From a virus: a stretch of 64,000 bases of DNA. The stretch covers positions 1 through 64,000 of the IMG/VR virus record IMGVR_UViG_3300036820_000004, one strand, 5' to 3'. Within the stretch, counting starts at the first letter, position 1; each line of letters opens with the position of its first letter. The notes under the pieces were generated by a model that saw nothing but the letters and a program-made list of their open reading frames with translations, made no database searches and was not told where the DNA came from. Both the position numbers and the translations under genes were made by a program. Positions 1 through 64,000 of this stretch are shown here, piece by piece.

Positions 1-1343
1 TTCCGCTCGGGTGAGCAGTAGCCGCCGTAGTTCTTGATGACGAACGGCGGCGTGGTCAGCCAGTGGTGACAGTAGGTCGCGATGCTCGACACCGGCTCAT
101 CGGTCCCCATGGCCGTCTGGTTGTTTCGCAGGACCGTAAGGAACGGCTGGGTCACCAGCGCATCGGTGTCCCGCACCACCCGGGTCCGCAGCGGCTCACC
201 CGTGGTCGTCGGGTCCGAGGTGCGGTTGTAGCCGCCGAGCGGCAGGACCAAGCCGTGGTTGCGGCCAGTGGTTATCGTCGCCAGAGGCTCATCGATGCTG
301 CGCGGTGCATTGTTCGGGCCGCGGAGCATCGTGATGAATGGCGGCGTGGCAAGCGCCTGCTCGCTGGTGCAGTTGCGGGTGCCCATCGGCGCGTCATTGA
401 CCGGCCACGCCCGCACGTACCCGGACCCAGGCCGCTCGTAGGTGTTGCCGCCCACGGCCACGGTGACCGGCTGGGCGAACATCGCCAGGCCCGCGCGGAT
501 CCGGCGGATCGTGTTCGCTGCGAGCGGGCGCTTGCGGTCCCCGATCCTCGTCCCGAGGTCGGCCCAGTCGATCGCCGCCGCCGCGGGCAGCACGAACGGC
601 TCGGCGACCGCGTGGCGGCAATCCAGGCTCGGGCACCGGTAGACGTACTGACGCCGGTACTTCCCGATCCTCGGCCGCCCCGGCCGCTTCCACGACTGGA
701 ATGCCGCGACGGCCGTCTCGCACACCGGGCACCAGGCCAGCGGCTTCGGGTCAACGTCGGGCAGCGGGATGCCCGTGCGCGTGAACACGATGTACAGCCG
801 GTCGCGCCACTGCGGGGCGTACGGGTTGCCTTCGCCGCCGATGTGCGCCGACGACACGCTGACGAGCTGGTAGTTGTAGCCCAGCAGCACCATGCCCGAC
901 AGCCACCAGTCCCACAGTTCCCAGTCCGCGGCCTCGGTGACGTTCTCCACGATCACGGCCTTGTACCGGTGGACCTCGGCCGCCCGGATCACGTCGTGGA
1001 AGGTCGCCCGGGTGCGCTCAAAGCCAGCCCCGGGGACATGGCCGCCCTCCTCGAACAGGTCCATCTGGCCCTTGGGGCGCCGCTTGCGCCCGCCCGCGGG
1101 CGAGTTCTCGGTGCAGATCGGGCTGGCCCACAGCACGTCGGTGTGCGGCAGGCGCCGCATGTCGTAGTTGTTGATGTCAGCGCAGAGGTGCTCGGCGTCG
1201 AAGTTCGCCGAGTGGGTCTCGATCGCCCGCGGCCAGTGGTTCGCCGCCAACTTCAGCTCAAGGCCGGCCGCGCTCATCCCGATCGAACTGCCGCCCGCGC
1301 CGCAGAAGATGTCCGTGTAGGTCAGGCTCAATTGGTCCCCCAT
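1..1343 (-). CDS. C5 cytosine DNA methyltransferase (runs off window start)
   Basis: Not in ORF track; manual translation from ATG 1343: MGDQLSLTYTDIFCGAGGSSIG (motif I) ... VLWASPICTE (catalytic Cys) ... IVENV (motif VI). Confidence 0.85.
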   Translation of the reverse strand, partial: MGDQLSLTYTDIFCGAGGSSIGMSAAGLELKLAANHWPRAIETHSANFDAEHLCADINNYDMRRLPHTDVLWASPICTENSPAGGRKRRPKGQMDLFEEGGHVPGAGFERTRATFHDVIRAAEVHRYKAVIVENVTEAADWELWDWWLSGMVLLGYNYQLVSVSSAHIGGEGNPYAPQWRDRLYIVFTRTGIPLPDVDPKPLAWCPVCETAVAAFQSWKRPGRPRIGKYRRQYVYRCPSLDCRHAVAEPFVLPAAAAIDWADLGTRIGDRKRPLAANTIRRIRAGLAMFAQPVTVAVGGNTYERPGSGYVRAWPVNDAPMGTRNCTSEQALATPPFITMLRGPNNAPRSIDEPLATITTGRNHGLVLPLGGYNRTSDPTTTGEPLRTRVVRDTDALVTQPFLTVLRNNQTAMGTDEPVSSIATYCHHWLTTPPFVIKNYGGYCSPER

Positions 1344-1383
1344 GTGCCCGGATAGCAGGTCTGGCAGGGCTGCACCGGGCGCC

Positions 1384-1812
1384 TCACCGGGCACCTCCGG
1401 AGATCACCAGTGCTGTGGCGAACAGCCACGCCCAGTGCCACGCCTGGTCCAGCAGCGCGGCTCCGGTGGCGAGCCCTTCACCTGCCCGGTAGAACCCGCC
1501 GCTGCCGGTCCGGGCGGCCAGCTTCCGCAGCGGCGTCCGCCGGTCAGCGAAGTAGTGCGTGACCGCGCTGGCGCCGAGCCCGGCCGCGACCCGTCCGGCG
1601 TGCAACGGGAGCGCAAGCCACCACCCGGCCAGCGCCAGGCACGCGGCGAGGGTGAGCGTGTACGTGGCCACGTGCGCGGCACACGCTCTCCGGCCGGCCC
1701 AGCCCGGCTTCCCCTTCGCTGCTGCCTGGGCGCTGGTCTGCACCCAGTAATCGCCGACCTGGTGGCCCGCGGCCATCGCGGCGAAGACGGCAGCGAACAC
1801 GGCGGCGGTCAT
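1384..1812 (-). CDS. DUF3307-like membrane protein
   Basis: GHQVGDYWVQT, HYFAD, LDQAWH motifs; hydrophobic helices. Confidence 0.75.
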   Translation of the reverse strand: MTAAVFAAVFAAMAAGHQVGDYWVQTSAQAAAKGKPGWAGRRACAAHVATYTLTLAACLALAGWWLALPLHAGRVAAGLGASAVTHYFADRRTPLRKLAARTGSGGFYRAGEGLATGAALLDQAWHWAWLFATALVISGGAR

Positions 1813-2018
1813 GATGCTGCCTCCCGGTAGCCTCCGCCGCGGCGCTCAGGGTGCCGGGGTGGCCACGGCCAGGGCCGGGCAGTCTCCTCGGCGACACGGG
1901 CGGCGTACTCGTCGGCGTCTTCGGTGATGAGGTCCAGGTCTGCCCCGGTGACCTTGCCTCGTGTGGCTGCGTCCCTGAGACGGCGCTGGAGGGAGGAGCG
2001 GAACTCGGCCCGGGTCAC
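1809..2018 (-). CDS. hypothetical protein
   Basis: GTGA start/stop coupling at both ends. Confidence 0.5.
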   Translation of the reverse strand: MTRAEFRSSLQRRLRDAATRGKVTGADLDLITEDADEYAARVAEETARPWPWPPRHPERRGGGYREAAS

Positions 2019-2278
2019 GGCCGGGCCTCGAAGTTCTCGCGGACGGCCAGGTCCGTCGGGTCCAGTTCCTGGCCGCCCTCGCCGATGACGAGCACTTGCG
2101 TTGTGTCCGGGTCGTAGCCGTTGAGGACCAGGAGGCAGGCGAAGCAGACGCCCTCGTCCGGGCCGGGCTGCTCGGCACCCGCGCCGTAGTAGTCGTCTTC
2201 GGGTGTGCACTGGTAGGTGCGATTGCAGCGACGGCAGGTGACCTGCTGCCACTGGATGCCCTCGTTGAGGTCCATCAC
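2015..2278 (-). CDS. small CxxC protein
   Basis: CRRC and CFAC pairs; coupled to downstream gene. Confidence 0.55.
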   Translation of the reverse strand: MMDLNEGIQWQQVTCRRCNRTYQCTPEDDYYGAGAEQPGPDEGVCFACLLVLNGYDPDTTQVLVIGEGGQELDPTDLAVRENFEARP

Positions 2279-2300
2279 GCCCCCTCGGCTGGCATCTCGG

Positions 2301-2516
2301 TCACCCGGTCACCTCCGGTGGCTGGTGCTGCCGCTGAGCCGGGCACAGAGCCGAGATGTGCGTCAGCCGCGAGACACAGGCCATCCCGACCCCGGCCCGG
2401 ACCACAGTCCACGAGCATGCGCAGTCCGGGGGGATCGAGAAGGTGGGCATCTCGACGGTGCCAGCGGGCTTGCAGTTGCCTGCCCGGAGGTCAATGACGC
2501 GGGTGCGCCTGGTCAT
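2301..2516 (-). CDS. hypothetical protein
   Basis: ATGA coupling with upstream methyltransferase stop. Confidence 0.45.
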   Translation of the reverse strand: MTRRTRVIDLRAGNCKPAGTVEMPTFSIPPDCACSWTVVRAGVGMACVSRLTHISALCPAQRQHQPPEVTG

Positions 2517-3394
2517 CGGTGAGCCTCCGTCTGGTAGCCGAGATCCTCGGAGATCGTGCATAGTGCGCTCCCGGAGCGAGGGTGCTTGCAGCGGTACTCG
2601 CACTCGGGCCGCTCCCACGACATCTGCCATCTGGCGCGGTGGCCGAACCGGCGGTGCAGACGGCGCATCGACGGGAGGTTGAGTTCAGTCGGCGAGTCCC
2701 AGATGTCGTGCCAGGCCGCGCCGTACCAGGCCGGCGGCACGCAGTCGTCGTGCAGGGCGCATCCTTCGCGGGTCCCGAGCCTCAGCGTGAGAGCGTCACC
2801 GAGATGAACGTGCAGCCTCGGGTCGGCCGCCCAGGCATCCCGGGCCGCCTCGTCGCGGGCGGTCAACTCGATGACATCGGGGTCGATCTCGATCACGTCG
2901 ATGTGCTCGACGGGGCAGTTCGCGAGCAGCCACGCCGGGACGATGCCCAGCCCGAGGCCGCTGACCAGAATGTTCGCGGTGCCCTCAGACTGCACCCGGT
3001 CCAGGAACGGCAGGCATCCGGCTATCTCGGCGGGGAGATCCGACATGACCAGGCCGCGCTCGTCGTGGACAAGGGCGGTGTACCAGCCCGGTTCCCACGG
3101 CAGGCCATCGGCCTCCGCCACCCACTGCGACGGCTCGCCAGTCTTGTCCTCGACCATCTCGACACGCCACGGGCCGCGCCGGCCGCAAATACCGACATGT
3201 GCCCGGTAATCGTCCCAGCTGACCGTCTTCCAGCGTTCGCGGTCGTGGCCGGCTCGCGGGCGGCGGCCGGACTGGATGAGCGCCTTGGCGAGGCCGGGGC
3301 TGCCGTCGAGGAAGGCGCGGGACCAGGTGTGCTGGCTCTCGCCTCCGGTGACACCGGCCGACGGGCCGGTGATCACGTCACCATGGGTCTGCAT
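2513..3394 (-). CDS. SAM-dependent methyltransferase (spermidine-synthase-like fold)
   Basis: ILVSGLGLG ... IDVIEIDPDVI ... HLGDA ... WHDIW Rossmann motifs. Confidence 0.75.
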   Translation of the reverse strand: MQTHGDVITGPSAGVTGGESQHTWSRAFLDGSPGLAKALIQSGRRPRAGHDRERWKTVSWDDYRAHVGICGRRGPWRVEMVEDKTGEPSQWVAEADGLPWEPGWYTALVHDERGLVMSDLPAEIAGCLPFLDRVQSEGTANILVSGLGLGIVPAWLLANCPVEHIDVIEIDPDVIELTARDEAARDAWAADPRLHVHLGDALTLRLGTREGCALHDDCVPPAWYGAAWHDIWDSPTELNLPSMRRLHRRFGHRARWQMSWERPECEYRCKHPRSGSALCTISEDLGYQTEAHR

Positions 3395-3968
3395 CGGTGC
3401 CCTCCCCTGCGTTCAGGTACTCGCGCCAGTCGACCGGGCCGGTCTCAGTCCAGAACCGGAACTCCCGGCGACGGCGCCCGGTGAACACCAGCGTCCACAG
3501 CAGGCCGTCCACCGATGTGATCCTGTGCGCCTCGCTGAACTTGATGGCCCTCAGCGAGAAGCGGGGACGCTTGCGGTTGCGGGGCCAGATCAGCGAGTCC
3601 GGGTCATCCCAGATCCGCTCCTCGTAGCTGCCCGACAGGATCAAGCTCACGAAAGGCCAGGGATGATCGTGCGGATCGCGGTCCATGTCCGGGCCGTGAA
3701 TCCGGTGCAGCATCACGGCGAACCACGGGGTCTGAACGACGCGGAGGCGGTCCAGGTAGGGCCGGCCATCCTTGACGATCTGATAGCCCTGCATGAACGC
3801 CCAGCGCGGGCTCGGCTTGCCGATCATCGGGCATTCACCTCCGAGCGGGCGTAGCTCTGGATGGCGGCCCGTACGCGCTCGATCGCGGCGGCGTCCTTTT
3901 CGGCGCGGGCTGCGTTCCATGCGTTCCGGAGGTGCTGAGGCAGCCGGTGCCAGTCCCCCGGGGATCAT
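3378..3968 (-). CDS. cupin-like phage protein
   Basis: DRDPHDHPWPFVSLILSGSYEE and HRI motif; start 3968 (coupled) or 3827. Confidence 0.6.
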   Translation of the reverse strand: MIPGGLAPAASAPPERMERSPRRKGRRRDRARTGRHPELRPLGGECPMIGKPSPRWAFMQGYQIVKDGRPYLDRLRVVQTPWFAVMLHRIHGPDMDRDPHDHPWPFVSLILSGSYEERIWDDPDSLIWPRNRKRPRFSLRAIKFSEAHRITSVDGLLWTLVFTGRRRREFRFWTETGPVDWREYLNAGEGTDADPW

Positions 3969-4804
3969 GACGCCTCCTTGAGCGCCGCAGTTGAGCGCGA
4001 GCGTTCTTTCCACCGACGCCAGGTCTCGCGCTTGCAGATGCGGCAAGCCCTTGAGCCGTCCGGGTGGCGATAGGTGTTCGCAGGTGTGTACTCGTGCCCG
4101 TTTACGCAGTGGGTCCTGCGACCATGCATGCGGGCGTTGTTTTCCTTGACGGTCACGGGATCCAGATGTGCCGGATTACAGCAGCGCCGATGCGGGCATC
4201 TGCCGCGGGCATGACAACCGGTGTCCTTGTTGTGGCACACATGGTCGAGCTTCAGTTCATCTGGAATCGGGGCCCGCAACAACTCCCACGCCAAGCGGTG
4301 GACGTATACCCGCCTGCCTTCAAGTTGGGTATAGCCGTAGCCGTTCCTGACGAGCTGACCGTTCCACAACCAGCAAGGTGCATCGTCCACGGCATCCGGT
4401 ACAGTCGGCCCGATGACGATTTGCGACCAAAAACGCTCTATAGCCTCCCGGCGCATCCCGGGCGGCATCTTGAGGATCTTGGCCGGGTCGCCATACATGC
4501 GGAAGCGGCGGTAGTGCTTACGGCAGAGATCCCTGCGATATACCGGCTTGTCGCAACGTGGTTGTGAGCATTCCTTGTAGATGCCGGCAATGATCGCCGC
4601 ATTCCGCTTTGCCGCCGCCCGCTGGCGCGTCGCCCTGGTGACAGCCTTCACTTCAGGGCTTGCCCTCCGGGCGCGAGCACGGGCTGTCATGCACTCACGG
4701 CACTTAGTTTGAAGGCCGTCTCGGTTGTCCTTGCAGCGCCCGAATTGCTCCCTTGGGAGATCCCTGCCGCACGCCTTGCATCGCTTGAGTTGTTCACGAC
4801 TCAT
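3965..4804 (-). CDS. HNH endonuclease with Zn-binding modules
   Basis: CWLW..GYG..HRLAW..LDHVC..RCCNPAHL..ENN; C-terminal THCVNGHEY..RACRIC. Confidence 0.85.
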   Translation of the reverse strand: MSREQLKRCKACGRDLPREQFGRCKDNRDGLQTKCRECMTARARARRASPEVKAVTRATRQRAAAKRNAAIIAGIYKECSQPRCDKPVYRRDLCRKHYRRFRMYGDPAKILKMPPGMRREAIERFWSQIVIGPTVPDAVDDAPCWLWNGQLVRNGYGYTQLEGRRVYVHRLAWELLRAPIPDELKLDHVCHNKDTGCHARGRCPHRRCCNPAHLDPVTVKENNARMHGRRTHCVNGHEYTPANTYRHPDGSRACRICKRETWRRWKERSRSTAALKEAS

Positions 4805-4943
4805 CCGGAACCCTCCAGTCCAGCGAAAGGCGTCACACGCGAACGGCTCACAGGGTCGCCGCAGAACACGCACGGCGGCCTGAGACTGGAGCCGGGGGCT
4901 TCGTTGGGCCGGGCTGCGGGACGGGCCGGGTGGCGGCGGGGCA

Positions 4944-5330
4944 TCAGGCAGCCACCCCGTTCCCGCGTTGCCTCTCGTCGTAGAGCAGCCGGACCAGGAT
5001 CGGTGCCCCGGCCACCCGTTCCGCCCGCCGCCGCCGCTGGGCTTGCGCCTGGTAGGCCCGCTCGCCCTGCTGCACGGCCAGCGGCATGTCAGCGAAGGCG
5101 ACGCCGGCTTTGCGCAGCGCGGTGCAGTCGGCGTGCATCCGGCGCAGACGGGCGGCACGGGCCTCGGCAGTGGTGAGCACTTCGCCGCGGCGCCGTTTCT
5201 GCCGCCAGTCCTCGGCAGCGGCGTGGGCTGCCAGGCATGCCGGGTCAGCCTTCTGGCCATGGGCCTTGTGCCGCTCGTAGCCGCCGTCCGTACCGCAGGG
5301 TGAGAGGTTCCACCAGGGACGCCAGCTCAT
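4944..5330 (-). CDS. hypothetical actinophage protein
   Basis: PCGTDGGYERH motif typical of small actinophage Zn/DNA-binding proteins; coupled start. Confidence 0.55.
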   Translation of the reverse strand: MSWRPWWNLSPCGTDGGYERHKAHGQKADPACLAAHAAAEDWRQKRRRGEVLTTAEARAARLRRMHADCTALRKAGVAFADMPLAVQQGERAYQAQAQRRRRAERVAGAPILVRLLYDERQRGNGVAA

Positions 5331-5671
5331 GACGGCATCGCCTCCCATGCCCACCCGGGACCGGTGACCGCGCGGGCCCGGTACTTGCCCGGCTGAACCG
5401 GCGGCCCGGCCAGGCTCGTGAGGTACACGTGCAGCGAGCAGGTCAGCAACTGGTCTCCGAGTCGTTCCCGCAGCGGGTGACGGGTCGTGAACGAGTCCGC
5501 GCCAAACCAGACGATGTGCTCGGTGATCTGGTCGGCCAGGATCTCGGCTACCGCGCCACGGTTAGGGCAGTGCAGGTAAGAGCACGTGACGTCGCCCCCA
5601 TCGCCGAGGAAGAGGGTCCGGCCGCAGCCCATCGGGCAGTAGCCGTCCACGTAACGGTCGTCGGCGCTCAC
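5327..5671 (-). CDS. Cys-rich hypothetical protein
   Basis: CPMGC..CSYLHC; coupled both sides. Confidence 0.6.
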   Translation of the reverse strand: MSADDRYVDGYCPMGCGRTLFLGDGGDVTCSYLHCPNRGAVAEILADQITEHIVWFGADSFTTRHPLRERLGDQLLTCSLHVYLTSLAGPPVQPGKYRARAVTGPGWAWEAMPS

Positions 5672-6516
5672 GGTGCAGCCTCCAACTGGGTGAGGGCGCG
5701 CTGTGCTGCCTTGGCCAGCGCGTCACGAATCCTGCGGGCATCGGCGAGCAACCGCTGCGCAGCGACATGGCCGGCGACACCGGGAAGCGCGGCGGCGAAC
5801 TCCTCCGGGCGCACGGCGGTGACCGGTGTCTCGCCATGCCACGCGTACTGGTCGACCTTGACCCCGGCCGCTTCCTCGATGACTTTGAGGGCGTCAAGCC
5901 GGTCGCGGGTGTGCGAGGACAAGCCGCGAACCTCCTGCTCGGCGCGGATCTTCTGCGCCTGCTGGTACAGGTCGTCGCGGTGCTCCTGGCGCAGCGCCTC
6001 TATCTCGGCGAGACGCTCGTTGTCGGCGCGGGCTAGCAGGTCAGCGAGCAGGCCGAGGGTCAGCTGCGGTTCCTTGACGGCCGCCTCGGCGACGACCCGG
6101 AACCGGCGGCTCCGTGACTGCGGTTCCATCAGCCCCCACCCGGCGGGCAGTTCGCCGCCACGGATAATGCCGGGCGGGGCGACGACCCACCAGCGTGAGC
6201 AGTACGGCCACCACGCGTCGGCCTTGGCCGGGTCGTCAAGCTCGCGCAGCCAGTCCGAGCGGGAGACCTTGAGTTCGTGGGCGTCGATGCCCCGGCCCCG
6301 GGATGCCACGCCAATGTGGATGAGGTCGCAGCGGCGGCGTTGCGGGCCGGGTGACTCGGGTTCGGTGATGAGGATGCAGCCGTCACGGGCGGTGCCTGGC
6401 TTGCGGTAGTGGGTTTTCAGTGCGGTGAGCAGGCCGCTGGTGCTCATCTGCGGGGTCTTCTCGCCTGTGCCCGGCTCGGGTGCGACCGGGGGAAGCGTGT
6501 CCTGGACAGCGGTCAT
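5668..6516 (-). CDS. MmcB-like PD-(D/E)XK nuclease
   Basis: RRCDLI...HELKVSRSDWLREL...WWVVAP...ELPAGWGL. Confidence 0.7.
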   Translation of the reverse strand: MTAVQDTLPPVAPEPGTGEKTPQMSTSGLLTALKTHYRKPGTARDGCILITEPESPGPQRRRCDLIHIGVASRGRGIDAHELKVSRSDWLRELDDPAKADAWWPYCSRWWVVAPPGIIRGGELPAGWGLMEPQSRSRRFRVVAEAAVKEPQLTLGLLADLLARADNERLAEIEALRQEHRDDLYQQAQKIRAEQEVRGLSSHTRDRLDALKVIEEAAGVKVDQYAWHGETPVTAVRPEEFAAALPGVAGHVAAQRLLADARRIRDALAKAAQRALTQLEAAP

Positions 6517-7130
6517 GACGGCTCACCCGTACGCGGCGCTGTAGTCGATTCTGCGGCTCCGGCGTCCTCCGCTACCGGGCTGACCTCTCCGTGGCCCGCA
6601 GGCGCTGCCTGGGCGGTGGCGGGGCGCACTCCCGCGACAACGCGCAGGCGCTCCTTCGCCGCAATAGCCGGCTCGTGCTGCGTGCCGGGCAGCCATGCGG
6701 TGCCGAACGTGATGTCCAGCACTGCCCGCAGATCGTCTAGTCGTGCAAGCCCCAGTTCCGGCAGCGGATGCTCCGGCCCGGCCATGTCCTCCTCGAGGTA
6801 GCACGCGACTGCTTTGACCAAGTCGGCGAGTGCCGGGTTGTTGCCGCCGATGGTGTTACGGGCGATGTCGCGCAGGACCGCTACCGGATCCGCGGGCTCA
6901 AGGCGCAGCGCCATGTTCCGGCCCTCGCACGCTTCCGCTGCCAGTTCCCGGGTGTCCATGACCCCGATCAGCACGTCCTCGTCTGAAGGCTCCGGGCCGG
7001 ACTGGGCGTAGATCGTGCGCCCAACATGGCGGCCCGTGCGCCAGACGGTGCCCGGCTTCTCGTGTGGCGGTAGTCCCAGGTCCAGTTCTGCCCCCGGGTC
7101 CGGTGCGAACCCGGTCTCTTCGTCACTCAT
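6513..7130 (-). CDS. hypothetical protein
   Basis: RBS before MSDEE; WRTGRHVGRTIY motif; coupled stop. Confidence 0.55.
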   Translation of the reverse strand: MSDEETGFAPDPGAELDLGLPPHEKPGTVWRTGRHVGRTIYAQSGPEPSDEDVLIGVMDTRELAAEACEGRNMALRLEPADPVAVLRDIARNTIGGNNPALADLVKAVACYLEEDMAGPEHPLPELGLARLDDLRAVLDITFGTAWLPGTQHEPAIAAKERLRVVAGVRPATAQAAPAGHGEVSPVAEDAGAAESTTAPRTGEPS

Positions 7131-7200
7131 CGGTGCTCGTTCTTCCTCTCGTCGCCTGCCCCGGGCCCGCATATCCAGGCCCGGGGCAACTACAGGCGGG

Positions 7201-8031
7201 TCAGGCCGACTGGCCCTGCATGATGGATGCGCCGATCGCCTCAGCGGCCTTGGCGGTGACGGCTTCGACGGCTTCCCGGCGCACCCTCTCCGGCGCGTTC
7301 AGGAAGTAGCCGAGCTTGAGCACGGTAGCCTCGGCCCGGTACCGCAGCCGGGCGGCGATCACCATGTCGTCGCAGTCCGTGTACGGCCGGATCCGCAGAT
7401 CCATCTCCTGGGGGAACTGGATGTGCCCGGTTCTGCCGGATCCCTGCTCGGTGGTCTCGATCCTGTGGATCTTGACGTCACCGGACGTCAGCCGTATCCC
7501 GGCCCCGTACTCGACCTTCTGGGTGGCCTCGAACACCTGGGCCGCGGTCAGCAGGTCCGCCGCCGCCACGGGGCCGCCCGGGGACAAGTCCCGGTAGTTG
7601 TCTTCCAGGAACTCAGCGAAAGCCTGCTGCGACTGGAACTTCCGGTCGAACTCCAGCCACGTCTTCCACTCCTCGGTGAGCTTCAAGGCGAGAACGAGGC
7701 GGTGCTGCTGCCAGCGTGCCCCGCCGAACTCCATCTGGTCAGCCGCGGCGTTGTAGTGGGCGTCGAGGACCGCGGTCACGGTCCCGTTGTCCAGGTCAGC
7801 GAACATTTCGGAGTCGTCGTCGGCGTGACGCCGGTAGTACTCGGCGAAGCTGGCCACGTCGGTGACGGTGACGCGCCCGGTTTTGCGGGCGGGCATCTTG
7901 TCGGTCAGGTCGATCTCCCGCAGTTCGCCGGCCGGGCCGAACCACGCGTAGCGGGATCCCGGCTGCAACTGGGCCGGCTCAGCCGCCTGGAACGCGAGGT
8001 CCTTGACGACCTCCGCCTCGGTGCCGCTCAT
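7201..8031 (-). CDS. DUF2303 (YfdQ-like) protein
   Basis: SFAEY..TAVLD..W..HR..EWKTW..QQAFAEFLEDN..ARLRYR. Confidence 0.85.
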   Translation of the reverse strand: MSGTEAEVVKDLAFQAAEPAQLQPGSRYAWFGPAGELREIDLTDKMPARKTGRVTVTDVASFAEYYRRHADDDSEMFADLDNGTVTAVLDAHYNAAADQMEFGGARWQQHRLVLALKLTEEWKTWLEFDRKFQSQQAFAEFLEDNYRDLSPGGPVAAADLLTAAQVFEATQKVEYGAGIRLTSGDVKIHRIETTEQGSGRTGHIQFPQEMDLRIRPYTDCDDMVIAARLRYRAEATVLKLGYFLNAPERVRREAVEAVTAKAAEAIGASIMQGQSA

Positions 8032-8366
8032 TGCGCCGGCCCCCTGTCAACCTCGAACAGGGCCTCGGCGTACCGCGGGTCGTCGCGGGTCAGTGCCCCG
8101 TCGTCGGTGAAGAAGAACAGGCCCCACGGCGCGTCCGGCTGCGGCATCTTCGCTGTCGCTGTCGCCGCGACCTGAACATTCGCCGAGTTGCCCTTCGCCG
8201 GCCGGACCTCGACCGTCACCGTCACCGACCCTTTCCGGCCGAGCTCGTTCACGGACTTGACCAGGCCCATGAGCAAGTCGTCGGCTTTGGTGGCCACGGC
8301 TCCGTGTTCGATCCCGGTCAGTGCCGCGATGAACGTCTGGGCGGATCCTGGTTCTTGCTGTGCCAT
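8028..8366 (-). CDS. usual upstream partner of DUF2303
   Basis: GRKGSVTVTVEV ... LFFFTDDGALTRDDP. Confidence 0.7.
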   Translation of the reverse strand: MAQQEPGSAQTFIAALTGIEHGAVATKADDLLMGLVKSVNELGRKGSVTVTVEVRPAKGNSANVQVAATATAKMPQPDAPWGLFFFTDDGALTRDDPRYAEALFEVDRGPAQ

Positions 8367-8393
8367 CTGGTTCCCTTCTGGGGTGGGTGGTGG

Positions 8394-8585
8394 TTACGCC
8401 GCCGGGTCAGCGGCGTCAGGTTCTGCCATGGCTGCGGTGAGCCGGCTGGTCTGCCACGAATGCCCGCACCGGCACTCGTAGAGGCCGACGGTGCTGTCCC
8501 CGTCCTCGTACACGCGGTGCGGCAGGACAGGTACTGAATGCTCGGGGGTGATACACCCGGGGCAGTTGTCGGTGAGGGCGTTCAC
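8394..8585 (-). CDS. small Zn-ribbon protein
   Basis: CPGC ... YECRCGHSW; coupled to dnaB stop. Confidence 0.5.
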   Translation of the reverse strand: MNALTDNCPGCITPEHSVPVLPHRVYEDGDSTVGLYECRCGHSWQTSRLTAAMAEPDAADPAA

Positions 8586-9979
8586 GATTCCGCCATCCGC
8601 GACGGCGACCACGCGAGGTTGACGAACCGGGCATAGTGGCCGTGGAACCCGACCGTCACCGTGGCCCGCGGCCCGTTGCGGTTCTTGTCGACGATCAGGT
8701 CGGCCTCGCCCGCGCGGGGTGACTCCGGCTCGTAGTGGTCGGGCCGGTGGATCAGGATGGCCACGTCGGAGTCGTTTTCGACGGCGCCGGACTCGCGGGC
8801 ATCCGACAGGTAGGGGCGCTTGTCGTGACGTGACTCAGGGCCGCGGTTCAGCTGGCAGAGCATGATCACCGGGATGCGGAATTCCCGGGCGATGGCCTTG
8901 AGTCCGCCGACAAGCGCGGAAACCTCGCGCTGCCGGTTCTCCCCGGCCGCGCCATCCATCAGTTGCAGGTAGTCGATGATCGCGACCTGCGCGGGTTCGC
9001 GCCGCGCCATGCCGCGCAGCCGGGCCCGGATGTGGGACAAGGTCACCCGGGGCATGTCGTCGATGATGAGTTTGCCGTCGGCGAACTTGTCCGTCACGCC
9101 CGCGATGGCGTCCCAGTCGGCAGATTCCATCGCCGGGGTGGTGATGTGGCCGAGCGGGATGCCGGCCTCGGCTGAGATGAGCCGGTCCATGACCTCGTCG
9201 CGGTCCTGTTCCATCGTGAAGAGGATCGCGGCGATCTTCTGGTGGATCGCCACGTAACGGGCGACACCCAAACCCAGCAGCGACTTGCCGAGCGACGGCC
9301 GCGCGGCGATCGTGACGAGCTGGCCGGGCCGCAGCCACGGGACCACGTCCCGCAGGTCTTCCCACGGAAACTGGATGACCCCGGGCGGCCTGCCGGACTC
9401 GATCCTGTCCAGCGCCGGGATGAACAAGTCAGCGACGGACGCGGGTTCAGTGCCGGTGTCCACGGCGAATGCCTCGTCGATTAGCGCGCGGATGTCGTCC
9501 GCCGTCTCGGCGGGGTCAAAGTCGAAGTCGGACCGCTCGGCGAGCATCTGGCTCGCCCGGGTCAGCGCAAGCAGCCCGCGGCGGCGGACGGCGGCTCTCA
9601 GGACACGGCGGGCGTCGGCCTCGTAGGACGGGGTGGCATGGTGCATCAGGTCGGCCAGGATGACCCCGGCCTGCCCGGTCTGCCACTGCCCGCGTTCGGT
9701 CGCGACCAACCGGGCCAGGACCGCTTGCGGTGTCAGTGCCTCGCCTTCCTCGGCGAGGTAACGCACCGCCCCGTAGACCGCCTGATGCATCGTGTCGGCG
9801 AAGAAATCCTCGGCCGGGAGAATCTCGATGATGGCCTCGGCGGCTCGCCGTCCGTCGATCACGGCGCTCGCGTTTCCGCCGAGCATCGCACCGAGAATGG
9901 CCTTCTCGGCGAGGATGACATCCGGCGTCTGGCCGGGAGCGGACAGAACCTGCCCGTTGCCCCTGGCGGTGACGGTCAT
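8582..9979 (-). CDS. dnaB: replicative DnaB-family helicase
   Basis: AEKAILGAM N-domain; AARPSLGKS Walker A; IIDYLQLM; QLNR; RESGAVENDSD; KNRNGP. Confidence 0.95.
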   Translation of the reverse strand: MTVTARGNGQVLSAPGQTPDVILAEKAILGAMLGGNASAVIDGRRAAEAIIEILPAEDFFADTMHQAVYGAVRYLAEEGEALTPQAVLARLVATERGQWQTGQAGVILADLMHHATPSYEADARRVLRAAVRRRGLLALTRASQMLAERSDFDFDPAETADDIRALIDEAFAVDTGTEPASVADLFIPALDRIESGRPPGVIQFPWEDLRDVVPWLRPGQLVTIAARPSLGKSLLGLGVARYVAIHQKIAAILFTMEQDRDEVMDRLISAEAGIPLGHITTPAMESADWDAIAGVTDKFADGKLIIDDMPRVTLSHIRARLRGMARREPAQVAIIDYLQLMDGAAGENRQREVSALVGGLKAIAREFRIPVIMLCQLNRGPESRHDKRPYLSDARESGAVENDSDVAILIHRPDHYEPESPRAGEADLIVDKNRNGPRATVTVGFHGHYARFVNLAWSPSRMAES

Positions 9980-10536
9980 GACTGCCTCCGGCGGTCCGGG
10001 CCGGCCAGTTCGACCACGAGCGCGTTGTCGGCGAGCCGGCTTGAAATGCGGGGGCCGAGCAGCGCGGCGAGGTCGGTCACGTTCGACGTGACCACGGTCG
10101 GCAGACGCTGCGACCAGCGGGTGTCCGCGATCTCGGCGAGATGGTCGATGTCCCATTCCGACAGGCGGATGGAACCGAGGTCGTCAAGTGCCAGGACCCC
10201 GGCAGCGGCGAGGCGGGTGAACTCGCCCGGGTCAGCGGTCGCCGGGGCGATGATGCGGCGCAGCCGCGCCGCCGGGCAGACCGCGACCAGGCCCTCGTAA
10301 CCGCAGCGGACCGCGAACTCGGCGGCGTGCCACACCGACCATGTTTTGCCAGTGCCCACGGGCCCGGTGATGATCAGATTCCGCGGCTTGCCCTCGGCCA
10401 GGTCGATAGCCCAGTTGCCCAGCCGGGTGTCGAGCACACCATCGGCATCGAAGGCGGGCGGACGCTGCGCCAGCAGGTTCGCTACCAGGCGCACGCGCCG
10501 GTCGGCGAGCCACAGTTCGGTGTCGGGGCCGGTCAT
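9976..10536 (-). CDS. DnaC/IstB-like AAA+ helicase loader
   Basis: GPVGTGKT, LALDDLG, TVVTSN, RISSRL, GPDRR. Confidence 0.85.
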   Translation of the reverse strand: MTGPDTELWLADRRVRLVANLLAQRPPAFDADGVLDTRLGNWAIDLAEGKPRNLIITGPVGTGKTWSVWHAAEFAVRCGYEGLVAVCPAARLRRIIAPATADPGEFTRLAAAGVLALDDLGSIRLSEWDIDHLAEIADTRWSQRLPTVVTSNVTDLAALLGPRISSRLADNALVVELAGPDRRRQS

Positions 10537-11360
10537 ATCCTCGTCTTCCCTTGGCCGTAGACCTCGCTAGACAGGTCATCGGTGGCGCCGCCGCGTTGCG
10601 GGCGCTGCCCGTTACCGCGCAGATCCCGGATGGCATTGGTGACCGACCCGCCGGAGATCGCCACGCCGCCCTTGGCGAGGTGGTCCAGGGCGCGGGCTAC
10701 GTCGTTGCGGGTGAGCCCGTTGGCGATGGCGGTCCGGATCACCTGACGGACGCCGAGGAATGGCTGGGCCGTGGATGCCTTGTGCCGGTCCCAGAACGCA
10801 GCAGCTAGTTCATCGGCGACAGCGTGACGGCCGCCGGACTCGGCGGAATTAGATGCTTCGTTAGAAGCATCTATGTCTCTGTCTCTGTCTCTGTCTCTGG
10901 GGGGCATTTTGCTGGCATCTTGGTTAGCAACTTGCTTACGTGTTGCTTTAGATGTGCGCTGACCTGGAGGTTTGCGACTCTTCTGACCCCCCTCCCGGCC
11001 CGCCTCCGCACGCACTTTTGACAGGTCATCTACCTGCTTGCGAGAGGGGTTTCGCTTCAGGTAGGCAAGCACATGCCAACCTTGTGCTTCACCGTTGCTT
11101 GCCTCTTTGGTAAGCCCCACGGAAGCAAGTTGCTTAGCAAGTTGGTTACCGTGTTCCGCGTCCAGCGGATACACGAGCAATCCGATCTGCTCGGCAGGCA
11201 CAAATCCGTCGGTGAGGTTGTCCTTGCAGTGCAGGCACATCTGCACGTAGAGATCCCGGGCCAGCCCGGCATCGGGCGCGCCGAAACGGGCGAGCGCCCG
11301 CACCTTCTGGTCGTTCGCGAAGCCGACGACGAGCTTGATGTAGATCTCGCTGACCGCCAA
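10533..11360 (-). CDS. phage replication initiator
   Basis: Upstream of loader/helicase; N-terminal TDGFVP wHTH-like region, RAEAGREGG linker, internal repeats. Confidence 0.7.
   Translation of the reverse strand: MAVSEIYIKLVVGFANDQKVRALARFGAPDAGLARDLYVQMCLHCKDNLTDGFVPAEQIGLLVYPLDAEHGNQLAKQLASVGLTKEASNGEAQGWHVLAYLKRNPSRKQVDDLSKVRAEAGREGGQKSRKPPGQRTSKATRKQVANQDASKMPPRDRDRDRDIDASNEASNSAESGGRHAVADELAAAFWDRHKASTAQPFLGVRQVIRTAIANGLTRNDVARALDHLAKGGVAISGGSVTNAIRDLRGNGQRPQRGGATDDLSSEVYGQGKTRI
10874..10899. repeat. (TGTCTC)4 tandem repeat in initiator gene
   Basis: Directly visible; encodes RDRDRDRD. Confidence 0.9.
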
Positions 11361-11544
11361 GTCGCCGCGGCCCCCCTTTCTGCTGTTGGTGATCCCGTTT
11401 TCGCGCCGCCCTCGCGCGTCATCCTGGTTTCACTGCTGCGGTCCACAACAATACACGCGTACGCGTGGCGACGCTATCACTTGCGTAAGTGGAATCGCTC
11501 AGGCATCATGGTGTGGTCACCACACGACGTGACATCATGAGGAG

Positions 11545-11793
11545 GTGCCCAGCGATATGCCAGAAGTCCTCGAAGCGCACCGCGCGTACAAGCAAACCGA
11601 CCTCGATGCGCTAGCCATGCGCTGGCGTGCCCGCGCGAAACTCGGCCTCGCCGTGATCGAGCAGGTGGCCAAGGGGTCCACGCTCGAAGCCATCGCCGAC
11701 GGCCTTGAGGTTTCGTCTGAGCAGGTCCGCCGTTACCGGCAGGCATACCGCGACTGGGTCCGTGATCACCCCGGCCAGTCACTGGACGACTGA
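11545..11793 (+). CDS. small HTH protein, opposite to surrounding operon
   Basis: GAGGAGG RBS; STLEAIADGLEVSSEQVRRY HTH. Confidence 0.7.
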   Translation: MPSDMPEVLEAHRAYKQTDLDALAMRWRARAKLGLAVIEQVAKGSTLEAIADGLEVSSEQVRRYRQAYRDWVRDHPGQSLDD

Positions 11794-11910
11794 CCCCGGT
11801 TCCTGATCCCACCTTGCCCCGCCCCCTGCCCGTCTCCTCGTCGCTGATCTGTCCTGTGCGCCGTATGCACGTCTCTCCCTGGTTTCCCTACGGGGGGATG
11901 AGAGGGGGGG

Positions 11911-12945
11911 TCATGAAGTCACCTCAGCGAGGTCATCGAACAGGCCGGGCTGCTCGGCGTCCTCGGTGTCCAGGGCGGCCAGGTTCTTCAGCGCCTGCCG
12001 GTAGTACGAGGGCTTCAGGTCGGCGCCGATCGCACGGCGGCCGAGCTCGCAGGCCGCGTACGCCTCCGTGCCGACGCCCAGGAACGGTGTCAGCACCGTC
12101 TCCCCCGGGTTGGTCCGCATATCCACCACGCGTCGTGGCACGTCGAGCTGGAGCGGGTGGACATGCTTCTCGTCTTCCTCGTCGCGGGCTTCCCGGTAGG
12201 GCAGCACCGCCATGTGATCCCGGCGGTCCCACTGGCCGAGGTTGCCGCGGATGTCGTCCCAGACGCATGAGGCGTACTGCCGCCACACCCACTGCGAGTA
12301 CTTGTTCTCGATCTGGCTGCCCGCCCAGGCCCGATAGCGCAGGACACCGGCTGGCGGCATCGCGGCGCCGTGGTAGGCGGTGAAACCGTGCGGGTGAGTG
12401 ACCGGGATGCCGCGGCCGTGCTTGCGGAAGATCAGCAGCTGGTCGGCGGACGCGACCCCGGCGGATGTGGCGTCCTCGACGATCGTCTTGTGGGTCAGGT
12501 CCTTGGTCATCGTCCGGTTGCGGACCGCCAGCGGTTCTTTCCAGATGACGTGGCGGGCGATGTAGTCGAAGCCGAGCCGCTGGTGCAGCCGGATGATGTC
12601 ACCGGGGAAGTCATGGAGTGCGTCACCGCCGGAATTGCCCATCGGCGTGTCCATGCAGTGAACGGCGTTTATGCGTCCCGGCATTGTCACCCGGTGCAAT
12701 TCGGTGACAAAGTAGGCGTACATTTCCAGGAACTCGGCGAGGCCGCCAGCGTTTGACAGGTCCCGCTCGCTGGAGGAGTACTTGTACAGCCCGGCACCAC
12801 CGGTTCCCTCGTCGCCGTAGGCGAACGGCGGCGAGTAGACAGCCAGGTGCACCGACCCGTCCGCCAGCGACGGCAAGACCTCCATCGCGTCACCGTTGTA
12901 TAGCGCCCAGCGGTCCGTGACCTGCTGGTCTTTCACGCCGCCCAT
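11911..12945 (-). CDS. N4/N6 DNA methyltransferase (beta class)
   Basis: YSPPF catalytic motif; KHVHPLQLD; VLTPFLGVGTE SAM motif. Confidence 0.9.
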   Translation of the reverse strand: MGGVKDQQVTDRWALYNGDAMEVLPSLADGSVHLAVYSPPFAYGDEGTGGAGLYKYSSSERDLSNAGGLAEFLEMYAYFVTELHRVTMPGRINAVHCMDTPMGNSGGDALHDFPGDIIRLHQRLGFDYIARHVIWKEPLAVRNRTMTKDLTHKTIVEDATSAGVASADQLLIFRKHGRGIPVTHPHGFTAYHGAAMPPAGVLRYRAWAGSQIENKYSQWVWRQYASCVWDDIRGNLGQWDRRDHMAVLPYREARDEEDEKHVHPLQLDVPRRVVDMRTNPGETVLTPFLGVGTEAYAACELGRRAIGADLKPSYYRQALKNLAALDTEDAEQPGLFDDLAEVTS

Positions 12946-14297
12946 GGCGGCACCTCCACGTCGGTGTCGTAGGTCTCGGCGCGGCGGACGGCCAGCGCGT
13001 CCTGCATGCAGGCGGTCAGAGAGTCAAACATCGTGTCTGCCTGGGCACCTTTGCGCTGCAGGCTGCCCAGTACCCCGGACCCGCCGGGGGTGGTAATCAC
13101 GTCCACTGTCACCGGGCGCTGCTGGCCGAATCTCCAGCACCGCCGCACCGCCTGATACCACGCCTCGAATGAGTAATCAGTGAAGTAAGTCATCCGGTTG
13201 CAGTTCTGGTAATTCAGGCCCCAGGATGCGATTTTCGGCTTCGTGACCAGAATCCGGATCTCGCCCCGGCCGAACGCGGCCAGCCGTTCCTCTTTGGCCT
13301 CCGCCGGGTCAGACCCGGCGACTTCCACAGCGCCGTCGATGAGGCGGGCGAGCAGCTTCCCCTCGTCGTTTAGGTGGCACCAGGCGATGCCGGGCGAGGC
13401 GTCCGCAAGCAGTTCCGCGGCCTTCTCGCACCGCTCGGCGATTGTGCGCCGGGACTCTTCCCGCACCTCGTGCAGCCCGGTGGCGGGAACGTCGAACAGG
13501 GTTCCCTCTTTCGGTGCCCGGGCTTCCACGCCGTGCTCGCGGACCCGCAGGGACGGCAGGATGAACCCGTCATCGGCGAACCCGAGATCAGACGGGCGCC
13601 GCGCGGCCCGCGCCCATGATGCGACCCAGCGCCAGAACGGCTCCTGGCCGTGGCCCTTGAACCGCCACGGTGCCCCGTGGCCCTGCACGCGCCACTGGGG
13701 GTCGGCGATGAAGAACCGGGACAGCATGTCGGAGTGCCCGAGGTAGCCCAGTGCCTCGCTGGAGGTGCCCAGTTCGGCGTAGTCGTTCGGGGCGGCCGTG
13801 GCTGTGGCCAGGAGGCGGCAGGGCATCTTGCGGAGGAACTCGGTCACCTCAGCCCGGCGCTTGCCGTCGAAAGCCTTGATCGAGGATGACTCGTCGCAGA
13901 CCACGCCGCCGAACGCGGCCCGGTCGAAGCGCTCCAGCCGCTCGTAGTTGGTGATCGTGATCCCGGCCGGGATCGTCCCATCACGGGAGATCTCCGCATC
14001 GATCCCGAACTTCGCGGCCTCGGTTTCCATCTGCCCGGTGACGCCGAGCCGCGTGAGCAGCAGCACCGGCTTCCCGGTGTGCTTGTAGACGTTCTGCGCC
14101 CAGGTGAGCGCCATCGGTCCCTTGCCGAGCCCGCAGTCCACCAGCAGGGCTCCGCGGCCCTGCCGGATCGCCCACTCCGTCAGATGGGCCTGGAAGCCGA
14201 ACAGGAAGTCAGGCAGCCACAGCGGATCGAAGCCGGACGCGCCGTCCAGCTGGGCCCGGCGCTCGAGCAGCGCTGCATACGCCGCCGGGGTGCTCAC
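12933..14297 (-). CDS. SNF2/DEAD-like helicase
   Basis: DCGLGK, VCDESS, ATATAAPND, GLNYQ, QAVRRCWRFGQ. Confidence 0.85.
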   Translation of the reverse strand: MSTPAAYAALLERRAQLDGASGFDPLWLPDFLFGFQAHLTEWAIRQGRGALLVDCGLGKGPMALTWAQNVYKHTGKPVLLLTRLGVTGQMETEAAKFGIDAEISRDGTIPAGITITNYERLERFDRAAFGGVVCDESSSIKAFDGKRRAEVTEFLRKMPCRLLATATAAPNDYAELGTSSEALGYLGHSDMLSRFFIADPQWRVQGHGAPWRFKGHGQEPFWRWVASWARAARRPSDLGFADDGFILPSLRVREHGVEARAPKEGTLFDVPATGLHEVREESRRTIAERCEKAAELLADASPGIAWCHLNDEGKLLARLIDGAVEVAGSDPAEAKEERLAAFGRGEIRILVTKPKIASWGLNYQNCNRMTYFTDYSFEAWYQAVRRCWRFGQQRPVTVDVITTPGGSGVLGSLQRKGAQADTMFDSLTACMQDALAVRRAETYDTDVEVPPWAA

Positions 14298-14704
14298 CGT
14301 GCACCCCACGGCGGCAACTTCTTTCCCCCGGGAACAGCACGCCGATAGGGGTCACGTCCCTGCCACGGACGAGCACGCTGGTTCCGTTTCCCCTTGGCAT
14401 GCGCTGATCGGGCAGCCCGGATCGCAGCGAGTTGCCGCTTCTGCCTCTCGGCGAGGGTCTGGTCTCCCGGAGGCCGCGAGCAACCTTGGGACTCTTCCCC
14501 GGTCGCAGCGGCCTCCGGGATGTCAGGCCCGGCTGCGGCAGTCCCCGGGAGAGAGGGATCTGCCGCAGCCGGGGTGCTCCCCGCCGGGGTCTGGCCGGAC
14601 GGGGAGCGGTCGCCCTGGTCCGCTACGGGGGCAGGCGGAATCCAGGACTTCGCCGCGGGAGGCTCGGGGGAAACCTCGGCGGCGCGCTTACGGGGGGACG
14701 GCAT
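14294..14704 (-). CDS. Pro/Ala-rich hypothetical protein
   Basis: Coupled to helicase start; low complexity. Confidence 0.4.
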   Translation of the reverse strand: MPSPRKRAAEVSPEPPAAKSWIPPAPVADQGDRSPSGQTPAGSTPAAADPSLPGTAAAGPDIPEAAATGEESQGCSRPPGDQTLAERQKRQLAAIRAARSAHAKGKRNQRARPWQGRDPYRRAVPGGKKLPPWGAR

Positions 14705-14866
14705 GTCAGACCGCCGCCAGCCGGGATGCACTGTGCGGGTAGGCGGGAACAGGTGCTGCCGGGCATCGGTGGTCCCGGGCGTACACGAACACCTCGGTCA
14801 GCGCGATCGGGTCGCCGTAGCCGGTGATGGTGAAGCGGGCCAGCAGGACAAGCAGTTCTCGGGGGT

Positions 14867-15841
14867 TCACAGGGCACCTGCCAGAGCATCAGCGACAGGG
14901 AATTCGTGAATCCACAGGTCGTCAGGAATGCGGCCCTGCTGACCGGCGCGCGGTCCGCTGTCCTGTTTTACCCAGACGGCCACGCCAGCGTCTTTGCACT
15001 GCGTGACGATGGATTCAAGCCACACGATATCCATGGGCCTGTGACCGGGGCCGCTTTCACCGCCAACAATGACCCAGTTGATGCCCTGAGCGAAGTAGGG
15101 AACCGGGAACCGGGACATTTTGAGGTCAATGGGGCCGAGTAGTGGCTCGCAGGAAACGAACCGCGTGGCGGCCGGAGTACCGAGCAGTGCCGAGCAGCGG
15201 ATGTCATACCATGGCTGATTCTCCGCCGAAACGCCTAGCCAGACGTTGAACAACTCGGTCGGCCAGAACCGCCAGCCTTCCATCCAGTCGTACGGCGGGT
15301 AGGCGCAGCCCTCGGGCGGCGTGCCCATGCTGTCGAGCATGTCGGCGAACAGGCGCGACCGGCCGCTGGTGTAGGCGGCGCGGACAGCCTCAGGGCCACG
15401 CGGCATCGGCGGCATGCCCGAGGGCTTGTCGGACTGCCGGTCGCCGTCCCTGTCAGCCCAGCGGCGCATCCAGGACCGCATCCGCGCGTGCCTCTTGGTG
15501 AGCACCTGAAATGTGTGCTGCTGGTTCTGGCCCATCACGTCCCACACCTGCGCGATATAGCCATCCGGCACCTGGTCATAGAACAGGTCGGACATGTCGG
15601 CGACGAATATCTTGCGGGGCTTCCGCCATTTAGCCGGCCAGTCAAGACGATCGGGCAGCAAGCGAACCTGGCCATTGAACCGGCCATTCTCGGCGAGGCC
15701 CTGATAGGCAGGAAGGTGCTTCAGCCGGCCGGAGGTGAGTTTGGCTGCGTAACAGCGTTCGCATCCTTCGCTGACGTGCTCGCAGCCAGCGGTGACCGGC
15801 CAGGATGAGTCGGTCCAGCTTATTTTCGTGTTGTCGCTCAC
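14867..15841 (-). CDS. Gp37Gp68 / DUF5131 family protein
   Basis: TKISWTD, GCEHVSEGCERCYA, MSDLF, QVLTKR, SCEPLLG, WVIVGGESG. Confidence 0.9.
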   Translation of the reverse strand: MSDNTKISWTDSSWPVTAGCEHVSEGCERCYAAKLTSGRLKHLPAYQGLAENGRFNGQVRLLPDRLDWPAKWRKPRKIFVADMSDLFYDQVPDGYIAQVWDVMGQNQQHTFQVLTKRHARMRSWMRRWADRDGDRQSDKPSGMPPMPRGPEAVRAAYTSGRSRLFADMLDSMGTPPEGCAYPPYDWMEGWRFWPTELFNVWLGVSAENQPWYDIRCSALLGTPAATRFVSCEPLLGPIDLKMSRFPVPYFAQGINWVIVGGESGPGHRPMDIVWLESIVTQCKDAGVAVWVKQDSGPRAGQQGRIPDDLWIHEFPVADALAGAL

Positions 15842-16269
15842 CGCGTATCACTCCCCGTCGTTATCAGGCGGCAGAAAGGGGGGCCGTCCACGAACGGCCG
15901 GTTCCGGTCAGGGATCAAAGGCCCGTCGAAGAGAGTGACCTCAGCCGGGCTCGGCTCATCGGCGCGGGCCTGCGCCGGGTCGGGTCCTTCCGGTTTCGGC
16001 ACCGGGGCGAACTCGGCCGGCGGCTCGCTACGGCGCACCCGGCGGGCCTTCTTCACTGGCGCGTCTTTGCCGGACCGCACTGCCAGCCACGCGGCCACGT
16101 GATCTGCTGGGCGGGCCACCACGTCCCACGCCCTGGGCAGCGCGAACGACAGCCACACCACGGCTGAGGCGAGCCGCTGCCACCCGTTGTGCATCAAGAC
16201 CCTTATCCCGGTCACCAGGCACACGGCCACGACTACCAGGAGGACGATGACGGCCAGGCGGGCGATCAT
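15838..16269 (-). CDS. membrane protein
   Basis: N-terminal hydrophobic helices; coupled. Confidence 0.55.
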   Translation of the reverse strand: MIARLAVIVLLVVVAVCLVTGIRVLMHNGWQRLASAVVWLSFALPRAWDVVARPADHVAAWLAVRSGKDAPVKKARRVRRSEPPAEFAPVPKPEGPDPAQARADEPSPAEVTLFDGPLIPDRNRPFVDGPPFCRLITTGSDTR

Positions 16270-16481
16270 GCGGCACCGCGCTTCCCATCGATGGGCACCG
16301 GGCCGGTCGTGACCTCGGGAACAGGCTCCGGCGGCGCCTGCCGGGCCGCAGCCGTGGTGATCCCGAACGAGACGCTGACCTTGACCCAGTTCTGTTTCAT
16401 GGCCTCACGGGCAACGGCAAGAGCGGCACCAAAGAGAAAGGAGATCGCGGCGATGATGCTCTCGCCTTCCAGTCCGGTCAC
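16266..16481 (-). CDS. small membrane protein
   Basis: Single TM; coupled. Confidence 0.5.
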   Translation of the reverse strand: MTGLEGESIIAAISFLFGAALAVAREAMKQNWVKVSVSFGITTAAARQAPPEPVPEVTTGPVPIDGKRGAA

Positions 16482-16494
16482 CGGGCATCAGCGT

Positions 16495-16785
16495 TCATGA
16501 ATCGCGCCTCTCTTCTTGCTGCGGGCTTCGCGGGTTCTCGGTCACCAGCGGGTCACAAGACGGCGGTACCTCGCTCAGGTCCCGGGCCATGCCGGGGAAC
16601 GCTTCTTTCACCCGCGCCCAGTGCTCGGCGTTCGCGGCCCGGGCGGCTTCGTAGCGGGCTATGCGCGCGTCGTGCCGCCGGTCGTTCCGCACCGATATGC
16701 CGATCCAGACGGCCAGCAGCAGCAAGGCGCCGGAGACACCGGCCCAGGTGAGGATCTCGGCAGGAAGAGAGAGGTGGGGGCTCAC
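16495..16785 (-). CDS. small membrane protein
   Basis: Single TM; coupled. Confidence 0.55.
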   Translation of the reverse strand: MSPHLSLPAEILTWAGVSGALLLLAVWIGISVRNDRRHDARIARYEAARAANAEHWARVKEAFPGMARDLSEVPPSCDPLVTENPRSPQQEERRDS

Positions 16786-17051
16786 CGGAGCCTCCTAAGC
16801 AGCGCCTTAGGCGCATCCCCGTAGCCCTGCTCAATCCGCCGCAGGTCTAGTTGCTCGGCCGCTGTCAGGGATGTCTTCCCTGCTATGTCAGCGGGAGCGG
16901 GGTGCCGGCTTCCCCACCAGTTGCGGGCCTTGTCCCACTGGTCCCGGGCCCAGCACCAGCCCAGGATCCCGGCCGCCGTGACGGTGGCGACGATGAGAAC
17001 GCCGCCGAGGATGAAGCACGCCCAGATGAGGATGTGCGTGAGGATGCTCAT
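16782..17051 (-). CDS. small membrane protein
   Basis: MSILTHILIWACF TM; ATGA coupling. Confidence 0.55.
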   Translation of the reverse strand: MSILTHILIWACFILGGVLIVATVTAAGILGWCWARDQWDKARNWWGSRHPAPADIAGKTSLTAAEQLDLRRIEQGYGDAPKALLRRLR

Positions 17052-17440
17052 GCGGCGTCGCCCCGATCCCACGAGTGCCGCAAGAACCCGAGCTCGTAAG
17101 CCCATTCGGGTTCCTCGTCGGTCAGTTCTCGGTGATGTGGGCGGCAAATTGCGCGGACGTTGTCCGGGTCGGTGATCGAGCCCCCGCGTGCCCGGGTCAG
17201 CGGCTCGTGCGCGTCATCGGCGATGCGGTTGCAGAACGGCACCTCGCAGAGCGTGATCCCGGGGTACTTGGCCTGGAGCATCGCCCGGCGTACCCGGATC
17301 AGGGCAGCGCGCTTCTTGCTGACCTTGGGGAGCGGCTTGCCGCGCTTCATGGGTGTGCGCGAGACCGGCACCGAAGAGGAGCGCAGCGGCTGTCCTCGTC
17401 GCATGGGCTTCGAGCGGGCAGGCATCGGGGATGACCTCAT
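17048..17440 (-). CDS. small HNH nuclease
   Basis: CEVPFC..DAHEPLTRARGG..NVRAICRPHH. Confidence 0.75.
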   Translation of the reverse strand: MRSSPMPARSKPMRRGQPLRSSSVPVSRTPMKRGKPLPKVSKKRAALIRVRRAMLQAKYPGITLCEVPFCNRIADDAHEPLTRARGGSITDPDNVRAICRPHHRELTDEEPEWAYELGFLRHSWDRGDAA

Positions 17441-17811
17441 GGCGCGCTACCGACTGTCCCTAGCGTGGACAACTCGGCGCGGACGTTGGCGCTCGCTGTG
17501 CGGCCAACGTCGATCTTGAGGTGGAGTGCGCGGATGGCTTCCTTGCACGCCGCCACTTTCCGCTCTGCGATGTCAGCGCCGAACCGCTTGTCCGCGGCCT
17601 GGAGCATGGCCACCTGGCGCCGTGCATCCATCGCGCCCTCGGCATTTAGGAAGGCGCGGGCGAACGCTACCTCGGCGTCCCGGCGTGTCCCTGCGGCCTC
17701 GTCGGACAGGTTCGCAAACTCGATCACCTTGAGATCGAGTTGCCGGGTCAGCTCGGCCAGCCAGCGGGCGATATCATTGGGCGTCGGGTTCTGGCCCGGG
17801 GCGGGGCTCAT
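17437..17811 (-). CDS. coiled-coil phage protein
   Basis: Helical; coupled to HNH start. Confidence 0.6.
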   Translation of the reverse strand: MSPAPGQNPTPNDIARWLAELTRQLDLKVIEFANLSDEAAGTRRDAEVAFARAFLNAEGAMDARRQVAMLQAADKRFGADIAERKVAACKEAIRALHLKIDVGRTASANVRAELSTLGTVGSAP

Positions 17812-17977
17812 CCGAGGGTCCATTCGGGCGAGTCGTCGAAACAGAGGCAGATGACTCCGCTCTGGGTGGTCGCCAAGTCGGGTGGCCCGGTGTATACCTC
17901 GGACGGCTTGGCGTTGTACATGGGGCATTCGGTGAAGTGGTGGTGCCCGGGTTCTTGTGCGCGGTCGCGGACCAGGG

Positions 17978-18943
17978 TCATTTCGCTGCCGCCTTCTTGA
18001 TCCGGGTCACGTTCAGCCGGGGTGCGGAGCCGGGCTTGGTGGTCACGGGCGGGGCGAACCCGCGGCGCTCGTAATCAGCGCGGATCGCAGCCTCATTCAG
18101 GACTTCCTTCGGCTCGCCGGGCTTGCTCAGCGAGATGCGCCAGTCACCGGCCGTGCCGCGCAGGCCGCGGATCATCTCGGCGAGCCGGTCCTTGTCCTTG
18201 TAGAGCGCTGTTACCTGCTGCGTGGCCTCGCCGTAGGCGGCGATGGCGGCGACCAGTTCGGGGTCGGTGATCCGCTCGGCCGCCGATGGGTCGTCCTGAC
18301 CGCGGCAGAGTGAGAAGAACCGGCACCACTCACGGCAGTAGGCGTAGGGTTTGTCCTTCGCTAGGCGCTCGCCGGCGCCCTGGTCGGCACGCACCTTGTC
18401 CAGCCGGTCGGCTCCCCAGTCGGCGATGGAGCGGTCGAACGGCTCCTCGTGCATCCACCAGTCGTCGAATGTCCCGTCAACCGGGATGATCACCAGGCGC
18501 ACGAGGATGTCCTCAGATGTCTCCCCGGCGTCCACCAGGCCGCTCGCGTAGCCCTGGGCTTGCACGCGCTTTTCCCAGAGAACATCCGGGCTGGATGCCC
18601 ACACCTTCGAGTTGGAGAGCTTCGTGGTCTTCCAGTCGGTGACGCTGGTGTCGTCAATGAGCACGAGGTCGGCGTGACCGGGGATTCCCCTGTAGGTTGT
18701 GGTGACCTCGGTCCGGAAGCCGGGTAGATCCGCGAGGACCGTTTCCAGGTACTTGTGGATCGCCGTCCCGCGTATCGCACCCCAGCCGTCCGGCTCATCT
18801 GATGCCCAGGCTTCATCCAGGCGGAAGCCGAGGTAGGCGCGGCAACCTCCGACCTCGGACCATCCTGGCTCGGACTGAAGGCTGCGCGGGCGGGACGCGT
18901 CGTAGTCGCGGACCACCTTGATGATGTCGTCCAGGAACGTCAC
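17978..18943 (-). CDS. Cas4/RecB-like exonuclease
   Basis: SEVGGC, GTAIH, GHADL..DWKT, QAQGY, CxxWCxFxxxC. Confidence 0.8.
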   Translation of the reverse strand: MTFLDDIIKVVRDYDASRPRSLQSEPGWSEVGGCRAYLGFRLDEAWASDEPDGWGAIRGTAIHKYLETVLADLPGFRTEVTTTYRGIPGHADLVLIDDTSVTDWKTTKLSNSKVWASSPDVLWEKRVQAQGYASGLVDAGETSEDILVRLVIIPVDGTFDDWWMHEEPFDRSIADWGADRLDKVRADQGAGERLAKDKPYAYCREWCRFFSLCRGQDDPSAAERITDPELVAAIAAYGEATQQVTALYKDKDRLAEMIRGLRGTAGDWRISLSKPGEPKEVLNEAAIRADYERRGFAPPVTTKPGSAPRLNVTRIKKAAAK

Positions 18944-19872
18944 GCCGCGGCTCCCGCGCCTTCGATGATGAGCTCGGCGGCTTTCACCATGTCCTCGGCG
19001 GTCGCTTCCTCCAGGTTGTGACCGCTGGCCGCGATCAGCCGGTGCTCCATCTCGGCGTCGTCGATCCCGGCTGTCACCGCCGCGACCTTCAGGTCAGCGA
19101 GGGCACGCTCCGCCTTCTGCAGGACGCTCTTGCGCCAGGCGATGTACTGGCCGAGGCCGCCCGTTCCCCCAGTGGTCGGGTTGCGGATGAGGGCGGCGAG
19201 CTTGTGCTCCTTGAGCGCTTTGGTGTTCAGCGTCTTCAGGTCCTCTGTGGTGCGTACCTGGCTGGCCTCGTCAGCGATGGACTGGGCGTCCTCGTCGAGT
19301 TCGCCGTCTGCGGCTGCGGGCGGCCGGGGTGCCTGCGCGGGCCGGACTGTGTTGCCGTTCGCCGCGGGCTGCGTGCGAGGCGGCGCGGGTGTCGCGCGCT
19401 CGAATGCCTCGGAGGCGCTCTGTGGTGCGTACCGCTGCGTCGTGTTAGCCGCAGCACTATCATCGTCGTCCTCGGCCGGCGCCAGGCCCGTCATCATCAG
19501 CATGGAATAGCGGCGCGCGTAGGTGATGGCCGAGCCGATCTGCTGTGCGCTCCCGGACCCTGGCAGCGGGTAGAAGCCCTCTTCTTCCTCGCCCGAGGAG
19601 TGCTTGAGCTTGCAGATCATCCCGAACTGGGTGCCGAGGATACCGGGCTTGGCGAAGAACGCCAGCCCGTGCTTGCCCAGGACGGGCAGTGCTGCGGCGG
19701 AGACAGTGGCCAGGTCGGCGTACCGGTACTTGTAGCCCTGCTTGCCGTCCTTGCCGGGGATGACCCCGACCTCGTCCTTGACGATCTTCGGCACCTCGGC
19801 CTGGAACGCAGCCAGCGCCGCGTTCAGCTTCGGCGTGGTGCCCGTTGCCTGCATTACCTCGGTTGTTGTCAC
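18940..19872 (-). CDS. ERF-family single-strand annealing protein
   Basis: YKYRYADL, LGKHGL, HSSGE, QQIGSAITYARRYS, EDDD. Confidence 0.9.
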   Translation of the reverse strand: MTTTEVMQATGTTPKLNAALAAFQAEVPKIVKDEVGVIPGKDGKQGYKYRYADLATVSAAALPVLGKHGLAFFAKPGILGTQFGMICKLKHSSGEEEEGFYPLPGSGSAQQIGSAITYARRYSMLMMTGLAPAEDDDDSAAANTTQRYAPQSASEAFERATPAPPRTQPAANGNTVRPAQAPRPPAAADGELDEDAQSIADEASQVRTTEDLKTLNTKALKEHKLAALIRNPTTGGTGGLGQYIAWRKSVLQKAERALADLKVAAVTAGIDDAEMEHRLIAASGHNLEEATAEDMVKAAELIIEGAGAAA

Positions 19873-20144
19873 TTGCTCCCCCTCCCGTACCACCGGTCAG
19901 CCACACGGGGCGCGAACCGGTCAGCTATCTGCCGCCACCAGCAGGCGGCTATCCATTCGGCGCGTTCCAGCAGTTGCCATGCGTTCTGCGCGGCCAGGGC
20001 CGCTTCCTCGTACGCTGTGTCCTGCCGGCCGTCACAGGCCAGGTCCGGGTCCCATTCCTGCCAGGTGCGTGTGCCGTCGTTCAGGTCAGCGGCCCACGCG
20101 GTCAGTTCCACGGCGTCATCGGCGAGCTCGGCGATGGTCGGCAT
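19869..20144 (-). CDS. hypothetical protein
   Basis: Operon position, coupling. Confidence 0.5.
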   Translation of the reverse strand: MPTIAELADDAVELTAWAADLNDGTRTWQEWDPDLACDGRQDTAYEEAALAAQNAWQLLERAEWIAACWWRQIADRFAPRVADRWYGRGSK

Positions 20145-20933
20145 TCAGCCCTCCGCCGGGTCGCTCTGGTCCGGGGAGAAACCCTCGGCGACGGAAGCGG
20201 GCGCGCGGTCCTCCGCTGGCTCCTCGTCCTCGGTGCAGGTTTCCGGGCCGAATCCGGGTTCGTCCGGCCCGAGGTGCGCGGCCAGGGCAACCGCCGCGTG
20301 TGCTGCGTCCTGCTCGTGGTGTTCGCACGCGCACTCAAGCGGGTCGGTGCAGTCGTCGTGGTCGCCGCGCTCGCACGCCGGGCTGTGCCCGGGCCCGGCT
20401 GCTTCCGGTTCCCCGGTTGCCTTCTCGGCCTCGTCCTGGGCGTCGTGAAGGGCGTGGAACGTCTCCAGGTGGGCGTCGATGTCATCGTCGGACGGCACAG
20501 GTGGCTCCGGCTGAGGCAAAGGCTCAGCGACGAAAGAGGCGGCCGGCTCCCGTTTCGGCAGCGGCTCCAGCGCTGTCACGGGGAACGTCACCAGCGGCCT
20601 CGGCTGCTGCCCCCCGTTGGCGTAGTACTCGATGCTGCGCTGTACGCACTCGTCGATGCCGGAGCACCTGTGCTCCCCGCCGGCGGTCTCGGGGATCTGG
20701 GAGGACAGACCGGATACGCGGCAAAATCCGCATTCGACGACCTTGTCCGCTCCGGCGCTGACCAAGGCGTTAGCGATGGCTGGCGATTCGGCCAGCGAGC
20801 GCGGCACCGGGCCGGGCAAAGACGCGGCGAGGGATGAAGGCAAAGGGGTCTCCTGGATGTCGGGAAGTTTGCGGTGGCGGCCATGCCACGCGGGGCGGGG
20901 GCGCAAGTGGGGCCAGCCCGCCGGGCCGGTCAC
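20145..20933 (-). CDS. acidic hypothetical protein
   Basis: Coupled start; Cys clusters. Confidence 0.5.
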   Translation of the reverse strand: MTGPAGWPHLRPRPAWHGRHRKLPDIQETPLPSSLAASLPGPVPRSLAESPAIANALVSAGADKVVECGFCRVSGLSSQIPETAGGEHRCSGIDECVQRSIEYYANGGQQPRPLVTFPVTALEPLPKREPAASFVAEPLPQPEPPVPSDDDIDAHLETFHALHDAQDEAEKATGEPEAAGPGHSPACERGDHDDCTDPLECACEHHEQDAAHAAVALAAHLGPDEPGFGPETCTEDEEPAEDRAPASVAEGFSPDQSDPAEG

Positions 20934-21247
20934 CCGGCCACCTCCGCCACAGGTGCTGAGACGACAGGGCAGTCATGGCCGTCGAAGACGCGACAGGGCT
21001 CGCACCACGCGCCTGGTGCCTTTTCCATCTCGTAGTGCTCCTGGCAGAAGTGCTCGGTCCAGATGTGCTCGTGCATGCACGCGAGTCCCAGCGAGCGGGT
21101 AGCGGGCTCGGCGCAGCGCTCGGCGTATCGGCCGGCGGGCATCTCGCTTGCCACCAGGCCGGCCTGGTACATGCACCGCCCGTCCGTTAGTGCCTGGGTG
21201 AACCCTGGCTGCGAGATCCAGTCCGCCCACGTCATCGGCGCGCTCAC
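20930..21247 (-). CDS. Cys/His-rich hypothetical protein
   Basis: CMHEH, CQEH, CEPC; coupled. Confidence 0.55.
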   Translation of the reverse strand: MSAPMTWADWISQPGFTQALTDGRCMYQAGLVASEMPAGRYAERCAEPATRSLGLACMHEHIWTEHFCQEHYEMEKAPGAWCEPCRVFDGHDCPVVSAPVAEVAG

Positions 21248-21471
21248 TACTCGCTCCCGGTGACGGTCTTGAGCAGGGCACGCCAGCGGCTCACAGTGCG
21301 CGGCCAGACACCCAGGCGGTCTGCGACCTCGGCCAGGGACATGCGGTCACCGCCGATGTGGAAGTAATCCTCGAGATGGGCCAGCAACTGCTCGCGTTTC
21401 CACTGCAGATGGCGGGGGCAGGGCCGGGCGTCGATCAGGTCCAGCACGTCGCTGGCGGCCGGGGCGGTCAC
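21247..21471 (-). CDS. small HTH protein
   Basis: MSLAEVADRLGVWPRTVSRWR. Confidence 0.6.
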   Translation of the reverse strand: MTAPAASDVLDLIDARPCPRHLQWKREQLLAHLEDYFHIGGDRMSLAEVADRLGVWPRTVSRWRALLKTVTGSE

Positions 21472-21806
21472 CGGGCACTTCCGATCCACGCGGGCACCAC
21501 GTACACGGCGGCGAATGCGGCCAGGGCGCTCCCGGTGAGGACGGAGGAAGCGATGTCCTTGGCCGCGGCACCGAGCGGATGGCGGCCGGCCTGGCTCTGC
21601 TTGCACGGGCCGCAGCGGCAGCCGTGCTCCTCGTAAGTGGAACGGCAACCATGGCTGACGTTCTCGGGCATCTCGTGGTCAGCGCTATAGGCTTCGGCGC
21701 GGCGCCGGGCTTGGTAGTCGGCCTTGGCGTCTTTGCAGGTGCGGCAGCGGCAGCCATCGGTGTAGCTGCCGTAACCGTGGGTGAGAACCCTGTTGCGCAT
21801 CTTCAC
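21468..21806 (-). CDS. Zn-binding repeat protein
   Basis: Two HG...Y...GCRCxxC repeats. Confidence 0.6.
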   Translation of the reverse strand: MKMRNRVLTHGYGSYTDGCRCRTCKDAKADYQARRRAEAYSADHEMPENVSHGCRSTYEEHGCRCGPCKQSQAGRHPLGAAAKDIASSVLTGSALAAFAAVYVVPAWIGSAR

Positions 21807-22114
21807 TCGGTCACCTCCGGCTTGGCGGTGCGGTTCGGCCGCTTCTCCTGATCAGCCGGGGGCGCGCCGTACTTCGCCTCGGCCGCTCGCAGCGCGCGCA
21901 CCGCCCACTCGTAACTGGACTGGCCGTACCGGTAAAGGCGGGGCTCGGGCAGGCCGTTACGGCGGGTTCGGAGCATCGCGCCGCGGGACTCCTGGCCGTC
22001 GCCTTTGTGGTGGCCAGGAGGACGGCCGGCGCTGTGTTCCTCGTTCTGGGCGGCGGGCCGGTAGTCGGCCATCGAGCCCCGGATGACCGGGCGGCTGCGC
22101 AGTTCAGGCATCAC
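21803..22114 (-). CDS. hypothetical protein
   Basis: Coupled stop; start uncertain. Confidence 0.4.
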   Translation of the reverse strand: MMPELRSRPVIRGSMADYRPAAQNEEHSAGRPPGHHKGDGQESRGAMLRTRRNGLPEPRLYRYGQSSYEWAVRALRAAEAKYGAPPADQEKRPNRTAKPEVTE

Positions 22115-22273
22115 ACGTCACCTCGTCCGCAATTCCCGGCGCAGCCTCCCGGCGGTCCAGGCACGACCCGGCCATGACACCCCTGGGGAGCGTGCACGGC
22201 ACGCCGGCCGGGTCACCGTGCACAGGGCAGGGGACGGTGAGGGCGATTTCTGCCTTCTGGCGCGTCGTGAGCC

Positions 22274-22498
22274 TCACCGCGCACCTCCTCGCATCGGCAG
22301 CGCGCCTTCAGCGTCAGCAGCGGCCACCGAATCCAGGTCGGCGCGAATCTGCGTCAGGCGGTCTGCGGCAGCGTCGGCGAGCAGGCCGAACCCTTCGTGC
22401 TCTCGCCTGCGCCATGCCTCGGTGACGCTGATCCCGTCGCGGTGCGCCTGCTCGATGACAGCGGGCTGGATGCCGGAGAACCGGATGGTGAGCCTCAT
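22274..22498 (-). CDS. hypothetical protein
   Basis: ATGA coupling. Confidence 0.5.
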   Translation of the reverse strand: MRLTIRFSGIQPAVIEQAHRDGISVTEAWRRREHEGFGLLADAAADRLTQIRADLDSVAAADAEGALPMRGGAR

Positions 22499-22818
22499 GA
22501 CGCACCGCCAGCGGCCTTATGGCGCTCGATCAGCGCGCGGGCCTGGGCGGCCCGCTTCTCGCGCTCCTCCTTGGATGGCACCTCGTAGACGTTGGCCTCA
22601 AGCTCGATCTCGAACACCTTGCCGTCCGACTCGCGGATGATCAGCAGGGTGGTGTCGTCGTCCTCGAAGCCGAGTTCCTGCGCGTCCTCCATCCCGGCGC
22701 GCTGGTACTTCTCGCCGCCGAACTGCAGGTCGCTGAAGTCGCCGCACCACTCGTCGAACAGGTACTGGCAGATGTCGCCGGCGAGGGCCTGGGTCTCGGA
22801 AAGGTCGCCGTGGTTCAT
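22495..22818 (-). CDS. acidic hypothetical protein
   Basis: ATGA coupling, high-GC3 codon usage. Confidence 0.6.
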   Translation of the reverse strand: MNHGDLSETQALAGDICQYLFDEWCGDFSDLQFGGEKYQRAGMEDAQELGFEDDDTTLLIIRESDGKVFEIELEANVYEVPSKEEREKRAAQARALIERHKAAGGAS

Positions 22819-23015
22819 CGCGCCGCCCTCCAGCCCTGGCCAGCGTCCGGGTAGATGGCGGCCAGCTGCCCGGTGTCCCATTCGTCGGCGGGGAGGACGA
22901 TCCGCTCGTCGGCCTCGTGCGTGTGCTGGACGGGCGGGACTCCGGGGCCGGTACGGAACCGGAAGGCTCTGCGGTAGGCCTTGGCCGTGGCCGGAGTCAG
23001 CGGGGGGCGGTTCAC
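22815..23015 (-). CDS. hypothetical protein
   Basis: GTGA coupling. Confidence 0.45.
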   Translation of the reverse strand: MNRPPLTPATAKAYRRAFRFRTGPGVPPVQHTHEADERIVLPADEWDTGQLAAIYPDAGQGWRAAR

Positions 23016-23845
23016 AGCACACCGCCAGTGGTGGCCATGGTGGCCGTGCGTGGCGCGGACCGGAGGGTGATTACCGCGCTGACCGGGGTCGTGCGCACCG
23101 GGTCGGGCTCGAAGGCCGGCGCTTCCTCGCCGTCGTAGCGTGCGATGCCCCAGACGATCGCGTGGAGACACCACAGGAAGGTCCAGTCCCAGTCGGTCAG
23201 GTCCCATTCCCAGGTGTCCGTGAAGCGGAAGCCGTTCTGGGAGTCGGTCACCGGGTGGTGCTCACCGGGCAATGTCCGGTGCTCGATGCGCCAGTCCAGT
23301 GCAGCGTCCGCGCCGAGGCCCTCGCGGTGGTAGCCGCACGAGCAGTCAGCGGTGAAGGTGACAAAGGCGTCAAGAGCGGCCCGCGCACCAGCCTCGTAGT
23401 GGATGTCGCCGTTGTTGAGAATCTCGGCTCGCACCGCTTTGCCGAGGCCTTTCGGCACGGTGCCGTAGGTGCCGTGCCGGACGGCCTCAACGAATTCCTC
23501 GGTGACGAGCCTGCGGAACTCGTCCTCGTTGTAGGACTTCACCCGTGTCTCGCCCTGGACCTTCTCGGCCCAGTACTGCGGGTTGACCCGGTGATCCCGG
23601 AAGAACTCGAACATGTCCGTGACCCGCGAGAACGTGAATGTTCCGCAGTCGCCGTTGATCACCAGCGTCCCGGGCCACGTGATCAGGTCGAACCAGTAGA
23701 AGCCGGTGTTGACCCGCCACTCGCCGTCGTTGCAGTACCGGGCGTTACGGAACTGCAGGTGCCGGTACAGGCCGTCGTCGTGGACCACGAACATGTGGTG
23801 GTTCTTCGTCTCGGCGGCGAACCGCTCCGCCATGGCCGCGTTCAC
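23012..23845 (-). CDS. conserved phage protein
   Basis: HDDGLYRHLQF, FDLITWPG, GDCG, INPQYWAEK-like, WCLHAIVWGI motifs. Confidence 0.75.
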   Translation of the reverse strand: MNAAMAERFAAETKNHHMFVVHDDGLYRHLQFRNARYCNDGEWRVNTGFYWFDLITWPGTLVINGDCGTFTFSRVTDMFEFFRDHRVNPQYWAEKVQGETRVKSYNEDEFRRLVTEEFVEAVRHGTYGTVPKGLGKAVRAEILNNGDIHYEAGARAALDAFVTFTADCSCGYHREGLGADAALDWRIEHRTLPGEHHPVTDSQNGFRFTDTWEWDLTDWDWTFLWCLHAIVWGIARYDGEEAPAFEPDPVRTTPVSAVITLRSAPRTATMATTGGVL

Positions 23846-24099
23846 GCGACGGCCTTAGCGGGCTCGGGCGTGGCGGCGACGTCGAACCATGCCTTGCGGT
23901 CGCGGCTGGGCAGTCCCTCGTGCCCGCGCAGCGCTTGCGCTGCAGCTAGCGCCAGCGTGGCGTGCACCTGGGCCTCGGCCAGGAGTTCGGACCGCCTCGC
24001 GGTGGTGTGCAGCAACTCGTTTCTGGGGTTGTTGGCCACGCGGCGTTGCGTCGCTGTGATCAAGGTCTCGGCTTCGCGGTAATGCTGAGCGCCGGTCAC
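23842..24099 (-). CDS. conserved small phage protein
   Basis: MTGAQHYREAE...AQVHATLALAAA. Confidence 0.65.
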   Translation of the reverse strand: MTGAQHYREAETLITATQRRVANNPRNELLHTTARRSELLAEAQVHATLALAAAQALRGHEGLPSRDRKAWFDVAATPEPAKAVA

Positions 24100-24416
24100 C
24101 GGGGCTCACCTGCCCGGCGGGCCTCGATCAGCCGCCGCCACACGGCGGTCAGGTTCGCGTACTGGAGAGGCGTCCCGGCCCCGGCGGTATTGAAGCCGAG
24201 GTCGTCGACCTGCTGTCTCCACGGCTCAAGGCCGAAGTGAACGCAGATCCCTCCCCATGTCGGCTCGGGCAGGCTGGTGGCGAGCTGGCCGAGGACGCAT
24301 AGGCACGGCGCCATCAGGTCGAGGGTGTCCAGGTCGATGCGCTGCCACCAGCCGGGCTCACGCTCGTCCAGGAACGCGGCGCCTTTGGCGACACGGCCAG
24401 CGATCGTGGCGGTCAC
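24096..24416 (-). CDS. hypothetical phage protein
   Basis: GAAFLD..PGW..IDLDTLD..CVLGQL; coupled. Confidence 0.6.
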   Translation of the reverse strand: MTATIAGRVAKGAAFLDEREPGWWQRIDLDTLDLMAPCLCVLGQLATSLPEPTWGGICVHFGLEPWRQQVDDLGFNTAGAGTPLQYANLTAVWRRLIEARRAGEPR

Positions 24417-24799
24417 TCGGCACCGCCTTCCTGTGCCTCGGCGATGACGGCATCCAGGGCAGGGCAGCGACGTTCGATGACCGGTCGCGGCTCGACGGGC
24501 TCGCACACCTTGTCCGTGCTGACAACGATCTTGACGTGCAGGCCGTCAATGCGGCCGGTGACCTCCAGCCACTCGTACTGGCCGCTGTCCTTGGTCTCCT
24601 GCTGCCAGTCAGTCCCGCCGATCGCGGCGACGATTGCAGCGAACCCTTCGCCGGAGGTCACGTGGTGGACCCAGCCGAAATCCAGCGGAAAACCGAGGTT
24701 CATGCCAGTGCGCGGCAGCGGGATGGTCTCGTCCTGCTCCATCTTGTCCAGGAGCCGGCGCATGCCCTGGATCCAGGCCGCCCTCTCCTCGGCGCTCAT
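24413..24799 (-). CDS. hypothetical protein
   Basis: ATGA coupling. Confidence 0.55.
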   Translation of the reverse strand: MSAEERAAWIQGMRRLLDKMEQDETIPLPRTGMNLGFPLDFGWVHHVTSGEGFAAIVAAIGGTDWQQETKDSGQYEWLEVTGRIDGLHVKIVVSTDKVCEPVEPRPVIERRCPALDAVIAEAQEGGAE

Positions 24800-25029
24800 G
24801 CCCCGGCCCCGCTGACGGCCCAGTCGTGAACGACTTCGGCGATGGCGTGGTGCAGCAGGTCCGGTGTCCTGGCTTCTACTGTGGTGCCGCACCCGTCGGG
24901 GTAGGCACACTGGCAGGTGGTGGCGTGGCAGCGGCCGGTGTTCCCGGTCCAGCAGTGCCAGCCCGGGTGGCCGGCTTCGACGGCCCGTAGTTCATCGCTC
25001 AGCGACGGGGGCGGATCCGTGGTGATCAT
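24796..25029 (-). CDS. hypothetical protein
   Basis: GAGGA RBS; coupled stop. Confidence 0.55.
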   Translation of the reverse strand: MITTDPPPSLSDELRAVEAGHPGWHCWTGNTGRCHATTCQCAYPDGCGTTVEARTPDLLHHAIAEVVHDWAVSGAGA

Positions 25030-25068
25030 GGTTGTCCTCGCTTTGCTATGCTTGTCTCGGTTGTCCTC

Positions 25069-25098
25069 CGCCCCGGCGTCCTCGCGCCGGGGCGTTTT
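25069..25098 (+). terminator. GC hairpin with T tract
   Basis: CGCCCCGGCG-loop-CGCCGGGGCG-TTTT. Confidence 0.5.
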
Positions 25099-25104
25099 AC
25101 TTGG

Positions 25105-25275
25105 TCAGGCCGCGTCCGTCTTCCTGGCCGCTGCCGTTTCCTCGCTGGCTGCCTGGATGTGGCGGGCGATCCGTGCCGCTCCTGCTGGTGAGAGCAGCGG
25201 CAGGGCCATGGCCTTGCGGATGGCCTCGGTGTCGACTGGCTCGTCAGGAAGCGCCGGGTGCTGGCGGGTGCTCAT
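25105..25275 (-). CDS. hypothetical protein downstream of cro
   Basis: ATGA coupling with cro stop. Confidence 0.5.
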   Translation of the reverse strand: MSTRQHPALPDEPVDTEAIRKAMALPLLSPAGAARIARHIQAASEETAAARKTDAA

Positions 25276-25502
25276 GCGGCCACGCCTGTCTTGATGAGGT
25301 CTTCGGGCTGCTCGCCGAGAACGCGGGCGATCTGGCCGATGATCATCAAACTGGCCACAGCCTGGTTGCCGCATTCGATGTCGCTGATGGTCTTGCGGTG
25401 GCGCTTGGTCAGCCGCGCCAGGTCGTCCTGGGTAAGGCCGAGACGCTCGCGCCGTGCCCGGATCTTGGGGCCATCCGGTTTTACGGTGCTGACAAGAGGC
25501 AT
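25272..25502 (-). CDS. Cro-like XRE HTH regulator (probably leaderless)
   Basis: IRARRERLGLTQDDLARL..TISDIECG. Confidence 0.85.
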   Translation of the reverse strand: MPLVSTVKPDGPKIRARRERLGLTQDDLARLTKRHRKTISDIECGNQAVASLMIIGQIARVLGEQPEDLIKTGVAA

Positions 25503-25508
25503 ACGGAG

Positions 25509-25538
25509 ACAGTAAGAGATGAACAGAGGTGCGGTCAA
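25509..25538 (-). promoter_or_regulatory. sigma70-type promoter for cro operon
   Basis: TTGACC-N18-TACTGT, 6 nt before ATG at 25502. Confidence 0.6.
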
Positions 25539-25715
25539 GAGGAAAGGAGGATAAGCGGAGTTTTCCTTTGGGGCGCTACGGAGTGTGGAGTCCGGCAGTT
25601 GTCCGGGGTAAGGCGCTAGGCTGCACGGAGGAACTCGGAGACTGTCCCTTGACGTAACCGTGAGTCTCGGTCAGTCTCCGAGAGCGGGAGCACGCAAACC
25701 GGGAAGGATGAGGAC

Positions 25716-26174
25716 ATGCCGCCATCCGGCGACAAAGCGGCCCAGGAGCGCCTCGGCAGGCTTCTGCGGCAGGCCCGCGTTCAGCAGGCCCTCAAGTACA
25801 AGAACCGGGCCCTGTTCGCGCGGGAGAAAGGCATCAACGAGCGGCTGCTCCAGGATGCGGAGACGGCCTACCGGGGCGGTTTCAGCGACGACACGAAACT
25901 GGCCCTCGAACTGGCCTACGGCTGGGAGCCCGGCAGCTTTGACCGCGTGCTCGCCGGAGGCGAACCGGTGGCGGGCACGGCACCGGAAGATGCCGCGCTA
26001 GACCTCATCATCCGCGCTTGGGGCAGCCTCGCCGGCGCACCAGAGCGCATCCAGCGGGTATGGTCGTCGCGCTACCTCACCCTGGATGAGAAGCTCCTGG
26101 TGATCGAGCGCGTCATCCGGGGCAGCCGCAACCCCGGCAACCCCGGCGAGGAACACGAACTGCGCCGCGCCTAG
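25716..26174 (+). CDS. immunity repressor-like XRE protein
   Basis: Divergent from cro; RLGRLLRQAR, LELAYGWEPGS..VLAGGEP motif of actinophage repressors. Confidence 0.75.
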   Translation: MPPSGDKAAQERLGRLLRQARVQQALKYKNRALFAREKGINERLLQDAETAYRGGFSDDTKLALELAYGWEPGSFDRVLAGGEPVAGTAPEDAALDLIIRAWGSLAGAPERIQRVWSSRYLTLDEKLLVIERVIRGSRNPGNPGEEHELRRA

Positions 26175-26176
26175 GC

Positions 26177-26836
26177 TCAGGCTGCCACGTTCACGCACGC
26201 CCCGGATCCGGGCAGGTGCAGGTTCAGGCACGCCCCGACGGACGGCGACGGCAGCGGCACCGGCAGAACCGGCAGCGACGGGAGAAGCGGCAGCGGCGGG
26301 ACAGCCACCTTCACCTGGATCTTGACATGCACGCGCGGCAGCGGCACCTCGAGCAGGCTCGGTGCCCGCGCCAGTGCCGCGGGTGCCGGCGCCGACGCAG
26401 GGAGGGTCACGTGCCGGGCCGGCGGCATGACGCTCACGGTCCCGCGGTCCTGGCGGCGGCGGTGGACGTGGGGCCGGGCCACGGCGACGGCAGGGGCCGG
26501 GGCGGTGCGGTGCAGTTCCTGGACCGGGTGCAGGCCGGGCAGCCCGGGCGACACCATGATCGCGAGCGCTGCCGCCGTCCCGATAACCGCCCCGGCCCCG
26601 CCGATCGCCAGCGCCGCCGGGTGCTTCCCGGCCCGGATGGCGGCGGCGGCCACGGGTACGATGATGCCCGGCAGCCAGCCCTTGCGCCCGGCGGCGCGGC
26701 GGACTTCGCGGACCGCGGCACGCTGCTGGGCCGGGGCCAGCGACGACGACACGGTGACGACCAGGTGCCCGGCGTGGTCTTTGCGGGCGACTGCGCGCAG
26801 TCCCGCCGGGAGCGGGGCGCGCAGGAGAGTAATCAT
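26177..26836 (-). CDS. Pro-rich membrane protein
   Basis: Hydrophobic segments; ATGA coupling. Confidence 0.5.
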   Translation of the reverse strand: MITLLRAPLPAGLRAVARKDHAGHLVVTVSSSLAPAQQRAAVREVRRAAGRKGWLPGIIVPVAAAAIRAGKHPAALAIGGAGAVIGTAAALAIMVSPGLPGLHPVQELHRTAPAPAVAVARPHVHRRRQDRGTVSVMPPARHVTLPASAPAPAALARAPSLLEVPLPRVHVKIQVKVAVPPLPLLPSLPVLPVPLPSPSVGACLNLHLPGSGACVNVAA

Positions 26837-27171
26837 GACGCCCGGGAGTGCAGCAGGAAGTCCCACACGGGGGCCGGGTCAGGATTCTCGTCGCCGACCA
26901 CGACGATGATCTCCTCGTCGCCGACAGGGAGCACCAGTCCCTTGCCGTCACGGTGGCCGGCGCGCATCGCCGCGGCCAGCTTGACCGGCACCCCCCCGGC
27001 GTGATCACGTGCAATGTCAGCGGCCCGCATCTCCTCGAGCGCGATATGCACGTCGCCGAGTTCCTCGCGGATCTCGGCCTGCTCCAGGCGGGTCCGCCGC
27101 ATCTCCTCGCGGATCTCGCCGAGCATCCTGAGCTTTTGGTGCCTGCCGCTGCGCCGTCGCAGCCACGACAT
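26833..27171 (-). CDS. hypothetical protein
   Basis: Coiled-coil N-terminus; coupled stop. Confidence 0.55.
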   Translation of the reverse strand: MSWLRRRSGRHQKLRMLGEIREEMRRTRLEQAEIREELGDVHIALEEMRAADIARDHAGGVPVKLAAAMRAGHRDGKGLVLPVGDEEIIVVVGDENPDPAPVWDFLLHSRAS

Positions 27172-27536
27172 CCGGACCACAGCCAAAACCCCCCTAAAGA
27201 GTTACCGCTGGGCCTGCCCGGGCCAATGTTGTAGACGTTTAGCCCGGTCCAGAAGTTTACGGAAACCTTCTCGCCCTGTTAAGGGTGCTGCCCGTAAAAG
27301 ACCGGAAAAAAGGCCGCAGCGGGGCGGTGCCTTTCCCGCGCGTCCGGCCCGGGCAGGCCCGGGTGCGCGGGGTGCCGTCCGCCGCCGCCGCGGCGTTCAG
27401 GTGCCAGCATGCCCCCCGGCCGGGTTGCGTCGCAAGAACCGGTCTGCAAGTTGCCCGGCGGAAGGGCACCGCGGGGTTCCCTGGCCGGGGGGGTAGCCGG
27501 GGAACCCGCCGCGGTGCCCGCTCAGGGGGATTCCGG

Positions 27537-27794
27537 TCAGTCGTCACAGGTCTCAGGGCGCCGGGGCACCGGCTTGCGGGTGTAGTCGGCGACGATGAGC
27601 TCACGCAGCACGGCGGCCGAATCCGCGGTGAGAGGCGCCCTGTTGTCACGGCGCTCAGCTCGCCAGGCGTGCGGATATCCGACGGTGATCTCGTACGCCT
27701 CCGACCAGTGATAACGCAGCTTCAGCAGTTCGGTGTGGTTGCGCTGGCCGAGCAATTCGGCATCAACCGGATGATGGCCCGTATGCTGTGACAT
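27537..27794 (-). CDS. hypothetical protein
   Basis: AAGAA/GGGG RBS; WRAERRD..LTADS..LRELIVADY. Confidence 0.55.
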   Translation of the reverse strand: MSQHTGHHPVDAELLGQRNHTELLKLRYHWSEAYEITVGYPHAWRAERRDNRAPLTADSAAVLRELIVADYTRKPVPRRPETCDD

Positions 27795-27973
27795 GCCGGG
27801 TTCTTACCCCCCTGGGGACCTGGCCTGAGCCCGGCACGCTGGCACGTTGCCGGGCTCCTCGCTTTCCCGCCCATAGTGTCACATGGGATTTCATCGCGCG
27901 AGTGCTCACGAGTACCCGCGATCACTCAGTAACTGGCTGAATGCTCTGCGTTCGCGCCGGGCATGGTGCACGG

Positions 27974-28207
27974 ATGGAGATCGACTACCTCGCCGCTGAG
28001 CCGCCCTACCGGCAGATCGCGGCCTGGCTCAAAGGACGCATCGAGAGCGGCGAGTTCCGGCCGGGCCAGCGCCTGCCGACCGAACGCGAACTGCAGGAGA
28101 CGCTCGGCGTGGCCGCGACCACGACCAGGCGCGCCTACCGCCTCCTCGCAGCCGAGAACCTGGTTGTGACGACCCCGGGCCGCGGGACGCACATCAAGCC
28201 GCGCTAG
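27974..28207 (+). CDS. GntR-family winged-helix regulator (HTH only)
   Basis: PPYRQIA..I.SGE..PGQRLPTEREL..T.RRAY..L...PGRGT. Confidence 0.9.
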   Translation: MEIDYLAAEPPYRQIAAWLKGRIESGEFRPGQRLPTERELQETLGVAATTTRRAYRLLAAENLVVTTPGRGTHIKPR

Positions 28208-28301
28208 GTGCTAGCCTCACCTTGGATCGCAAGCCGGCGTTACATCGGACCATGCACCGACGCTAAACCCCCAGTGCATGGTGGTGGCCCAGGCTGGTGA
28301 A

Positions 28302-28328
28302 GGCCCTCGCTCCGGCGGGGGTCTTTGT
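28302..28328 (+). terminator. intrinsic terminator
   Basis: GGCCCTCGC-TCCG-GCGGGGGTC-TTTGT. Confidence 0.55.
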
Positions 28329-28443
28329 CATGCATGAGGGTGCCCCCGTGGCTGCAGGCCGGGGACCACGCCTGCCGGGTGCCCATCCCCCGGGTTCAGG
28401 CCCAAAGCATCATGGACCACGGGTCACCCGAATTCACGGGTAG

Positions 28444-28517
28444 TAGCTGGGACGGGATTTGAACCCGCGACCTGTGGGTTATGGGCCCACCGCGCTGCCG
28501 AACTGCGCCACCCAGCG
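28444..28517 (-). tRNA. initiator-type tRNA-Met(CAT), C33 variant, CCA not encoded
   Basis: CGCTGGG...CCCAGCT-A acceptor with C1xU72 mismatch, GTGGG/CCCAC anticodon stem with three G-C pairs, GGTTCAAATCC T arm. Confidence 0.9.
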
Positions 28518-28532
28518 CTCGCCAGCATATCG

Positions 28533-28616
28533 CGGAAGGTGGAGGTAACGCTCCCCTCGGGCTCCTCACCAGACCACCGCTTTCGAGGCGGCTTCGGACC
28601 TTGTCCGGCACCTTCC
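28533..28616 (-). tRNA. atypical 8/4 tRNA-Ser(CGA)-like gene
   Basis: 8-bp acceptor GGAAGGTG/CACCTTCC + G73; D stem CGGA/TCCG; anticodon arm GCCGC-CTCGAAA-GCGGT; long variable region; 4-bp T stem GGGG/CCTC. Confidence 0.7.
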
Positions 28617-28894
28617 GCGGCTACTCTCCGGAGATCGGCGCGACTGCATGGGTACATCGTAGCGCGGGCCGCTCATCCCGCCGGCCGGCCGGAGCGAGCG
28701 GGGGGGATCAGCGCACAGAATACTCGTGACCGGTGAGCCGCCGCAGGAGCCGCAGGAACACCCCGACCGGCTCGGTGATCCATCCCACGCCGATGATCAT
28801 ACTTGTATCAGCGCGGCGGCCGGCTGCAGGGGGCACGGCCGGCCGCCGCCTCTCACGCAAGGGCTGCCCCTTCCGCCCGGCGCAGCCTGCAATC

Positions 28895-29149
28895 TCAGGA
28901 TGATCGGGTGGCGGGCGAAGTCAAGACCCCGGTACCGGGCCGGTCAAACTCGCCCGCCCTCACCCCGCCAGTGAACGCGGCCCACTCAGCCGGGGTGAAC
29001 CGCAGTGCCGGGCCGCCGGGGTCCTTGCTGTCGCGGACGTATGCCGTGCCGTCCGGGAGGAAAGCAACCTCGACACAGTTGCCGTTGGAGTAGCTCAGCG
29101 AGCTCTTGAACCACTGCAGATCTGCGGGAAAGCCGTTTATGTTGTCCAT
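28895..29149 (-). CDS. DUF397 protein
   Basis: WFKSSLS..GNCVEVA..VRDSKDP..L.FT..EW.AF. Confidence 0.9.
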   Translation of the reverse strand: MDNINGFPADLQWFKSSLSYSNGNCVEVAFLPDGTAYVRDSKDPGGPALRFTPAEWAAFTGGVRAGEFDRPGTGVLTSPATRSS

Positions 29150-29489
29150 GCGGCCGATGCTACCCCGGGCCTTGCCGCGAGTACCCGGGAGTACTCGCGA
29201 GCGGCGGCCGGGAAACCACGCTGGTTCCCCGGCCGCCGTGCTCGCATCCCCGCCGAAGCACCTGATGCGGATGGGAAGACGGGGACATTTCCCAGGGTCA
29301 CCCCTGGTGAAGGGAAGAGTCAACCCTGGGAGTGCCCCGGGGATACCACGGCCAGCCGCAGGCCTGCCGTCGGCGGCTGACCAACTCAAGGCCCCCGAGT
29401 CCCAGGGCAACAAGGGAGAAACCCGCAGCGAGGAAGGGGGATCGTCGTCATGTTCCCAGTCTGCCCCGTGGCGGCGGTCACGCCGGCTG

Positions 29490-29852
29490 TCAGCCCTGAC
29501 CCCCCGCGCAGATCTGGCCGATCTTTCTCGTCGCCTGGTTTATCGCTCCCACATCCGGAGGGGTGGCTGCCCAGGCCGCGGCGAAGTCCTGGAACTGGGC
29601 TAGCAGTGCCGGGGTAGCACCAGACTCCTGGGAGGCCAGCCAGGTCTGGGTATCTTCCCCCGCGTCGGCCGCGGGAACGCCTGTTGTCGTGGCTTCCCGG
29701 AACGCGGCGCACGCCTGGGAGTTGTCGTACACGAGCGCTGCCGGGGAGGGCAAGGAAGCGTGCGAGGGGGAAGGCGCCGGGGACGGGGAACCGCCGCAGG
29801 CGGCCAGGGTCGCGGACGCGGCGAGGATGAGGGGGGCTAAGGCGATCTTCAT
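29490..29852 (-). CDS. lipoprotein
   Basis: Signal peptide with LAAC lipobox. Confidence 0.7.
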   Translation of the reverse strand: MKIALAPLILAASATLAACGGSPSPAPSPSHASLPSPAALVYDNSQACAAFREATTTGVPAADAGEDTQTWLASQESGATPALLAQFQDFAAAWAATPPDVGAINQATRKIGQICAGGQG

Positions 29853-29894
29853 GCTCAATGGACGCGGACGGGGTGCAGGCGGAGTACAAGTGCC

Positions 29895-30773
29895 CTAGTT
29901 CCGGGCGATGGCCTCGCCCAGGTCCCGGATGAACGCCGCCGCCTGGTCCCGGTTGAGCGCTGACCGGCGCAGCAGGTCCAGTTCCTCCCGGTAGGGCTGG
30001 ACTTGCTTGGCGTCCAGGAACTCCAGGTAGTCGTGCTGGGTTTCCATCGCCGCGATGGCTTCCCCGTCGTCCCGGTCGTCGTACAGGGTGAACTCCCCCA
30101 GCGGCGGGGTGTGCATGTCCGCGTCCGAGGGGATCACGTACAGGGCCACGCCGGGCAGGCTCGCCACGGTTACGAGCCGGTCCATCTGCGGCACGAGGAA
30201 GTCCCGCGGCCCGGACCGCCACCGCAGCGCCGCCTCGGTGAGCACGAACTCGATCCGGCGCCCCGGCTCGTACAAGACCTGCTGGCGGGTCATCCGGGCG
30301 GCCACGGCAGCGGCCACTTCACCCGGCTGGAGAAACAGCGAGTAGAGCCGCCGTGCGTACTCCGGGGTCTGCAGCAGCCCGGTCAGGTAGCAGGGACAGA
30401 AACTGCCGATGTACCGGGACGGGAGTTCGAGCCTGCGGTAGATGTCGTCCTGGATGCCCGCAGCCCCCGCACTGGCGCGCCATTCGGCGATGGGCACAGC
30501 CTCGGTGAGCGCCTGCTCGGCGAGCCACTCCAGCCGCCCGCCGTCGGCGACCTCGGAGCCGGCTGCGCCGTTGACCGCAGCGGCCCACGCCCGCACGTCC
30601 GCCACCGAGACCGGCCGGTCACCTGACTCGACCCGCGACAGTACCGCCGCGTTCATTCCGAGCGTGCGGGCGAGGGAACTAGCGCGGAGGCTGGCACGGA
30701 GCCGTGCCCGCTTCAGCTCGGCGCCCAGTGCGGCGCGCCGGGCCTTGCGGGACGGTTCCACTTTCGGGGTCAT
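29895..30773 (-). CDS. XRE-HTH + DUF5753 regulator (WhiJ-like)
   Basis: LGAELKRAR..LSRVESG; GLLQTPEYAR; RMTRQQVL; EAALR. Confidence 0.85.
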   Translation of the reverse strand: MTPKVEPSRKARRAALGAELKRARLRASLRASSLARTLGMNAAVLSRVESGDRPVSVADVRAWAAAVNGAAGSEVADGGRLEWLAEQALTEAVPIAEWRASAGAAGIQDDIYRRLELPSRYIGSFCPCYLTGLLQTPEYARRLYSLFLQPGEVAAAVAARMTRQQVLYEPGRRIEFVLTEAALRWRSGPRDFLVPQMDRLVTVASLPGVALYVIPSDADMHTPPLGEFTLYDDRDDGEAIAAMETQHDYLEFLDAKQVQPYREELDLLRRSALNRDQAAAFIRDLGEAIARN

Positions 30774-31333
30774 GCCGCAGCAACGCCTTTGGCCTGCGCG
30801 GCCACGTACTCGTTGAGCGGCACCGCGTGGCTGAGCGCGGCGCGCCACATCTTCCGGCACCACGCCGCGTCGGTGGCCGTGGCCTCGTGCGCGCCCTCGA
30901 ACCGGCCGTCGTGGTCGTAGTCGAGCAGCACCACGCGCTCATCCTCGGTGCCGAGATCGAAGCCCCAGAAGTCGCGTGACACCTGCTCCAGGTCCCGCTC
31001 GGCCCGCGGGGTGCCGCCCCGGCGGACGGCGATGAGGGTGTGCTCGCCCGCCGCGGCGTTCTCGGCGTACCCGGCCAGTTCCCAGCGGATGTAGTCGCTG
31101 AGGGGATGGTCGGCGACGCGTACCCGCATCCGTTCCCGTCCGGCGAGGACATCACCCGCGATCTCGCGCAGGTACTCGTCGGTGCGCAGCGACCGCTCTG
31201 GCCTTGGTGCTCCCCGTTTCCACGCGGCGATGGCCTCGGCCTCCCCGGGCACGGTGTACGCGGGGAGGGTTTCGAGGCGGGCGGCGAGGATGCGGTAGGT
31301 GGCGAAGCAGTCGTCAAGGATGTCGCCGGTCAA
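30770..31333 (-). CDS. DUF6879-like protein
   Basis: RLETLPAY, R.RV..PLSDYIRWEL..Y..N..AGE, DFWGFD; TTG start coupled. Confidence 0.7.
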   Translation of the reverse strand: MTGDILDDCFATYRILAARLETLPAYTVPGEAEAIAAWKRGAPRPERSLRTDEYLREIAGDVLAGRERMRVRVADHPLSDYIRWELAGYAENAAAGEHTLIAVRRGGTPRAERDLEQVSRDFWGFDLGTEDERVVLLDYDHDGRFEGAHEATATDAAWCRKMWRAALSHAVPLNEYVAAQAKGVAAA

Positions 31334-31554
31334 CGCTGCGCGGATGCCCAGGCGTCGAGGAGGCTGCGGGGCACGAACACGATCCCCTCGCGGCCCGGCA
31401 TGTCCCCGGCCTGCGCCATCTCGCCGGCCTGCGGCAGGTCGCCCTGGATCCCGACCATCTGCGGATCGGTCGTGTCCCAGACGGCCGGGCAGTCCTTGCC
31501 CTGGCAGTCGCCGGCGGCTTTCCTGGTGATCTGCGGCATGGGGTCCTCCGTCAT
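31330..31554 (-). CDS. small CxxxxCP protein, usual partner of DUF6879
   Basis: DCQGKDCPAVW..IQG..EGIVFVP. Confidence 0.65.
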   Translation of the reverse strand: MTEDPMPQITRKAAGDCQGKDCPAVWDTTDPQMVGIQGDLPQAGEMAQAGDMPGREGIVFVPRSLLDAWASAQR

Positions 31555-31650
31555 TGTTGCCCGGTGTTGCCGTGTACCCCATGCTCGTGCCCTCTGCTGC
31601 GGTCGTCAACCACGTGTAGCCGCTGGTCAGCATACATTCTCGTGCCGAGT

Positions 31651-31689
31651 CTTGACAAGAGTTGCCGAGTAGCTCAGTATGTTGTCAAG
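31651..31689. promoter_or_regulatory. divergent promoter region with inverted TTGACA boxes
   Basis: CTTGACAA (31651) ... TTGTCAAG (31682) at the strand switch. Confidence 0.55.
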
Positions 31690-31724
31690 CAAGGAACACA
31701 AGAACTTTGGCCGGAGGAGAACTG

Positions 31725-31907
31725 GTGGCGGAGACGGAGACCCTGACCACTGACGTGGCCAGGACAGTCAAGAAGCGCCTGAAGGTCTACTCGGCCGCCA
31801 CCGGCCTGACGATCAGGTTCATCGTCAACAGCCTCCTCGACGAGAAGCTGCCGCCACTGCCCGGTCTCCCCGCTGGCCGTCTGCGCGAAAGCGAGGCCAC
31901 GACATGA
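31725..31907 (+). CDS. ribbon-helix-helix-like small regulator
   Basis: GGAGGAG RBS; TLTTDV-ARTVKKRLKVYSAATGLTIRFIVNSLL. Confidence 0.6.
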   Translation: MAETETLTTDVARTVKKRLKVYSAATGLTIRFIVNSLLDEKLPPLPGLPAGRLRESEATT

Positions 31908-32025
31908 CCGCCCGCACCATCACGCGCCCGCACCGGGCCGTGCGCCACTGGCTGCAGGGCCGCCGCCCCTGGTGGTGGCCGTCGTCCTGGCAGGCCCGTT
32001 CCCTCACTCTCGCCGGGGGGCTGGC

Positions 32026-32178
32026 ATGATCGCCGTTCTCGCTGCCGCGCATGTCTGCGGGCAGGGCTGCCAGTCGGTGAACGACTTCCGCAAGGCCGGC
32101 CCGCTCGGGGCCATCGAGGGCGTCGCGATCCTGCTCATCTTGTACGGCGTGACCTTCGGCCGGAAGCGGAGGTCGTGA
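32026..32178 (+). CDS. small membrane protein
   Basis: TM followed by basic tail. Confidence 0.45.
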   Translation: MIAVLAAAHVCGQGCQSVNDFRKAGPLGAIEGVAILLILYGVTFGRKRRS

Positions 32179-32420
32179 TGGGCGGACTGACAGCGGTGTG
32201 CCTGGACTGCGGCCGGCCGTACTTTCTCGCCGAAGGCCATGCCTGCACAAGTCCCGCCGGGGCCAGCGCAACGGGTGGCCGCGCGCTGGTCCCGGCGGCC
32301 AGCCTCCCGGATGGCACCGCGCATCCTGGCCCGTTCCTCGCGGAGCGCGGCTGGATAGTCATCGGCGGTATTTACCGCCGTGCCACGGGTCCCGGCGATG
32401 GCGAGGAGGCCGTAGCGTGA
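32175..32420 (+). CDS. small Zn-finger-like protein
   Basis: CLDCG...GHAC; coupled. Confidence 0.45.
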   Translation: MMGGLTAVCLDCGRPYFLAEGHACTSPAGASATGGRALVPAASLPDGTAHPGPFLAERGWIVIGGIYRRATGPGDGEEAVA

Positions 32421-32517
32421 ACATCCTCGCCATCGCGTTCCTGGTCGTGTTTGTCCTGTCGGCGCTGGGTTTCCTGCGCGTCCGCCAAGTCACGCGCCGG
32501 GTCAGCAGGGGGCACTG

Positions 32518-33012
32518 GTGAAGGGGCGTGCCTTCGTGGTCTCGGCCGCTATCGGCGGCCTGGTCCTGGCTGGCTACAGCAGGCAGGGCAGTACCGCGAC
32601 GGGCGCAGTCGAGCCCCAGTCTCTTGCTGCCATCCCGGTCGGCGGTTCCTACACCCCCGCATCGTGGGCGTCAGCGTTCCTCGGCGTGATCGGCGAGCCG
32701 GATACCTCATGCAATCAGGCTGCGGTTGAGGCGTGGGCGGCCGCCGAGGGTGGTGCGTGGGGCGGCGACGGGGCGACCGCGAATCCCTTGAATACGACCC
32801 AGCCCGAGTCCGGTGACTGGTCGATCAACCCGGTCGGTGTCAAGGCGTACCCGTCGTGGCAGGAGGGCCTGCAAGCTAATGCCACGGCCATCACCAATGG
32901 TTTGTATGGCGGGGTTCTCGCAGCGCTGAGGGCCGGGAACAACGCTCAGGCGGTGGCCGATGCCGTCAGCGCCTCCCCCTGGGGCACGTCCAGTTTCGAG
33001 GTGAGCTGCTAA
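32518..33012 (+). CDS. secreted lysozyme-like / cell-wall hydrolase
   Basis: Signal peptide; AWAAAEGG, NPLNTT, GVKAYPSW..G..A, SPWGT motifs. Confidence 0.65.
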   Translation: MKGRAFVVSAAIGGLVLAGYSRQGSTATGAVEPQSLAAIPVGGSYTPASWASAFLGVIGEPDTSCNQAAVEAWAAAEGGAWGGDGATANPLNTTQPESGDWSINPVGVKAYPSWQEGLQANATAITNGLYGGVLAALRAGNNAQAVADAVSASPWGTSSFEVSC

Positions 33013-33191
33013 TGAGCATCCTCGGTGCCGCGCCGCTGATCGCAGGCCGGCCGCCGCTCCTGGTGCTCGGCTGCGGGGTCGCCGCCCTGGTGAGCACCCT
33101 GGCCTTGTTCTCCCGGGACACCGGTCCCGGCCGCCATGTCCTGGCGGTTGCCCTGATCGGCGCCGCTGTCATCGTCTTCGCCCTCTCGTAA
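33012..33191 (+). CDS. small 2-TM protein
   Basis: TAATG coupling; MSILGAAPLIAG... 59 aa (below ORF-track cutoff). Confidence 0.5.
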   Translation: MSILGAAPLIAGRPPLLVLGCGVAALVSTLALFSRDTGPGRHVLAVALIGAAVIVFALS

Positions 33192-33215
33192 CCCGTCACC
33201 GAAAGGAAACCCGCA

Positions 33216-33410
33216 ATGCCGAACCACATCATCGCAGCCGGGCTGAACAACCCGGCCAGCAACTGGCTGAGCCAGTGGAAGGGCGGCTGGGACTCAACTC
33301 CGTCGACCTCCGTGGCGTCTGGCAGCACCAGCCACACCGGCCTGATCATGCTCGTCCTGATCATGCTCGTCGTCGCAGTCTTGGCCGGCCTGAAGAAGAT
33401 CGCGAGCTAG
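33216..33410 (+). CDS. small membrane protein
   Basis: AAGGA RBS; C-terminal TM. Confidence 0.55.
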   Translation: MPNHIIAAGLNNPASNWLSQWKGGWDSTPSTSVASGSTSHTGLIMLVLIMLVVAVLAGLKKIAS

Positions 33411-33423
33411 GAGCACCCCTGTC

Positions 33424-34023
33424 ATGAGCCTGCTCACCCTGCGCCTGCGGGAAGACCGCGGCGAAGAAGAGGCCCCGCAGCCGGTCCCGGTCACGGTGGC
33501 TGAGCCGGAGGCTGCCGTGGCGTCCCCGGACGGAGAGGTGAGCAAGCACATGCCGTTGTTCGCCGTGATCCGCCACACTTTCCGGGTCGCCCGCCGCCGC
33601 GCGAAGGACATCTCGGACCGCGAGGGCGGGTGGGTTAACGGCGCCCTCGCGGGCAAGCCGCCGTCGGTCAACGAGCAGCGGGATTACCGGGCGAACCGCA
33701 GGTGGCTTGAGCCGGGCCACGAGAACGGCATCGCCGACAGGTTCGGCGACGGCTACCACGTGGCGATCGGGATCCCGGGCGTTGCAGTCGGCGACTTCGT
33801 GTCGTGGCTGTTCGCCCGGCCGTTCCGGTTCATCTGGGGCGTGATCATCTTCACGGTCCTGAGCCTGTTCGTGCTCGAGGTCACGCGGTCGCTGACCGGG
33901 CTGACGGCCCGGGGCAGCGTCCTGGCTGCCGTGCTGCCCGCGCTGCTGGTCACCGGTTACTGGGGCGTGGTCACAGGCCTGCTGGCCTTGCGGCGCTTCA
34001 TCGGGCAGCGGGGGGCCGAGTAG
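33424..34023 (+). CDS. multi-TM membrane protein
   Basis: AGGAG RBS; three hydrophobic helices. Confidence 0.65.
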   Translation: MSLLTLRLREDRGEEEAPQPVPVTVAEPEAAVASPDGEVSKHMPLFAVIRHTFRVARRRAKDISDREGGWVNGALAGKPPSVNEQRDYRANRRWLEPGHENGIADRFGDGYHVAIGIPGVAVGDFVSWLFARPFRFIWGVIIFTVLSLFVLEVTRSLTGLTARGSVLAAVLPALLVTGYWGVVTGLLALRRFIGQRGAE

Positions 34024-34188
34024 TGACCTATCTCGCCCCCGAGTTCCTCGTCTGCGTAGTCGTGGGAGCAATCGTCCTGACCGGAAGGCGCGGCAGCGCG
34101 TGGCGAGCACTATGTGTCCTCCTCGTCATCGCCGATGTCTTCTGGGCCGTGCATTCCATCGCGGCTCACCACTGAGAGAAGGAAGATC

Positions 34189-34908
34189 ATGAAGGGACTC
34201 GCCGGCGACCCGCTGGCCTGGTCGCTGCTGACCGGGGCTTTCGGCTTCCTGCTGTGGGCCTACGAGCACCACTTCCAGCGGTTCACCCTGTGGCTGTTCG
34301 CCGCGTCGGCGGCGTTCGCGGTCGCGGGCATCCCCAGCTGGAGGGATGCGCTGGCCGGGCTGACCATCACGGGGGGCGGCCTGACTGTCCTCGGTGTGCT
34401 GGTCATGGTGTTCGGGCCCGCGTTCCACTTCTCGGCGGTCCGTTCCGCGAAAGGTACCCGGCTGAGCCGCATTCTGAAGGGGAAGGGCAAGGGGAAGGAC
34501 AAAGGCCAGCCGGGTACCGCGCTGGCCCTGATGGGCAGCAGCGCACCTAAGCGCAACCGCTACCACCGCACGTTCTCCCCCGCTGTGGCGCTGGTCGCCG
34601 GAACCCTGTTCGCGGTCGTGCTCGGCGGATGGCGGCTGATGGCCGCCGCTGCGGGCAAGTCCCTCGCAGGTGCCGGGGCGGACATGCTCCAGTCCTCGGC
34701 GAAGATCAGCAATGGCACGGCAGCCAAGGGCGTTCCCGCTAGCCACCGGCCGGAACTCCTGCTCATCGGCGTTGTCGTGCTGATCGTCTTCTTCTTCATC
34801 CTGCGTGCGATCGAGAAGGCCAAGCGCGGCGCCCAGAACAAGAACCAGCGCGGCGGCGGCGCCCCTCGTGGTGCCATACGCGCCCAGATCGCCGGGAGGA
34901 ACGGGTAA
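34189..34908 (+). CDS. multi-TM membrane protein
   Basis: AAGGAAG RBS; about five TM segments; abuts FtsK. Confidence 0.65.
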   Translation: MKGLAGDPLAWSLLTGAFGFLLWAYEHHFQRFTLWLFAASAAFAVAGIPSWRDALAGLTITGGGLTVLGVLVMVFGPAFHFSAVRSAKGTRLSRILKGKGKGKDKGQPGTALALMGSSAPKRNRYHRTFSPAVALVAGTLFAVVLGGWRLMAAAAGKSLAGAGADMLQSSAKISNGTAAKGVPASHRPELLLIGVVVLIVFFFILRAIEKAKRGAQNKNQRGGGAPRGAIRAQIAGRNG

Positions 34909-36900
34909 ATGACCGCGCCCCAGCCCGCCGAGGAAGCCCGCGCCTTCTGGACCCGTCACCACAACCTCCTGGTGCCGGTCATCTGGATGGCCCTGGCCGA
35001 CCTGACCGCGCTCGCCGCCTACTACTGGGCGACTGGCGGCCGGGCGCTCCTGGTGTGGCTGGCGGCCATGATCATCGTCGCCGTCCGCTCGGAGTGGCGC
35101 CGAAGGGACGCCCGCGAAGGCCACGACCGCGCTCGCCTCTCACTCCTCCTCGGCGCGCTCTGGCTCCTGCTCGCCTGCGTCGCCGGCCCGTCCGCCCTGG
35201 ACGGCGCCCTGCAAGTCCTGCTGATCGGCGGGGGCACCATACTGGCCGCGCCGCACCTGCACGGCAGCAAGATCCGCCCGGCCGGGCACCGTACCCTGCG
35301 TGCCCGCCTCGCCCGCGACACCCGGCCCGGGGCGACACAGGGGCGTGCCCCGGACCTGGACGTCACCGACGCCAGGCCCTATGAGACCCCTGTCGTCACT
35401 GGCGAGGTCGTCAAGGACAAGCCCGGCGATGTTTACACGCCGCCCGGTGCCAGCGTCCTGCAGTCCGGGCCCGCACCGCAGAAGCGCACCAGGGCGGGGG
35501 ATGACATCGCCGCCGCGTTCAACGAAGTGCTCGGGCAGTTCAATGTGAACGCCGCTGTCACCCGCCAGGTCCGCGGCCCGGCCGTGACCCGGTACGAGAT
35601 CGAACTGGGCCCCGGCGTCCGCGTGGAACGGGTCACGAACCTGGTCAAGAACTTCGGCTACGCCGCCAAGACCGGCAACGTGCGGATCCTCGCCCCGGTC
35701 GAAGGCCAGTCCGCTGTCGGCGTCGAAGTGCCCAACGCGGACCGGGAAGTGGTCCGCCTCGGCGACGTGCTCCGCTCCCCGGCCGCGCTCGCCGACAACC
35801 ATCCGCTGCTAGCCGGGCTGGGTAAGAGCGTCGAAGGCGAGTTCGTGCTGGCCAACCTCGCGAAGATGCCGCACCTGCTCATGGCCGGGGCGACTGGCTC
35901 GGGTAAGAGCTCGGAACTGAATGCCCTGATCGTGTCCGTCTTGTCGCGGGCCACCCCGGACCAGGTGCGGATGATCCTGATCGACCCCAAGCGCGTCGAA
36001 CTGGCCGCCTACGCGACGATCCCGCATCTGCTGACCCCGATCATTACCGAGCCGGTGAAGGCCGCCGAGGCGCTCCAGTGGGTGGTGGGCGAGATGGGCC
36101 GCCGCTACGACGACCTCGCCTATGCCGGGCTCAAGCACATCGACGACTTCAACCTGAACGCCGCCGCCGGGAAGGTCATCCGCGACGGGCAGGTCCTGGA
36201 GCCGTATCACTACCTGCTGATCATCGTGGACGAACTGGCCGACCTGATGATGGTGGCCCCGCGCGACGTGGAGGACTCCGTCGTGCGGATCACCCAGCTG
36301 GCCCGCGCGGCTGGTATCCACCTGGTGCTGGCGACGCAGCGGCCGTCCGTGGACGTGGTGACGGGGCTGATCAAGGCCAACGTCCCGTCGCGGCTGGCGT
36401 TCGAGACGGCGTCGCTGACCGATTCGCGGGTGATCCTGGACCAGCCGGGCGCGGAGAAACTCACCGGCCAGGGCGACGCCTTGTTCCTGCCGGCGGGCAC
36501 GTCACGGCCGGTGCGGTTGCAGGGGGCGTTTGTCAGCGAGGCGGAGATCCGCGAGGTCGTGCGGCAGGTGAACGCGCAGAGCCCTGCTTACCGGGACGAG
36601 CCGCAGATGCAGCCCGCCCGTTCCGCCGGCGATGACACCGGCGGGGACGTGGACCTGCTGGAGAAGGCCGCGGAGATGGTGGTGTCCACGCAGTTCGGGT
36701 CGGTGTCGATGCTGCAGCGCAAACTGCGGCTCGGTTTCGCGAAGGCCGGGCGGCTGATGGACGTGCTCGAGGCGCGGGGGGTCGTGGGACCGGCTGACGG
36801 GTCGAAGGCCAGGGATGTCCTGGTCGCCCCTGCTGACCTTCCTGAGCTGCTGGAGCGCCTGCGGTATCCCGCGAGCGCTGAACTGGAGGATGCCCGATGA
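34909..36900 (+). CDS. ftsK: FtsK/SpoIIIE DNA translocase (TM + alpha/beta/gamma)
   Basis: [51 protein letters not shown], gamma domain [21 protein letters not shown]. Confidence 0.95.
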
Positions 36901-37054
36901 CCGCAGACCAGAGTTGGGGCGCCGCCAAGGCCGCAGTCGGTACCGCGCGCTGCCCGCACTGCCTGACGCTGCTGCTTGGAGCGTCCCTGCAGAACAGCCT
37001 GTACTGCGTGACCTGTGATGACCTGATCCACAAGACAGAGTGGGTGCTTGACGC

Positions 37055-37324
37055 ATGAGCGGCGAGAGTCAGCACCCCACCAGCCGCAAGGCGGTCGCCC
37101 TGACCGGCCTCGGCGTCCTCATCTGCGCTGCCGCGTGGATTCACAACCAGGGCCAGCACGCCCCCGCCGCAGTGCAGAAGCAGGTGGTCGTGGTCCACGA
37201 CACGGTAACCAAGGTCATCCAGCAGCACTCGGCGCTGACCAGCGGCGACAAGACAGCCATCGCCATTGTCGCTGTCGTTCTCGCGTTCGGTGTCCTGTGC
37301 GCGATCTTCATGAGGAGCAACTGA
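37055..37324 (+). CDS. 2-TM membrane protein
   Basis: Two hydrophobic helices; coupled. Confidence 0.6.
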   Translation: MSGESQHPTSRKAVALTGLGVLICAAAWIHNQGQHAPAAVQKQVVVVHDTVTKVIQQHSALTSGDKTAIAIVAVVLAFGVLCAIFMRSN

Positions 37325-37626
37325 TGGGCGTCCGTCTTGCTGCCGCTGGCCTGGCAGTCGCAGGCGTCGCTGCCGTGGCGACGAACATGGGCTACGGCCC
37401 GGTGGCCAGCAGCCACCTGTTCGCCCCGTCGCCGCAGATCACCTGTACCTCACCCGACCATCCCGTCATCGCCTGGTACCCGGATTCCGCGCCCCAGGTG
37501 CAGGACGGCTACGGCGGTGGCTCCAAGGATGTCTACCCGGGCGAGGTGAACGCCGTGCGCTGGCTGGGCTGGACCGGCATCGCCGGCTGCGGTGAGTCGC
37601 TCACCATCCACACCGGGGCGCGCTGA
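37324..37626 (+). CDS. secreted protein
   Basis: TGATG coupling; signal peptide. Confidence 0.55.
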   Translation: MGVRLAAAGLAVAGVAAVATNMGYGPVASSHLFAPSPQITCTSPDHPVIAWYPDSAPQVQDGYGGGSKDVYPGEVNAVRWLGWTGIAGCGESLTIHTGAR

Positions 37627-37931
37627 TGCGCGGCCGCCTGGAACGTGCCGAACGCCGCGCCTACCTGTACGAGGACGAGGCCCGCGGCCACCTGAAAGCC
37701 CGGGACGCGCGCATGGCCGTCAACGTCGTCGTCGCCCACCTGCAGAGCGCGCTGTCGAAGGAGATGCGTCACGGCAGCGAGCGCGGCCTGCGGGTGAGCG
37801 CGCTCGTGGCCGGGATCATCGAGCATCTGGCGAGGGCTGTCCCCGGCGCCGACGCGGGCGGTACTGGCCGCCCGGCCCTGGCCGAGCTGATGGACCTGTT
37901 CGATAAGGGGCTCGCTGATGGCGGCGCGTGA
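37626..37931 (+). CDS. hypothetical protein
   Basis: TGATG coupling. Confidence 0.55.
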   Translation: MRGRLERAERRAYLYEDEARGHLKARDARMAVNVVVAHLQSALSKEMRHGSERGLRVSALVAGIIEHLARAVPGADAGGTGRPALAELMDLFDKGLADGGA

Positions 37932-38118
37932 CCCCTCCCCTGCCGGCCGCCGGCCCCGGCGAGGTGACCCCCATACGTCCGTATGCGCGCATGCACATGC
38001 ACGTTGCGTGACACGCGTGCGTGATTGTACACCTTCCCCGGACCTTCCCCCGGTTTCCCCGCGCCGCTGACCTGCGTAAACACCTAAATCCCCCGACTTT
38101 CCCAGGAGACCCGAGAAG

Positions 38119-39033
38119 ATGAGCGTCATGACTGCCGGAAACCCCGCGCACCGGAAGAAGGCCGCAGGGAAGGGCGAGGGCACGGTGGCCGCCTGGGCTG
38201 TCCTGCTCGGCATGGGCGGTACCACCGTCACCTACAACATCTTCCACGCCGTTCACCACGGGCCGATGCCGAAGTCGCTGACCCTGGGCCTGGCGCTACT
38301 GTACGGCATCGCGCCCGTCTTCGCCGCGATGTGCCTGTCCCACCTTGTCGCCGTCCGCAAGGGCGACAAGGTTATGCAGAGGCTGGCGTTCGCAGTGATG
38401 CTGGGTGCGATGGCGCTGTCGATCGGCGCGGTCGGCGCGGTGGTCAAGCCGGTCGCCGGCCCGTACTTCTGCTGGGTGTTCGGCGCCGTTCTCGATGCGG
38501 CGGCGCTCCTCGCGCTGCGTATGATCCTCGGCGGATACCAGCGGAAGGCCGACGAGGCTACCGCGCTCGAGATCGCCGAGACTGCTGCCGCTGACGCGTG
38601 CCGGGAAGCCGGTACGGCTCGCCAGGAGGCAGCCGACGTGGCCGGTAAGGCGTCCGCACTTGAGACGGAACTGGCGGCCGTACGCGCTGCACTGGAGGCG
38701 GAACGAGCACGCCGGGTTCCGCCCCGGAAGCAGCGCCGCGGTTCCGGGCGCAAGGCGCCCGGAACCGGGACCCGGAACCGGGCGCCCGTGCCGCCCGGAA
38801 CTACCGCCCCGGAACCGGTGCCTGATATTGACGCCGAGATAAGGACCGACTTGCGGATCATGGAACTCGTCGCGGAGGGGCACAGTGCCTCGGAGGCGGG
38901 CATCCTGGCGGGCGCGAGCGACAGCTACGGGCGGCAGGTGGTCCGGATGGCGAAGGCCGCCAGGACCGAGCCTGCGGGCGATGAGCGCACCGACGGGGAT
39001 ATGGCCACGGGCGAGCAGCCCCGGGTCCAGTGA
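38119..39033 (+). CDS. Spd-like (DUF2637-like) 4-TM + coiled coil + C-terminal HTH protein
   Basis: Architecture as in Streptomyces plasmid spread proteins such as SpdB2; SASEAGILAGASDSYGRQVVR HTH. Confidence 0.6.
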   Translation: MSVMTAGNPAHRKKAAGKGEGTVAAWAVLLGMGGTTVTYNIFHAVHHGPMPKSLTLGLALLYGIAPVFAAMCLSHLVAVRKGDKVMQRLAFAVMLGAMALSIGAVGAVVKPVAGPYFCWVFGAVLDAAALLALRMILGGYQRKADEATALEIAETAAADACREAGTARQEAADVAGKASALETELAAVRAALEAERARRVPPRKQRRGSGRKAPGTGTRNRAPVPPGTTAPEPVPDIDAEIRTDLRIMELVAEGHSASEAGILAGASDSYGRQVVRMAKAARTEPAGDERTDGDMATGEQPRVQ

Positions 39034-39037
39034 GAGG

Positions 39038-39301
39038 ATGCCGGGTATGCGAAGCGTGCTCCCCGATAACCACAAGGTAGAGACGTGGCATGAACTGTGC
39101 CTGGCGCTCGGCGGCGACGTGACCTCGTTCACGGGCGACCTGCTGCGGCTGATCGCCAAGGCTGATCCCGGGAACCGCGCACGGCTGCGCGCAGGCTTCC
39201 CGAAGCACGTGGCGGCGTGGGAGGCGTGGCAGGCAGCCGACCCGGGAGCCTTGACTGCGGGTGAGCTTCAGGCCGCACTCAGGGCCGTCCCGGATCTGTA
39301 A
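39038..39301 (+). CDS. hypothetical phage protein
   Basis: SFTGDLLRLIAKADPGNRARL..FP motif. Confidence 0.55.
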   Translation: MPGMRSVLPDNHKVETWHELCLALGGDVTSFTGDLLRLIAKADPGNRARLRAGFPKHVAAWEAWQAADPGALTAGELQAALRAVPDL

Positions 39302-39399
39302 GGAACACGCCGCTAGTCAAACTAGCCCCTGCTGTTGGAACTCGTCTCCTCGTGGCTCTACGCTCCTCTGCATTACTCCGGTAGCCGGGAGGCGGGGAC

Positions 39400-40506
39400 A
39401 TGGCTCAGCGGGAACGGTACTGGGTACACGGTCAGCCGGAGGTCAGCACCGAGGAGGAAGAAGGCCGTGCCTGCGCTCAGGGCACCTGGTGCGCCTCGCC
39501 GGTCCTGATACGCCAGGAAGACGGCACCTACCGGCGCGAGCCGCGCCCGGGCCCGAGAGCGTTCTGCGACCGGGACCGGGAGATCATCCGGGACAGGCTC
39601 GGCGAGCTCCCCGAAGGCTACGGCAGGCTCGGCGAGGAGATGCAAGAACTGCGCCGGGCGGGTGGCAGCAACCTGCGGATGCCGTTCGGCCCGTCGCTGC
39701 CGCTGCATGAAGGCATCGAGGCGCTGATGCGGGAGATGGCCCGCACCCTGGCCGGCTGGCACGCCCGCGTCGCCGCGGTGGCTAGGCTCACACCGCCCGA
39801 TCCGGAGCTCGTGATCCGCGACGGGAGCAAGGTCGTGGCCCGGGCCGCGGCGGTGCTCTGCGCGGATACGCACATTGACACGCTGCTGGGCCTGGAAGAT
39901 GGCTGGATGACCCGCAGCGTCTCGGTGCCGTTCCGGCATGAGCAGGAGATTGTCCGTGACCCGATCGCCCGGCCGGCGTGGCGTGTCCCGGCGCGTGACT
40001 GGCTGCCGGTGCCCGGCCAGGTCCAGGCCGCGCGTTCCCGTGAACCGCTGCCGCCCGGAATCGCCGAGGAGTACGCGGACTGCGAGATCGTGCATGTCGG
40101 CGCCGACTTCCTCAAGGTCATGAAACAGCCGGGCGGCGAACAGGCTGGCCTGGACATCCTGTCGCTGCACCGCCGCTGCGAGCGCCTCCTCGGTGAGGTC
40201 CGCCAGCACGCGGAGACCCTGGACGGGGTGCCGTGCCGCGAATGCGACGACATGGCCCTTGAGCGCGCCGAGCCGCCGTCGGACCCGTCCCGGCCGGCGA
40301 TGTACTCGGCGTGCGCGTCGTGCCGGGACACGATGACCCTCGCCGAATACCGGCAGTGGTCGGCGTGGTACGCCCGGTGGGCGGACGGCGCGGGCATGGA
40401 ATGCGCCCGCTGCCAGCGCGGATACCACGAGCAGTGTGAGTACAGCGCTCGCGTCTCGGCCCACGGCGGGTGCCGGTGCATGGCGTGCGGTCATCTCGCT
40501 GCCTGA
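39400..40506 (+). CDS. Cys-rich actinophage protein (possible late regulator)
   Basis: Several CxxC pairs; precedes HTH gene as in many actinophages. Confidence 0.65.
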   Translation: MAQRERYWVHGQPEVSTEEEEGRACAQGTWCASPVLIRQEDGTYRREPRPGPRAFCDRDREIIRDRLGELPEGYGRLGEEMQELRRAGGSNLRMPFGPSLPLHEGIEALMREMARTLAGWHARVAAVARLTPPDPELVIRDGSKVVARAAAVLCADTHIDTLLGLEDGWMTRSVSVPFRHEQEIVRDPIARPAWRVPARDWLPVPGQVQAARSREPLPPGIAEEYADCEIVHVGADFLKVMKQPGGEQAGLDILSLHRRCERLLGEVRQHAETLDGVPCRECDDMALERAEPPSDPSRPAMYSACASCRDTMTLAEYRQWSAWYARWADGAGMECARCQRGYHEQCEYSARVSAHGGCRCMACGHLAA

Positions 40507-40612
40507 CTTGACCGCAGGTCAGTCCAATGCCACACTAAAGACGCCTGACACCATTGTGCCCTGGAGCAACTCACGTCCGGGGCACCTTTTTTATGCGCCG
40601 GGGCGGGTGAAC

Positions 40613-40873
40613 ATGCTGGCCACCCGCGGAGACGGGCTCCTGAACACGGCGCAGTCGGCCCAGCTGGTCGGCGTGGAGCCGGCCACGATCCGCTCGTGGC
40701 GCAGCCGCGGGTGGCTGAAACCCCAGGGCCTGGACGAGCGCGGGCGCAAACTGCATTCCCGCGAGGCTGTGCGCACCGCTGACCGCATCGTGCGCGAGAA
40801 CGGGATGCGCACGCCGGTCGGCGATCCGCGGCGCCGGCGCGGGCGTTCCCGCCGCGCGCAGGCCGCTGCCTGA
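40613..40873 (+). CDS. MerR-like HTH protein
   Basis: LLNTAQSAQLVGVEPATIRSWRSRGWL. Confidence 0.75.
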   Translation: MLATRGDGLLNTAQSAQLVGVEPATIRSWRSRGWLKPQGLDERGRKLHSREAVRTADRIVRENGMRTPVGDPRRRRGRSRRAQAAA

Positions 40874-40888
40874 TTCTTGCCCCGTCAC

Positions 40889-42234
40889 CAGGGGCCTGTC
40901 CGAGAAAGCCCCGTCGTTCAGGGCGGGGATGAATCGGATGCCCTAACGCCCATCGTGTCGCTTACTCAAACCACCGAAATGTAGTAAACTTGCATTGTGA
41001 GGACGGCGCACAAGGTGCGGGCCTACCCGGCCCCCGAGCAGCAGGCGGTGCTGAACCGCACGTTCGGGTGCGTCCGCGTCGTCTGGAACCGCACCCTCGC
41101 TACCCGCCACGCCCGCTACCACGCCGAAGGCAACGGCACGTCGTACCGGGAATCCGACGCGGCACTGACCGCGATGAAGAAACTCCCCGAGGTGGAATGG
41201 CTGAACGAGGTGTCAGCGGTCCCCCTCCAGCAAACCTTGCGGCACCAGCACGCCGCGTTCCAGGCGTTCTTTCAGAAGCGCGCCCGGTACCCGCGGTTCA
41301 AGTCCCGGCGCGGGAAGCAGTCAGCTACCTACACCCGCGCGGCCTTCCGGTGGCGTGACGGGCATCTGACTCTCGCCAAGATGGACGCGCCGCTGCAGTT
41401 GGCGTGGTCGTGGCCGCACATTGACCCGGCGACACTGGACCCGTCCACGGTGACCGTGTCTCGCGACCCAGCCGGGCGGTGGTTCGCCGTCCTCCACGCC
41501 GACGTCCCGGACCCGGAACACCTGCCCGCGACCGGCCGGAACGTCGGCGTGGACCTCGGGCTCAAGGACTTCGCGGTGCTGTCCACGGGCGAGCACATCC
41601 CCCACCCGAAGCACATGGAACGCCGCGAGCGGCGGCTCAAGCGCTACCAGCGGCGGCTTGCCCGGTGCCAGCGCGGATCCGCGAACCGCGCCAAAGCAAA
41701 ACGGAAGGTCGCACGGCAGCACGCCCGGGTCGCTGATGCCCGCCGGGACTTCCTCCACAAGGCCAGCACTGATCTGGTGCGCCGCTTCGACGGCATCGCG
41801 GTCGAAGACCTGAACGTGTCCGGCATGGTCCGCAACCACTGCCTGGCCAGGTCAATCAGCCAGACCGGGTGGGCCGAGTTCCGCGCGTTCCTCGCCTACA
41901 AGGCAGAGCGGTACGGCCGGACCCTGGCTGTGGTGGACCGCTGGTACCCGTCATCGAAGACTTGCTCGGGATGCGGGCATCTGCTCGCGTCCCTTTCTCT
42001 GGGCACCCGCAAATGGGTGTGCCCAGGATGCGGCGTCCTGCACGACCGGGACGTGAACGCCGCGAAGAACATAGAGGTTGCCGCCGGGCTGGCGGCAGGT
42101 GCCGGAAACGGTGCCGATGCCTGCGGAGCGGATGTGAGACGGGCGGGGGCAACCCCGGCGCGGTCTGCTGTGAAACAGGAACCCTCGGGCGCGAGCCCGG
42201 GAATCCCCGTCCTTTAGGGCGGGGAGGATGTCAA
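40889..42234 (+). mobile_element. IS200/IS605-family element, tnpB only (IS1341-like)
   Basis: Left hairpin AAAGCCCCGTCGTTCAGGGCGGGG (40905); right hairpin GAATCCCCGTCCTTTAGGGCGGGG ending TCAA (42234); left boundary approximate. Confidence 0.85.
40997..42217 (+). CDS. tnpB: TnpB RNA-guided endonuclease
   Basis: HTH KVRAYP; RuvC VGVDLG, AVEDL, DRDVNAAKNI; Zn finger CSGCG/CPGCG all intact. Confidence 0.95.
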   Translation: MRTAHKVRAYPAPEQQAVLNRTFGCVRVVWNRTLATRHARYHAEGNGTSYRESDAALTAMKKLPEVEWLNEVSAVPLQQTLRHQHAAFQAFFQKRARYPRFKSRRGKQSATYTRAAFRWRDGHLTLAKMDAPLQLAWSWPHIDPATLDPSTVTVSRDPAGRWFAVLHADVPDPEHLPATGRNVGVDLGLKDFAVLSTGEHIPHPKHMERRERRLKRYQRRLARCQRGSANRAKAKRKVARQHARVADARRDFLHKASTDLVRRFDGIAVEDLNVSGMVRNHCLARSISQTGWAEFRAFLAYKAERYGRTLAVVDRWYPSSKTCSGCGHLLASLSLGTRKWVCPGCGVLHDRDVNAAKNIEVAAGLAAGAGNGADACGADVRRAGATPARSAVKQEPSGASPGIPVL

Positions 42235-42249
42235 CGGAAGGAACTTGCT

Positions 42250-42465
42250 GTGCTCGAAGAACTGCTTGCCGCGTTCCGTACCGTCGAGAAGGGCCTGTCC
42301 GGCACAGGCGTCGAAGCCGCTGCCAGCGAAGACGTGCAGAAGCTGGAAGCGATTCTCGCCGAGAGGGAGCAGGAAGCCGCGGCGGCAGTCACCCGGGCGG
42401 AGCAGAAGGCTGCGGCGTGGCTGGCGTCAAGGCTGCACCCGGAGGCGGTGGCACCGCCGCAGTAG
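42250..42465 (+). CDS. small helical protein
   Basis: GGAAGGA RBS just after IS right end. Confidence 0.55.
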   Translation: MLEELLAAFRTVEKGLSGTGVEAAASEDVQKLEAILAEREQEAAAAVTRAEQKAAAWLASRLHPEAVAPPQ

Positions 42466-42520
42466 CAACGTGGGTGCGCTTTCCGCATTGCGGGCGATGA
42501 CGTGTGGCAGGCTGGGGCCG

Positions 42521-42970
42521 GTGAGCGACACCGTAACCGTGCCGGACGGCATGAGGATCACTATCTGGCACTCGCTGACCGAGTTCACCACGACGCCCGT
42601 GCGCGCCATTCTCCACGTCCCCACCACGGTCACCGCCAGCTATGACGGCAACGCCCCCGGCTGGGTGCCCGAGACGCCGCCGCGGCGGCTGATCGGGTTC
42701 AGTTTCAGCTTCCTGGGCGAGATCGCCGGGCGCGCCATGGCCGAGGTGGACGAGATCGCCGCCATGATCGCCGCCCATCTGGCCGCGATGGATGAGGACT
42801 GGCCCGGTCAGGAGGCGCACGTGCGGCTGTACCCGGTCGTGGACATCTCGCTGATGTGGGAAGTTACGCCGGACCTGCAGCCCGATGGCCCGCGCCCTGA
42901 CGTGACCTTGTCGCTGCTCAGCCAGATCATGCCAGGCATCACCGGGACCGCGGTTTCTCCTCCTCGCTGA
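42521..42970 (+). CDS. hypothetical protein
   Basis: High-GC3 frame; start uncertain. Confidence 0.5.
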   Translation: MSDTVTVPDGMRITIWHSLTEFTTTPVRAILHVPTTVTASYDGNAPGWVPETPPRRLIGFSFSFLGEIAGRAMAEVDEIAAMIAAHLAAMDEDWPGQEAHVRLYPVVDISLMWEVTPDLQPDGPRPDVTLSLLSQIMPGITGTAVSPPR

Positions 42971-43385
42971 CGTTCTTTCCCCGTTCCGCGTCCCACTCCC
43001 GGTAGGTGGCCATGTGCCACCGTGGCTTGTCTCCCTCGAACTCGTCGGGTTCGGGGATGTCGCCCTTGTCCCGTAGTTTGACCTGCCACCGGTAGGTGAT
43101 GCCGGCGAGCCGGGCCCACTGGACGGGGCCGATGAGTGCGTCTCCGGGCAGCGCCGAGGGGTCGGGGGGCAGCCGTGCGACGCGGTGCGGCCGTGCTGAC
43201 CCGGGTGTGAGGTCGTCGCGTTCGGGCAGCCACCCGTGGACGTCTCCGATGCCCGGCACCGGGATCACGTAGTCCGGTCCGGCGATGGCGTCGCTGCCGC
43301 GTTTGAGGCGCTGGGTGACGGCCCTTCGGGACAGTCCCATGCGCTTGCCTGCCTCGGTGGAGTTGAGCAGCCGCTTCGGGGTCAT
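42939..43385 (-). CDS. tandem HTH (AlpA/excisionase-like) protein
   Basis: LLNSTEAGKRMGLSRRAV and LIG..WARLAGI..IPEPD..PRW repeats; GGAGGA RBS. Confidence 0.65.
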   Translation of the reverse strand: MTPKRLLNSTEAGKRMGLSRRAVTQRLKRGSDAIAGPDYVIPVPGIGDVHGWLPERDDLTPGSARPHRVARLPPDPSALPGDALIGPVQWARLAGITYRWQVKLRDKGDIPEPDEFEGDKPRWHMATYREWDAERGKNVSEEEKPRSR

Positions 43386-43528
43386 GCGTCCTCCTCGGCG
43401 CCCCACGCAATGATGCCGCCTGCGGTCGCCGCAGTGAAGTACGGGACATCACGCCATGTCGGGGTCATCATCCGCGTGAGCCGGTCAACGCTGTGCCGCG
43501 TCTTGTCGTCCAGGTCGTCGGGCGTCAT
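43382..43528 (-). CDS. small hypothetical protein
   Basis: GGAGGA RBS, ATGA coupling. Confidence 0.45.
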   Translation of the reverse strand: MTPDDLDDKTRHSVDRLTRMMTPTWRDVPYFTAATAGGIIAWGAEEDA

Positions 43529-43845
43529 GCGTCCTCCGTGGTACTGAGGGCGTCCAGGGCGGCGTTCAGCCGGTTCTGGCGTTCCTGGTCGGCGTCGGAA
43601 AGGTTCAGCCGCCAGCATGCAACGGAGACGCGCCCGGCCTGGCCGAGGAGACGCCAGTTCGCGGTGAACGGGTCGTCAAGGATCACCTCGAGGACGCCTT
43701 GCGTGCGAGCATGGATGTAGACGTGCTTGCGGATGATGCCAGCCACGACCGGGTCGCACAGGTCGGGGAAGTCCCCGGCGAGGACGTCGACCACGGCGCA
43801 GGCGTAGGGGTCCGCGTCCCATGGTGCTGCTGTCTCGCTGGTCAC
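43525..43845 (-). CDS. hypothetical protein
   Basis: Coupled stop; GGAG RBS. Confidence 0.55.
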   Translation of the reverse strand: MTSETAAPWDADPYACAVVDVLAGDFPDLCDPVVAGIIRKHVYIHARTQGVLEVILDDPFTANWRLLGQAGRVSVACWRLNLSDADQERQNRLNAALDALSTTEDA

Positions 43846-43860
43846 CGGAAGCTCCGCGAG

Positions 43861-43893
43861 GAAGCCCCGTCGTTCACGGCGGGGAGTAGTCAA
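43861..43893 (+). mobile_element. solo IS200/IS605 right-end-like hairpin
   Basis: GAAGCCCCGTCGTTCACGGCGGGGAGTAGTCAA, nearly identical to tnpB element end hairpins. Confidence 0.75.
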
Positions 43894-44171
43894 CGGTTGC
43901 TCCCTTCCTGCTGCTCGAAGTACTCCGCGATCAGGTCCCGCTCCGGCTTGTCGTTCCGGTGCGCTATCCCGTACGCCACCCCGAAGACAACAAGCGCAGC
44001 GATGACGCCGAGGATGCACAGCGCGATCACGCGGGCCGCGCCGCCCACGGCGATGGGGACAGCAAAGATCACGAAGATCCAGATGACCTTGGTCAGCGGC
44101 TGCCAGTCAGTCTTCTGCCCGGTGCCGCCCCGTCGTGCTGACCTCAGGCCAGCGAACACGATCCAGCGCAT
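43890..44171 (-). CDS. 2-TM membrane protein
   Basis: AAGGAGGAG RBS; hydrophobic helices. Confidence 0.6.
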   Translation of the reverse strand: MRWIVFAGLRSARRGGTGQKTDWQPLTKVIWIFVIFAVPIAVGGAARVIALCILGVIAALVVFGVAYGIAHRNDKPERDLIAEYFEQQEGSNR

Positions 44172-44212
44172 CACTCCTCCTTGGTGAGAGTCTGCTGTCC
44201 GGGCTGAAAAGC

Positions 44213-44455
44213 TCAGCGAGGGACGACGGCGCCGCGACGGATGTCGCCCGCGAACAGGGCGCACACCTGGATGCCGGTAAGAAACCCGACGATCCCTTCC
44301 TTGGTTGTGAACTTGAGGATCTGGCCGCGCCAGCCCACGATCCACTGCTCGCCTATGGGGTCGGTGGGCAGCACGTACTCGATCATGCCGGCTTCCTGGT
44401 AGGCCTTCAGGTCCTCGTAGATGCGCTCGTCGGTCACTTCGGCTGGTTCGCTCAC
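44213..44455 (-). CDS. hypothetical protein
   Basis: GAGGAGGA RBS. Confidence 0.6.
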   Translation of the reverse strand: MSEPAEVTDERIYEDLKAYQEAGMIEYVLPTDPIGEQWIVGWRGQILKFTTKEGIVGFLTGIQVCALFAGDIRRGAVVPR

Positions 44456-44542
44456 CGTTCCTCCTCGCTGCTGATCTTGGTTGTCCTGCGTGCCCGGCGG
44501 TGCATCGCTGCGTACGGCGGGAACCCGCCGCCGGGCTGGTGG

Positions 44543-46027
44543 TCACTCGTCCTCGCTGAACGCGTCCCAGCCGGTCATGATCTGGTCCAGGCGCTCGGCC
44601 TTCTCCTCGTCATCGGCCGGCTGCCCGCCCGTGGCGACCATTTCCTCGATCGCGTCACGCGCGACCTGCGGCCAGTCACCGCCCGCGACGTCGGCCACGA
44701 TCAGGAGCGGCTCGGCCAGCTGCGCCGACCGGTTGCCGATGCCCTCAGGCATCTCCGGCACGTGCGTGGCGAGTTCGCCGATGTGCTGCCCGGCCCACGT
44801 GCTCATCCGCTCCGAGATGACCTGCGCGGCGAACCGCGCCGAGGAGTCGTAGCGCGGTGCCCGCCAGTTGTCCGGTGCGCGGCGCATGCGCAGCCGCCAC
44901 GCGCGGCTGAGCGTGGCGGCCATGGTGCCCTCAGTGCCGTGCTCGATCTTGTCGAGGCCGGCCAGGGCCAGCGGCCCGAACGTGCAAAGCCGGTGAACCG
45001 ATCCGTTGCGCACCCTTGCCCACACCCCGTCGGGAGTGTAGCCATCGTTGATGATGGCCCGGATCGCGGCCTTTCGCGTGCCCTTGCCGAACAGCACATC
45101 GGCCTCGTCCAGGAAAATCGACTCGTGCGCGCCGATGGAGTGCGCGACCGCCGGCTCGCTCGGCTCCGTCATCACCACAGGCGACGGGCAGAGCCGGGAG
45201 ACGGCTTTCATGGCCTCGCTCTTGCCGCTGCCCGGCTCAGCCGAGGAGAACAGCAGCCGCGGCGATGACAGGAACACGAGCATGCCGCTCGCGTCCCGGC
45301 AGTGGGTGTGCATCGCCCACAGCGCCGCGACGGTGAGAGCTTCGGGGCTCGGCCAGATGATCAGGTGGCCGAGGAACTTGCGGGCGTACTCAATCGTCTC
45401 AGCGCCGTCCGCGAATCCCCGCGACCGCGCCACGGCCGAACTCTCGCGTACCGCGACCCGGCCGCGCGCCTGAGCGCTCAGAACCGCCGCACGCTCCCGC
45501 CCCGCCGCCTGGTAGCCCGCTATCCGGCTAGCCGCCGTGGTGTCCGCTGCCGCTGGCTCAGCGGCGCGCCGTGCCGTGTCTTCGTCCATGCCTTCTCCCT
45601 TGCTGCTGTCTTGTGCCGCTGCGTCGCGTTCATCGCGCTGGATACGGCGGCCGTCGCTGATCTGCTGCCGGTACTGCGTCACTGAAACCCTCGGCGACGA
45701 ATCCCAGAAGTTCCGGAGCTCCTCGGTCGCGTTCGCCATGGCCCAGGCCTGCGTGCCCGACCACAGCGACCATGCGTCGGTGACCTTGGAACCGCGGGCC
45801 ACAAGATTTCCAGCGCACGCCTCCTCGGCTGCCATGTATTGCGCGTGCGCCGCGTCCACCCATTCGGATGCGTCGCCGCGGCGTGCCCGGCGCTGCCGCT
45901 CGAGCTTCTCCCGGCGTTCAATCTCGCCGAGGACAAGGCCGGCCGCGCTTTCGTCGTGGGCCACCTTGCCGTACAGGTCGGTGAGCGCGTCCAGTGTGGG
46001 AACGTCCCGCAGTGCCGCGGTGCTCAC
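44543..46027 (-). CDS. DUF3631-like P-loop ATPase
   Basis: ALWAMHTH, PRLLFSSAEPGSGKS, IFLDEADVLFG, INDGY, FGPLALAG, EPLLIVADVAGGDWP. Confidence 0.75.
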   Translation of the reverse strand: MSTAALRDVPTLDALTDLYGKVAHDESAAGLVLGEIERREKLERQRRARRGDASEWVDAAHAQYMAAEEACAGNLVARGSKVTDAWSLWSGTQAWAMANATEELRNFWDSSPRVSVTQYRQQISDGRRIQRDERDAAAQDSSKGEGMDEDTARRAAEPAAADTTAASRIAGYQAAGRERAAVLSAQARGRVAVRESSAVARSRGFADGAETIEYARKFLGHLIIWPSPEALTVAALWAMHTHCRDASGMLVFLSSPRLLFSSAEPGSGKSEAMKAVSRLCPSPVVMTEPSEPAVAHSIGAHESIFLDEADVLFGKGTRKAAIRAIINDGYTPDGVWARVRNGSVHRLCTFGPLALAGLDKIEHGTEGTMAATLSRAWRLRMRRAPDNWRAPRYDSSARFAAQVISERMSTWAGQHIGELATHVPEMPEGIGNRSAQLAEPLLIVADVAGGDWPQVARDAIEEMVATGGQPADDEEKAERLDQIMTGWDAFSEDE

Positions 46028-46296
46028 AGCTGGTCCGCGAACATGTCGGGCGTGCCGCACGGGTCGGGTTTCGGCTTCGCGCCGAGGTCCAGACCGGGCG
46101 TGACGTCGAACAGGGTCAGCGGCTCGGCCGCGTCCATGTCCTGCCTGCGCAGGTCCGCCCACAGAGGCTGGCCGTGCGATACTTGGTCCATCGGAAACCT
46201 CTCCCAAGGTTGCTTTTCCGATGCAGGCCCGGGGCGTTCCAGCGCCAACCGGGCCTGCCCTCTCTTGAGTTGTGCGGGTGAGTCTAGCAGACTCAC
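46024..46296 (-). CDS. hypothetical protein
   Basis: Coupled to downstream ATPase; start uncertain. Confidence 0.4.
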   Translation of the reverse strand: MSLLDSPAQLKRGQARLALERPGPASEKQPWERFPMDQVSHGQPLWADLRRQDMDAAEPLTLFDVTPGLDLGAKPKPDPCGTPDMFADQL

Positions 46297-46369
46297 GATG
46301 TGAATGGTGCCCGGCTCGCGGTCTGGCCGCTGCCGCCCCGTGGAGGCGCGGGAAACCGGGCGGAAAAGC

Positions 46370-46522
46370 TCAGCGAGGGGATGGGTCCGCTGGCCTGATC
46401 ACGGCCATATAGCCGCAGTTGTCGCACCAGACCATGAACGTGTCGCGGACCAGGCCGCTGACCCACTTGTTCTGGCCGCAGTAGCACTCCTCGCCGGCAG
46501 GGACCTGGACGGCCGGTTTCAC
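46370..46522 (-). CDS. small Zn-ribbon protein
   Basis: CYCG..CDNCG; GTGA coupling. Confidence 0.5.
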   Translation of the reverse strand: MKPAVQVPAGEECYCGQNKWVSGLVRDTFMVWCDNCGYMAVIRPADPSPR

Positions 46523-46701
46523 GACTCGCCGCCACCCGCGTAGAGGTGGCAGTCGCACTCGTCCAGGCCGCACGGCACGTCGGCGCACCGGTCCATGCGT
46601 CCGTTCATGCCCTCCATCTCGGCTTCAGTGACGCCGCAGAAGCGGCAGGTCAGTCCCTCGCCGCGGTACTCCGGGTCGCGTATCCACTCGTGCTCACCCA
46701 T
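46519..46701 (-). CDS. small Cys-rich protein
   Basis: AAGGA RBS; CRFCG, CGLDECDCH. Confidence 0.55.
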   Translation of the reverse strand: MGEHEWIRDPEYRGEGLTCRFCGVTEAEMEGMNGRMDRCADVPCGLDECDCHLYAGGGES

Positions 46702-46792
46702 CAGCGTTTCCTTTCGGTGCTGGTTTTGCTTGTCGTGCCTGCCGTTGCTTTGAGGCGTAGCCGGCGAGACTCCCGGCACGGCAGGCTAGGTG

Positions 46793-47152
46793 CTAGCTGA
46801 TTCGGTTGATCACCAGCAGCGGGTACAGGCTCCGGAACGCGCCATCACCGCCGCCGTTGTCCATCTCAATCTCCCCGGCTGGCTCAATCTCGTACACGCA
46901 TCCCCGCGGCCCGACCGCATCGGCGTAACTCTCGGCCGTCGAAAGATCCGTGGTGAAGTACACGTACACCGACCGGCCACGGTCATCGAACGTGTCGCCC
47001 CACGAGTTAGGCCTGGCGCCAGCTGTGAGCACGTCTCCGGGGTGCATGCGCGCCGAGCCGCCGTGGTAGAACGGGCCGGCCACGACGCGTGTCTCTTCGG
47101 TGTAGTCGCCGTCCGGTGTAGCCACGAGCACGCGATACTCGGCGCTGGTCAT
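46793..47152 (-). CDS. Arr-like ADP-ribosyltransferase
   Basis: GPFYHG..GDVLTAG..VYFTTD..A..YA..VYEIEPAGEIE.D matches the Arr (H-Y-D) ART pattern. Confidence 0.7.
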   Translation of the reverse strand: MTSAEYRVLVATPDGDYTEETRVVAGPFYHGGSARMHPGDVLTAGARPNSWGDTFDDRGRSVYVYFTTDLSTAESYADAVGPRGCVYEIEPAGEIEMDNGGGDGAFRSLYPLLVINRIS

Positions 47153-47404
47153 CGCTCCTCCCTCGGTGCGCTCTTGATCTGGCCTAGAACGGCGGCGCGA
47201 ACGCCCGCAGTGCCCACATGGTGTGACGCCCGGTGCTGCGCAAGTTCAGGCGGAACGTGTAGCGTCGGGCGTGGCGCCCGCGGCGCTGGCGGATCATGGT
47301 CATCGCTGGTTTCTCCCTTGGCTGAGGGTTGCTTTTGGTGTTGCGTGCCTGCCGCCGCTTCCGGGGCGTGGCCGGCTGATACCGGCACGGCAGGCTGAGT
47401 GTTG

Positions 47405-47719
47405 CTAGCCGGCGCGCTGCGCTTCCCGCTTGACCGCGGTCACGTGCTGGCCGTGGAAAGATGGCGCGAGCCACTTGCGGACGTAACCGGCGGCCCGCCA
47501 CCCGCACGAACATTGAGCGTTGACCAGGTGGGGAAACTCCGCATCGGCAAGCGCGCGGTATTCGTGCGGTTCGATGCTCGCTAGCGATTCCGTGTCGACC
47601 TTGACAGTGCACGGGTCCTGCCGGTTCTTGTGCGTGAGCAGCGGGTATCCGCATTGCTCACAGTGCCGGTACATCCCGCAGTCATCGCCGTGGGTGTGCG
47701 GCCTTCTCGGTGCCATCAC
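47405..47719 (-). CDS. Cys/His-rich hypothetical protein
   Basis: GGAGG RBS; CEQC, CSCGW. Confidence 0.55.
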   Translation of the reverse strand: MMAPRRPHTHGDDCGMYRHCEQCGYPLLTHKNRQDPCTVKVDTESLASIEPHEYRALADAEFPHLVNAQCSCGWRAAGYVRKWLAPSFHGQHVTAVKREAQRAG

Positions 47720-47783
47720 TGCCTCCCGGGCTCATCAGCGTGCGCTCCACGCACGGACCCGCACACAAGGTGCAGGTTTCGCC

Positions 47784-48038
47784 CTAGTTCCCGTAGTGAG
47801 CCACAGCGACCCACACACCATCGGTGCACACAAACTCCCGGCCAGCATGCGGCAAACGCCACGCCGACCCCTCACCAGCACCGTTCACCGTGACCGACAT
47901 CGCATCACCAGACGGCAGCGACGGACGCGAACACGCCGCCGGACCAGCCGAACCATGCGGCACAACAGCCAGCGTCACACCAGCAGCCAGCACAGCACCG
48001 CACACAGCGGCGACAAGACTCCGGACCATGACCAGCAC
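47784..48038 (-). CDS. small secreted protein
   Basis: GAGGGAG RBS; signal peptide. Confidence 0.55.
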   Translation of the reverse strand: MLVMVRSLVAAVCGAVLAAGVTLAVVPHGSAGPAACSRPSLPSGDAMSVTVNGAGEGSAWRLPHAGREFVCTDGVWVAVAHYGN

Positions 48039-48344
48039 ACTCCCTCACTCGATGAATGCTTGATCCTGCCGACCACACAGGTTCGGCACAGTCGCCGTAT
48101 CTAGGCGAAAGTTGTTCATTACGCGGTTACCCGCGAGTAGAAGTGCCACGTTTGCGCAGGTCGCACCCGTACCCGTGAGTAACACTGTGCCCTGGCGTGC
48201 TTTGAGGCCTAGCCGCGACGTCCGGCCGCCAGAGCTTTAGGTGACTGCCCGCTTACCGTGACGTTTCCGCGGAGCCTGTGCGCCGACCGGTTCGCTCTCA
48301 CGCTTAGCTATCCGGCGCACATCCCCGGACCTGGCTCCGGGTGG

Positions 48345-48364
48345 CTGTTCAGTTATCAAGGTGC
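48345..48364 (-). promoter_or_regulatory. boxA-like element
   Basis: GCACCTTGATAACTGAACAG resembles actinobacterial rrn leader boxA region (..CCTTGAGAACTCAACAG). Confidence 0.5.
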
Positions 48365-48374
48365 TTGCGTGAGC

Positions 48375-48533
48375 TCAGCGCGCTTCCGCTTGCCGGTGCT
48401 CACAGCATGTCCAGCAGATCAGCTCACCCGTGCCGGCCCACTGTGTGGCCGGTGGCTCGGTGCCGCACTGCTCGCACAGACCGCATGCGCGCCACTGGCT
48501 CCGGACCCACTCGGGTGGCTTGCTCTGCTTCAT
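48375..48533 (-). CDS. 52-aa Zn-finger protein, probably leaderless
   Basis: MKQSKPPEWVRSQWRACGLCEQCG...ICWTCCEH; ATG 7 nt after -10 box; below ORF-track cutoff. Confidence 0.5.
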   Translation of the reverse strand: MKQSKPPEWVRSQWRACGLCEQCGTEPPATQWAGTGELICWTCCEHRQAEAR

Positions 48534-48540
48534 AGCCATG

Positions 48541-48570
48541 AGTCTGCCAGACTCGTCTCTTACCTGTCAA
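48541..48570 (-). promoter_or_regulatory. leftward early promoter
   Basis: TTGACA-N18-CAGACT. Confidence 0.5.
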
Positions 48571-48821
48571 GGGATTGAGTGTTACTTCTGCACAGTCTAG
48601 CTCGCATACCTGCTATGTGCTGTTACAACCAGACAGAAGTAACACCTAGACCCGTCTCAGCACTGCTCAGCCATCACTGACCAGGCCACCACGCGATGAC
48701 ACGACACACACACCCGGGCACAACTGCCCGCGGCCGGTGCCACCACATCACCAGCACCCAAAGCACACAGCCAGCTCCGGCCCGCGGCACGCACACACAC
48801 CGCGGCACACGCCCCGCGTAC

Positions 48822-48848
48822 TCCTATCACCCGATCGGTAAGATAGGA
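48822..48848. other. candidate cos site
   Basis: TCCTATC-ACCCGATCGGTAA-GATAGGA, 80 nt upstream of terS, at a strand-composition switch. Confidence 0.55.
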
Positions 48849-48927
48849 AATAGACCACGACTACCGTCTTCGCGGATTCTGGTGTGGTCCCCTATCTGTG
48901 CCCGTTTTGCCCGGTTTGGGAGGTTCG

Positions 48928-49542
48928 GTGCCTGACGGTGGTCCGCGGAGGCCGCGTAACCGGACGAGGACGTCGAAGCAGGCGATCCGGTGCAAGGCTC
49001 ATATTGAGCACGGGCCGCGTAAGGGTGAGCCGTGCCCGTTCTGGGCGATGACGGGACAGCTGGTGTGCGGGCGGCACGGGGGGAAGTCGCCGCGGGCTTT
49101 GCTGGGGGCGAAGGTGACTTTGGGTGAGGACCGGGCGCTGAGGGAACTGGCGCGGCTTGATCTGGAGCCGGTGGGTAACGCGCTGGAGGCGTTGCAGGCG
49201 CATGCGGCGATCGTGATCGCGTGGCGGGACCGGTTCGCGGCGGTGGTGAATAAGCTCACTGAGGACAGTATCCGGTATGAGGGCAAGTTGCACGGGGAGA
49301 TGCTGCGCGCGGAGATCGTGGTGTTCGAGCGGGCGATGGACCGGTGCACGACGACTCTGGCGGCGCTGGCGCGGTGTCAGGTGGATGAGCGTTTGACGAC
49401 GATCCGGGAGAATGACGCGAAGATGATCGCGGCGGCGCTGGCTTTGGCGCTGAGCGAGGCTGAGATCCCGGAGGATGCGGCGGAGCTGGTGCGGATCGGG
49501 TTCGGGCGCCGGCTGCGCGCCATCCCGTCCAAGGTTGGCTAG
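48928..49542 (+). CDS. terS: terminase small subunit (HGGxS-type)
   Basis: GGAGGT RBS; RCKAH..GEPC...VCGRHGGKSP; upstream of terL. Confidence 0.7.
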   Translation: MPDGGPRRPRNRTRTSKQAIRCKAHIEHGPRKGEPCPFWAMTGQLVCGRHGGKSPRALLGAKVTLGEDRALRELARLDLEPVGNALEALQAHAAIVIAWRDRFAAVVNKLTEDSIRYEGKLHGEMLRAEIVVFERAMDRCTTTLAALARCQVDERLTTIRENDAKMIAAALALALSEAEIPEDAAELVRIGFGRRLRAIPSKVG

Positions 49543-49985
49543 CGGGCCTCGGGCTTGCTCGTGAGGTGCCAGTAGCCCCCGTTCTCGCACTGGTAGGTGC
49601 CCCGCAACGGCTTCCAGCCCGGATCTGCGGCCCGGCTCTGGTTGATCGCTCCCAGTTCCAGCAACGCCTCGGACTGCGTGGTGAAGCGCAGCATCTTGCG
49701 GTTGCAGAGTCGCTGACCCGGGCGCAAACGGTCCGCGCTGGCGTTGTTCTTGCAGCGGCGGCCGCAGAACCGCCTGGGCTTGGCCCGTTCGTCAGCGAGG
49801 TCGTCGCAGAAGATGCACCCGCATTGCGGGCACCTCACGGCGCCAGCCCGATGGCGGGCGGTTTCTCCGGGAACCGCCCGGCCCGGTGCCTCTTCAGGCG
49901 CCGCCGGTTGCTCACGGAGCCAGTATCCGCATCGCCGCCAGCCGGTTCCACGCCTGCACGTACACCCGGGTATAAGGCTCAGCAA
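49539..49985 (-). CDS. Zn-finger protein
   Basis: CPQCG, RFCGRRC, YQC..YWHLTS; start uncertain. Confidence 0.5.
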   Translation of the reverse strand: MLSLIPGCTCRRGTGWRRCGYWLREQPAAPEEAPGRAVPGETARHRAGAVRCPQCGCIFCDDLADERAKPRRFCGRRCKNNASADRLRPGQRLCNRKMLRFTTQSEALLELGAINQSRAADPGWKPLRGTYQCENGGYWHLTSKPEAR

Positions 49986-50139
49986 GAGCCAGCATCGGCC
50001 AGATGACCGCGGCGATGGCCAGCGCGCCGTCCCGGTCCTTCATCCGGTCCAGGATCGCTGCCGCCGCGACTGACGCGAGATAGGCGCCGGCGAGCAGGAC
50101 AAGGCCGTCAGCCGGGGTGATCTGCGGGTTCTCGGTCAC
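49912..50139 (-). CDS. small membrane protein
   Basis: GTGA coupling; two hydrophobic segments. Confidence 0.5.
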   Translation of the reverse strand: MTENPQITPADGLVLLAGAYLASVAAAAILDRMKDRDGALAIAAVIWPMLALAEPYTRVYVQAWNRLAAMRILAP

Positions 50140-50483
50140 TTTCCAGTCTCCTTGGTCGCGCAGTCCAGGCAGAGCGCCGTGCCGTCCTTGGTGGTTACCG
50201 CCGGGAGCATCCCGCCGCCGTGCACGGAACTGGTGACAACGCGGGCCGGGTGCCCGCATGTACCGGTGATGCACCGGAAGCACATCAGCGGGCCGGCGGG
50301 GGCAGGGCCGAACCGGGGCGTGGCCGGCGGCGTAGCCTCCGCCTTGTCCCAGCGGGCGTTGGCAGCATTGCGGGCAATACTGGCCCGCTCTTCCGCAGTT
50401 AGCGCCTTGGCGCGGGCTGCACCGCCTTTGCTGGCGCCCAGGCGGGAAAGCCGTCTCGCGGCCTCGCTGATCTCGTCACTCAC
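50136..50483 (-). CDS. small DNA-binding-like protein
   Basis: LGASKGGAARAKALTAEERASIARNAANARW plus CxxC pairs. Confidence 0.55.
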   Translation of the reverse strand: MSDEISEAARRLSRLGASKGGAARAKALTAEERASIARNAANARWDKAEATPPATPRFGPAPAGPLMCFRCITGTCGHPARVVTSSVHGGGMLPAVTTKDGTALCLDCATKETGK

Positions 50484-50526
50484 CGGGCAAGCATAACCCG
50501 GGCAAGCATGCACCGGGGGTGGTCTC

Positions 50527-53499
50527 GTGCCCAAGCGCGCCGCCGCCCCGCCCATCCCCGCGAACCCGGTCTACGGGATGATCGCGGACGAGGTAGCCGA
50601 GCAGGCCGACCTCGGCGCGAAGTTCCGCGACGAATGGCGGGCGCAGGCCCGGCCCGAGCAGATCCCCCCAGACGGCCGGTGGCGGACCTGGTACCTGGCA
50701 GGTGGCAGAGGTGGGGGTAAACTGCTATGCGTGGATACCCCCGTTCCCACCCCCGGCGGGTGGACGCCCATGGGCAAGCTCGCCATCGGCGACAAGGTCT
50801 TTGACGAGGCAGGGAAGGTCTGCCACGTCACCGGGATCGTTGACGACGTGCCGGAGAAGGCTTACCGGCTGACATTCTCCGACGGTGCCCAGATCGACGC
50901 CTGCGCTGATCACCAGTGGGTCACCTGGACGCATGCCGAGCGGAAGGCGTTCCTGCGCTCCCCCTACGAGGACACCTCGCGCATGCCAGACAACTGGCCG
51001 GCATGGCGGCTACGCCGGGTCAGGACTGCCGCGATCCTGACGCGCGAGCAGGTAGAACCCGCGCTGGAACTTTACGCCCAGGGTCTGTCGATCCGGCAGG
51101 TCGTGAAGCGGACGGGCCTGTCACGTATCGGGCTCACCCGCCACCTCCAGGCAGGCCGGTACCTGTCGCCAGAGCCGCAGGTCTACCCCGGCTCGCCGGG
51201 CCCGCAGATCCGCGTTACGCAGGAGATCGCTGACACCCTGACAACGGGCGAGCGCGGGGACACCAACCATGCCGTCCCGGTCTGCGGTGTTCTCGACCTC
51301 CCAGATGCCGCCCTGCCCGTTGACCCGTACGTCCTTGGTGCGTGGCTTGGTGACGGGACTGGGCGCGAGGGCATCATCACGATCGGCGATGAGGATGCCG
51401 GGGAAATGCTCGGCTACCTCGCAGCGGGTGGCGCACCGCTCAGCGGCCGGCCACGCCGCCGCGCTGAATCCAAGAGCGCCGCGTACCCGATAGGCGGTGC
51501 CCCGGCGGCCCGCGACGTCCGGACCGGCCGCATCACCGCGAACGGCAGCCTGCACTCGGCACTGGAAGCGCTCGGGGTGCGTGGCGTGAAGCATGTCCCT
51601 GCTGTCTACCTGCGGGCATCGCCGACACAGCGCCTGGCACTCCTCCAGGGCCTGATGGACACTGACGGCGGATGGTCCGGGTGCAACGTCGAGTTCACTT
51701 CCTGTACGAAGCCGCTGGCAGATGCCGTGGCAGAACTGGCTCGCAGCCTCGGCCAGAAGCCCGTTATCCGCGAAGGCCGCGCCACGCTGTACGGCAAGGA
51801 CTGCGGACCGCGGTGGCGGGTTCGCTGGACGCCTACCGTGAACTGCTTCCGGCTCCAGCGCAAGGCGGCAGGCGTCCGGGCGAGCGGCCCGCAGATGTTC
51901 CGCCACCATCACCGGATGATCGTCAGCGCCGAGCCCGTCGATCCCCGGCCGATGCGCTGCATCACCGTCGACTCGCCGAACCACATGTACCTGTGCGGCG
52001 ACGCCATGATCCCCACGCACAACTCCTGGACCGGGGCACACACCCTCGCCGAATGGATCCTCACCGACCCCGTCCCCGGCGAATGGGGCATCGTCGCCCC
52101 CATCTACGCCGACGCATGGAGTGTCTGCGTCGAAGGAGAGAGCGGCATCCTTGCCGCGTTCGGAACGAACGTTGAGGAAGTCAAGCGCGGCAAGTCGAAA
52201 CTGGTCGAGTACTGGCACAAGAGCTTCGCCGAGCTCAAGATGCGGTCCGGGCACATTATCCGCGTCGCCTCCGCCGAAGACGGCGGCCTGCGCATCCAGG
52301 GCAAGAACCTCAAAGGTGCCTGGTGCGATGAGATCGGCTTGTGGGACGCGTGGAAAACCACGTGGGATGAGTCGCTGAAGTACGCGGTCCGCAAGGGCCG
52401 GTCCCAGATCGTGGCGACCGGCACGCCGAAGAAGTCCCGCAAGGCCCGTGAGCTGATCCGGCGTCTCATCGCCGATCCGGCGGTGCGCAAGACGCGGGTG
52501 CGGACAATCGACAACCGGGCCAACCTGTCCGAGGAGTTCTTCGGCGAGGTCGTCAGTTCATCCAAGGGCACCCGCCTCGAACAGCAGGAACTCGAAGGCG
52601 TCCTCCTCGACGACGTCGAGGGCGCGCTGTGGACCGCGGACCTCATCGACTCCTACCGCACCGAACCCGGCAAGGTCCCGGACCTGCTGCGTGTCGTCGT
52701 CGCCGTCGACCCCGCCGTGTCCAACGACGAGGACTCCGACGAGACCGGCATCGTCGTCGTCGGCGAGGCTGAGGGCGGCCACGGGTTCGTCCTCGCGGAC
52801 TACTCCATGCGGGGCACCCCGGACGCGTGCATGCGCAAAGCCGTCTGGGCGTACCACCACCACCAGGCCGACAAGGTCATCGGCGAAGCGAACAACGGCG
52901 GCGACTACATCGGCTCGCTGCTCAAGACGGTTGACCCGGACGTCCCCTACGAGAAAGTCATCGCCAGCCGGGGCAAGCGGGTCCGCGCCGAGCCCGTCTC
53001 CGCGCTCTACGAGCAGGGCCGGGTCCACCACGTGGGCTGCCACACCATGCTCGAGGAGCAGATGATCTCCTGGGTGCCGTCCGACCCGGGTGACTCCCCC
53101 GACCGTGTAGATGCCCTGGTCTGGGCGTGTTCGGCACTTAGAAGCCTTTCGTCCGGTTCGTGGCTGGAAGCGTACGGCGTGAAGCGCTGCGGCGACTGCG
53201 GCAAAACGTTCCCCGAGCGGGAGGGCGAGTGCCCGTCCTGCCACCCGAAAGCACCCGACGCTGGCAAGCCGGCGGCGAAGACGACAACCCCGGCCGAGCC
53301 TGCGGCGATCGGCGGGTGGGCTTCAGCGTACGGGGACTTCGTCCGCTGCCCCGCCTGCTCCCGCCCCTACGACAAACGCCGCCACGGCAAATGCCCGGCC
53401 TGTCACGGCGGGCTGATGCGGATGCTGCAGCAGAACGGCCGGCCCGCAGGAATGCCCGGCGGGATGCCCGCTGGCGGGATGACGGGAGGATTCAGGTGA
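50527..53499 (+). CDS. terL: terminase large subunit, intein-containing
   Basis: Walker A GGRGGGK/S split by intein; AWCDEIG; VVAVDPA, DETGIVV, EANNGG, SPDRVDAL nuclease. Confidence 0.95.
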   Translation: MPKRAAAPPIPANPVYGMIADEVAEQADLGAKFRDEWRAQARPEQIPPDGRWRTWYLAGGRGGGKLLCVDTPVPTPGGWTPMGKLAIGDKVFDEAGKVCHVTGIVDDVPEKAYRLTFSDGAQIDACADHQWVTWTHAERKAFLRSPYEDTSRMPDNWPAWRLRRVRTAAILTREQVEPALELYAQGLSIRQVVKRTGLSRIGLTRHLQAGRYLSPEPQVYPGSPGPQIRVTQEIADTLTTGERGDTNHAVPVCGVLDLPDAALPVDPYVLGAWLGDGTGREGIITIGDEDAGEMLGYLAAGGAPLSGRPRRRAESKSAAYPIGGAPAARDVRTGRITANGSLHSALEALGVRGVKHVPAVYLRASPTQRLALLQGLMDTDGGWSGCNVEFTSCTKPLADAVAELARSLGQKPVIREGRATLYGKDCGPRWRVRWTPTVNCFRLQRKAAGVRASGPQMFRHHHRMIVSAEPVDPRPMRCITVDSPNHMYLCGDAMIPTHNSWTGAHTLAEWILTDPVPGEWGIVAPIYADAWSVCVEGESGILAAFGTNVEEVKRGKSKLVEYWHKSFAELKMRSGHIIRVASAEDGGLRIQGKNLKGAWCDEIGLWDAWKTTWDESLKYAVRKGRSQIVATGTPKKSRKARELIRRLIADPAVRKTRVRTIDNRANLSEEFFGEVVSSSKGTRLEQQELEGVLLDDVEGALWTADLIDSYRTEPGKVPDLLRVVVAVDPAVSNDEDSDETGIVVVGEAEGGHGFVLADYSMRGTPDACMRKAVWAYHHHQADKVIGEANNGGDYIGSLLKTVDPDVPYEKVIASRGKRVRAEPVSALYEQGRVHHVGCHTMLEEQMISWVPSDPGDSPDRVDALVWACSALRSLSSGSWLEAYGVKRCGDCGKTFPEREGECPSCHPKAPDAGKPAAKTTTPAEPAAIGGWASAYGDFVRCPACSRPYDKRRHGKCPACHGGLMRMLQQNGRPAGMPGGMPAGGMTGGFR
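50722..52023 (+). mobile_element. class 3 intein with LAGLIDADG endonuclease
   Basis: LLCVDTPVPTP...ADHQW...MRCITVD...IPTHN/S; YVLGAWLGDG and LLQGLMDTDG. Confidence 0.9.
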
Positions 53500-53717
53500 A
53501 CGTTCGCGCCGTGATCGCAGGCAACTACGCCGAATACCTGGACTGGTGCCACGAGCACGGCATCAACCCGCGCGGCCGGGATGTCTTCTACGCCACCCCG
53601 GAGTCTCTTCGCGGGCGAAGGAACCTGACCGTCGTCCGCACTGGCACGTACGCACAGCGCGATGACCTCGCCGAGATCGGGCAAATCCTCCGCTACACCG
53701 CGCTCGTCTCTGGCTGA
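53496..53717 (+). CDS. hypothetical protein
   Basis: GTGA coupling to terL. Confidence 0.55.
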   Translation: MNVRAVIAGNYAEYLDWCHEHGINPRGRDVFYATPESLRGRRNLTVVRTGTYAQRDDLAEIGQILRYTALVSG

Positions 53718-53762
53718 CCAGCACGTTCACCACCCATCTCGCCACCAGGAGCTGTGTGACCC

Positions 53763-54182
53763 ATGTCCAAGAACAAGAAGAACGACGACTTCGCCGACTG
53801 GCAGGTCCACTTCCAGCCTTCGGGCGGGACCACCTGGCACTCGCCCGTCATCCGCGCCTCAGCCGTCAGTGCCCGCGACGGCTGGCTGTGGCTGGAAGAC
53901 GCCTCTGGCGCCTCCCTGTTCGCTGCCCCGCACGCCGCTGTCCTGTACGTGAAACGGCTGGAGCCGGGCACCGACCGGCCGGTCGTGGCACCGCATGAGC
54001 TTGCGCTCCCGGCCCCGTTCTGGCCAGTCAATCTCGTCGAGCCCGACCTGCCGCAGCCCGACCCGGTACCGGCCGGTGCCGCTGACGAGAAGGCGGCCGA
54101 GGATCCCGGTCCGATCGAGACGGGCCCGGCAGCCAGGAAGGCAGATACCCCGCGCCCGCGCAGCAGCAGGCGCGGCAAATGA
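53763..54182 (+). CDS. hypothetical protein
   Basis: AGGAG RBS; coupled. Confidence 0.6.
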   Translation: MSKNKKNDDFADWQVHFQPSGGTTWHSPVIRASAVSARDGWLWLEDASGASLFAAPHAAVLYVKRLEPGTDRPVVAPHELALPAPFWPVNLVEPDLPQPDPVPAGAADEKAAEDPGPIETGPAARKADTPRPRSSRRGK

Positions 54183-54577
54183 CCGGCGAGCGCAGCCTGG
54201 AGGAGCGTGTCGCCGCGCTGGAGGAACTGGCCGCGCACCCGCTGCGGTCAGTCACGATGCCTGAGTTCACGGGGGAAGACGCGGAAAAGTTCCGGCACGA
54301 CATTGAAGCCGCCGGGCTCGCGGCACACGAGTACACGATCCTTCCGCCCGGCCCGCGCCTCACCGAGGACGAGGTCCGTCACCTCCTCCGCGAGTGCGTC
54401 ACCGTGGTCAAGCCGGGCGAACTGCTGGTGATCCGGGTGGCGGATTTCACGCCGCAGCAACTCCGCGAGTACAACGACCTGGTCTCCTGCTGGCTGGACG
54501 GGTATGCGCCCGGTGTCCGGTGCCTGATTACCCTCGGCGAGGAACTGGGCGTGGCAGAGGCGGCCGCCGGTGCCTGA
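54179..54577 (+). CDS. hypothetical protein
   Basis: ATGA coupling. Confidence 0.6.
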   Translation: MTGERSLEERVAALEELAAHPLRSVTMPEFTGEDAEKFRHDIEAAGLAAHEYTILPPGPRLTEDEVRHLLRECVTVVKPGELLVIRVADFTPQQLREYNDLVSCWLDGYAPGVRCLITLGEELGVAEAAAGA

Positions 54578-54986
54578 CCGTCCGGAGCACTTCGAGGGCA
54601 CCGTCACCGTCGAGTGGACACCGGACGGCCCGTCGCCGATGCGCGGCTGGCGGTTCATGATCAGCGCCGAGGACGGGACGCCCATCACCACGGTCACCGG
54701 ACTAACCATCCACGCCAGCGCCGGCAACCTTGTCTGGGCCGAGCTGACTATGTTCACCGATGAGGATGGCCGGCCGGTCTGCAGTGCCGCGGTCATCTTG
54801 CCGAATGAGCCGCCGCGGGCCACGTTCGCGTTCGAGGTTGCGGGCATGGGTGTAGCGGACACCGGGCTATTCGGTCCCCTCTCACCGATCCCGCCCGTCC
54901 CGCTGGATGGGCCGCCGGGTTCGCCGCGTCCGGAACCCCGGCGATTTCAGTACCCGGTCGGCTACGGGGCAGGCGGCCATGAGTGA
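54570..54986 (+). CDS. hypothetical protein ending in portal-like peptide
   Basis: C-terminus similar to portal N-terminal segment (see findings). Confidence 0.6.
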   Translation: MPDRPEHFEGTVTVEWTPDGPSPMRGWRFMISAEDGTPITTVTGLTIHASAGNLVWAELTMFTDEDGRPVCSAAVILPNEPPRATFAFEVAGMGVADTGLFGPLSPIPPVPLDGPPGSPRPEPRRFQYPVGYGAGGHE

Positions 54987-55236
54987 GCCCCTGACCAACC
55001 ATGTCGAGATAGCCGGCGACCCGTCCTCCGGTGCCCTGCGCATCGACGGCCACCTGCTCCCCTTCTCGGCGGCGGTCTTGAAGATGGAAGCCCCCCGCGT
55101 CCCGGTCCTGTCCGTCGCCCTGCCCTGCATTGGCGGGGTGGTCGTGACCCTGGAAGCGGAAACAGAGTTCCAGGAGACCACCCGGGCCGCGCTGATCGCC
55201 ATGGGGTGGACGCCGCCACCGGAGCCTGAGACGTGA
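54979..55236 (+). CDS. hypothetical protein
   Basis: Overlapping start/stop. Confidence 0.55.
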   Translation: MSEPLTNHVEIAGDPSSGALRIDGHLLPFSAAVLKMEAPRVPVLSVALPCIGGVVVTLEAETEFQETTRAALIAMGWTPPPEPET

Positions 55237-55649
55237 GCTACCCCGACAATATGGCCGGCCGGCACGCCGCCCCGCTGATGATCCAGGCCGCCCGCGGCAG
55301 GCTCGAACGCTCCGGCGGCCAGCCGCCCGCGCCGCGCCACAAGAAGGCCATGACCGCTGAAGCCCGCGCCGAGGCAGCGGCGATCCTGCGCGCCGGCGGC
55401 GGGTGTTTCCTGTGCGGCGGCCTGCACGCAGGCACTGAACTGGCCTGCCCCCGGCTGGCCACGTTCACCCTCGGCGGCGACGGCGTCCCGGTTGAACTGC
55501 GCGCCCAGATGCCAGACGGCCAGGTCAGCACGCGGACCGTTTTCATCGCCGAGGCCACGTTCTGGCCCAACGGCTCCTGGGAAGACCCCGAGCGGGTGAT
55601 CCTCGCCGAGGACGCGGAGGAAACCGATGACCCCGCCCTCCCAGGCTGA
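55233..55649 (+). CDS. hypothetical protein
   Basis: CFLCGGLH..ACPR; coupled. Confidence 0.55.
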   Translation: MSYPDNMAGRHAAPLMIQAARGRLERSGGQPPAPRHKKAMTAEARAEAAAILRAGGGCFLCGGLHAGTELACPRLATFTLGGDGVPVELRAQMPDGQVSTRTVFIAEATFWPNGSWEDPERVILAEDAEETDDPALPG

Positions 55650-55890
55650 CGGAATCCGCAGGCTCGCGTCCCTCGCGGGCGAGGCACCGGACCTGTCGCG
55701 TGACCACGACGTGCTCGCTGTCGCCATGATCGTCGCCGCGAAAGCACGCGGGATGACGTGGGCGCAGATCGGTTCCGCGCTCCTCGGCCGCCCCGATCCC
55801 CGGCTCGCGAAGAAGCACGCCCGGATGCTGGCCCGGGCCGCGAACCGGAAAGCCGCCGCGTCGATCAGCCTGGAGGGACTCGATGCCTGA
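55627..55890 (+). CDS. small HTH-like protein
   Basis: AKARGMTWAQIGSAL; GGAGG RBS. Confidence 0.6.
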   Translation: MTPPSQADGIRRLASLAGEAPDLSRDHDVLAVAMIVAAKARGMTWAQIGSALLGRPDPRLAKKHARMLARAANRKAAASISLEGLDA

Positions 55891-56182
55891 CCGCCTCGTT
55901 ATCACGTGTCCTGAGCATGGCTGCCCGCTCGTCCCCTCCCTTGCCGACCCGGTCATGCTCTACTGCCCGCAAGACGCCGCCTGCGACACCTCTGTCCGCA
56001 TCTTCGCGTCAGATGCCCCGCTGTTCCCCTCCTCGCCCATGACCGAGCTTGAGCAGGGCGGTGCTCAGCAGCACGAGTTCGTGCTCTCCCGTGTCGCTGC
56101 GGGGTTCTCGCGAACGGAGGCCATGCAGATCCTCTGCTGCATCGTCTCGGCCGGGATCATGAAGGGATCCGGTGATGGCTGA
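55883..56182 (+). CDS. hypothetical protein
   Basis: GGAGG RBS; AAGFSRTEAMQIL motif. Confidence 0.55.
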   Translation: MPDRLVITCPEHGCPLVPSLADPVMLYCPQDAACDTSVRIFASDAPLFPSSPMTELEQGGAQQHEFVLSRVAAGFSRTEAMQILCCIVSAGIMKGSGDG

Positions 56183-56372
56183 CCCGCCAGGCACGTTCCG
56201 CCGCATCGACGACCCGCAAGCCGAGGTAGAACGGCTCGCCCGCGAGCGGCAGATAGCAGCGGGCCAGGTCTGCGCCGAAGTGGTCCGCCGTGACGGCTGC
56301 CCGATGCGCCGCCTGCCGCCGCGCAGCCGCGCCCACGACCCTGACCACTGCGACCGCGCATGGGGGGGCTGA
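56172..56372 (+). CDS. hypothetical protein
   Basis: Overlap-coupled. Confidence 0.4.
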   Translation: MMADPPGTFRRIDDPQAEVERLARERQIAAGQVCAEVVRRDGCPMRRLPPRSRAHDPDHCDRAWGG

Positions 56373-56374
56373 CC

Positions 56375-56971
56375 ATGGCTGACGACGACGCCTACCTGGC
56401 CGCTGACGCGCAGGACCGCCGCGCTGCCCTCGCTGCCGCTGTTGACCTGGCCTCCCGCCGCGGCGACATCGGCTTCCACCACGACGCCGACCCCCACTGG
56501 CTTCACCTCGCGGACTCGGCCTACCGCTGGCTCCGCAACCGCGACACCCTGCACGTCGTCTCCGTGGCGATCACGCCCGGAACCCCTTTCAAGGAAGGAA
56601 CTACCGCCATGACCGCCACCTTCACCCTCGACGACACCGATGAGGTCGTCTTCTCCCTGACCGGCCAGGACGCCAAGGGCGCCGCGGTGCCGCTGCCCGA
56701 CGGTTTCACCGCCGCCTGGACGCTGGCCGACCCGGACTCGACGGGTGCCGTCCTCACCGCGTCCGCGGACACCACGACCGCGACCCTGGCCGCCGGGGTG
56801 CCGGACTCGAACCTGATGGTGTCGGTCGTCGTGACCATCACCAACCCGGACGGGTCGGCCACGACCCTGAACGGCGCCGAGGCCGTCATCGTCCAGGCCA
56901 CCGCCGCGACCACGGTGGGCCTGGTCGCCGGCACGCCGTCCGCTGAGCCCCCGGCCGCGCCCTCAGCCTGA
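56375..56971 (+). CDS. protein with beta-rich Ig-like C-terminal part; possible internal start at 56609
   Basis: AAGGAAGGAA RBS before in-frame MTATFTLDD. Confidence 0.6.
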   Translation: MADDDAYLAADAQDRRAALAAAVDLASRRGDIGFHHDADPHWLHLADSAYRWLRNRDTLHVVSVAITPGTPFKEGTTAMTATFTLDDTDEVVFSLTGQDAKGAAVPLPDGFTAAWTLADPDSTGAVLTASADTTTATLAAGVPDSNLMVSVVVTITNPDGSATTLNGAEAVIVQATAATTVGLVAGTPSAEPPAAPSA

Positions 56972-57043
56972 CAGCGCGGGGCCGCGCCGGGCTGGTGCGG
57001 GGAGACCGGCGCGGCCCCGTCAGGTCAGGCATGATGGGACAGC

Positions 57044-57349
57044 ATGAGCGAGGAAGACGAGATGGCCGATGTCGTACAGGCGCAGGTTCTCCGGGCGTTC
57101 GGGTTGAAGCCCTGGGATGCTGGCCTGGCAGCTGTCCCGCTGCGCATCCGGATCTGGCGTGCGGTCACCCGCGCCTACCAGCGCGGCAAGGCCATCGACT
57201 GGCGCTCATACAACGCGGCCGACGCTGCGGCCCGCGCTGCCATCGAGGCTTATAAGGCCGCGCTTCCCGGCCGCGCGCAGGAGATCGCGGACGAGCTCAG
57301 CGAGGACCTGCCGCCGGGGATGCGGTTCGAGTGGGTGCCCAATGACTGA
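57044..57349 (+). CDS. hypothetical protein
   Basis: High-GC3 frame; overlaps next start. Confidence 0.55.
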   Translation: MSEEDEMADVVQAQVLRAFGLKPWDAGLAAVPLRIRIWRAVTRAYQRGKAIDWRSYNAADAAARAAIEAYKAALPGRAQEIADELSEDLPPGMRFEWVPND

Positions 57350-57938
57350 CGACGCCGCAGGCCACCTCCTGCACAACATCCTGAACCCGCCATCCCGGCC
57401 CGGACCGCCGTACACGCATACCATCGACCTGAGTCCTCCTGACCCGGCCGAGGCCGTGGCGTGGCTGCGCAAACAGATCAAGGACGACAAGGTAGCCGCC
57501 GAGGCGGCCACACCCGGCCCGTGGGCATGGGAAGCAACTGGCGAGAAGGACAGTTCCTGGGCGGTCGGCCTAGTCCAGGACGAATACGGGAACACGCTCA
57601 GCGCCCAGATCGAGCCCGGCGAGGGAATCATCATCGACGGGGTCTGTGAAGGGATCGACGGGAACCTTGCCGATGCTGCGCACATCACGCTGCACAATCC
57701 AGCCGACGTAATCGCTGATTGCGAAGCCAAGCTGGCCATCCTGGACGCCTGCCAGCCAGACGCGGCGATGGATGCCGCTCTGGAGGACGGCGACATCTCC
57801 ACCGGGGAGTACGTGAGCACCGAGGCAACAGGTGCCCACATCCTGCGCCTCCTCGCTGCGGGTTTCCGCCGCCGCGACGGCTACTCCCGCTACTGGGGTG
57901 ACCCGGTAACCCACACCATCACCGAGGACGGGCAGTGA
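57342..57938 (+). CDS. DUF6221-like protein
   Basis: AATPGPW, DAAHI..HNPA.VIADCEAKLAIL, LRLLA...GY. Confidence 0.65.
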   Translation: MTDDAAGHLLHNILNPPSRPGPPYTHTIDLSPPDPAEAVAWLRKQIKDDKVAAEAATPGPWAWEATGEKDSSWAVGLVQDEYGNTLSAQIEPGEGIIIDGVCEGIDGNLADAAHITLHNPADVIADCEAKLAILDACQPDAAMDAALEDGDISTGEYVSTEATGAHILRLLAAGFRRRDGYSRYWGDPVTHTITEDGQ

Positions 57939-58267
57939 CCAGCGGCGAACTGGCACGGGGCGCCCTCTGCCTGGACGGTTGCGACCGGATCGACATCCAC
58001 GCTGGCGGTACTTGCGAGCGGGATGGTCAGCCGCTGGTTCCCGGCCCGCTTGACATAATGCACCGTCACCCGGACATCCCGGTGTTCACGCCGATCCGCA
58101 ATGAGGGCGTCCTCATCTACGACATGGTGCTGCCGAAGTGGCCCGGGCCCGAGGGCGTTCCCTGGACCCCGATGCGGAATGCCTTCGCCCGCTGGCATTC
58201 GGGCAAAATCTGCTACACCCTGCCGTCCGGCAACATAGTCCACGTCAAACCAGACTGCCGCTGCTGA
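57935..58267 (+). CDS. hypothetical protein
   Basis: GTGA coupling. Confidence 0.5.
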   Translation: MTSGELARGALCLDGCDRIDIHAGGTCERDGQPLVPGPLDIMHRHPDIPVFTPIRNEGVLIYDMVLPKWPGPEGVPWTPMRNAFARWHSGKICYTLPSGNIVHVKPDCRC

Positions 58268-58288
58268 CGTTCGATGCTGGAGGTGACC

Positions 58289-61200
58289 ATGGCCTCCCCT
58301 TCGGCCATCCTCGCAGCGAGCAAATCCATGCCCGGCGGGGGCCGGCCGAACCCGGGCCCCCAGCAGCAGCAAGGCCCTTACATCGGCCGCATGTCCCCGC
58401 TGGTGCAGCAACTCAACAATGAGCATGGATATGCGAATACGTATGGCGGCTTTTTGCCGAGGCCGCCGCAGACGTTTACCGATGGCGCATTCAGCCCGTT
58501 CTCGCCGATCATGCCGGTGCCGATTGATGCGCCACCACCTGGCTTCGAGCGGCCAGAACCCCGGCGATTCGCCTACGAGGTAGGTTACAACCTTCCTATC
58601 GGCGACCCGGGCACTGAGGGCGGCTACAAGCTCGCCCCGTTCTCGGTGCTCAAGTCGCTGTCGAAGAACTACTCGATCGCGCGGCGCTGCATCCAGCTAG
58701 TGAAAAAGGAAGTCTGCGGCCTGGACTGGGACATCACCCTCACCTCCCACGCGGAGAAGGCCTACCAGGGTGACCATGAGGCGCAGCGGGACTTCGGGGA
58801 ACGGCGCGCGAAGGCGATGCGGTTTTTCCGCAAGCCGGACCCGAACTACTTCGACTTCACGTCGTGGATGTCGGCGATGCTGGAGCAGATCCTCACCATC
58901 GACGCCCTGAGCTTGTACCTGTGCCCGAAGAAGGGCACCGGGATGGGCCGGGGCCTGCTCGGCTCGGACCTGGACGGCTTGTGGTGCATCGACGGGGCGA
59001 CGATCCGGCCGCTGCTGAACCTGCACGGCGGCATGCCCGTCCCCCCCGCGCCCGCCTACCAGCAGTACGAGTACGGCGTGCCCCGCGCTGATTTCACGAC
59101 GGTGATGGCCGGCCTGGACCTGCCCGAGATCGCCGGCGGGGAACGCGGGGCTTACCGCGGCGACCAGCTGGTCTACCTGCCGATGTGCCCGTTCCCTGAC
59201 TCGCCGTACGGGTTCTCCCCGACCGAGCAGGCGCTGGTCCCGATCCTGACCGGGCTCCGCAAGCAGGGCTACCAGCTGGAGTTCTTCACCGAGGGCACCG
59301 TGCCCGCGGTTTATATTTCACCAGGCGATACATCCATGACTCCCAATCAGGTAAGGGAGCTTCAGGATGCATTGAATGCGGTCGCGAACGACCAGGCATT
59401 TCATTGGAAAGTCATTGTTTTGCCGCCTGGAAGCAAAACAATGCCACAAAAGCCTAATGATATTGTCGACCAGAGCGACGAGTGGATCGCCAACGAGGTC
59501 TGCATGATGTACGGCGTCTCCCCCATGGACGTCGGCATCCTCCCCAAGGTGTCCACCGTGGCCAGCCCGTTCGCGGCGCGGGAAATGGCGCAGGCCAGCC
59601 GCACCAACCAGGAGAAGACCGACACCACGCCGCTGCTGAAGTTCATCGCCTCGATCCCGAACTTCATCCTCCAGATCGTGTGCGACCAGCCGGACATGGA
59701 GTTCTCGTTCGAGGGCATGCGCGAGGTCCAGGACGAGGCGGCGCTGACCGACACCTACGTCAAGCAGGCGCAGATCGGTGTCCGGTCGGTCGACGAGTTC
59801 CGCGACAAGATCGGCCTGCCGCCGTGGGGCCTGGACGAGACGAGCGGCCCGCTGGTGTTCACGCCGATGGGACCGATCCCCCTGTCGGAGGCCGTGTCGA
59901 TCGCGCAGGCGCAGGCACAGGCCAAGGCACTGCCGCCCGGGTCGTCCGGCGCCAAAAAGCCCGCGGTGACCGCGAAGCCGCTGCCGTCCGGCACCGTCAC
60001 CGGGCGGCAGCGCGCCCGCGGCGGTGCCGCGCTCACCCCGGCGCACGCCGCGTCCGAAGGGTTCATGCCCGAACGGTCGGCCAAGAAGCCCTCGGCGGGC
60101 CCGGCTCACGCCCAGGCGTCAGTTAAGGCGACGCTGGCCGAACTGGAGGCCCTGACCCGGCACCTGCGCAAGGGACGCCTGATCTCCACATGGGAAGCCC
60201 GGCATCTCGAGCCCCGCGCGCTGTCGCTGATCGCCGAGCAGATGGCGAAGGGCATGGACGCCGAGCAGGCCGCGGGCCTGGTGAAGACCATCGTCCTGCC
60301 GCCCGCGTCCTACCAGTGGGCAGAGAAGGCCCGGCACGAGCAGTCCCCGCAGGCTCAGATCCAGGCGCAGCAACTGGCCCTGGAGCAGGAGTACACGCGG
60401 CGGATCGAGGCCGCGTTCGCGTCCGCTGCCGCCGCGGCGGCGAAACTCATCGCCGCGTGGGGCGCGGGCACTCTCGCCGTGACTACCGCGGTCCTCGCCG
60501 GGCTCATCGCCGCCGAGTTGCGCAAGGCGCTGACGGCAGCGCTGAGCGGCCTGTGGGCCGACGCGTGGGCGCACGGCGAAGCCGAAGCAGGCGGATCCGC
60601 TGGCGGGGCGCTGGAAGCGTTCCTCGGCACCGTCGGCCGGCAGGTGCAGGAGTGGGTCAGCGAAACCAACGTCGCCGCCATCATCGCCGACCTGCGGGAC
60701 CTGGCCGGCCTGAAACGCAAGGCCCTGATCGCCGCGCTGCTGCGACTCCTCAAGGCAGATGAGCGGGCCGAACTCATCGCTGTCACCGAGCTGATGCGCG
60801 CCTGGAACCAGGCCGTTCTCGCCGTCTGGAAGCTGCTCGGGGTCACCTATAAGGGCTGGCAGACCCGCAACGACGCCAAGGTGTGTTTCCCCGCAGGTAC
60901 GCCCGTGGCGACGCCGACTGGCGAAGTGCCGATCGAGCGGCTAAAGCCCGGGGATCTCGTCATCACGCCAGAGGGGCAGCGTCCCGTCATTGCCACCATG
61001 GAGCGCCTGTACACAGGTGGCCTTACGGTGATTCAGGCGGAAGGCCGGACGGTCACGGCGACTGACAATCACCGGTTCATGACCACCAACGGCTGGCGCA
61101 AGGCTGCCGACCTCAAGCCCGGGGACCTCCTCAAGTCGCTTGAGGACGAGTCGGCAGAGATTGGCAGCGTCGTTCACTTCTCGCTCGCCCAGCCGGATGA

Positions 61201-63529
61201 CGTGCCAGCCGAGGCGGCCAAGTTCCGCATCGCGGATGGCGTCCTTGGCCGCAGTCCGCTGGTGCCAGTACTCGCCGTCGGCCTCAATGGCGACGGCGAG
61301 ACTGGTGAGCGCGAAGTCGATCGTCCAGCGGCTCACGTCAAGTTCGGGCGTGAACTCAAGGCGCAGCAGGGTGAGCGCCTGACGGACGCGGAACTCCAGC
61401 ATGGTCTCGCCCGTAAACTTGCGGTAGCAACTGCGGGAGCAGAACTGCCGATCGGCAGCGGCAAGGCCCGGCTGCGTGCGGAAGGTGACACTGCACGTCT
61501 TGCAGGTGAGGTAGACCGGTGGCCGGCGGCATTCCTCGGAACAGAACCGCCTGTTGAGATGCTTCTCAGCCCGGAAACGCGTTCCGCAGCGGTCACAGTC
61601 GACGTACTTGGTCTCGGCAGTGGTACATGCCCGCGAGCACGTCCTGTAGCGCTCGGCGGTGGACTGGCTGACGGTGAAGTCCTTGCCGCAGACAATGCAG
61701 GTCTTCGTGACCTTGCAACTGTCCTCGTAGCACGCCCGGGAGCAGTGGATCTTGGTCTTGTTATTGAGCCTGCCGGGGCGGAAGACGATGCCGCAGCCCG
61801 GGCAAGTGCGTTCGGCGTGGACGCGCGTAGCGGTGTGATAGCACTCGTTGGAGCAGAAGACTCGGGGGCTCCGGGTGCGCTGAGCACGCACGACGATTTT
61901 GCTGCACTGGGCGCATTGGTAAGTGAATGGCACGGACAGGCTTCCCCCATTCAAGCCATTATCGTTAATCACCCGCTTACAGTTTACAATGTCAGCGTTG
62001 AAACGGAGCCCGTTTACTACGCGAGTCGCTTCCTAGTTCACAATTGCGGGGAATGCAAGGCCAACCAGGCGGCCGGCTCCATTCCCGTCGGTGCGCGTTT
62101 CCCCAGCGGCGACCTGATGCCGCCAGGACATCCGCGCTGCCGGTGTCATGCGACCGCGCCCCCGCCCGGCTGGACACCCCCGGTCACGGCCGCGAACAAG
62201 AAGCGCAAGCGGGGCGTGAACCTGGACGGCGAAGTCGTTCTGGCCGACGCCAAGCCCGGAGACGAGAACCCTGCCGGCGGAGGTGGCCGCACCCTTTACC
62301 CGCACCGCCCTGACGGAACCGAGGTACCCGGGGGTGTTCCCGGCGCGTCTGCGGGAGGGGAGCCGCCGCGCTGGGACGCCTCCACCCCGGAACGCCGCGG
62401 CTACGTCAACACCTACGGCGAGGACGACGGCGACTGGCCTGAGCATGTCCGCGAGGTCGCGCCCAGGCCGGATCAGGACTACCCGGACGGCGGCGGCGAA
62501 GACGAGGACCTGTGGCCGGAAGGCGGCCACGGCACCGCCCAGCCCCCGGTGACGTCGATCGGCGGCGGACCGCGCGGCCGGGCACCAAACGCGGTGGGCA
62601 AGGCCGCCGACGCTGCGGCACAGTTCCTGAAGGACGCGCCGAAGGCCAAGGCCAGCGCGGTGCGCAAGCTCATGCAGGAGAACTTCCCGCCGGACGCCCT
62701 CGCCTGGGTAGGTCGCGCCACATGGGTGGGCCCCGTTGAGATCCCGCTGGAACTCATGGACCTGTCCGGCCGGAAGGGGTGGGCGGCGAGCCACCAGCAG
62801 GGCCACGTCAAGGCCATCGCCCGCGACCTGAAGGCCGGCCGGAAAGTCAACGAGATCATCGGCGTGCTGCGCCCGGGTCACAACCACGTCCGCCTTGTTG
62901 ACGGCAGGCATCGCACCCTGGCCTGCGAGAAGAACAAGATGCCGGTCCGCGGCTACGTCGGGTTCCTGGACCGCGACTCCGACCTGGAAGCGGCGTATGA
63001 CACCTACCACCAGCAGCATCACTTCGGGGACAGCCCGAAGAACAAGGCCGCAGGCTACGACCTGAGCCCGCGGTCGGGCATGATCTCCCTGGACCTGCCG
63101 GAAGGCCTCATCCAGCCGGTGCCCGGCGGCGTGGACGACCACCACGTGACGGTCGCCTACCTCGGCAAGGATGTGGACGATAGGGAGCTGGATATTGTGC
63201 TGGCGCAGGCACGCACCGCGGCCCGGCATGCTCCGGGCCCGCTGGCCGGGATGCTGTCCGGCATCGGCTCATTCCCGCCGTCCGATGGCAGTGACGGCAT
63301 GGTGCCCGCGTTCGTCCCGGCCCGCATCCCCGGCGCGGAGAAGCTCCGCGCCGACCTTGAGCACCTGTCGGCCAGCGAGCACAAGGACTGGGCGCCGCAC
63401 GTCACCCTCGCCTACCTGCAGCCGGGTGAGCCGCTCCCGGCGCCGCATCCCCCGGTGCCGGTGACGTTCACCCACCTGTCAGTGCACCGGGGCGATGAGG
63501 TGTACCGGTTCCCGCTGGGTGGCGAGTGA
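58289..63529 (+). CDS. portal - MuF (with intein) - ParB-like - 2H phosphoesterase fusion
   Basis: Portal: RRCIQLVK, IDGATIRPL, YGFSPTEQ, FFTEGTVP, SVDEFR; MuF: DAKV/CGEC..PPGHPRCRC; LVDGRHR; HVTVAYLG and PHVTLAY. Confidence 0.85.
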   Translation: MASPSAILAASKSMPGGGRPNPGPQQQQGPYIGRMSPLVQQLNNEHGYANTYGGFLPRPPQTFTDGAFSPFSPIMPVPIDAPPPGFERPEPRRFAYEVGYNLPIGDPGTEGGYKLAPFSVLKSLSKNYSIARRCIQLVKKEVCGLDWDITLTSHAEKAYQGDHEAQRDFGERRAKAMRFFRKPDPNYFDFTSWMSAMLEQILTIDALSLYLCPKKGTGMGRGLLGSDLDGLWCIDGATIRPLLNLHGGMPVPPAPAYQQYEYGVPRADFTTVMAGLDLPEIAGGERGAYRGDQLVYLPMCPFPDSPYGFSPTEQALVPILTGLRKQGYQLEFFTEGTVPAVYISPGDTSMTPNQVRELQDALNAVANDQAFHWKVIVLPPGSKTMPQKPNDIVDQSDEWIANEVCMMYGVSPMDVGILPKVSTVASPFAAREMAQASRTNQEKTDTTPLLKFIASIPNFILQIVCDQPDMEFSFEGMREVQDEAALTDTYVKQAQIGVRSVDEFRDKIGLPPWGLDETSGPLVFTPMGPIPLSEAVSIAQAQAQAKALPPGSSGAKKPAVTAKPLPSGTVTGRQRARGGAALTPAHAASEGFMPERSAKKPSAGPAHAQASVKATLAELEALTRHLRKGRLISTWEARHLEPRALSLIAEQMAKGMDAEQAAGLVKTIVLPPASYQWAEKARHEQSPQAQIQAQQLALEQEYTRRIEAAFASAAAAAAKLIAAWGAGTLAVTTAVLAGLIAAELRKALTAALSGLWADAWAHGEAEAGGSAGGALEAFLGTVGRQVQEWVSETNVAAIIADLRDLAGLKRKALIAALLRLLKADERAELIAVTELMRAWNQAVLAVWKLLGVTYKGWQTRNDAKVCFPAGTPVATPTGEVPIERLKPGDLVITPEGQRPVIATMERLYTGGLTVIQAEGRTVTATDNHRFMTTNGWRKAADLKPGDLLKSLEDESAEIGSVVHFSLAQPDDVPAEAAKFRIADGVLGRSPLVPVLAVGLNGDGETGEREVDRPAAHVKFGRELKAQQGERLTDAELQHGLARKLAVATAGAELPIGSGKARLRAEGDTARLAGEVDRWPAAFLGTEPPVEMLLSPETRSAAVTVDVLGLGSGTCPRARPVALGGGLADGEVLAADNAGLRDLATVLVARPGAVDLGLVIEPAGAEDDAAARASAFGVDARSGVIALVGAEDSGAPGALSTHDDFAALGALVSEWHGQASPIQAIIVNHPLTVYNVSVETEPVYYASRFLVHNCGECKANQAAGSIPVGARFPSGDLMPPGHPRCRCHATAPPPGWTPPVTAANKKRKRGVNLDGEVVLADAKPGDENPAGGGGRTLYPHRPDGTEVPGGVPGASAGGEPPRWDASTPERRGYVNTYGEDDGDWPEHVREVAPRPDQDYPDGGGEDEDLWPEGGHGTAQPPVTSIGGGPRGRAPNAVGKAADAAAQFLKDAPKAKASAVRKLMQENFPPDALAWVGRATWVGPVEIPLELMDLSGRKGWAASHQQGHVKAIARDLKAGRKVNEIIGVLRPGHNHVRLVDGRHRTLACEKNKMPVRGYVGFLDRDSDLEAAYDTYHQQHHFGDSPKNKAAGYDLSPRSGMISLDLPEGLIQPVPGGVDDHHVTVAYLGKDVDDRELDIVLAQARTAARHAPGPLAGMLSGIGSFPPSDGSDGMVPAFVPARIPGAEKLRADLEHLSASEHKDWAPHVTLAYLQPGEPLPAPHPPVPVTFTHLSVHRGDEVYRFPLGGE
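60884..62044 (+). mobile_element. intein (387 aa) in MuF domain
   Basis: CFPAGTPVATPTG...TATDNHRF...VYNVSVE..YYASRFLVHN/C; removal restores KVCGEC. Confidence 0.9.
60941..61933 (-). CDS. Zn-finger repeat + DUF559/Vsr-like endonuclease nested antisense in the intein
   Basis: Five CxxC...F...CSxxC repeats; ETMLE, IDFA, AIEADGEYWH, KDAIRD..L..LGW.VIR; GGGGGAAG RBS before GTG 61933. Confidence 0.85.
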   Translation of the reverse strand: MPFTYQCAQCSKIVVRAQRTRSPRVFCSNECYHTATRVHAERTCPGCGIVFRPGRLNNKTKIHCSRACYEDSCKVTKTCIVCGKDFTVSQSTAERYRTCSRACTTAETKYVDCDRCGTRFRAEKHLNRRFCSEECRRPPVYLTCKTCSVTFRTQPGLAAADRQFCSRSCYRKFTGETMLEFRVRQALTLLRLEFTPELDVSRWTIDFALTSLAVAIEADGEYWHQRTAAKDAIRDAELGRLGWHVIRLGEREVNDAANLCRLVLKRLEEVPGLEVGSLAPAVGGHEPVIVSRRDRPAFRLNHRKATCVQALHGGNDGTLPLWRDDEIPGL

Positions 63530-63840
63530 TGCTGGCTGATCCGGATCGGCCATGCCTGCACGGGAACTTCAGGGCCGGTGTTGAGGTCAACCGCCTCAGC
63601 GACACCGAGAATGGCCCGGTCACGGGCTACGCGGCCGATATCAAGGTCTGGTGCGATGACTGCGGCGAGCCATTTCGCTGGATCGGAGTGCAGGCCGGCC
63701 TTGACCCGCGCAGGCCGATGTGTTCCGTGGACGAGACGGAACTTCGAGCACCGCTGCGGCCTGCATCCGCAGACCCGGACTTCGGTTTGGGCATCCCCGG
63801 CTTCGCGGTGACATGGCGCGAGGGTTCCGGCAATGGCTAG
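63526..63840 (+). CDS. hypothetical protein
   Basis: Coupled; CDDCGEPFRWIG motif. Confidence 0.6.
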   Translation: MMLADPDRPCLHGNFRAGVEVNRLSDTENGPVTGYAADIKVWCDDCGEPFRWIGVQAGLDPRRPMCSVDETELRAPLRPASADPDFGLGIPGFAVTWREGSGNG

Positions 63841-64000
63841 CCGGGTCACCCTCACCGCAGCCGAGCTAGCCGGGCTGGGCAAGTCGGCCGAGACCCCGGT
63901 CGTTTCCACGGTGCATCACCCGCTCGGCACTCACGGGCTCTGGCACACGCCCGGCAAGAAGGTGCCGGAGATGCAGCAACTCCCGGCGTATCACCAGAAC
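63833..64000 (+). CDS. partial gene running off window end
   Basis: GAGGG RBS; MASRVTLTAAEL... open to end. Confidence 0.5.
   Translation, partial: MASRVTLTAAELAGLGKSAETPVVSTVHHPLGTHGLWHTPGKKVPEMQQLPAYHQN

Follow-up and report, generated by a model that had tools for sequence, protein, structure and literature searches.

Inteins that carry their homing endonuclease on the opposite DNA strand have already been described. Full inteins with anti-sense VSR-like endonucleases were reported from the minor capsid proteins of actinophages by Gosselin, Arsenault and Gogarten (bioRxiv 10.1101/2025.01.02.630785), and antisense LAGLIDADG endonuclease ORFs occur in inteins of Synechocystis dnaX and others (Gorbalenya 1998; Gogarten 2002; both as cited in that preprint). 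By a search for the terms, the preprint's main text does not treat codon register, promoters or metagenomic spread, and it mentions stop codons and purifying selection only in the prediction that an idle antisense ORF would decay. A different arrangement is that of the "fractured genes" of Dassa et al. (2009; PMC2677866), in which a free-standing Vsr-like homing-endonuclease gene lies between the halves of a split intein. The prototype of the EDxHD homing endonucleases, I-Bth0305I, is encoded by a group I intron within the recA gene of a phage, and members of its family have NUMOD-like N-terminal motifs (Taylor et al. 2011; PMC3239194). Finally, the "ShiLan" insertion of phage methylases conceals an HNH endonuclease that is encoded out of frame (PMC11855218).

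The locus analysed here lies in a window of 64,000 nucleotides, positions 1 to 64,000 of IMG/VR record IMGVR_UViG_3300036820_000004, an uncultivated virus of high GC content (119,753 bp). Its features are as follows.

58274..63529 (+): host ORF, a 1751-aa polyprotein with the domain order portal, MuF-like region with the intein, C-terminal 2'-5' RNA ligase/2H-like domain
60872..60883 (+): last positions of the N-extein, presumed to form the left half of the homing site
60884..62044 (+): class-1 intein of 387 aa, stop-free, precursor residues 871-1257; Cys first, His-Asn last, Cys next
60884..61198 (+): N-terminal Hint half, intein aa 1-105; AlphaFold2 (AF2) block with pLDDT 91-97
61199..61954 (+): sense-frame filler, intein aa 106-357, equivalent to the nuclease gene read antisense; AF2 pLDDT <50 throughout
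61955..62044 (+): C-terminal portion of the Hint domain with blocks F and G (intein aa 358-387); AF2 block with pLDDT 84-95
62045..62056 (+): first positions of the C-extein, presumed to form the right half of the homing site
60941..61933 (-): homing-endonuclease gene of 330 aa inside the intein; GTG start at 61933, stop at 60941-60943
61427..61915 (-): five Cys4 (CxxC ... CSxxC) modules; AF2 pLDDT 80-95
61103..61420 (-): EDxHD / DUF559 nuclease domain, from Pfam DUF559, profile match and Foldseek
60944..61102 (-): C-terminal end of the nuclease ORF, an unstructured tail that covers N-terminal Hint codons
61934..62044 (-): candidate promoter region, AT-rich at 49% GC, which lies upstream of the nuclease gene within the C-terminal Hint codons
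61941..61948 (-): Shine-Dalgarno-like GGGGGAAG, 7 nt upstream of the GTG; a putative signal read from the sequence

We consider it highly probable that the element is a mobile class-1 intein, located at a conserved site in a MuF-like (minor capsid / head morphogenesis) region of a phage, and that its homing endonuclease is encoded not by an in-frame domain but by a gene of its own on the other strand. The initial annotation had proposed such a composite element; the nuclease gene is indeed found opposite the intein, and fold, selection and recurrence all support the reading. Its caveat that the layout may be rare rather than unprecedented was justified by the 2025 preprint. As is the case for the inteins in the preprint's minor capsid (MuF-type) proteins, the intein is contiguous and has an antisense endonuclease ORF with a Vsr-like fold and a remote match to 3R3P (EDxHD), along with an in-frame middle lacking predicted structure. 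Unlike the cases given there, the window copy comes from an uncultivated 120-kb soil virus record, sits in a portal-MuF fusion and has five Cys4 modules. The LAGLIDADG cases of the Synechocystis dnaX type likewise lie on the opposite strand of a contiguous intein but differ in nuclease family and host genes. In ShiLan, too, the host gene reads through the insertion in frame while a second frame encodes a homing nuclease, but on the same strand, and with neither Hint domains nor splicing. Because the layout has been published as a preprint, the interest of the window lies mostly in adding a further divergent member. Its relatives add quantitative support, in the form of stop-complement avoidance, frame-specific selection and a spread well beyond cultured actinophages.

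On the sense strand, the 387-aa intein of the portal fusion carries the normal splicing blocks with which it was annotated. Cys1 (Cys871 of the precursor), Thr60 and His63 of block B ("TDNH") and His386-Asn387 of the terminal "VHN" are invariant in 30/30 aligned inteins, one relative's deviating intein boundary having been corrected before alignment. The residue that follows is Cys in the window and in 28 of 29 relatives, and the C-terminal Hint part conserves the motif VY[DN]..VE....FYANG.LVHN. Pfam places Hint_2 in the sense protein well above its cut-off (41.8 bits against 28.4) and Intein_splicing under cut-off. By its sequence the element is a class-1 intein, and its predicted fold is that of a Hint domain. 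Only the two Hint halves fold in the AF2 model. The middle of the sense product (106-357) is unstructured filler according to the same model, and no endonuclease family was found by Pfam in the sense protein, in agreement with the annotated lack of an endonuclease in the central region.

The host protein matches Phage_portal (Pfam, 60 bits) and a portal PHROG (2.1e-53), with 2_5_RNA_ligase2 under cut-off at 24.9 bits. The host domain split by the intein had been named as MuF. Because Pfam finds no Phage_Mu_F match in the window protein itself at E<=0.1, this assignment is drawn from relatives that share the junction motif, L006 and L017, which pass the Phage_Mu_F cut-off of 29.6 with 41.3 and 44.6 bits respectively. 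The window C-extein also aligns to the MuF region of L004, a related phage contig (3e-8).

The minus strand of the intein contains an ORF at 60941-61972 that would specify 343 aa from its first GTG, but translation more likely starts from the GTG at 61933, whose counterpart in the alignment is the Met of the homologues' "MPFTYEC". This ORF matches DUF559 (37.5 bits, cut-off 20.6), as well as MTES_1575 and, weakly, Vsr, and has 43 homologues at E<=1e-5; the profile search of both frames proposed in the initial annotation has thus returned Hint_2 from one strand and DUF559 from the other, each above cut-off. The fold is confident in AF2 at about residues 11-290. The nuclease domain has a profile match to 3r3p_A (I-Bth0305I) at 1.6e-14, and 3r3p is the closest solved structure to the model (Foldseek rank 1-2, TM 0.79-0.81). 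Neither Asp219 nor His237 varies in 21 sequences, and the two align with the inactivating Ala substitutions of the 3r3p construct, D196A and H213A; the resemblance to I-Bth0305I covers domain sequence, fold and the catalytic Asp and His. The window nuclease differs from I-Bth0305I in its five Cys4 modules and its antisense position within an intein.

These modules presumably form a zinc-binding DNA-recognition region, and have weak profile matches to zinc fingers of the FCS/MYM/YacG type. Across the 21 sequences the cysteines of modules 2-5 are invariant, save one that is nearly so; module 1 has two near-invariant cysteines, Cys40 and Cys44, and its Cys20 and Cys23 fall in neither class. The "65-codon tail" annotated over the N-terminal Hint codons corresponds to the part of the ORF beyond the Pfam DUF559 match (aa 278-343), and its residues 294-343 have pLDDT <50 over most of their length, in three segments. 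The minus strand was annotated as encoding an intact-looking protein with five Zn modules and a DUF559/Vsr-like nuclease, and Pfam, the 43 homologues, the confident fold and the 3r3p match all bear out the nuclease. Sequence and model together support a conserved, foldable nuclease, related to I-Bth0305I and under purifying selection.

The ORF lists confirm that the intein and nuclease frames are codon-aligned and stop-free on both strands, as had been annotated, with about 750 bases read on both. In the flanks GC is concentrated at sense codon position 3 (0.87), but between 61151 and 61900 it peaks at sense position 1 (0.83, versus 0.57 at position 3). In this register TTA, CTA and TCA are the only codons that read as stops on the opposite strand. 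For the window alone 1.6 such stop-complement codons are expected and the probability of finding none is 0.2, which is not significant: taken by itself, its open sense frame could be due to chance. Across the relatives the effect is significant. AT-rich copies of the nuclease gene would be expected to have about 15. Stop-complement codons are absent from 37/37 antisense-type nuclease genes, including those of L006 (15.1 expected, none found, P about 4e-11) and L009 (10.6 expected, none found, P about 1e-6), while 15 of 18 relatives without a nearby Hint domain carry 1-25 of them.

Selection was examined frame by frame, another of the checks proposed at the outset, and purifying selection was found in the antisense frame over the middle of the intein. 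There, divergence is 0.45/0.42/0.66 at nuclease codon positions 1/2/3 (528 pairs), a result that is unchanged when the alignment follows the sense translation, and amino acid identity between loci is 44% in the nuclease frame and 23% in the sense frame. Estimates of dN/dS (NG86) for the middle are 0.18 in the nuclease frame versus 0.78 in the sense frame for the pair L038/L040, and 0.39 versus 1.37 for the window and L003. The N-terminal Hint half has a sense-frame dN/dS of 0.24-0.47 (five pairs), and in the region under the nuclease tail selection acts on the sense frame. Purifying selection thus acts on the nuclease frame in the middle and on the intein frame in the Hint parts.

In GC-rich genomes an antisense frame in codon register is frequently open, and three Hint-less relatives also show an open opposite frame, so that the minus-strand ORF might be thought a chance open frame of GC-rich DNA and not a gene. 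We give this almost no credence, as such a frame would not be expected to pass the DUF559 cut-off with 43 homologues, to fold confidently like I-Bth0305I, to show a third-position GC signal on its own strand and a dN/dS below 1, or to recur as the same gene in AT-rich loci. As a natural example of overlapping antisense genes the locus is a clean one, and gene callers miss it. The two proteins are mutually dependent: the linker must merely stay stop-free and the nuclease must avoid three codons.

Confirmed metagenomic relatives number at least 190. Among 98 related loci that were fetched, 35 have N- and C-terminal Hint parts flanking a nuclease gene on the opposite strand. In these and the window (36/36), both Hint parts belong to one open sense ORF, always codon-aligned with the nuclease; antisense genes in codon register number 38 loci in all, and the antisense loci span 33-73% GC. 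These counts bear on whether the sense frame is read through at all, or whether the Hint halves form a split intein around a free-standing nuclease gene in a fractured host gene. The latter has a precedent in the Vsr-like nuclease genes found between split-intein halves at 12 metagenomic loci (PMC2677866), which resemble the window in nuclease family, in location between the Hint halves and in being separate genes with their own signals. There, however, a same-strand gene splits the host into two trans-splicing ORFs, whereas in the window the nuclease gene runs opposite to its host and the intein is left undivided. Neither host gene nor intein is broken into two ORFs in the window or in any of the 35 relatives, sense-frame stops occur in 0/36 loci where up to 15 would be expected, and the C-terminal half needs no start codon or ribosome-binding site of its own. 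A fractured gene is therefore a very improbable description of this locus.

The putative expression signals annotated for the opposite-strand nuclease gene, a Shine-Dalgarno-like motif and an AT-rich upstream stretch within the C-terminal Hint coding region, can both be read in the sequence. The stretch stands out from surroundings of 64-71% GC and contains GATAAT. A consensus scan of 60700-62400 detected no two-hexamer sigma-70 promoter, and its one terminator-like site is within chance. We infer the following course of events. The portal-MuF precursor would be translated straight through, the approximately 250 codons between the Hint halves, a reverse-complement reading of the nuclease gene, yielding a disordered linker; the Hint halves would then dock and the intein splice out. 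From the other strand, with start signals within or just past the C-terminal Hint codons, would come a protein of five Cys4 DNA-binding modules and a nuclease of the EDxHD type, I-Bth0305I-like and with a Vsr fold. To judge from its family, this nuclease may cut intein-less MuF alleles of co-infecting phages, after which repair would copy intein and nuclease gene together. The two frames could coexist through shared codon triplets and the avoidance of TTA, CTA and TCA by the nuclease gene.

The junction at the insertion site, W.T..D.R[VT] before the intein and C..C after it, recurs among relatives, and L004 has an uninterrupted "..DAKV-C..C" site. The flanks of the intein-less site had been given correctly in the initial annotation. 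Its suggestion to collect MuF genes with and without the intein succeeded in part: L004 supplied an intein-less MuF gene, but no close intein-less allele was collected because a scan of viral contigs with the N-extein (60200-60883) found no close extein relative. The stretch was found in a single sequencing run and in no RNA run. That run, of DNA from a soil metagenome and perhaps the source of the record, gave one identical contig and neither an intein-less allele nor a joint across the intein. These searches therefore give no sign of recent mobility of this copy. A DNA search of deposited phages with 60600-62300 gave no match, the window copy has no close relative among 50,697 deposited phage records, and a scan of genome contigs with the nuclease found no relative.

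The same nuclease family occurs in other layouts among the related loci. In four of them (L068, L069, L072 and L083) the nuclease lies inside the intein and shares its strand but is read in the +1 frame; both frames are open, and there is no MuF match. In three others (L017, L071 and L082) it is fused in frame within the intein; L017 shares its MuF site with the antisense loci, while L071 and L082 have MuF domains but different junctions. L004 carries a free-standing copy, 47% identical, about 2.4 kb from its intein-less MuF gene. On a quick tree with SH-aLRT support, relatives of the nuclease that lie within an intein are intermingled with others that do not, and well-supported branches force at least 4 changes.

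Since intein-embedded and Hint-less relatives interleave, the nuclease gene may move independently of the intein. It could then be an independent selfish element lodged in the intein, or be kept for some other role, the intein no longer homing with it. The free-standing copies, in L004 and beside DNA methylase genes in cluster-P-type mycobacteriophages, are consistent with this, as is the vertical-looking inheritance of most VSR-like cases covered in the preprint (10.1101/2025.01.02.630785). We nevertheless regard it as unlikely, for in 36/36 loci the nuclease gene occupies the position between the Hint halves where endonucleases canonically insert, it has been inherited together with one and the same extein site across deep divergence, and any cut near the extein site would co-convert intein and nuclease gene. 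A mobile intein with its nuclease on the opposite strand is thus preferred. More tentatively, the antisense, +1-frame, in-frame and free-standing copies might be living intermediates in the conversion of a free-standing nuclease gene to an intein domain, the antisense state then being long-lived and stable across phages of 33-73% GC, held by the avoidance of three codons. The relatives adjoining methylase genes in cluster-P-type mycobacteriophages are distant ones, and the four-module relatives in such phages have their nuclease annotated as hypothetical or not called.

The portal/MuF-like precursor and the nuclease gene occupy opposite strands of the window as follows:

58274-63529, plus strand: polyprotein ORF of 1751 aa (ORF call)
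60884-62044, plus strand: intein of 387 aa (residues 871-1257), with Cys first, His-Asn last and Cys next
60941-61972, minus strand: nuclease ORF (ORF call)
61933, minus strand: likely start codon GTG (alignment with homologues)

The polyprotein carries a Phage_portal domain (60 bits in Pfam; PHROG portal 2.1e-53), and about 490 aa of it remain 3' of the intein (62045-63529). Its C-terminus is a 2'-5' RNA ligase/LigT-like (2H) region (24.9 and 14.7 bits, both below the Pfam cut-off); in the related phage contig L004, a region similar to this end is a separate ORF. The initial annotation described an intein with normal splicing blocks, and this is borne out by the terminal residues and by the invariance of the splicing residues in the intein alignment; the junction flanks that it gave also proved correct when the sequence was re-read. 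In the sense frame, Hint_2 scores above the Pfam cut-off and Intein_splicing below it. No endonuclease family was found by Pfam in the 1751-aa protein, and AlphaFold2 pLDDT (from an alignment of 30 inteins) exceeds 90 for residues 1-105, reaches 84-95 for residues 358-387 and stays below 50 throughout 106-357, in agreement with the claim that the sense middle holds no recognisable endonuclease.

For the minus-strand protein, Pfam returns DUF559 at 37.5 bits (cut-off 20.6) along with MTES_1575 and a weak Vsr match, and PHROG returns families annotated as HNH endonuclease; the proposed HMM search of both frames thus gives Hint_2 in one and DUF559 in the other. Against structures, the family profile best matches 3r3p_A, the catalytic domain of the EDxHD homing endonuclease I-Bth0305I (1.6e-14), followed by the DUF559 structure 3hrl (2.7e-9) and weakly by Vsr; 3r3p is also the first-ranked Foldseek match of the predicted nuclease (TM 0.79-0.81). 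Asp219 and His237 are invariant in the homologues and both align with Ala positions of the 3r3p crystal construct, which are the inactivating mutations D196A and H213A (PMC3239194). Five Cys4 modules (CxxC ... CSxxC) precede the nuclease domain, with cysteines that are invariant or nearly so in modules 2-5, and the DUF559/Vsr-like nuclease with five Zn-type modules is thus as first described. The Shine-Dalgarno-like element and AT-rich stretch noted upstream are likewise present: GGGGGAAG stands 7 nt before the GTG, and 61934-62044 has a GC content of 49% (64-71% in its surroundings) and contains GATAAT. TATAAT-like hexamers occur within 30 nt of the nuclease start in many relatives; a two-hexamer consensus scan of 60700-62400 gave no promoter-like site.

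Nuclease homologues numbered 43 at E<=1e-5 among 4110 candidates from a large protein collection (best 79% identical). Scanning viral contigs yielded 18 loci, and scanning metagenome contigs with the alignment yielded at least 596 pattern matches, of which 190 were confirmed among the matches listed and the best 80 of these 190 kept. All ORFs of the 98 loci were searched with profiles built up from the window's two Hint parts, N- and C-terminal. Both Hint parts flank the nuclease gene on the opposite strand in 35 of the 98 loci; one more (L020) has this layout beyond the distance filter, two (L051, L062) have one Hint part only, owing to the contig end, and 51 lack a Hint match. The 98 loci include some redundancy (L005-L008 are near-copies, L004 and L024 represent a single contig, and L047/L050, L054/L057 and L065/L067 have identical or paired values). 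The antisense-layout loci range in GC content from 0.33 to 0.73. Inteins with settable boundaries (29 loci) are 329-433 aa long and stop-free, most with the junction W.T..D.R[VT] / C..C, which in L006 and L017 maps to about position 78 of 112 in the Pfam Phage_Mu_F profile (scores of 41.3 and 44.6 bits, respectively).

The frame pair had been described as codon-aligned and stop-free. The two frames do share the same codon triplets in the window, as in every locus whose nuclease frame passed the filter, and both Hint parts lie in a single uninterrupted sense ORF in 36/36 cases (35 loci and the window). With the codons so aligned, the sense strand reads a stop wherever the nuclease gene uses TTA, CTA or TCA. 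Flanking-gene codon usage predicts only 1.6 of these in the window (P of none = 0.2), and the window by itself therefore proves nothing about the open sense frame. In the AT-rich loci L006 and L009, 15.1 and 10.6 are expected and none is present (P about 4e-11 and 1e-6). A natural control is given by counts within the nuclease envelope at loci covering at least 200 profile positions: all three codons are absent from 37/37 loci of the antisense type, vs 3/18 with no Hint nearby (1-25 in the others) and 0/4 with the nuclease on the same strand in another frame (2-14). The loci with no Hint nearby that use these codons include GC-rich L004 (5), L022 (4) and L036 (3).

The GC-rich codon position in the flanks is sense position 3 (0.87); over 61151-61900 the peak is at sense position 1, equivalent to the third position of minus-strand codons (0.83 vs 0.57 at sense position 3). 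AlphaFold2 folds the nuclease confidently at residues about 11-290 (alignment of 21 homologues), with most of aa 294-343, the tail lying over N-terminal Hint codons, below 50. The complementary pLDDT profiles thus suggest that each protein is unstructured where the other is structured, except over some 30 codons (61103-61198) with a fold predicted for both.

Selection follows the same division, as the frame-by-frame dN/dS comparison called for earlier indicates. Across 528 pairs from 33 non-duplicate loci, divergence in the centre is 0.45/0.42/0.66 at nuclease codon positions 1/2/3, and at the amino-acid level the nuclease frame is 44% identical vs 23% for the sense frame; the picture does not change when the alignment follows the sense translation. 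NG86 dN/dS in the centre is 0.051/0.28 (nuclease) and 0.087/0.11 (sense) for L038 and L040, and 0.39/1.0 and 0.53/0.39 for the window and L003. In the N-terminal Hint region the dN/dS ratio is lower in the sense frame in 5/5 pairs (0.24-0.47 vs 0.63-0.85 in the opposite frame). Synonymous sites come close to saturation where pairs are more distant, and such estimates are biased when frames overlap; the result is the direction of the frame asymmetry, not the numerical values.

Taken together, the antisense-nuclease intein of the window is well supported as real, and the initial interpretation as correct. The precursor would be translated straight through the filler, after which the Hint halves would associate and splice, as the invariant splicing residues suggest, together with the requirement that the head protein be intact. 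The nuclease would be made from a separate minus-strand message, for which the Shine-Dalgarno-like element and the AT-rich stretch with GATAAT are candidate signals. I-Bth0305I cleaves only the uninterrupted allele (PMC3239194); by analogy, the nuclease would cut intein-less MuF genes in co-infection. The empty site of L004 ('..DAKV-C..C') is identical to the joined flanks of the window at 29/48 bases.

This GC-rich viral contig carries a free-standing nuclease gene (L004:4971-5954; 47% identical, 5 stop-complement codons, no Hint domain), whose C-terminal tail retains a resemblance to an N-terminal Hint segment read in antisense. About 2.4 kb away lies an intein-less MuF gene (L004:8321-10375) with an ADP-ribosyltransferase exoenzyme domain at its end (51.5 bits).

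The window's intein is of a type that has already been published. Vsr-like nuclease genes lying between split-intein halves were reported by Dassa et al. (2009), who wrote that inteins were not known to harbour nucleases of this type (PMC2677866); there the nuclease is on the same strand, whereas in the window it is on the opposite one. The antisense layout of the window is described by Gosselin, Arsenault and Gogarten (bioRxiv 10.1101/2025.01.02.630785, version 2025-10-20) as an 'anti-sense VSR-like HEN', in full inteins that interrupt minor capsid proteins of actinobacteriophages; they also report an HHpred match to 3R3P and an in-frame middle without recognisable structure, and cite earlier antisense LAGLIDADG ORFs in inteins. 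The early suspicion that the layout was rare rather than unprecedented, with actinophage precedents, was thus sound. Codon register, promoters and metagenomes are absent from the preprint's main text, where stop codons and purifying selection enter only through the predicted decay of antisense ORFs that are idle. Recurrence, the three-codon avoidance rule and frame-specific selection are therefore additions to the published description, not a new category.

Other arrangements were seen. In four metagenome loci (L068:889-3393, L069:1893-4100, L072:3-1652, L083:397-2742) a contiguous intein encloses a nuclease of this family in the +1 frame of its own strand, with the '.E.DG.YWH' motif intact and no interruption of the sense ORF. 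These loci represent a second form of double coding; as far as the preprint's main text goes, a separate frame on the same strand is reported for endonuclease VII-like genes only. In three inteins of MuF-type proteins (L017:3455-6382, L071:1597-3948, L082:1471-4401) the DUF559 nuclease is fused in frame as an ordinary domain (52-53 bits in L071 and L082); that of L017 shares the MuF site of the antisense loci, and that of L082 is instead at a '..HPR/CRC' motif. The AT-rich viral contigs L006 and L007 have a further N-terminal Hint match (9441-9767 in each, 7e-16), some 3.4 kb away from the MuF intein; a second intein in these phages is therefore probable.

No close relative of the window's copy was found among deposited phages, the only matches being free-standing genes about 25% identical that adjoin mycobacteriophage DNA methylase genes. 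Among these distant relatives, those of Mycobacterium phage KilKor (L001:2501-3262) and phage Kari (L002:2468-3265) run opposite to the forward genes on either side and share about 65 nt with the end of a DNA methyltransferase gene; the nuclease gene is annotated as 'endonuclease' in Kari and is uncalled in KilKor.

Follow-up and report, generated by a model that had tools for sequence, protein, structure and literature searches.

The gene examined here encodes a putative capsid-carried cargo protein of a known type. Its single polypeptide runs from a portal domain and an intein-split MuF domain through an acidic Pro/Gly linker to a ParB/sulfiredoxin-fold domain and, at the C-terminus, a 2H phosphoesterase domain. 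The gene lies in a 64,000-nucleotide stretch (the window) of the virus record IMGVR_UViG_3300036820_000004, and the large terminase subunit gene is located 4.8 kb upstream. A zinc-finger and Vsr/DUF559 endonuclease gene, read in antisense, makes up the middle of the intein, an arrangement that has also already been described in a 2025 preprint. We consider it moderately probable that the spliced protein serves as a polyvalent cargo that is carried in the capsid and acts around ejection, with the 2H domain cleaving a cyclic or 2'-5' phosphodiester. The features are listed in Table 1.

Table 1. Features of the portal–MuF–ParB-like–2H locus (positions in the window; residues counted from the ATG at 58274; L003, the intein-less allele described in the text)
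Feature	Position	Strand	Basis
Portal–MuF–ParB-like–2H precursor gene	58289..63529	+	Open frame; stop TGA 63527-63529
Portal domain, aa 136-513	58679..59812	+	Pfam Phage_portal PF04860, phrog_2662
MuF domain, N-extein part, aa ~801-870, ending ...WQTRNDAKV	60674..60883	+	Alignment to L003
Putative class-1 intein, 387 aa, aa 871-1257	60884..62044	+	Hint_2, motifs, absence from L003
Homing-endonuclease gene, Vsr/DUF559	60941..61933	-	DUF559 match, GC flip; codon-against-codon with host frame
MuF domain, C-extein part, aa 1258-1292, CGEC...PPGHPRCRCH zinc motif	62045..62149	+	Continues the Phage_Mu_F match of L003
Acidic low-complexity Gly/Pro linker, aa 1301-1470, after KKRKRG patch	62174..62683	+	Composition
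ParB/sulfiredoxin-fold domain, aa 1480-1583, DGRHR aa 1543-1547	62711..63022	+	Predicted fold
2H phosphoesterase domain, aa 1597-1751 (~155 aa)	63062..63526	+	PF13563, fold, HxT motifs
Small gene, ~103 aa	63529..63840	+	ATG overlaps the 2H stop codon (TGATG)

The plus-strand frame 58274..63529 is open throughout and gives 1751 aa when counted from its first in-frame ATG (58274), from which all residue numbers of this protein are counted. The ATG at 58289, which gives a 1746-aa precursor, is the likelier start, because GGAGG is found 5 nt upstream and the homolog L003 begins at the equivalent Met. The fusion might be imagined as an artefact in which mis-assembly, a lost stop, or a frameshift joined domains that are really separate genes. 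The record is a virus contig derived from a metagenome, and some relatives do encode the ParB–2H part as a separate small protein (e.g., P0005, 264 aa, and P0027, 318 aa). However, two contigs of a second assembly, made from a soil-metagenome run, span the entire frame with no differences and no indels, although this run, the sole one found, is probably the source sample and the second assembly is thus not independent support. A stop or frameshift separating the domains, which the preliminary description of this DNA had proposed to look for, was accordingly absent from the reassembled sequence. The third-position GC of the plus frame is 0.75–0.99 everywhere but in the intein core and is thereby kept across all the other domain borders, the portal...ParB...2H order also occurs in independent proteins of 1273–2271 aa (P0009, P0015, P0022, P0041, and P0083), and L003 is collinear as far as the end of the ParB-like domain. 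We therefore regard an artefactual fusion as having a negligible probability.

The portal domain, which had been placed at ~58.3–59.9 kb from the sequence alone, was confirmed by a match to Pfam PF04860 over aa 136–513 (E 2.9e-16; 60 bits against a cut-off of 39.1) and to phrog_2662 'portal protein' over aa 95–871 (E 2.1e-53). A tblastn search showed 24–29% identity to portal genes from Arthrobacter, Thermoanaerobacterium, and Brevundimonas phages. A Pfam scan of the two MuF halves in the sequence itself gave no match, because the intein splits the domain. In the intein-less allele L003 (81% identical), Phage_Mu_F (PF04233) was detected at 34.9 bits against a cut-off of 29.6, covering profile positions 5–110 of 112, and the exteins of our sequence align to this MuF domain on either side of the intein. 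The N-terminal part by itself gave weak 'head morphogenesis' PHROG matches, and the C-terminal part gave weak matches to TIGR01641 SPP1_gp7 and 'minor head protein'. These alignments assign the region to the MuF / SPP1 gp7 family, and the MuF head-morphogenesis domain noted earlier is supported through the intein-less allele.

The segment interrupting the MuF domain matched Pfam Hint_2 at 45.7 bits (cut-off 28.4). It possesses Cys871 (CFPAGT...), block B TATDNH (aa 928–933), and a C-terminal ...FLVHN1257 (HN 1256–1257), and is followed by Cys1258 as the +1 residue. The L003 protein lacks exactly aa 871–1257 and reads ...NDAKV-C-ASCRANQ... there, with the insertion point directly preceding the Cys that opens the MuF zinc motif. 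Judged from its residues, the Hint profile, and the precise absence in the intein-less allele, the segment is classified as a class-1 intein. Because the catalytic residues are intact and the interrupted MuF motif is conserved, we infer that post-translational splicing yields a mature protein of ~1359 aa. The single frame of ~1750 aa in the preliminary description is therefore correct as an open frame but not as the expected mature product. Similarly, the gene is not simply a polyprotein gene, as it contains an intein with an antisense endonuclease gene inside. Both the intein and the minus-strand gene within it had been overlooked in that description.

The minus-strand gene encodes five CxxC...CSxxC zinc fingers and a Vsr/DUF559 nuclease domain (nt 61139–61402; Pfam DUF559 E 2.4e-9, 37.5 bits against a cut-off of 20.6). 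The longest minus-strand frame begins at 61972, and the likely start is the GTG at 61933, as suggested by the alignment with the homolog in L004 (MPFPY...) and by the GGGGGAAG sequence upstream. Over ~61124–62023, the third-position GC of the plus frame falls to 0.45–0.60 and the first-position GC rises to 0.82–0.86, indicating that codon usage there follows the minus strand. Homologs of the endonuclease were found at 18 viral-contig loci; the antisense layout is also present in L004, L006–L009, L010, and L021, and an in-frame version of the endonuclease is present in L018.

The codons TTA, CTA, and TCA in the endonuclease frame correspond to stops on the host strand, and their counts were used to assess the open host frame. 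They are absent from the endonuclease frame of our gene (0 of 387 codons) and of L004, L006/7, L010, and L021. In the low-GC L006, the three codons account for 8.2% of the extein codons, and TTA is used for 29 of 40 Leu residues in the exteins versus 0 of 26 in the endonuclease frame. The chance of a stop-free host frame was estimated to be ~3e-11 for L006 (281 codons), 7e-6 for L010, 2e-3 for L021, and 0.3 for our own high-GC window, where an open host frame over the endonuclease gene is thus not improbable by chance. The codon avoidance in the low-GC relatives proves, at the level of sequence comparison, that the host frame is kept open by selection in these phages (L006–L010). Inteins with an antisense VSR-like homing endonuclease in 'minor capsid protein' genes of actinobacteriophages are described in the accessible part of a preprint by Gosselin, Arsenault, and Gogarten (bioRxiv 10.1101/2025.01.02.630785). 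By its predicted features, the present element belongs with them: the host is again a MuF-type (IPR006528) head gene with a full intein, whose in-frame middle shows no recognizable structure, and the Vsr-like endonuclease has its own ORF, read from the other strand. Unlike the inteins in that part of the preprint, it resides in an uncultured soil phage and in a portal–MuF fusion that also bears enzyme cargo, and its relatives carry the layout beyond those inteins into low-GC phages (L006–L010).

Downstream of the MuF domain, the linker is rich in Gly and Pro and acidic, as had been noted: 125 residues (aa 1315–1439) include 25 G, 18 P, 24 D+E, and 10 K+R, with a net charge of -14. It is 81% conserved relative to L003, and comparable linkers are found in other phmmer matches. 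The LVDGRHR sequence beginning at aa 1541, which had been taken for a ParB/Srx-like motif, lies within a confidently predicted domain; the AlphaFold2 model had a mean pLDDT of 91.3, with values above 90 across most of the ParB-like domain. Using VIA-align, the model of this domain matched sulfiredoxin 6ky4 (Z 9.0, rmsd 2.2 over 88 residues), PadC 6ryk (Z 8.3), human Srx (Z 7.8), KorB 8qa8 (Z 7.2), and the serine kinase 5x0b (Z 6.7). DG(H/R)xR is kept in 35 of 36 homologous ParB-like segments, and the nearest named clusters in the Atlas are ParB_N and DUF6551 (0.94). The predicted fold thus places the domain in the ParB/sulfiredoxin superfamily. At the profile level, no Pfam family, the ParB N-terminal domain PF02195 included, was detected at E ≤ 10 for aa 1440–1619, NCBIfam gave no match, phrog_1033 'ParB-like' matched at E 0.01 only, and tblastn against 50,697 phage records gave no match at E ≤ 1. 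A comparison of the ParB-like alignment A1 with P1 DdrB by hhalign (probability 0.1, E 0.5) did not indicate homology, although the template was a single sequence, which leaves room for a remote relationship. The family of this domain, which would form one half of the two-enzyme cassette considered below, is recognized by no profile library.

The C-terminal domain is a member of the 2H phosphoesterase superfamily. Both HxT motifs of the preliminary description are present, H1624-V-T1626 (63143–63151, in HVTVAYLG at aa 1624) and H1709-V-T1711 (63398–63406, in PHVTLAY at aa 1708), and the two Hx[TS] motifs are kept in all 144 of 144 homologous 2H domains; the conserved motifs of this family's own include SGMISLDLP and LSASEH. 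Pfam 2_5_RNA_ligase2 (PF13563) scored 30.7 bits against a cut-off of 27 when the domain was scanned alone and 24.9 bits in the whole protein. The best fold matches obtained with VIA-align were LigT/ThpR and RNA 2',3'-cyclic phosphodiesterases (5h7f, 1vgj, 4qak, and 2d4g; Z 13.8–15.6 over 142–151 residues), led by the Deinococcus radiodurans CPDase 5h7f (Z 15.6, rmsd 3.2 over 151 residues), LigT 1vgj (Z 14.2), and 4qak (Z 13.9), with both HxT motifs in register. Usb1 structures followed at Z 13.8. The top Foldseek matches were also of the LigT/CPDase families, as were all four matches to PDB sequence profiles, which were weak (E 0.04–0.8). Unlike the situation in LigT/ThpR, to which the sequence similarity is marginal, the domain here is fused to a virion protein. 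The family-level profiles fell below their cut-offs on the 2H domain: NCBIfam TIGR02258 (2_5_ligase, the LigT/ThpR equivalog) scored 21.4 bits against 65.7, Pfam LigT_PEase 21.6 against 23.3, and Pfam Acb1 (PF23474) 14.2 against 27 (E 0.036 over 15 residues). The preliminary description had drawn a comparison with Acb1, the phage anti-CBASS 2H nuclease. This comparison holds at the superfamily level, since Acb1 (7t27) shares the 2H fold (Z 10.0, rmsd 3.8 over 124 residues; Foldseek E 1.7e-3), the two HxT motifs, and a phage origin, but the Acb1 family threshold was missed, and the fold is closer to LigT/CPDase. Acb1 ranks below LigT, Usb1, AKAP18, and viral 2',5'-phosphodiesterases as a fold match and, unlike the 2H domain here, occurs on its own rather than within a head protein. 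LigT/CPDase, Usb1, AKAP18, the viral 2',5'-phosphodiesterases, and Acb1 all matched at Z ~10 or more, and the fold comparison therefore singles out no substrate.

The order of the fold matches raises the alternative that the protein heals RNA ends, with the 2H domain opening 2',3'-cyclic phosphate ends left by anticodon nucleases of the host or further metal-independent RNases and the ParB/Srx-fold domain carrying out a second end-modifying step; whether delivered or expressed, the two together would help to restore tRNA. The nearest folds (Z 13.9–15.6), with which Foldseek agrees, and the four weak sequence-level PDB matches are in line with such a role. The ParB/Srx fold is common to ATP-dependent sulfiredoxin and free serine kinase, the latter being represented among the fold matches by 5x0b, and in the homolog P0035 the 2H domain is fused with a Zeta/AAA_33 P-loop kinase, a pairing reminiscent of kinase and CPDase healing modules. 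On the other hand, RtcB, Rnl2-type RNA ligase, and KptA/Tpt1 were not found in the 119.8-kb phage record (estimated to be 91% complete), the 2_5_ligase equivalog score is far from its cut-off, and, in the accessible part of Iyer et al. (PMC5512222), polyvalent-type 2H domains were never seen with RNA ligases. We consider RNA-end healing rather unlikely.

An exhaustive HMMER search retrieved 1485 representatives at E ≤ 1e-3, including 142 at E ≤ 1e-30. Among the best 150 of the 1485, the 2H domain was found in 140, the ParB-like domain in 34, and both in 24 (ParB first in 19); portal or MuF segments, detected with our own segments, were found in 28. In varied order, the two domains occur in metagenomic fusions to portal, MuF, and prohead-protease domains and within giant proteins combining several enzymes; together they also make up stand-alone proteins of 264–391 aa. 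L024 and L025 have a portal–2H–MuF order in a single frame, a Planomonospora protein combines a prohead protease (PF04586) with 2H, and other relatives fuse 2H to NUDIX, Arr-type/exotoxin-type ADP-ribosyltransferase, GNAT, and Zeta/AAA_33 kinase domains. L003 (81–82% identical) possesses neither the intein nor the 2H domain and stops right after the ParB-like domain, and L029 and P0008 retain no more of 2H than its first 28–30 residues. Since such a close relative ends after the ParB-like domain, the 2H module is, by this comparison, accessory.

In the accessible part of Jamet et al. 2017 (PMC5576092), MuF proteins are described whose C-terminal toxin domains vary and whose genes have a small ORF behind them. 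Our gene resembles this family (SPP1 Gp7, Mu GpF) in having MuF by the portal, here fused, a variable C-terminal extension, and a small ORF downstream. The 2H domain could then be a Usb1-like RNase toxin acting against bacterial RNA, with the downstream gene encoding its immunity protein. The Usb1 matches at Z 13.8 and the fact that 2H and the small ORF form one ~790-nt block missing in L003 fit this scheme, and a Usb1-like RNase role is among the options given in the accessible part of Iyer et al. (PMC5512222). However, the small ORF has 18 viral-contig homologs (59–76% identity), and a complete 2H domain was found within 3 kb upstream in none of these 18 loci. Seven of the loci had detectable upstream domains, which were portal and/or MuF in all seven; the L029 locus also contains mid-region, linker, and ParB-like segments and a 28-residue 2H stub. 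The small ORF follows portal/MuF genes lacking 2H and thus goes with the head module, not with 2H, and we rejected it as an immunity partner. The combination of a C-terminal toxin and a cognate downstream immunity gene that characterizes MuF polymorphic toxins was not found at this locus, the extension being no recognized toxin domain in contrast to the toxins in the accessible part of PMC5576092. In many relatives, moreover, 2H is internal or ahead of MuF, unlike the C-terminal toxin-tip layout. A polymorphic toxin is accordingly quite improbable.

For the capsid-carried cargo that we favor, the following course of events may be envisaged. After the intein is spliced out, the protein would assemble as a dodecameric portal. 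The portal C-terminus points into the capsid in portal structures, so that the MuF, ParB-like, and 2H parts would sit inside the head at ~12 copies per virion. The activity of the cargo would fall at the moment of DNA ejection or shortly afterwards, with the cargo still tethered or freed by cleavage in the linkers. The 2H domain would hydrolyze a cyclic or 2'-5' phosphodiester, our best guess for its target being the nucleotide second messengers used in host defence or else 2',3'-cyclic phosphate ends, and the ParB-like domain may bind nucleotide or DNA, or nick DNA. We infer the packaging, the proteolytic release, and the substrate of the cargo protein.

The release from the portal is the step at which a different course is conceivable, namely that the ParB-like and 2H domains are not ejected but stay tethered to the portal or work before assembly in the producing cell, acting on the packaged DNA end or on late-firing defences, which are triggered at the stage of head-protein synthesis. 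The portal fusion is covalent, and the scans revealed neither a protease nor an autopeptidase domain in the protein, and no peptidase in 19 neighboring frames (PHROGs on 18, with Pfam added for three, and Pfam alone on one), which makes the exit of a portal-tethered cargo from the head hard to explain. In the accessible part of PMC5576092, SPP1 Gp7 (MuF) is described as a portal-binding protein located in the capsid, and reference titles there point to DNA binding; the accessible part of PMC9503650 offers the alternative that fused enzymes counter immunity aimed at the packaging apparatus. Nevertheless, long flexible linkers flank the cargo, and the 2H family also occurs in giant multi-effector proteins alongside ADP-ribosyltransferase and NUDIX domains, which fits better with an injected-effector role. 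We therefore think it unlikely that the cargo is retained.

The capsid-carried cargo reading agrees with what is known of phage 'polyvalent proteins'. The accessible part of Iyer, Burroughs, Anand, de Souza, and Aravind 2017 (PMC5512222) describes such proteins in which MuF or portal carries a 2H domain, and suggests that this 2H either works as an RNase or breaks down 2'-5' oligoadenylate or cyclic nucleotides; the accessible part of PMC9503650 makes the same proposal for these fusions. The functional idea of the preliminary description, a head-carried enzyme directed against cyclic-nucleotide signals or RNA ends, is thus a hypothesis already published, whereas its reading of the domains proved correct in every item by profile matches, predicted folds, and motifs. 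With at least two predicted effector-type domains in one phage polypeptide and a virion/late-gene context, our protein would count as a polyvalent protein. As in the proteins of PMC5512222, the gene belongs to the head/packaging module, portal and MuF are fused, a 2H phosphoesterase and a ParB/Srx-superfamily domain are included, and relatives bear NUDIX, ADP-ribosyltransferase, GNAT, and kinase domains; the role proposed there, packaging and early delivery to act on RNA or signalling nucleotides, is also the one proposed here. It differs from the proteins in that part of PMC5512222 in that similarity of its ParB-like domain to the P1 DdrB-like ParB could not be detected and no Pfam/NCBIfam model matches that domain, a metallopeptidase domain is absent, and MuF bears an intein.

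The fold comparison also relates the 2H domain to the C-terminal 2',5'-phosphodiesterase of rotavirus VP3 (4rpt, 6o3v, and 5af2; Z 11.1 and 10.7, Foldseek E 7e-6 to 3e-4, identity 9–13%), where a large viral enzyme of several domains likewise ends in 2H. VP3 is carried in the virion. Although it belongs to a eukaryotic dsRNA virus and its carrier protein is unrelated, it provides a precedent for a virion-borne 2H enzyme destroying an immune oligonucleotide signal. A more speculative proposal, to which we assign only a small chance, is that the ParB/sulfiredoxin-fold and 2H domains constitute a fixed two-enzyme cassette and that portal, MuF, or protease carriers preload it into the capsid. Should the two halves of the cassette share one substrate, for example through an NTP-dependent ParB-like step followed by 2H phosphodiester cleavage, they would become the first pair of virion-delivered enzymes to disarm nucleotide-based defence before phage gene expression.

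The preliminary description of this locus, a single frame joining portal, MuF, ParB-like and 2H phosphoesterase domains, was accurate yet incomplete, because an intein was left out. The open frame spans 58274–63529 (residues are counted here from 58274). The previously proposed start, ATG 58289, is preferred because GGAGG lies 5 bases upstream and the closest relative begins at the equivalent Met. In a check for a stop or frameshift between the domains, a second assembly, which is not independent because it probably derives from the source sample, contained the whole frame with 0 differences and 0 indels. An assembly artefact is the least likely of the readings considered here. No near-identical phage genome emerged when the gene was compared by megablast with 50,697 phage records. 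The window, with a GC content of 65–71%, covers the initial 64 kb of a virus record that is 119,753 bp long and has an estimated completeness of 91%. Only one sequencing run, labelled soil metagenome, contains the stretch, and no RNA dataset was listed as containing it. The few named homologs of the C-terminal domains are from actinomycetes (Planomonospora and Bailinhaonella), and the host is likely actinobacterial.

Coordinates of the giant gene, its neighbors and related genes in other viral contigs
Feature	Position	Strand	Details
Large terminase gene	50527..53499	+	Upstream of the giant gene; 990 aa
Intein in large terminase gene	~50728-52023
Portal-like stretch	54861-54968	+	35 residues at the C-terminal end of frame 54570-54986; 69% identity to portal N-terminus (aa 71-105)
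Giant gene	58274/58289..63529	+	Portal-MuF-ParB-like-2H
Endonuclease ORF within intein	60941..61972	-	Likely start GTG 61933; codon against codon
Small ORF	63529-63840	+	ATG overlaps the giant gene's stop (TGATG); no family match
1064-aa gene, beyond the window	G000:C1:66454-69648 (L023:3055-6249)	+	Between portal gene and capsid region
MuF gene with same-strand nuclease	L018:2660-5614	+	Low-GC phage
MuF genes with antisense endonuclease	L006-L009 and L010, ~3330-5880	-	33-36% GC phages
Frames with 2H between portal and MuF	L024:1-3003; L025:6108-9383		High GC; 1000-1091 aa
Salgado gene 18	L022 11779-12900		2H homolog

Profile searches bore out the portal domain (Pfam, aa 136–513, 60 bits for a cut-off of 39.1; phrog_2662, E 2.1e-53). 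The MuF domain was recognized in the 81% identical allele of the relative L003 (Phage_Mu_F, 34.9 against 29.6 bits), which aligns with the giant protein on either side of a large insertion. The acidic Pro/Gly linker (aa 1315–1439, net charge -14), the ParB/sulfiredoxin-type motif LVDGRHR (aa 1541) and both HxT motifs (aa 1624 and 1709) were likewise found as described. A short stretch upstream of the gene shares with the portal N-terminus the motif G.F.P.SPI.PVP.D.PP.G..RPEPRRF.Y.VGY, and may be what is left of a portal 5′ end or a peptide motif common to the two.

The C-terminal part (aa 1440–1751) was modeled from a 38-sequence alignment with a mean pLDDT of 91.3 and a pTM of 0.64, values indicating that both domains are confident and that their mutual orientation is not. 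The 2H domain comprises 155 residues (aa 1597–1751) with intact catalytic motifs. Structural comparison of its model gave the following Z scores: Deinococcus radiodurans CPDase, 15.6 (rmsd 3.2 over 151 residues); Pyrococcus horikoshii LigT, 14.2; phosphoesterase 4qak, 13.9; YjcG and Usb1, 13.8 each; AKAP18, 12.0; rotavirus VP3 phosphodiesterase, 11.1; coronavirus ns2, 10.6; and Acb1, 10.0. Foldseek agreed with these matches. Scanned alone, the domain exceeded the Pfam 2_5_RNA_ligase2 cut-off and fell below that of the LigT equivalog model; membership of the Acb1 family was ruled out by the Pfam score. Both Hx[TS] motifs are present in all 144 full-length 2H domains of the homolog set.

The preceding domain (aa 1480–1583) resembles sulfiredoxin (Z 9.0, with 88 residues aligned at rmsd 2.2), PadC, a ParB-like protein (Z 8.3), and KorB (Z 7.2). 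It matched no Pfam family at E ≤ 10, no NCBIfam model and, by tblastn, no phage sequence at E ≤ 1, so the label "ParB" derives only from the predicted fold and the motif. An hhalign comparison with the DdrB-like ParB prototype of phage P1, a single sequence, was negative. The DG(H/R)xR signature is present in 35 of 36 homologous segments, and the domain lies outside every catalogued family.

Used as the query of an exhaustive HMMER search, the 312-aa C-terminus matched 1485 representative proteins at E ≤ 1e-3, of which 142 reached E ≤ 1e-30. Among the best 150 of the 1485, 140 possess a 2H domain (in tandem in seven), and 34 a ParB-like domain; 24 combine the two, the ParB-like domain leading in 19; a portal or MuF domain was detectable in 28 using the giant protein's own segments, and 48 are at least 1000 aa long. 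The domain orders observed were portal-MuF-ParB-2H, portal-2H-ParB, portal-ParB-2H-MuF, 2H-MuF and ParB-2H alone; the ParB-2H pair recurs as a unit. In the viral contigs L024 and L025, a single frame places a 2H domain with 68–70% identity to that of the giant protein between portal and MuF. Other 2H fusion partners include NUDIX, Arr-type and exotoxin-type ADP-ribosyltransferase, GNAT, Zeta/AAA_33 kinase and prohead protease domains. In Arthrobacter phages of the Laroye/Salgado group, a 2H homolog (~40% identity over ~100 residues) is encoded immediately behind the genes annotated as portal and capsid maturation protease. In phage Salgado this homolog is gene 18, annotated as "RNA ligase" and, in sister phages, as "aldolase class I", an annotation that looks doubtful.

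Comparison with relatives revealed that the 2H module is accessory. The L003 protein (81–82% identical) stops at residue 1591 of the giant protein, directly after the ParB-like domain, and the next gene is the counterpart of that at 63833; L003 therefore lacks the ~790 nt holding the 2H domain and the small ORF. In the homologous protein P0008 (aa 1199–1228) and the viral contig L029 (2909–2992), only the first 28–30 residues of the 2H domain are kept before a stop, suggesting deletion of the module. If the 2H domain were a toxin, the small ORF could be its immunity partner. This pairing was rejected: homologs of the small ORF occur in 18 viral contigs (59–76% identity), and a complete 2H domain lies in the 3 kb upstream in none of the 18. 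A portal and/or MuF domain was detectable there in seven of them; because these occur without a complete 2H domain, the small ORF belongs to the head module and not to the 2H domain. The toxin reading is ranked above only the assembly artefact. Farther downstream, the 1064-aa gene matches no PHROG, although its coding signal is strong, with a third-position GC of 0.88.

The intein missing from the preliminary description occupies residues 871–1257, begins with CFPAGT and ends with FLVHN followed by Cys, and scores 45.7 bits against Hint_2 (Pfam cut-off, 28.4). L003 lacks exactly these residues, reading NDAKV-C-ASCRANQ where the present protein reads NDAKV-intein-CGECKANQ, and the insertion point directly precedes the MuF zinc motif's first Cys. 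On the opposite strand, the intein contains an ORF whose product combines a DUF559/Vsr nuclease domain (37.5 against 20.6 bits) with five zinc fingers of the form CxxC...CSxxC. Over ~61124–62023, the GC-rich codon position moves from position 3 to position 1 of the plus frame, so that codon usage is obeyed by the minus-strand frame; in this interval the plus strand reads as a spacer rich in Ala, Gly, Val, Leu, Asp and Arg.

Homologs of the endonuclease were found at 18 viral-contig loci. Seven (L004, L006–L009, L010 and L021) carry it antisense inside an open-frame MuF intein, one (L018) has a related nuclease in frame within the intein, and the remaining 10 have no opposite-strand frame spanning the nuclease gene. 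With its zinc-finger and DUF559-like nuclease on the same strand, the L018 intein represents the conventional arrangement, at the MuF site that the antisense form also occupies. The codons TTA, CTA and TCA would be read as stops from the host strand, and the endonuclease frame contains none of them at any locus tested. In the low-GC locus L006, they account for 8.2% of the extein codons, and TTA encodes 29 of 40 Leu residues in the exteins versus none of the 26 that the endonuclease frame encodes. Arithmetic from the frequencies puts the probability of their absence by chance at ~3e-11 for L006, 7e-6 for L010, 2e-3 for L021 and 0.3 for the high-GC window itself. Throughout L006–L010, the endonuclease gene encodes Leu by CTT or CTC and never by TTA, versus TTA for most Leu in the exteins. 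The L010 MuF protein also has a ParB-like segment with VNGRHRW at its end. The antisense layout is real and selected, yet already described: a 2025 preprint reports actinobacteriophage minor capsid genes (IPR006528) whose inteins hold VSR-like endonucleases in anti-sense orientation (bioRxiv 10.1101/2025.01.02.630785).

The large terminase gene also contains an intein, directly after Walker A (GGRGGGK LL/C...THN/S, with slashes at the intein boundaries) and with LAGLIDADG-type endonuclease motifs. Pfam detected Terminase_6N only from aa 500 of this frame, and LAGLIDADG_3 (aa 368–417) at 21.4 bits, below the cut-off of 22.5.

The mechanism that we propose is the polyvalent-protein model. The intein would splice out to leave a protein of ~1359 aa, fusion to the portal would place ~12 copies of the MuF, ParB-like and 2H domains inside the capsid, and the enzymes would act at or just after ejection, either free or tethered. 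No peptidase was found in the giant protein or among the 19 neighboring frames scanned. PHROGs gave no protease in 10 frames (nine in 50.5–58.3 kb and 63526–63840) or in eight frames of 63.4–73.4 kb, most of the neighboring frames having no match at all, and Pfam gave none in the terminase frame, the two frames just downstream and one antisense frame. Fusions of 2H domains to MuF or portal were reported by Iyer et al. in 2017 (PMC5512222), who proposed for them either Usb1-like RNase activity or degradation of 2′-5′ oligoadenylate and host-defense cyclic nucleotides; the same group repeated this account in 2022 (PMC9503650).

Among the predicted functions, we rank hydrolysis of signals or cyclic phosphates by delivered cargo first and RNA-end healing second. 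Neither RtcB, an Rnl2-type ligase nor KptA was found in the 119.8-kb record, itself an estimated 91% complete, which is in line with the 2017 paper, whose authors never saw 2H versions of this type associated with RNA ligases (PMC5512222). Third comes action inside the producing cell or within the capsid, ahead of the toxin reading.

Earlier work describes this kind of cargo architecture as well as the intein layout, and the exact domain order or close relatives may be included in Figure 5B or the supplements of PMC5512222 or in Supplemental Table 1 of the preprint. The interest lies in the predicted packaged 2H enzyme, its uncatalogued ParB-like partner and the recurrence of the pair. The head-packaged phage 2H enzyme has been a comparative-genomics prediction since 2017, and we found no bench test of one in the literature surveyed. 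This locus and its many relatives supply concrete material for such a test, namely a compact 155-aa domain and a natural relative without it. One essential head gene here carries three mobile or accessory layers (an intein, the endonuclease gene antisense to it and an enzyme module that can be swapped), which automatic annotation would reduce to a single giant "portal protein". Should the enzyme be delivered along with the DNA and break down cyclic-oligonucleotide or 2′-5′ signals, counter-defense could precede transcription, which would change the interpretation of the early phase of CBASS, type III CRISPR and comparable systems.
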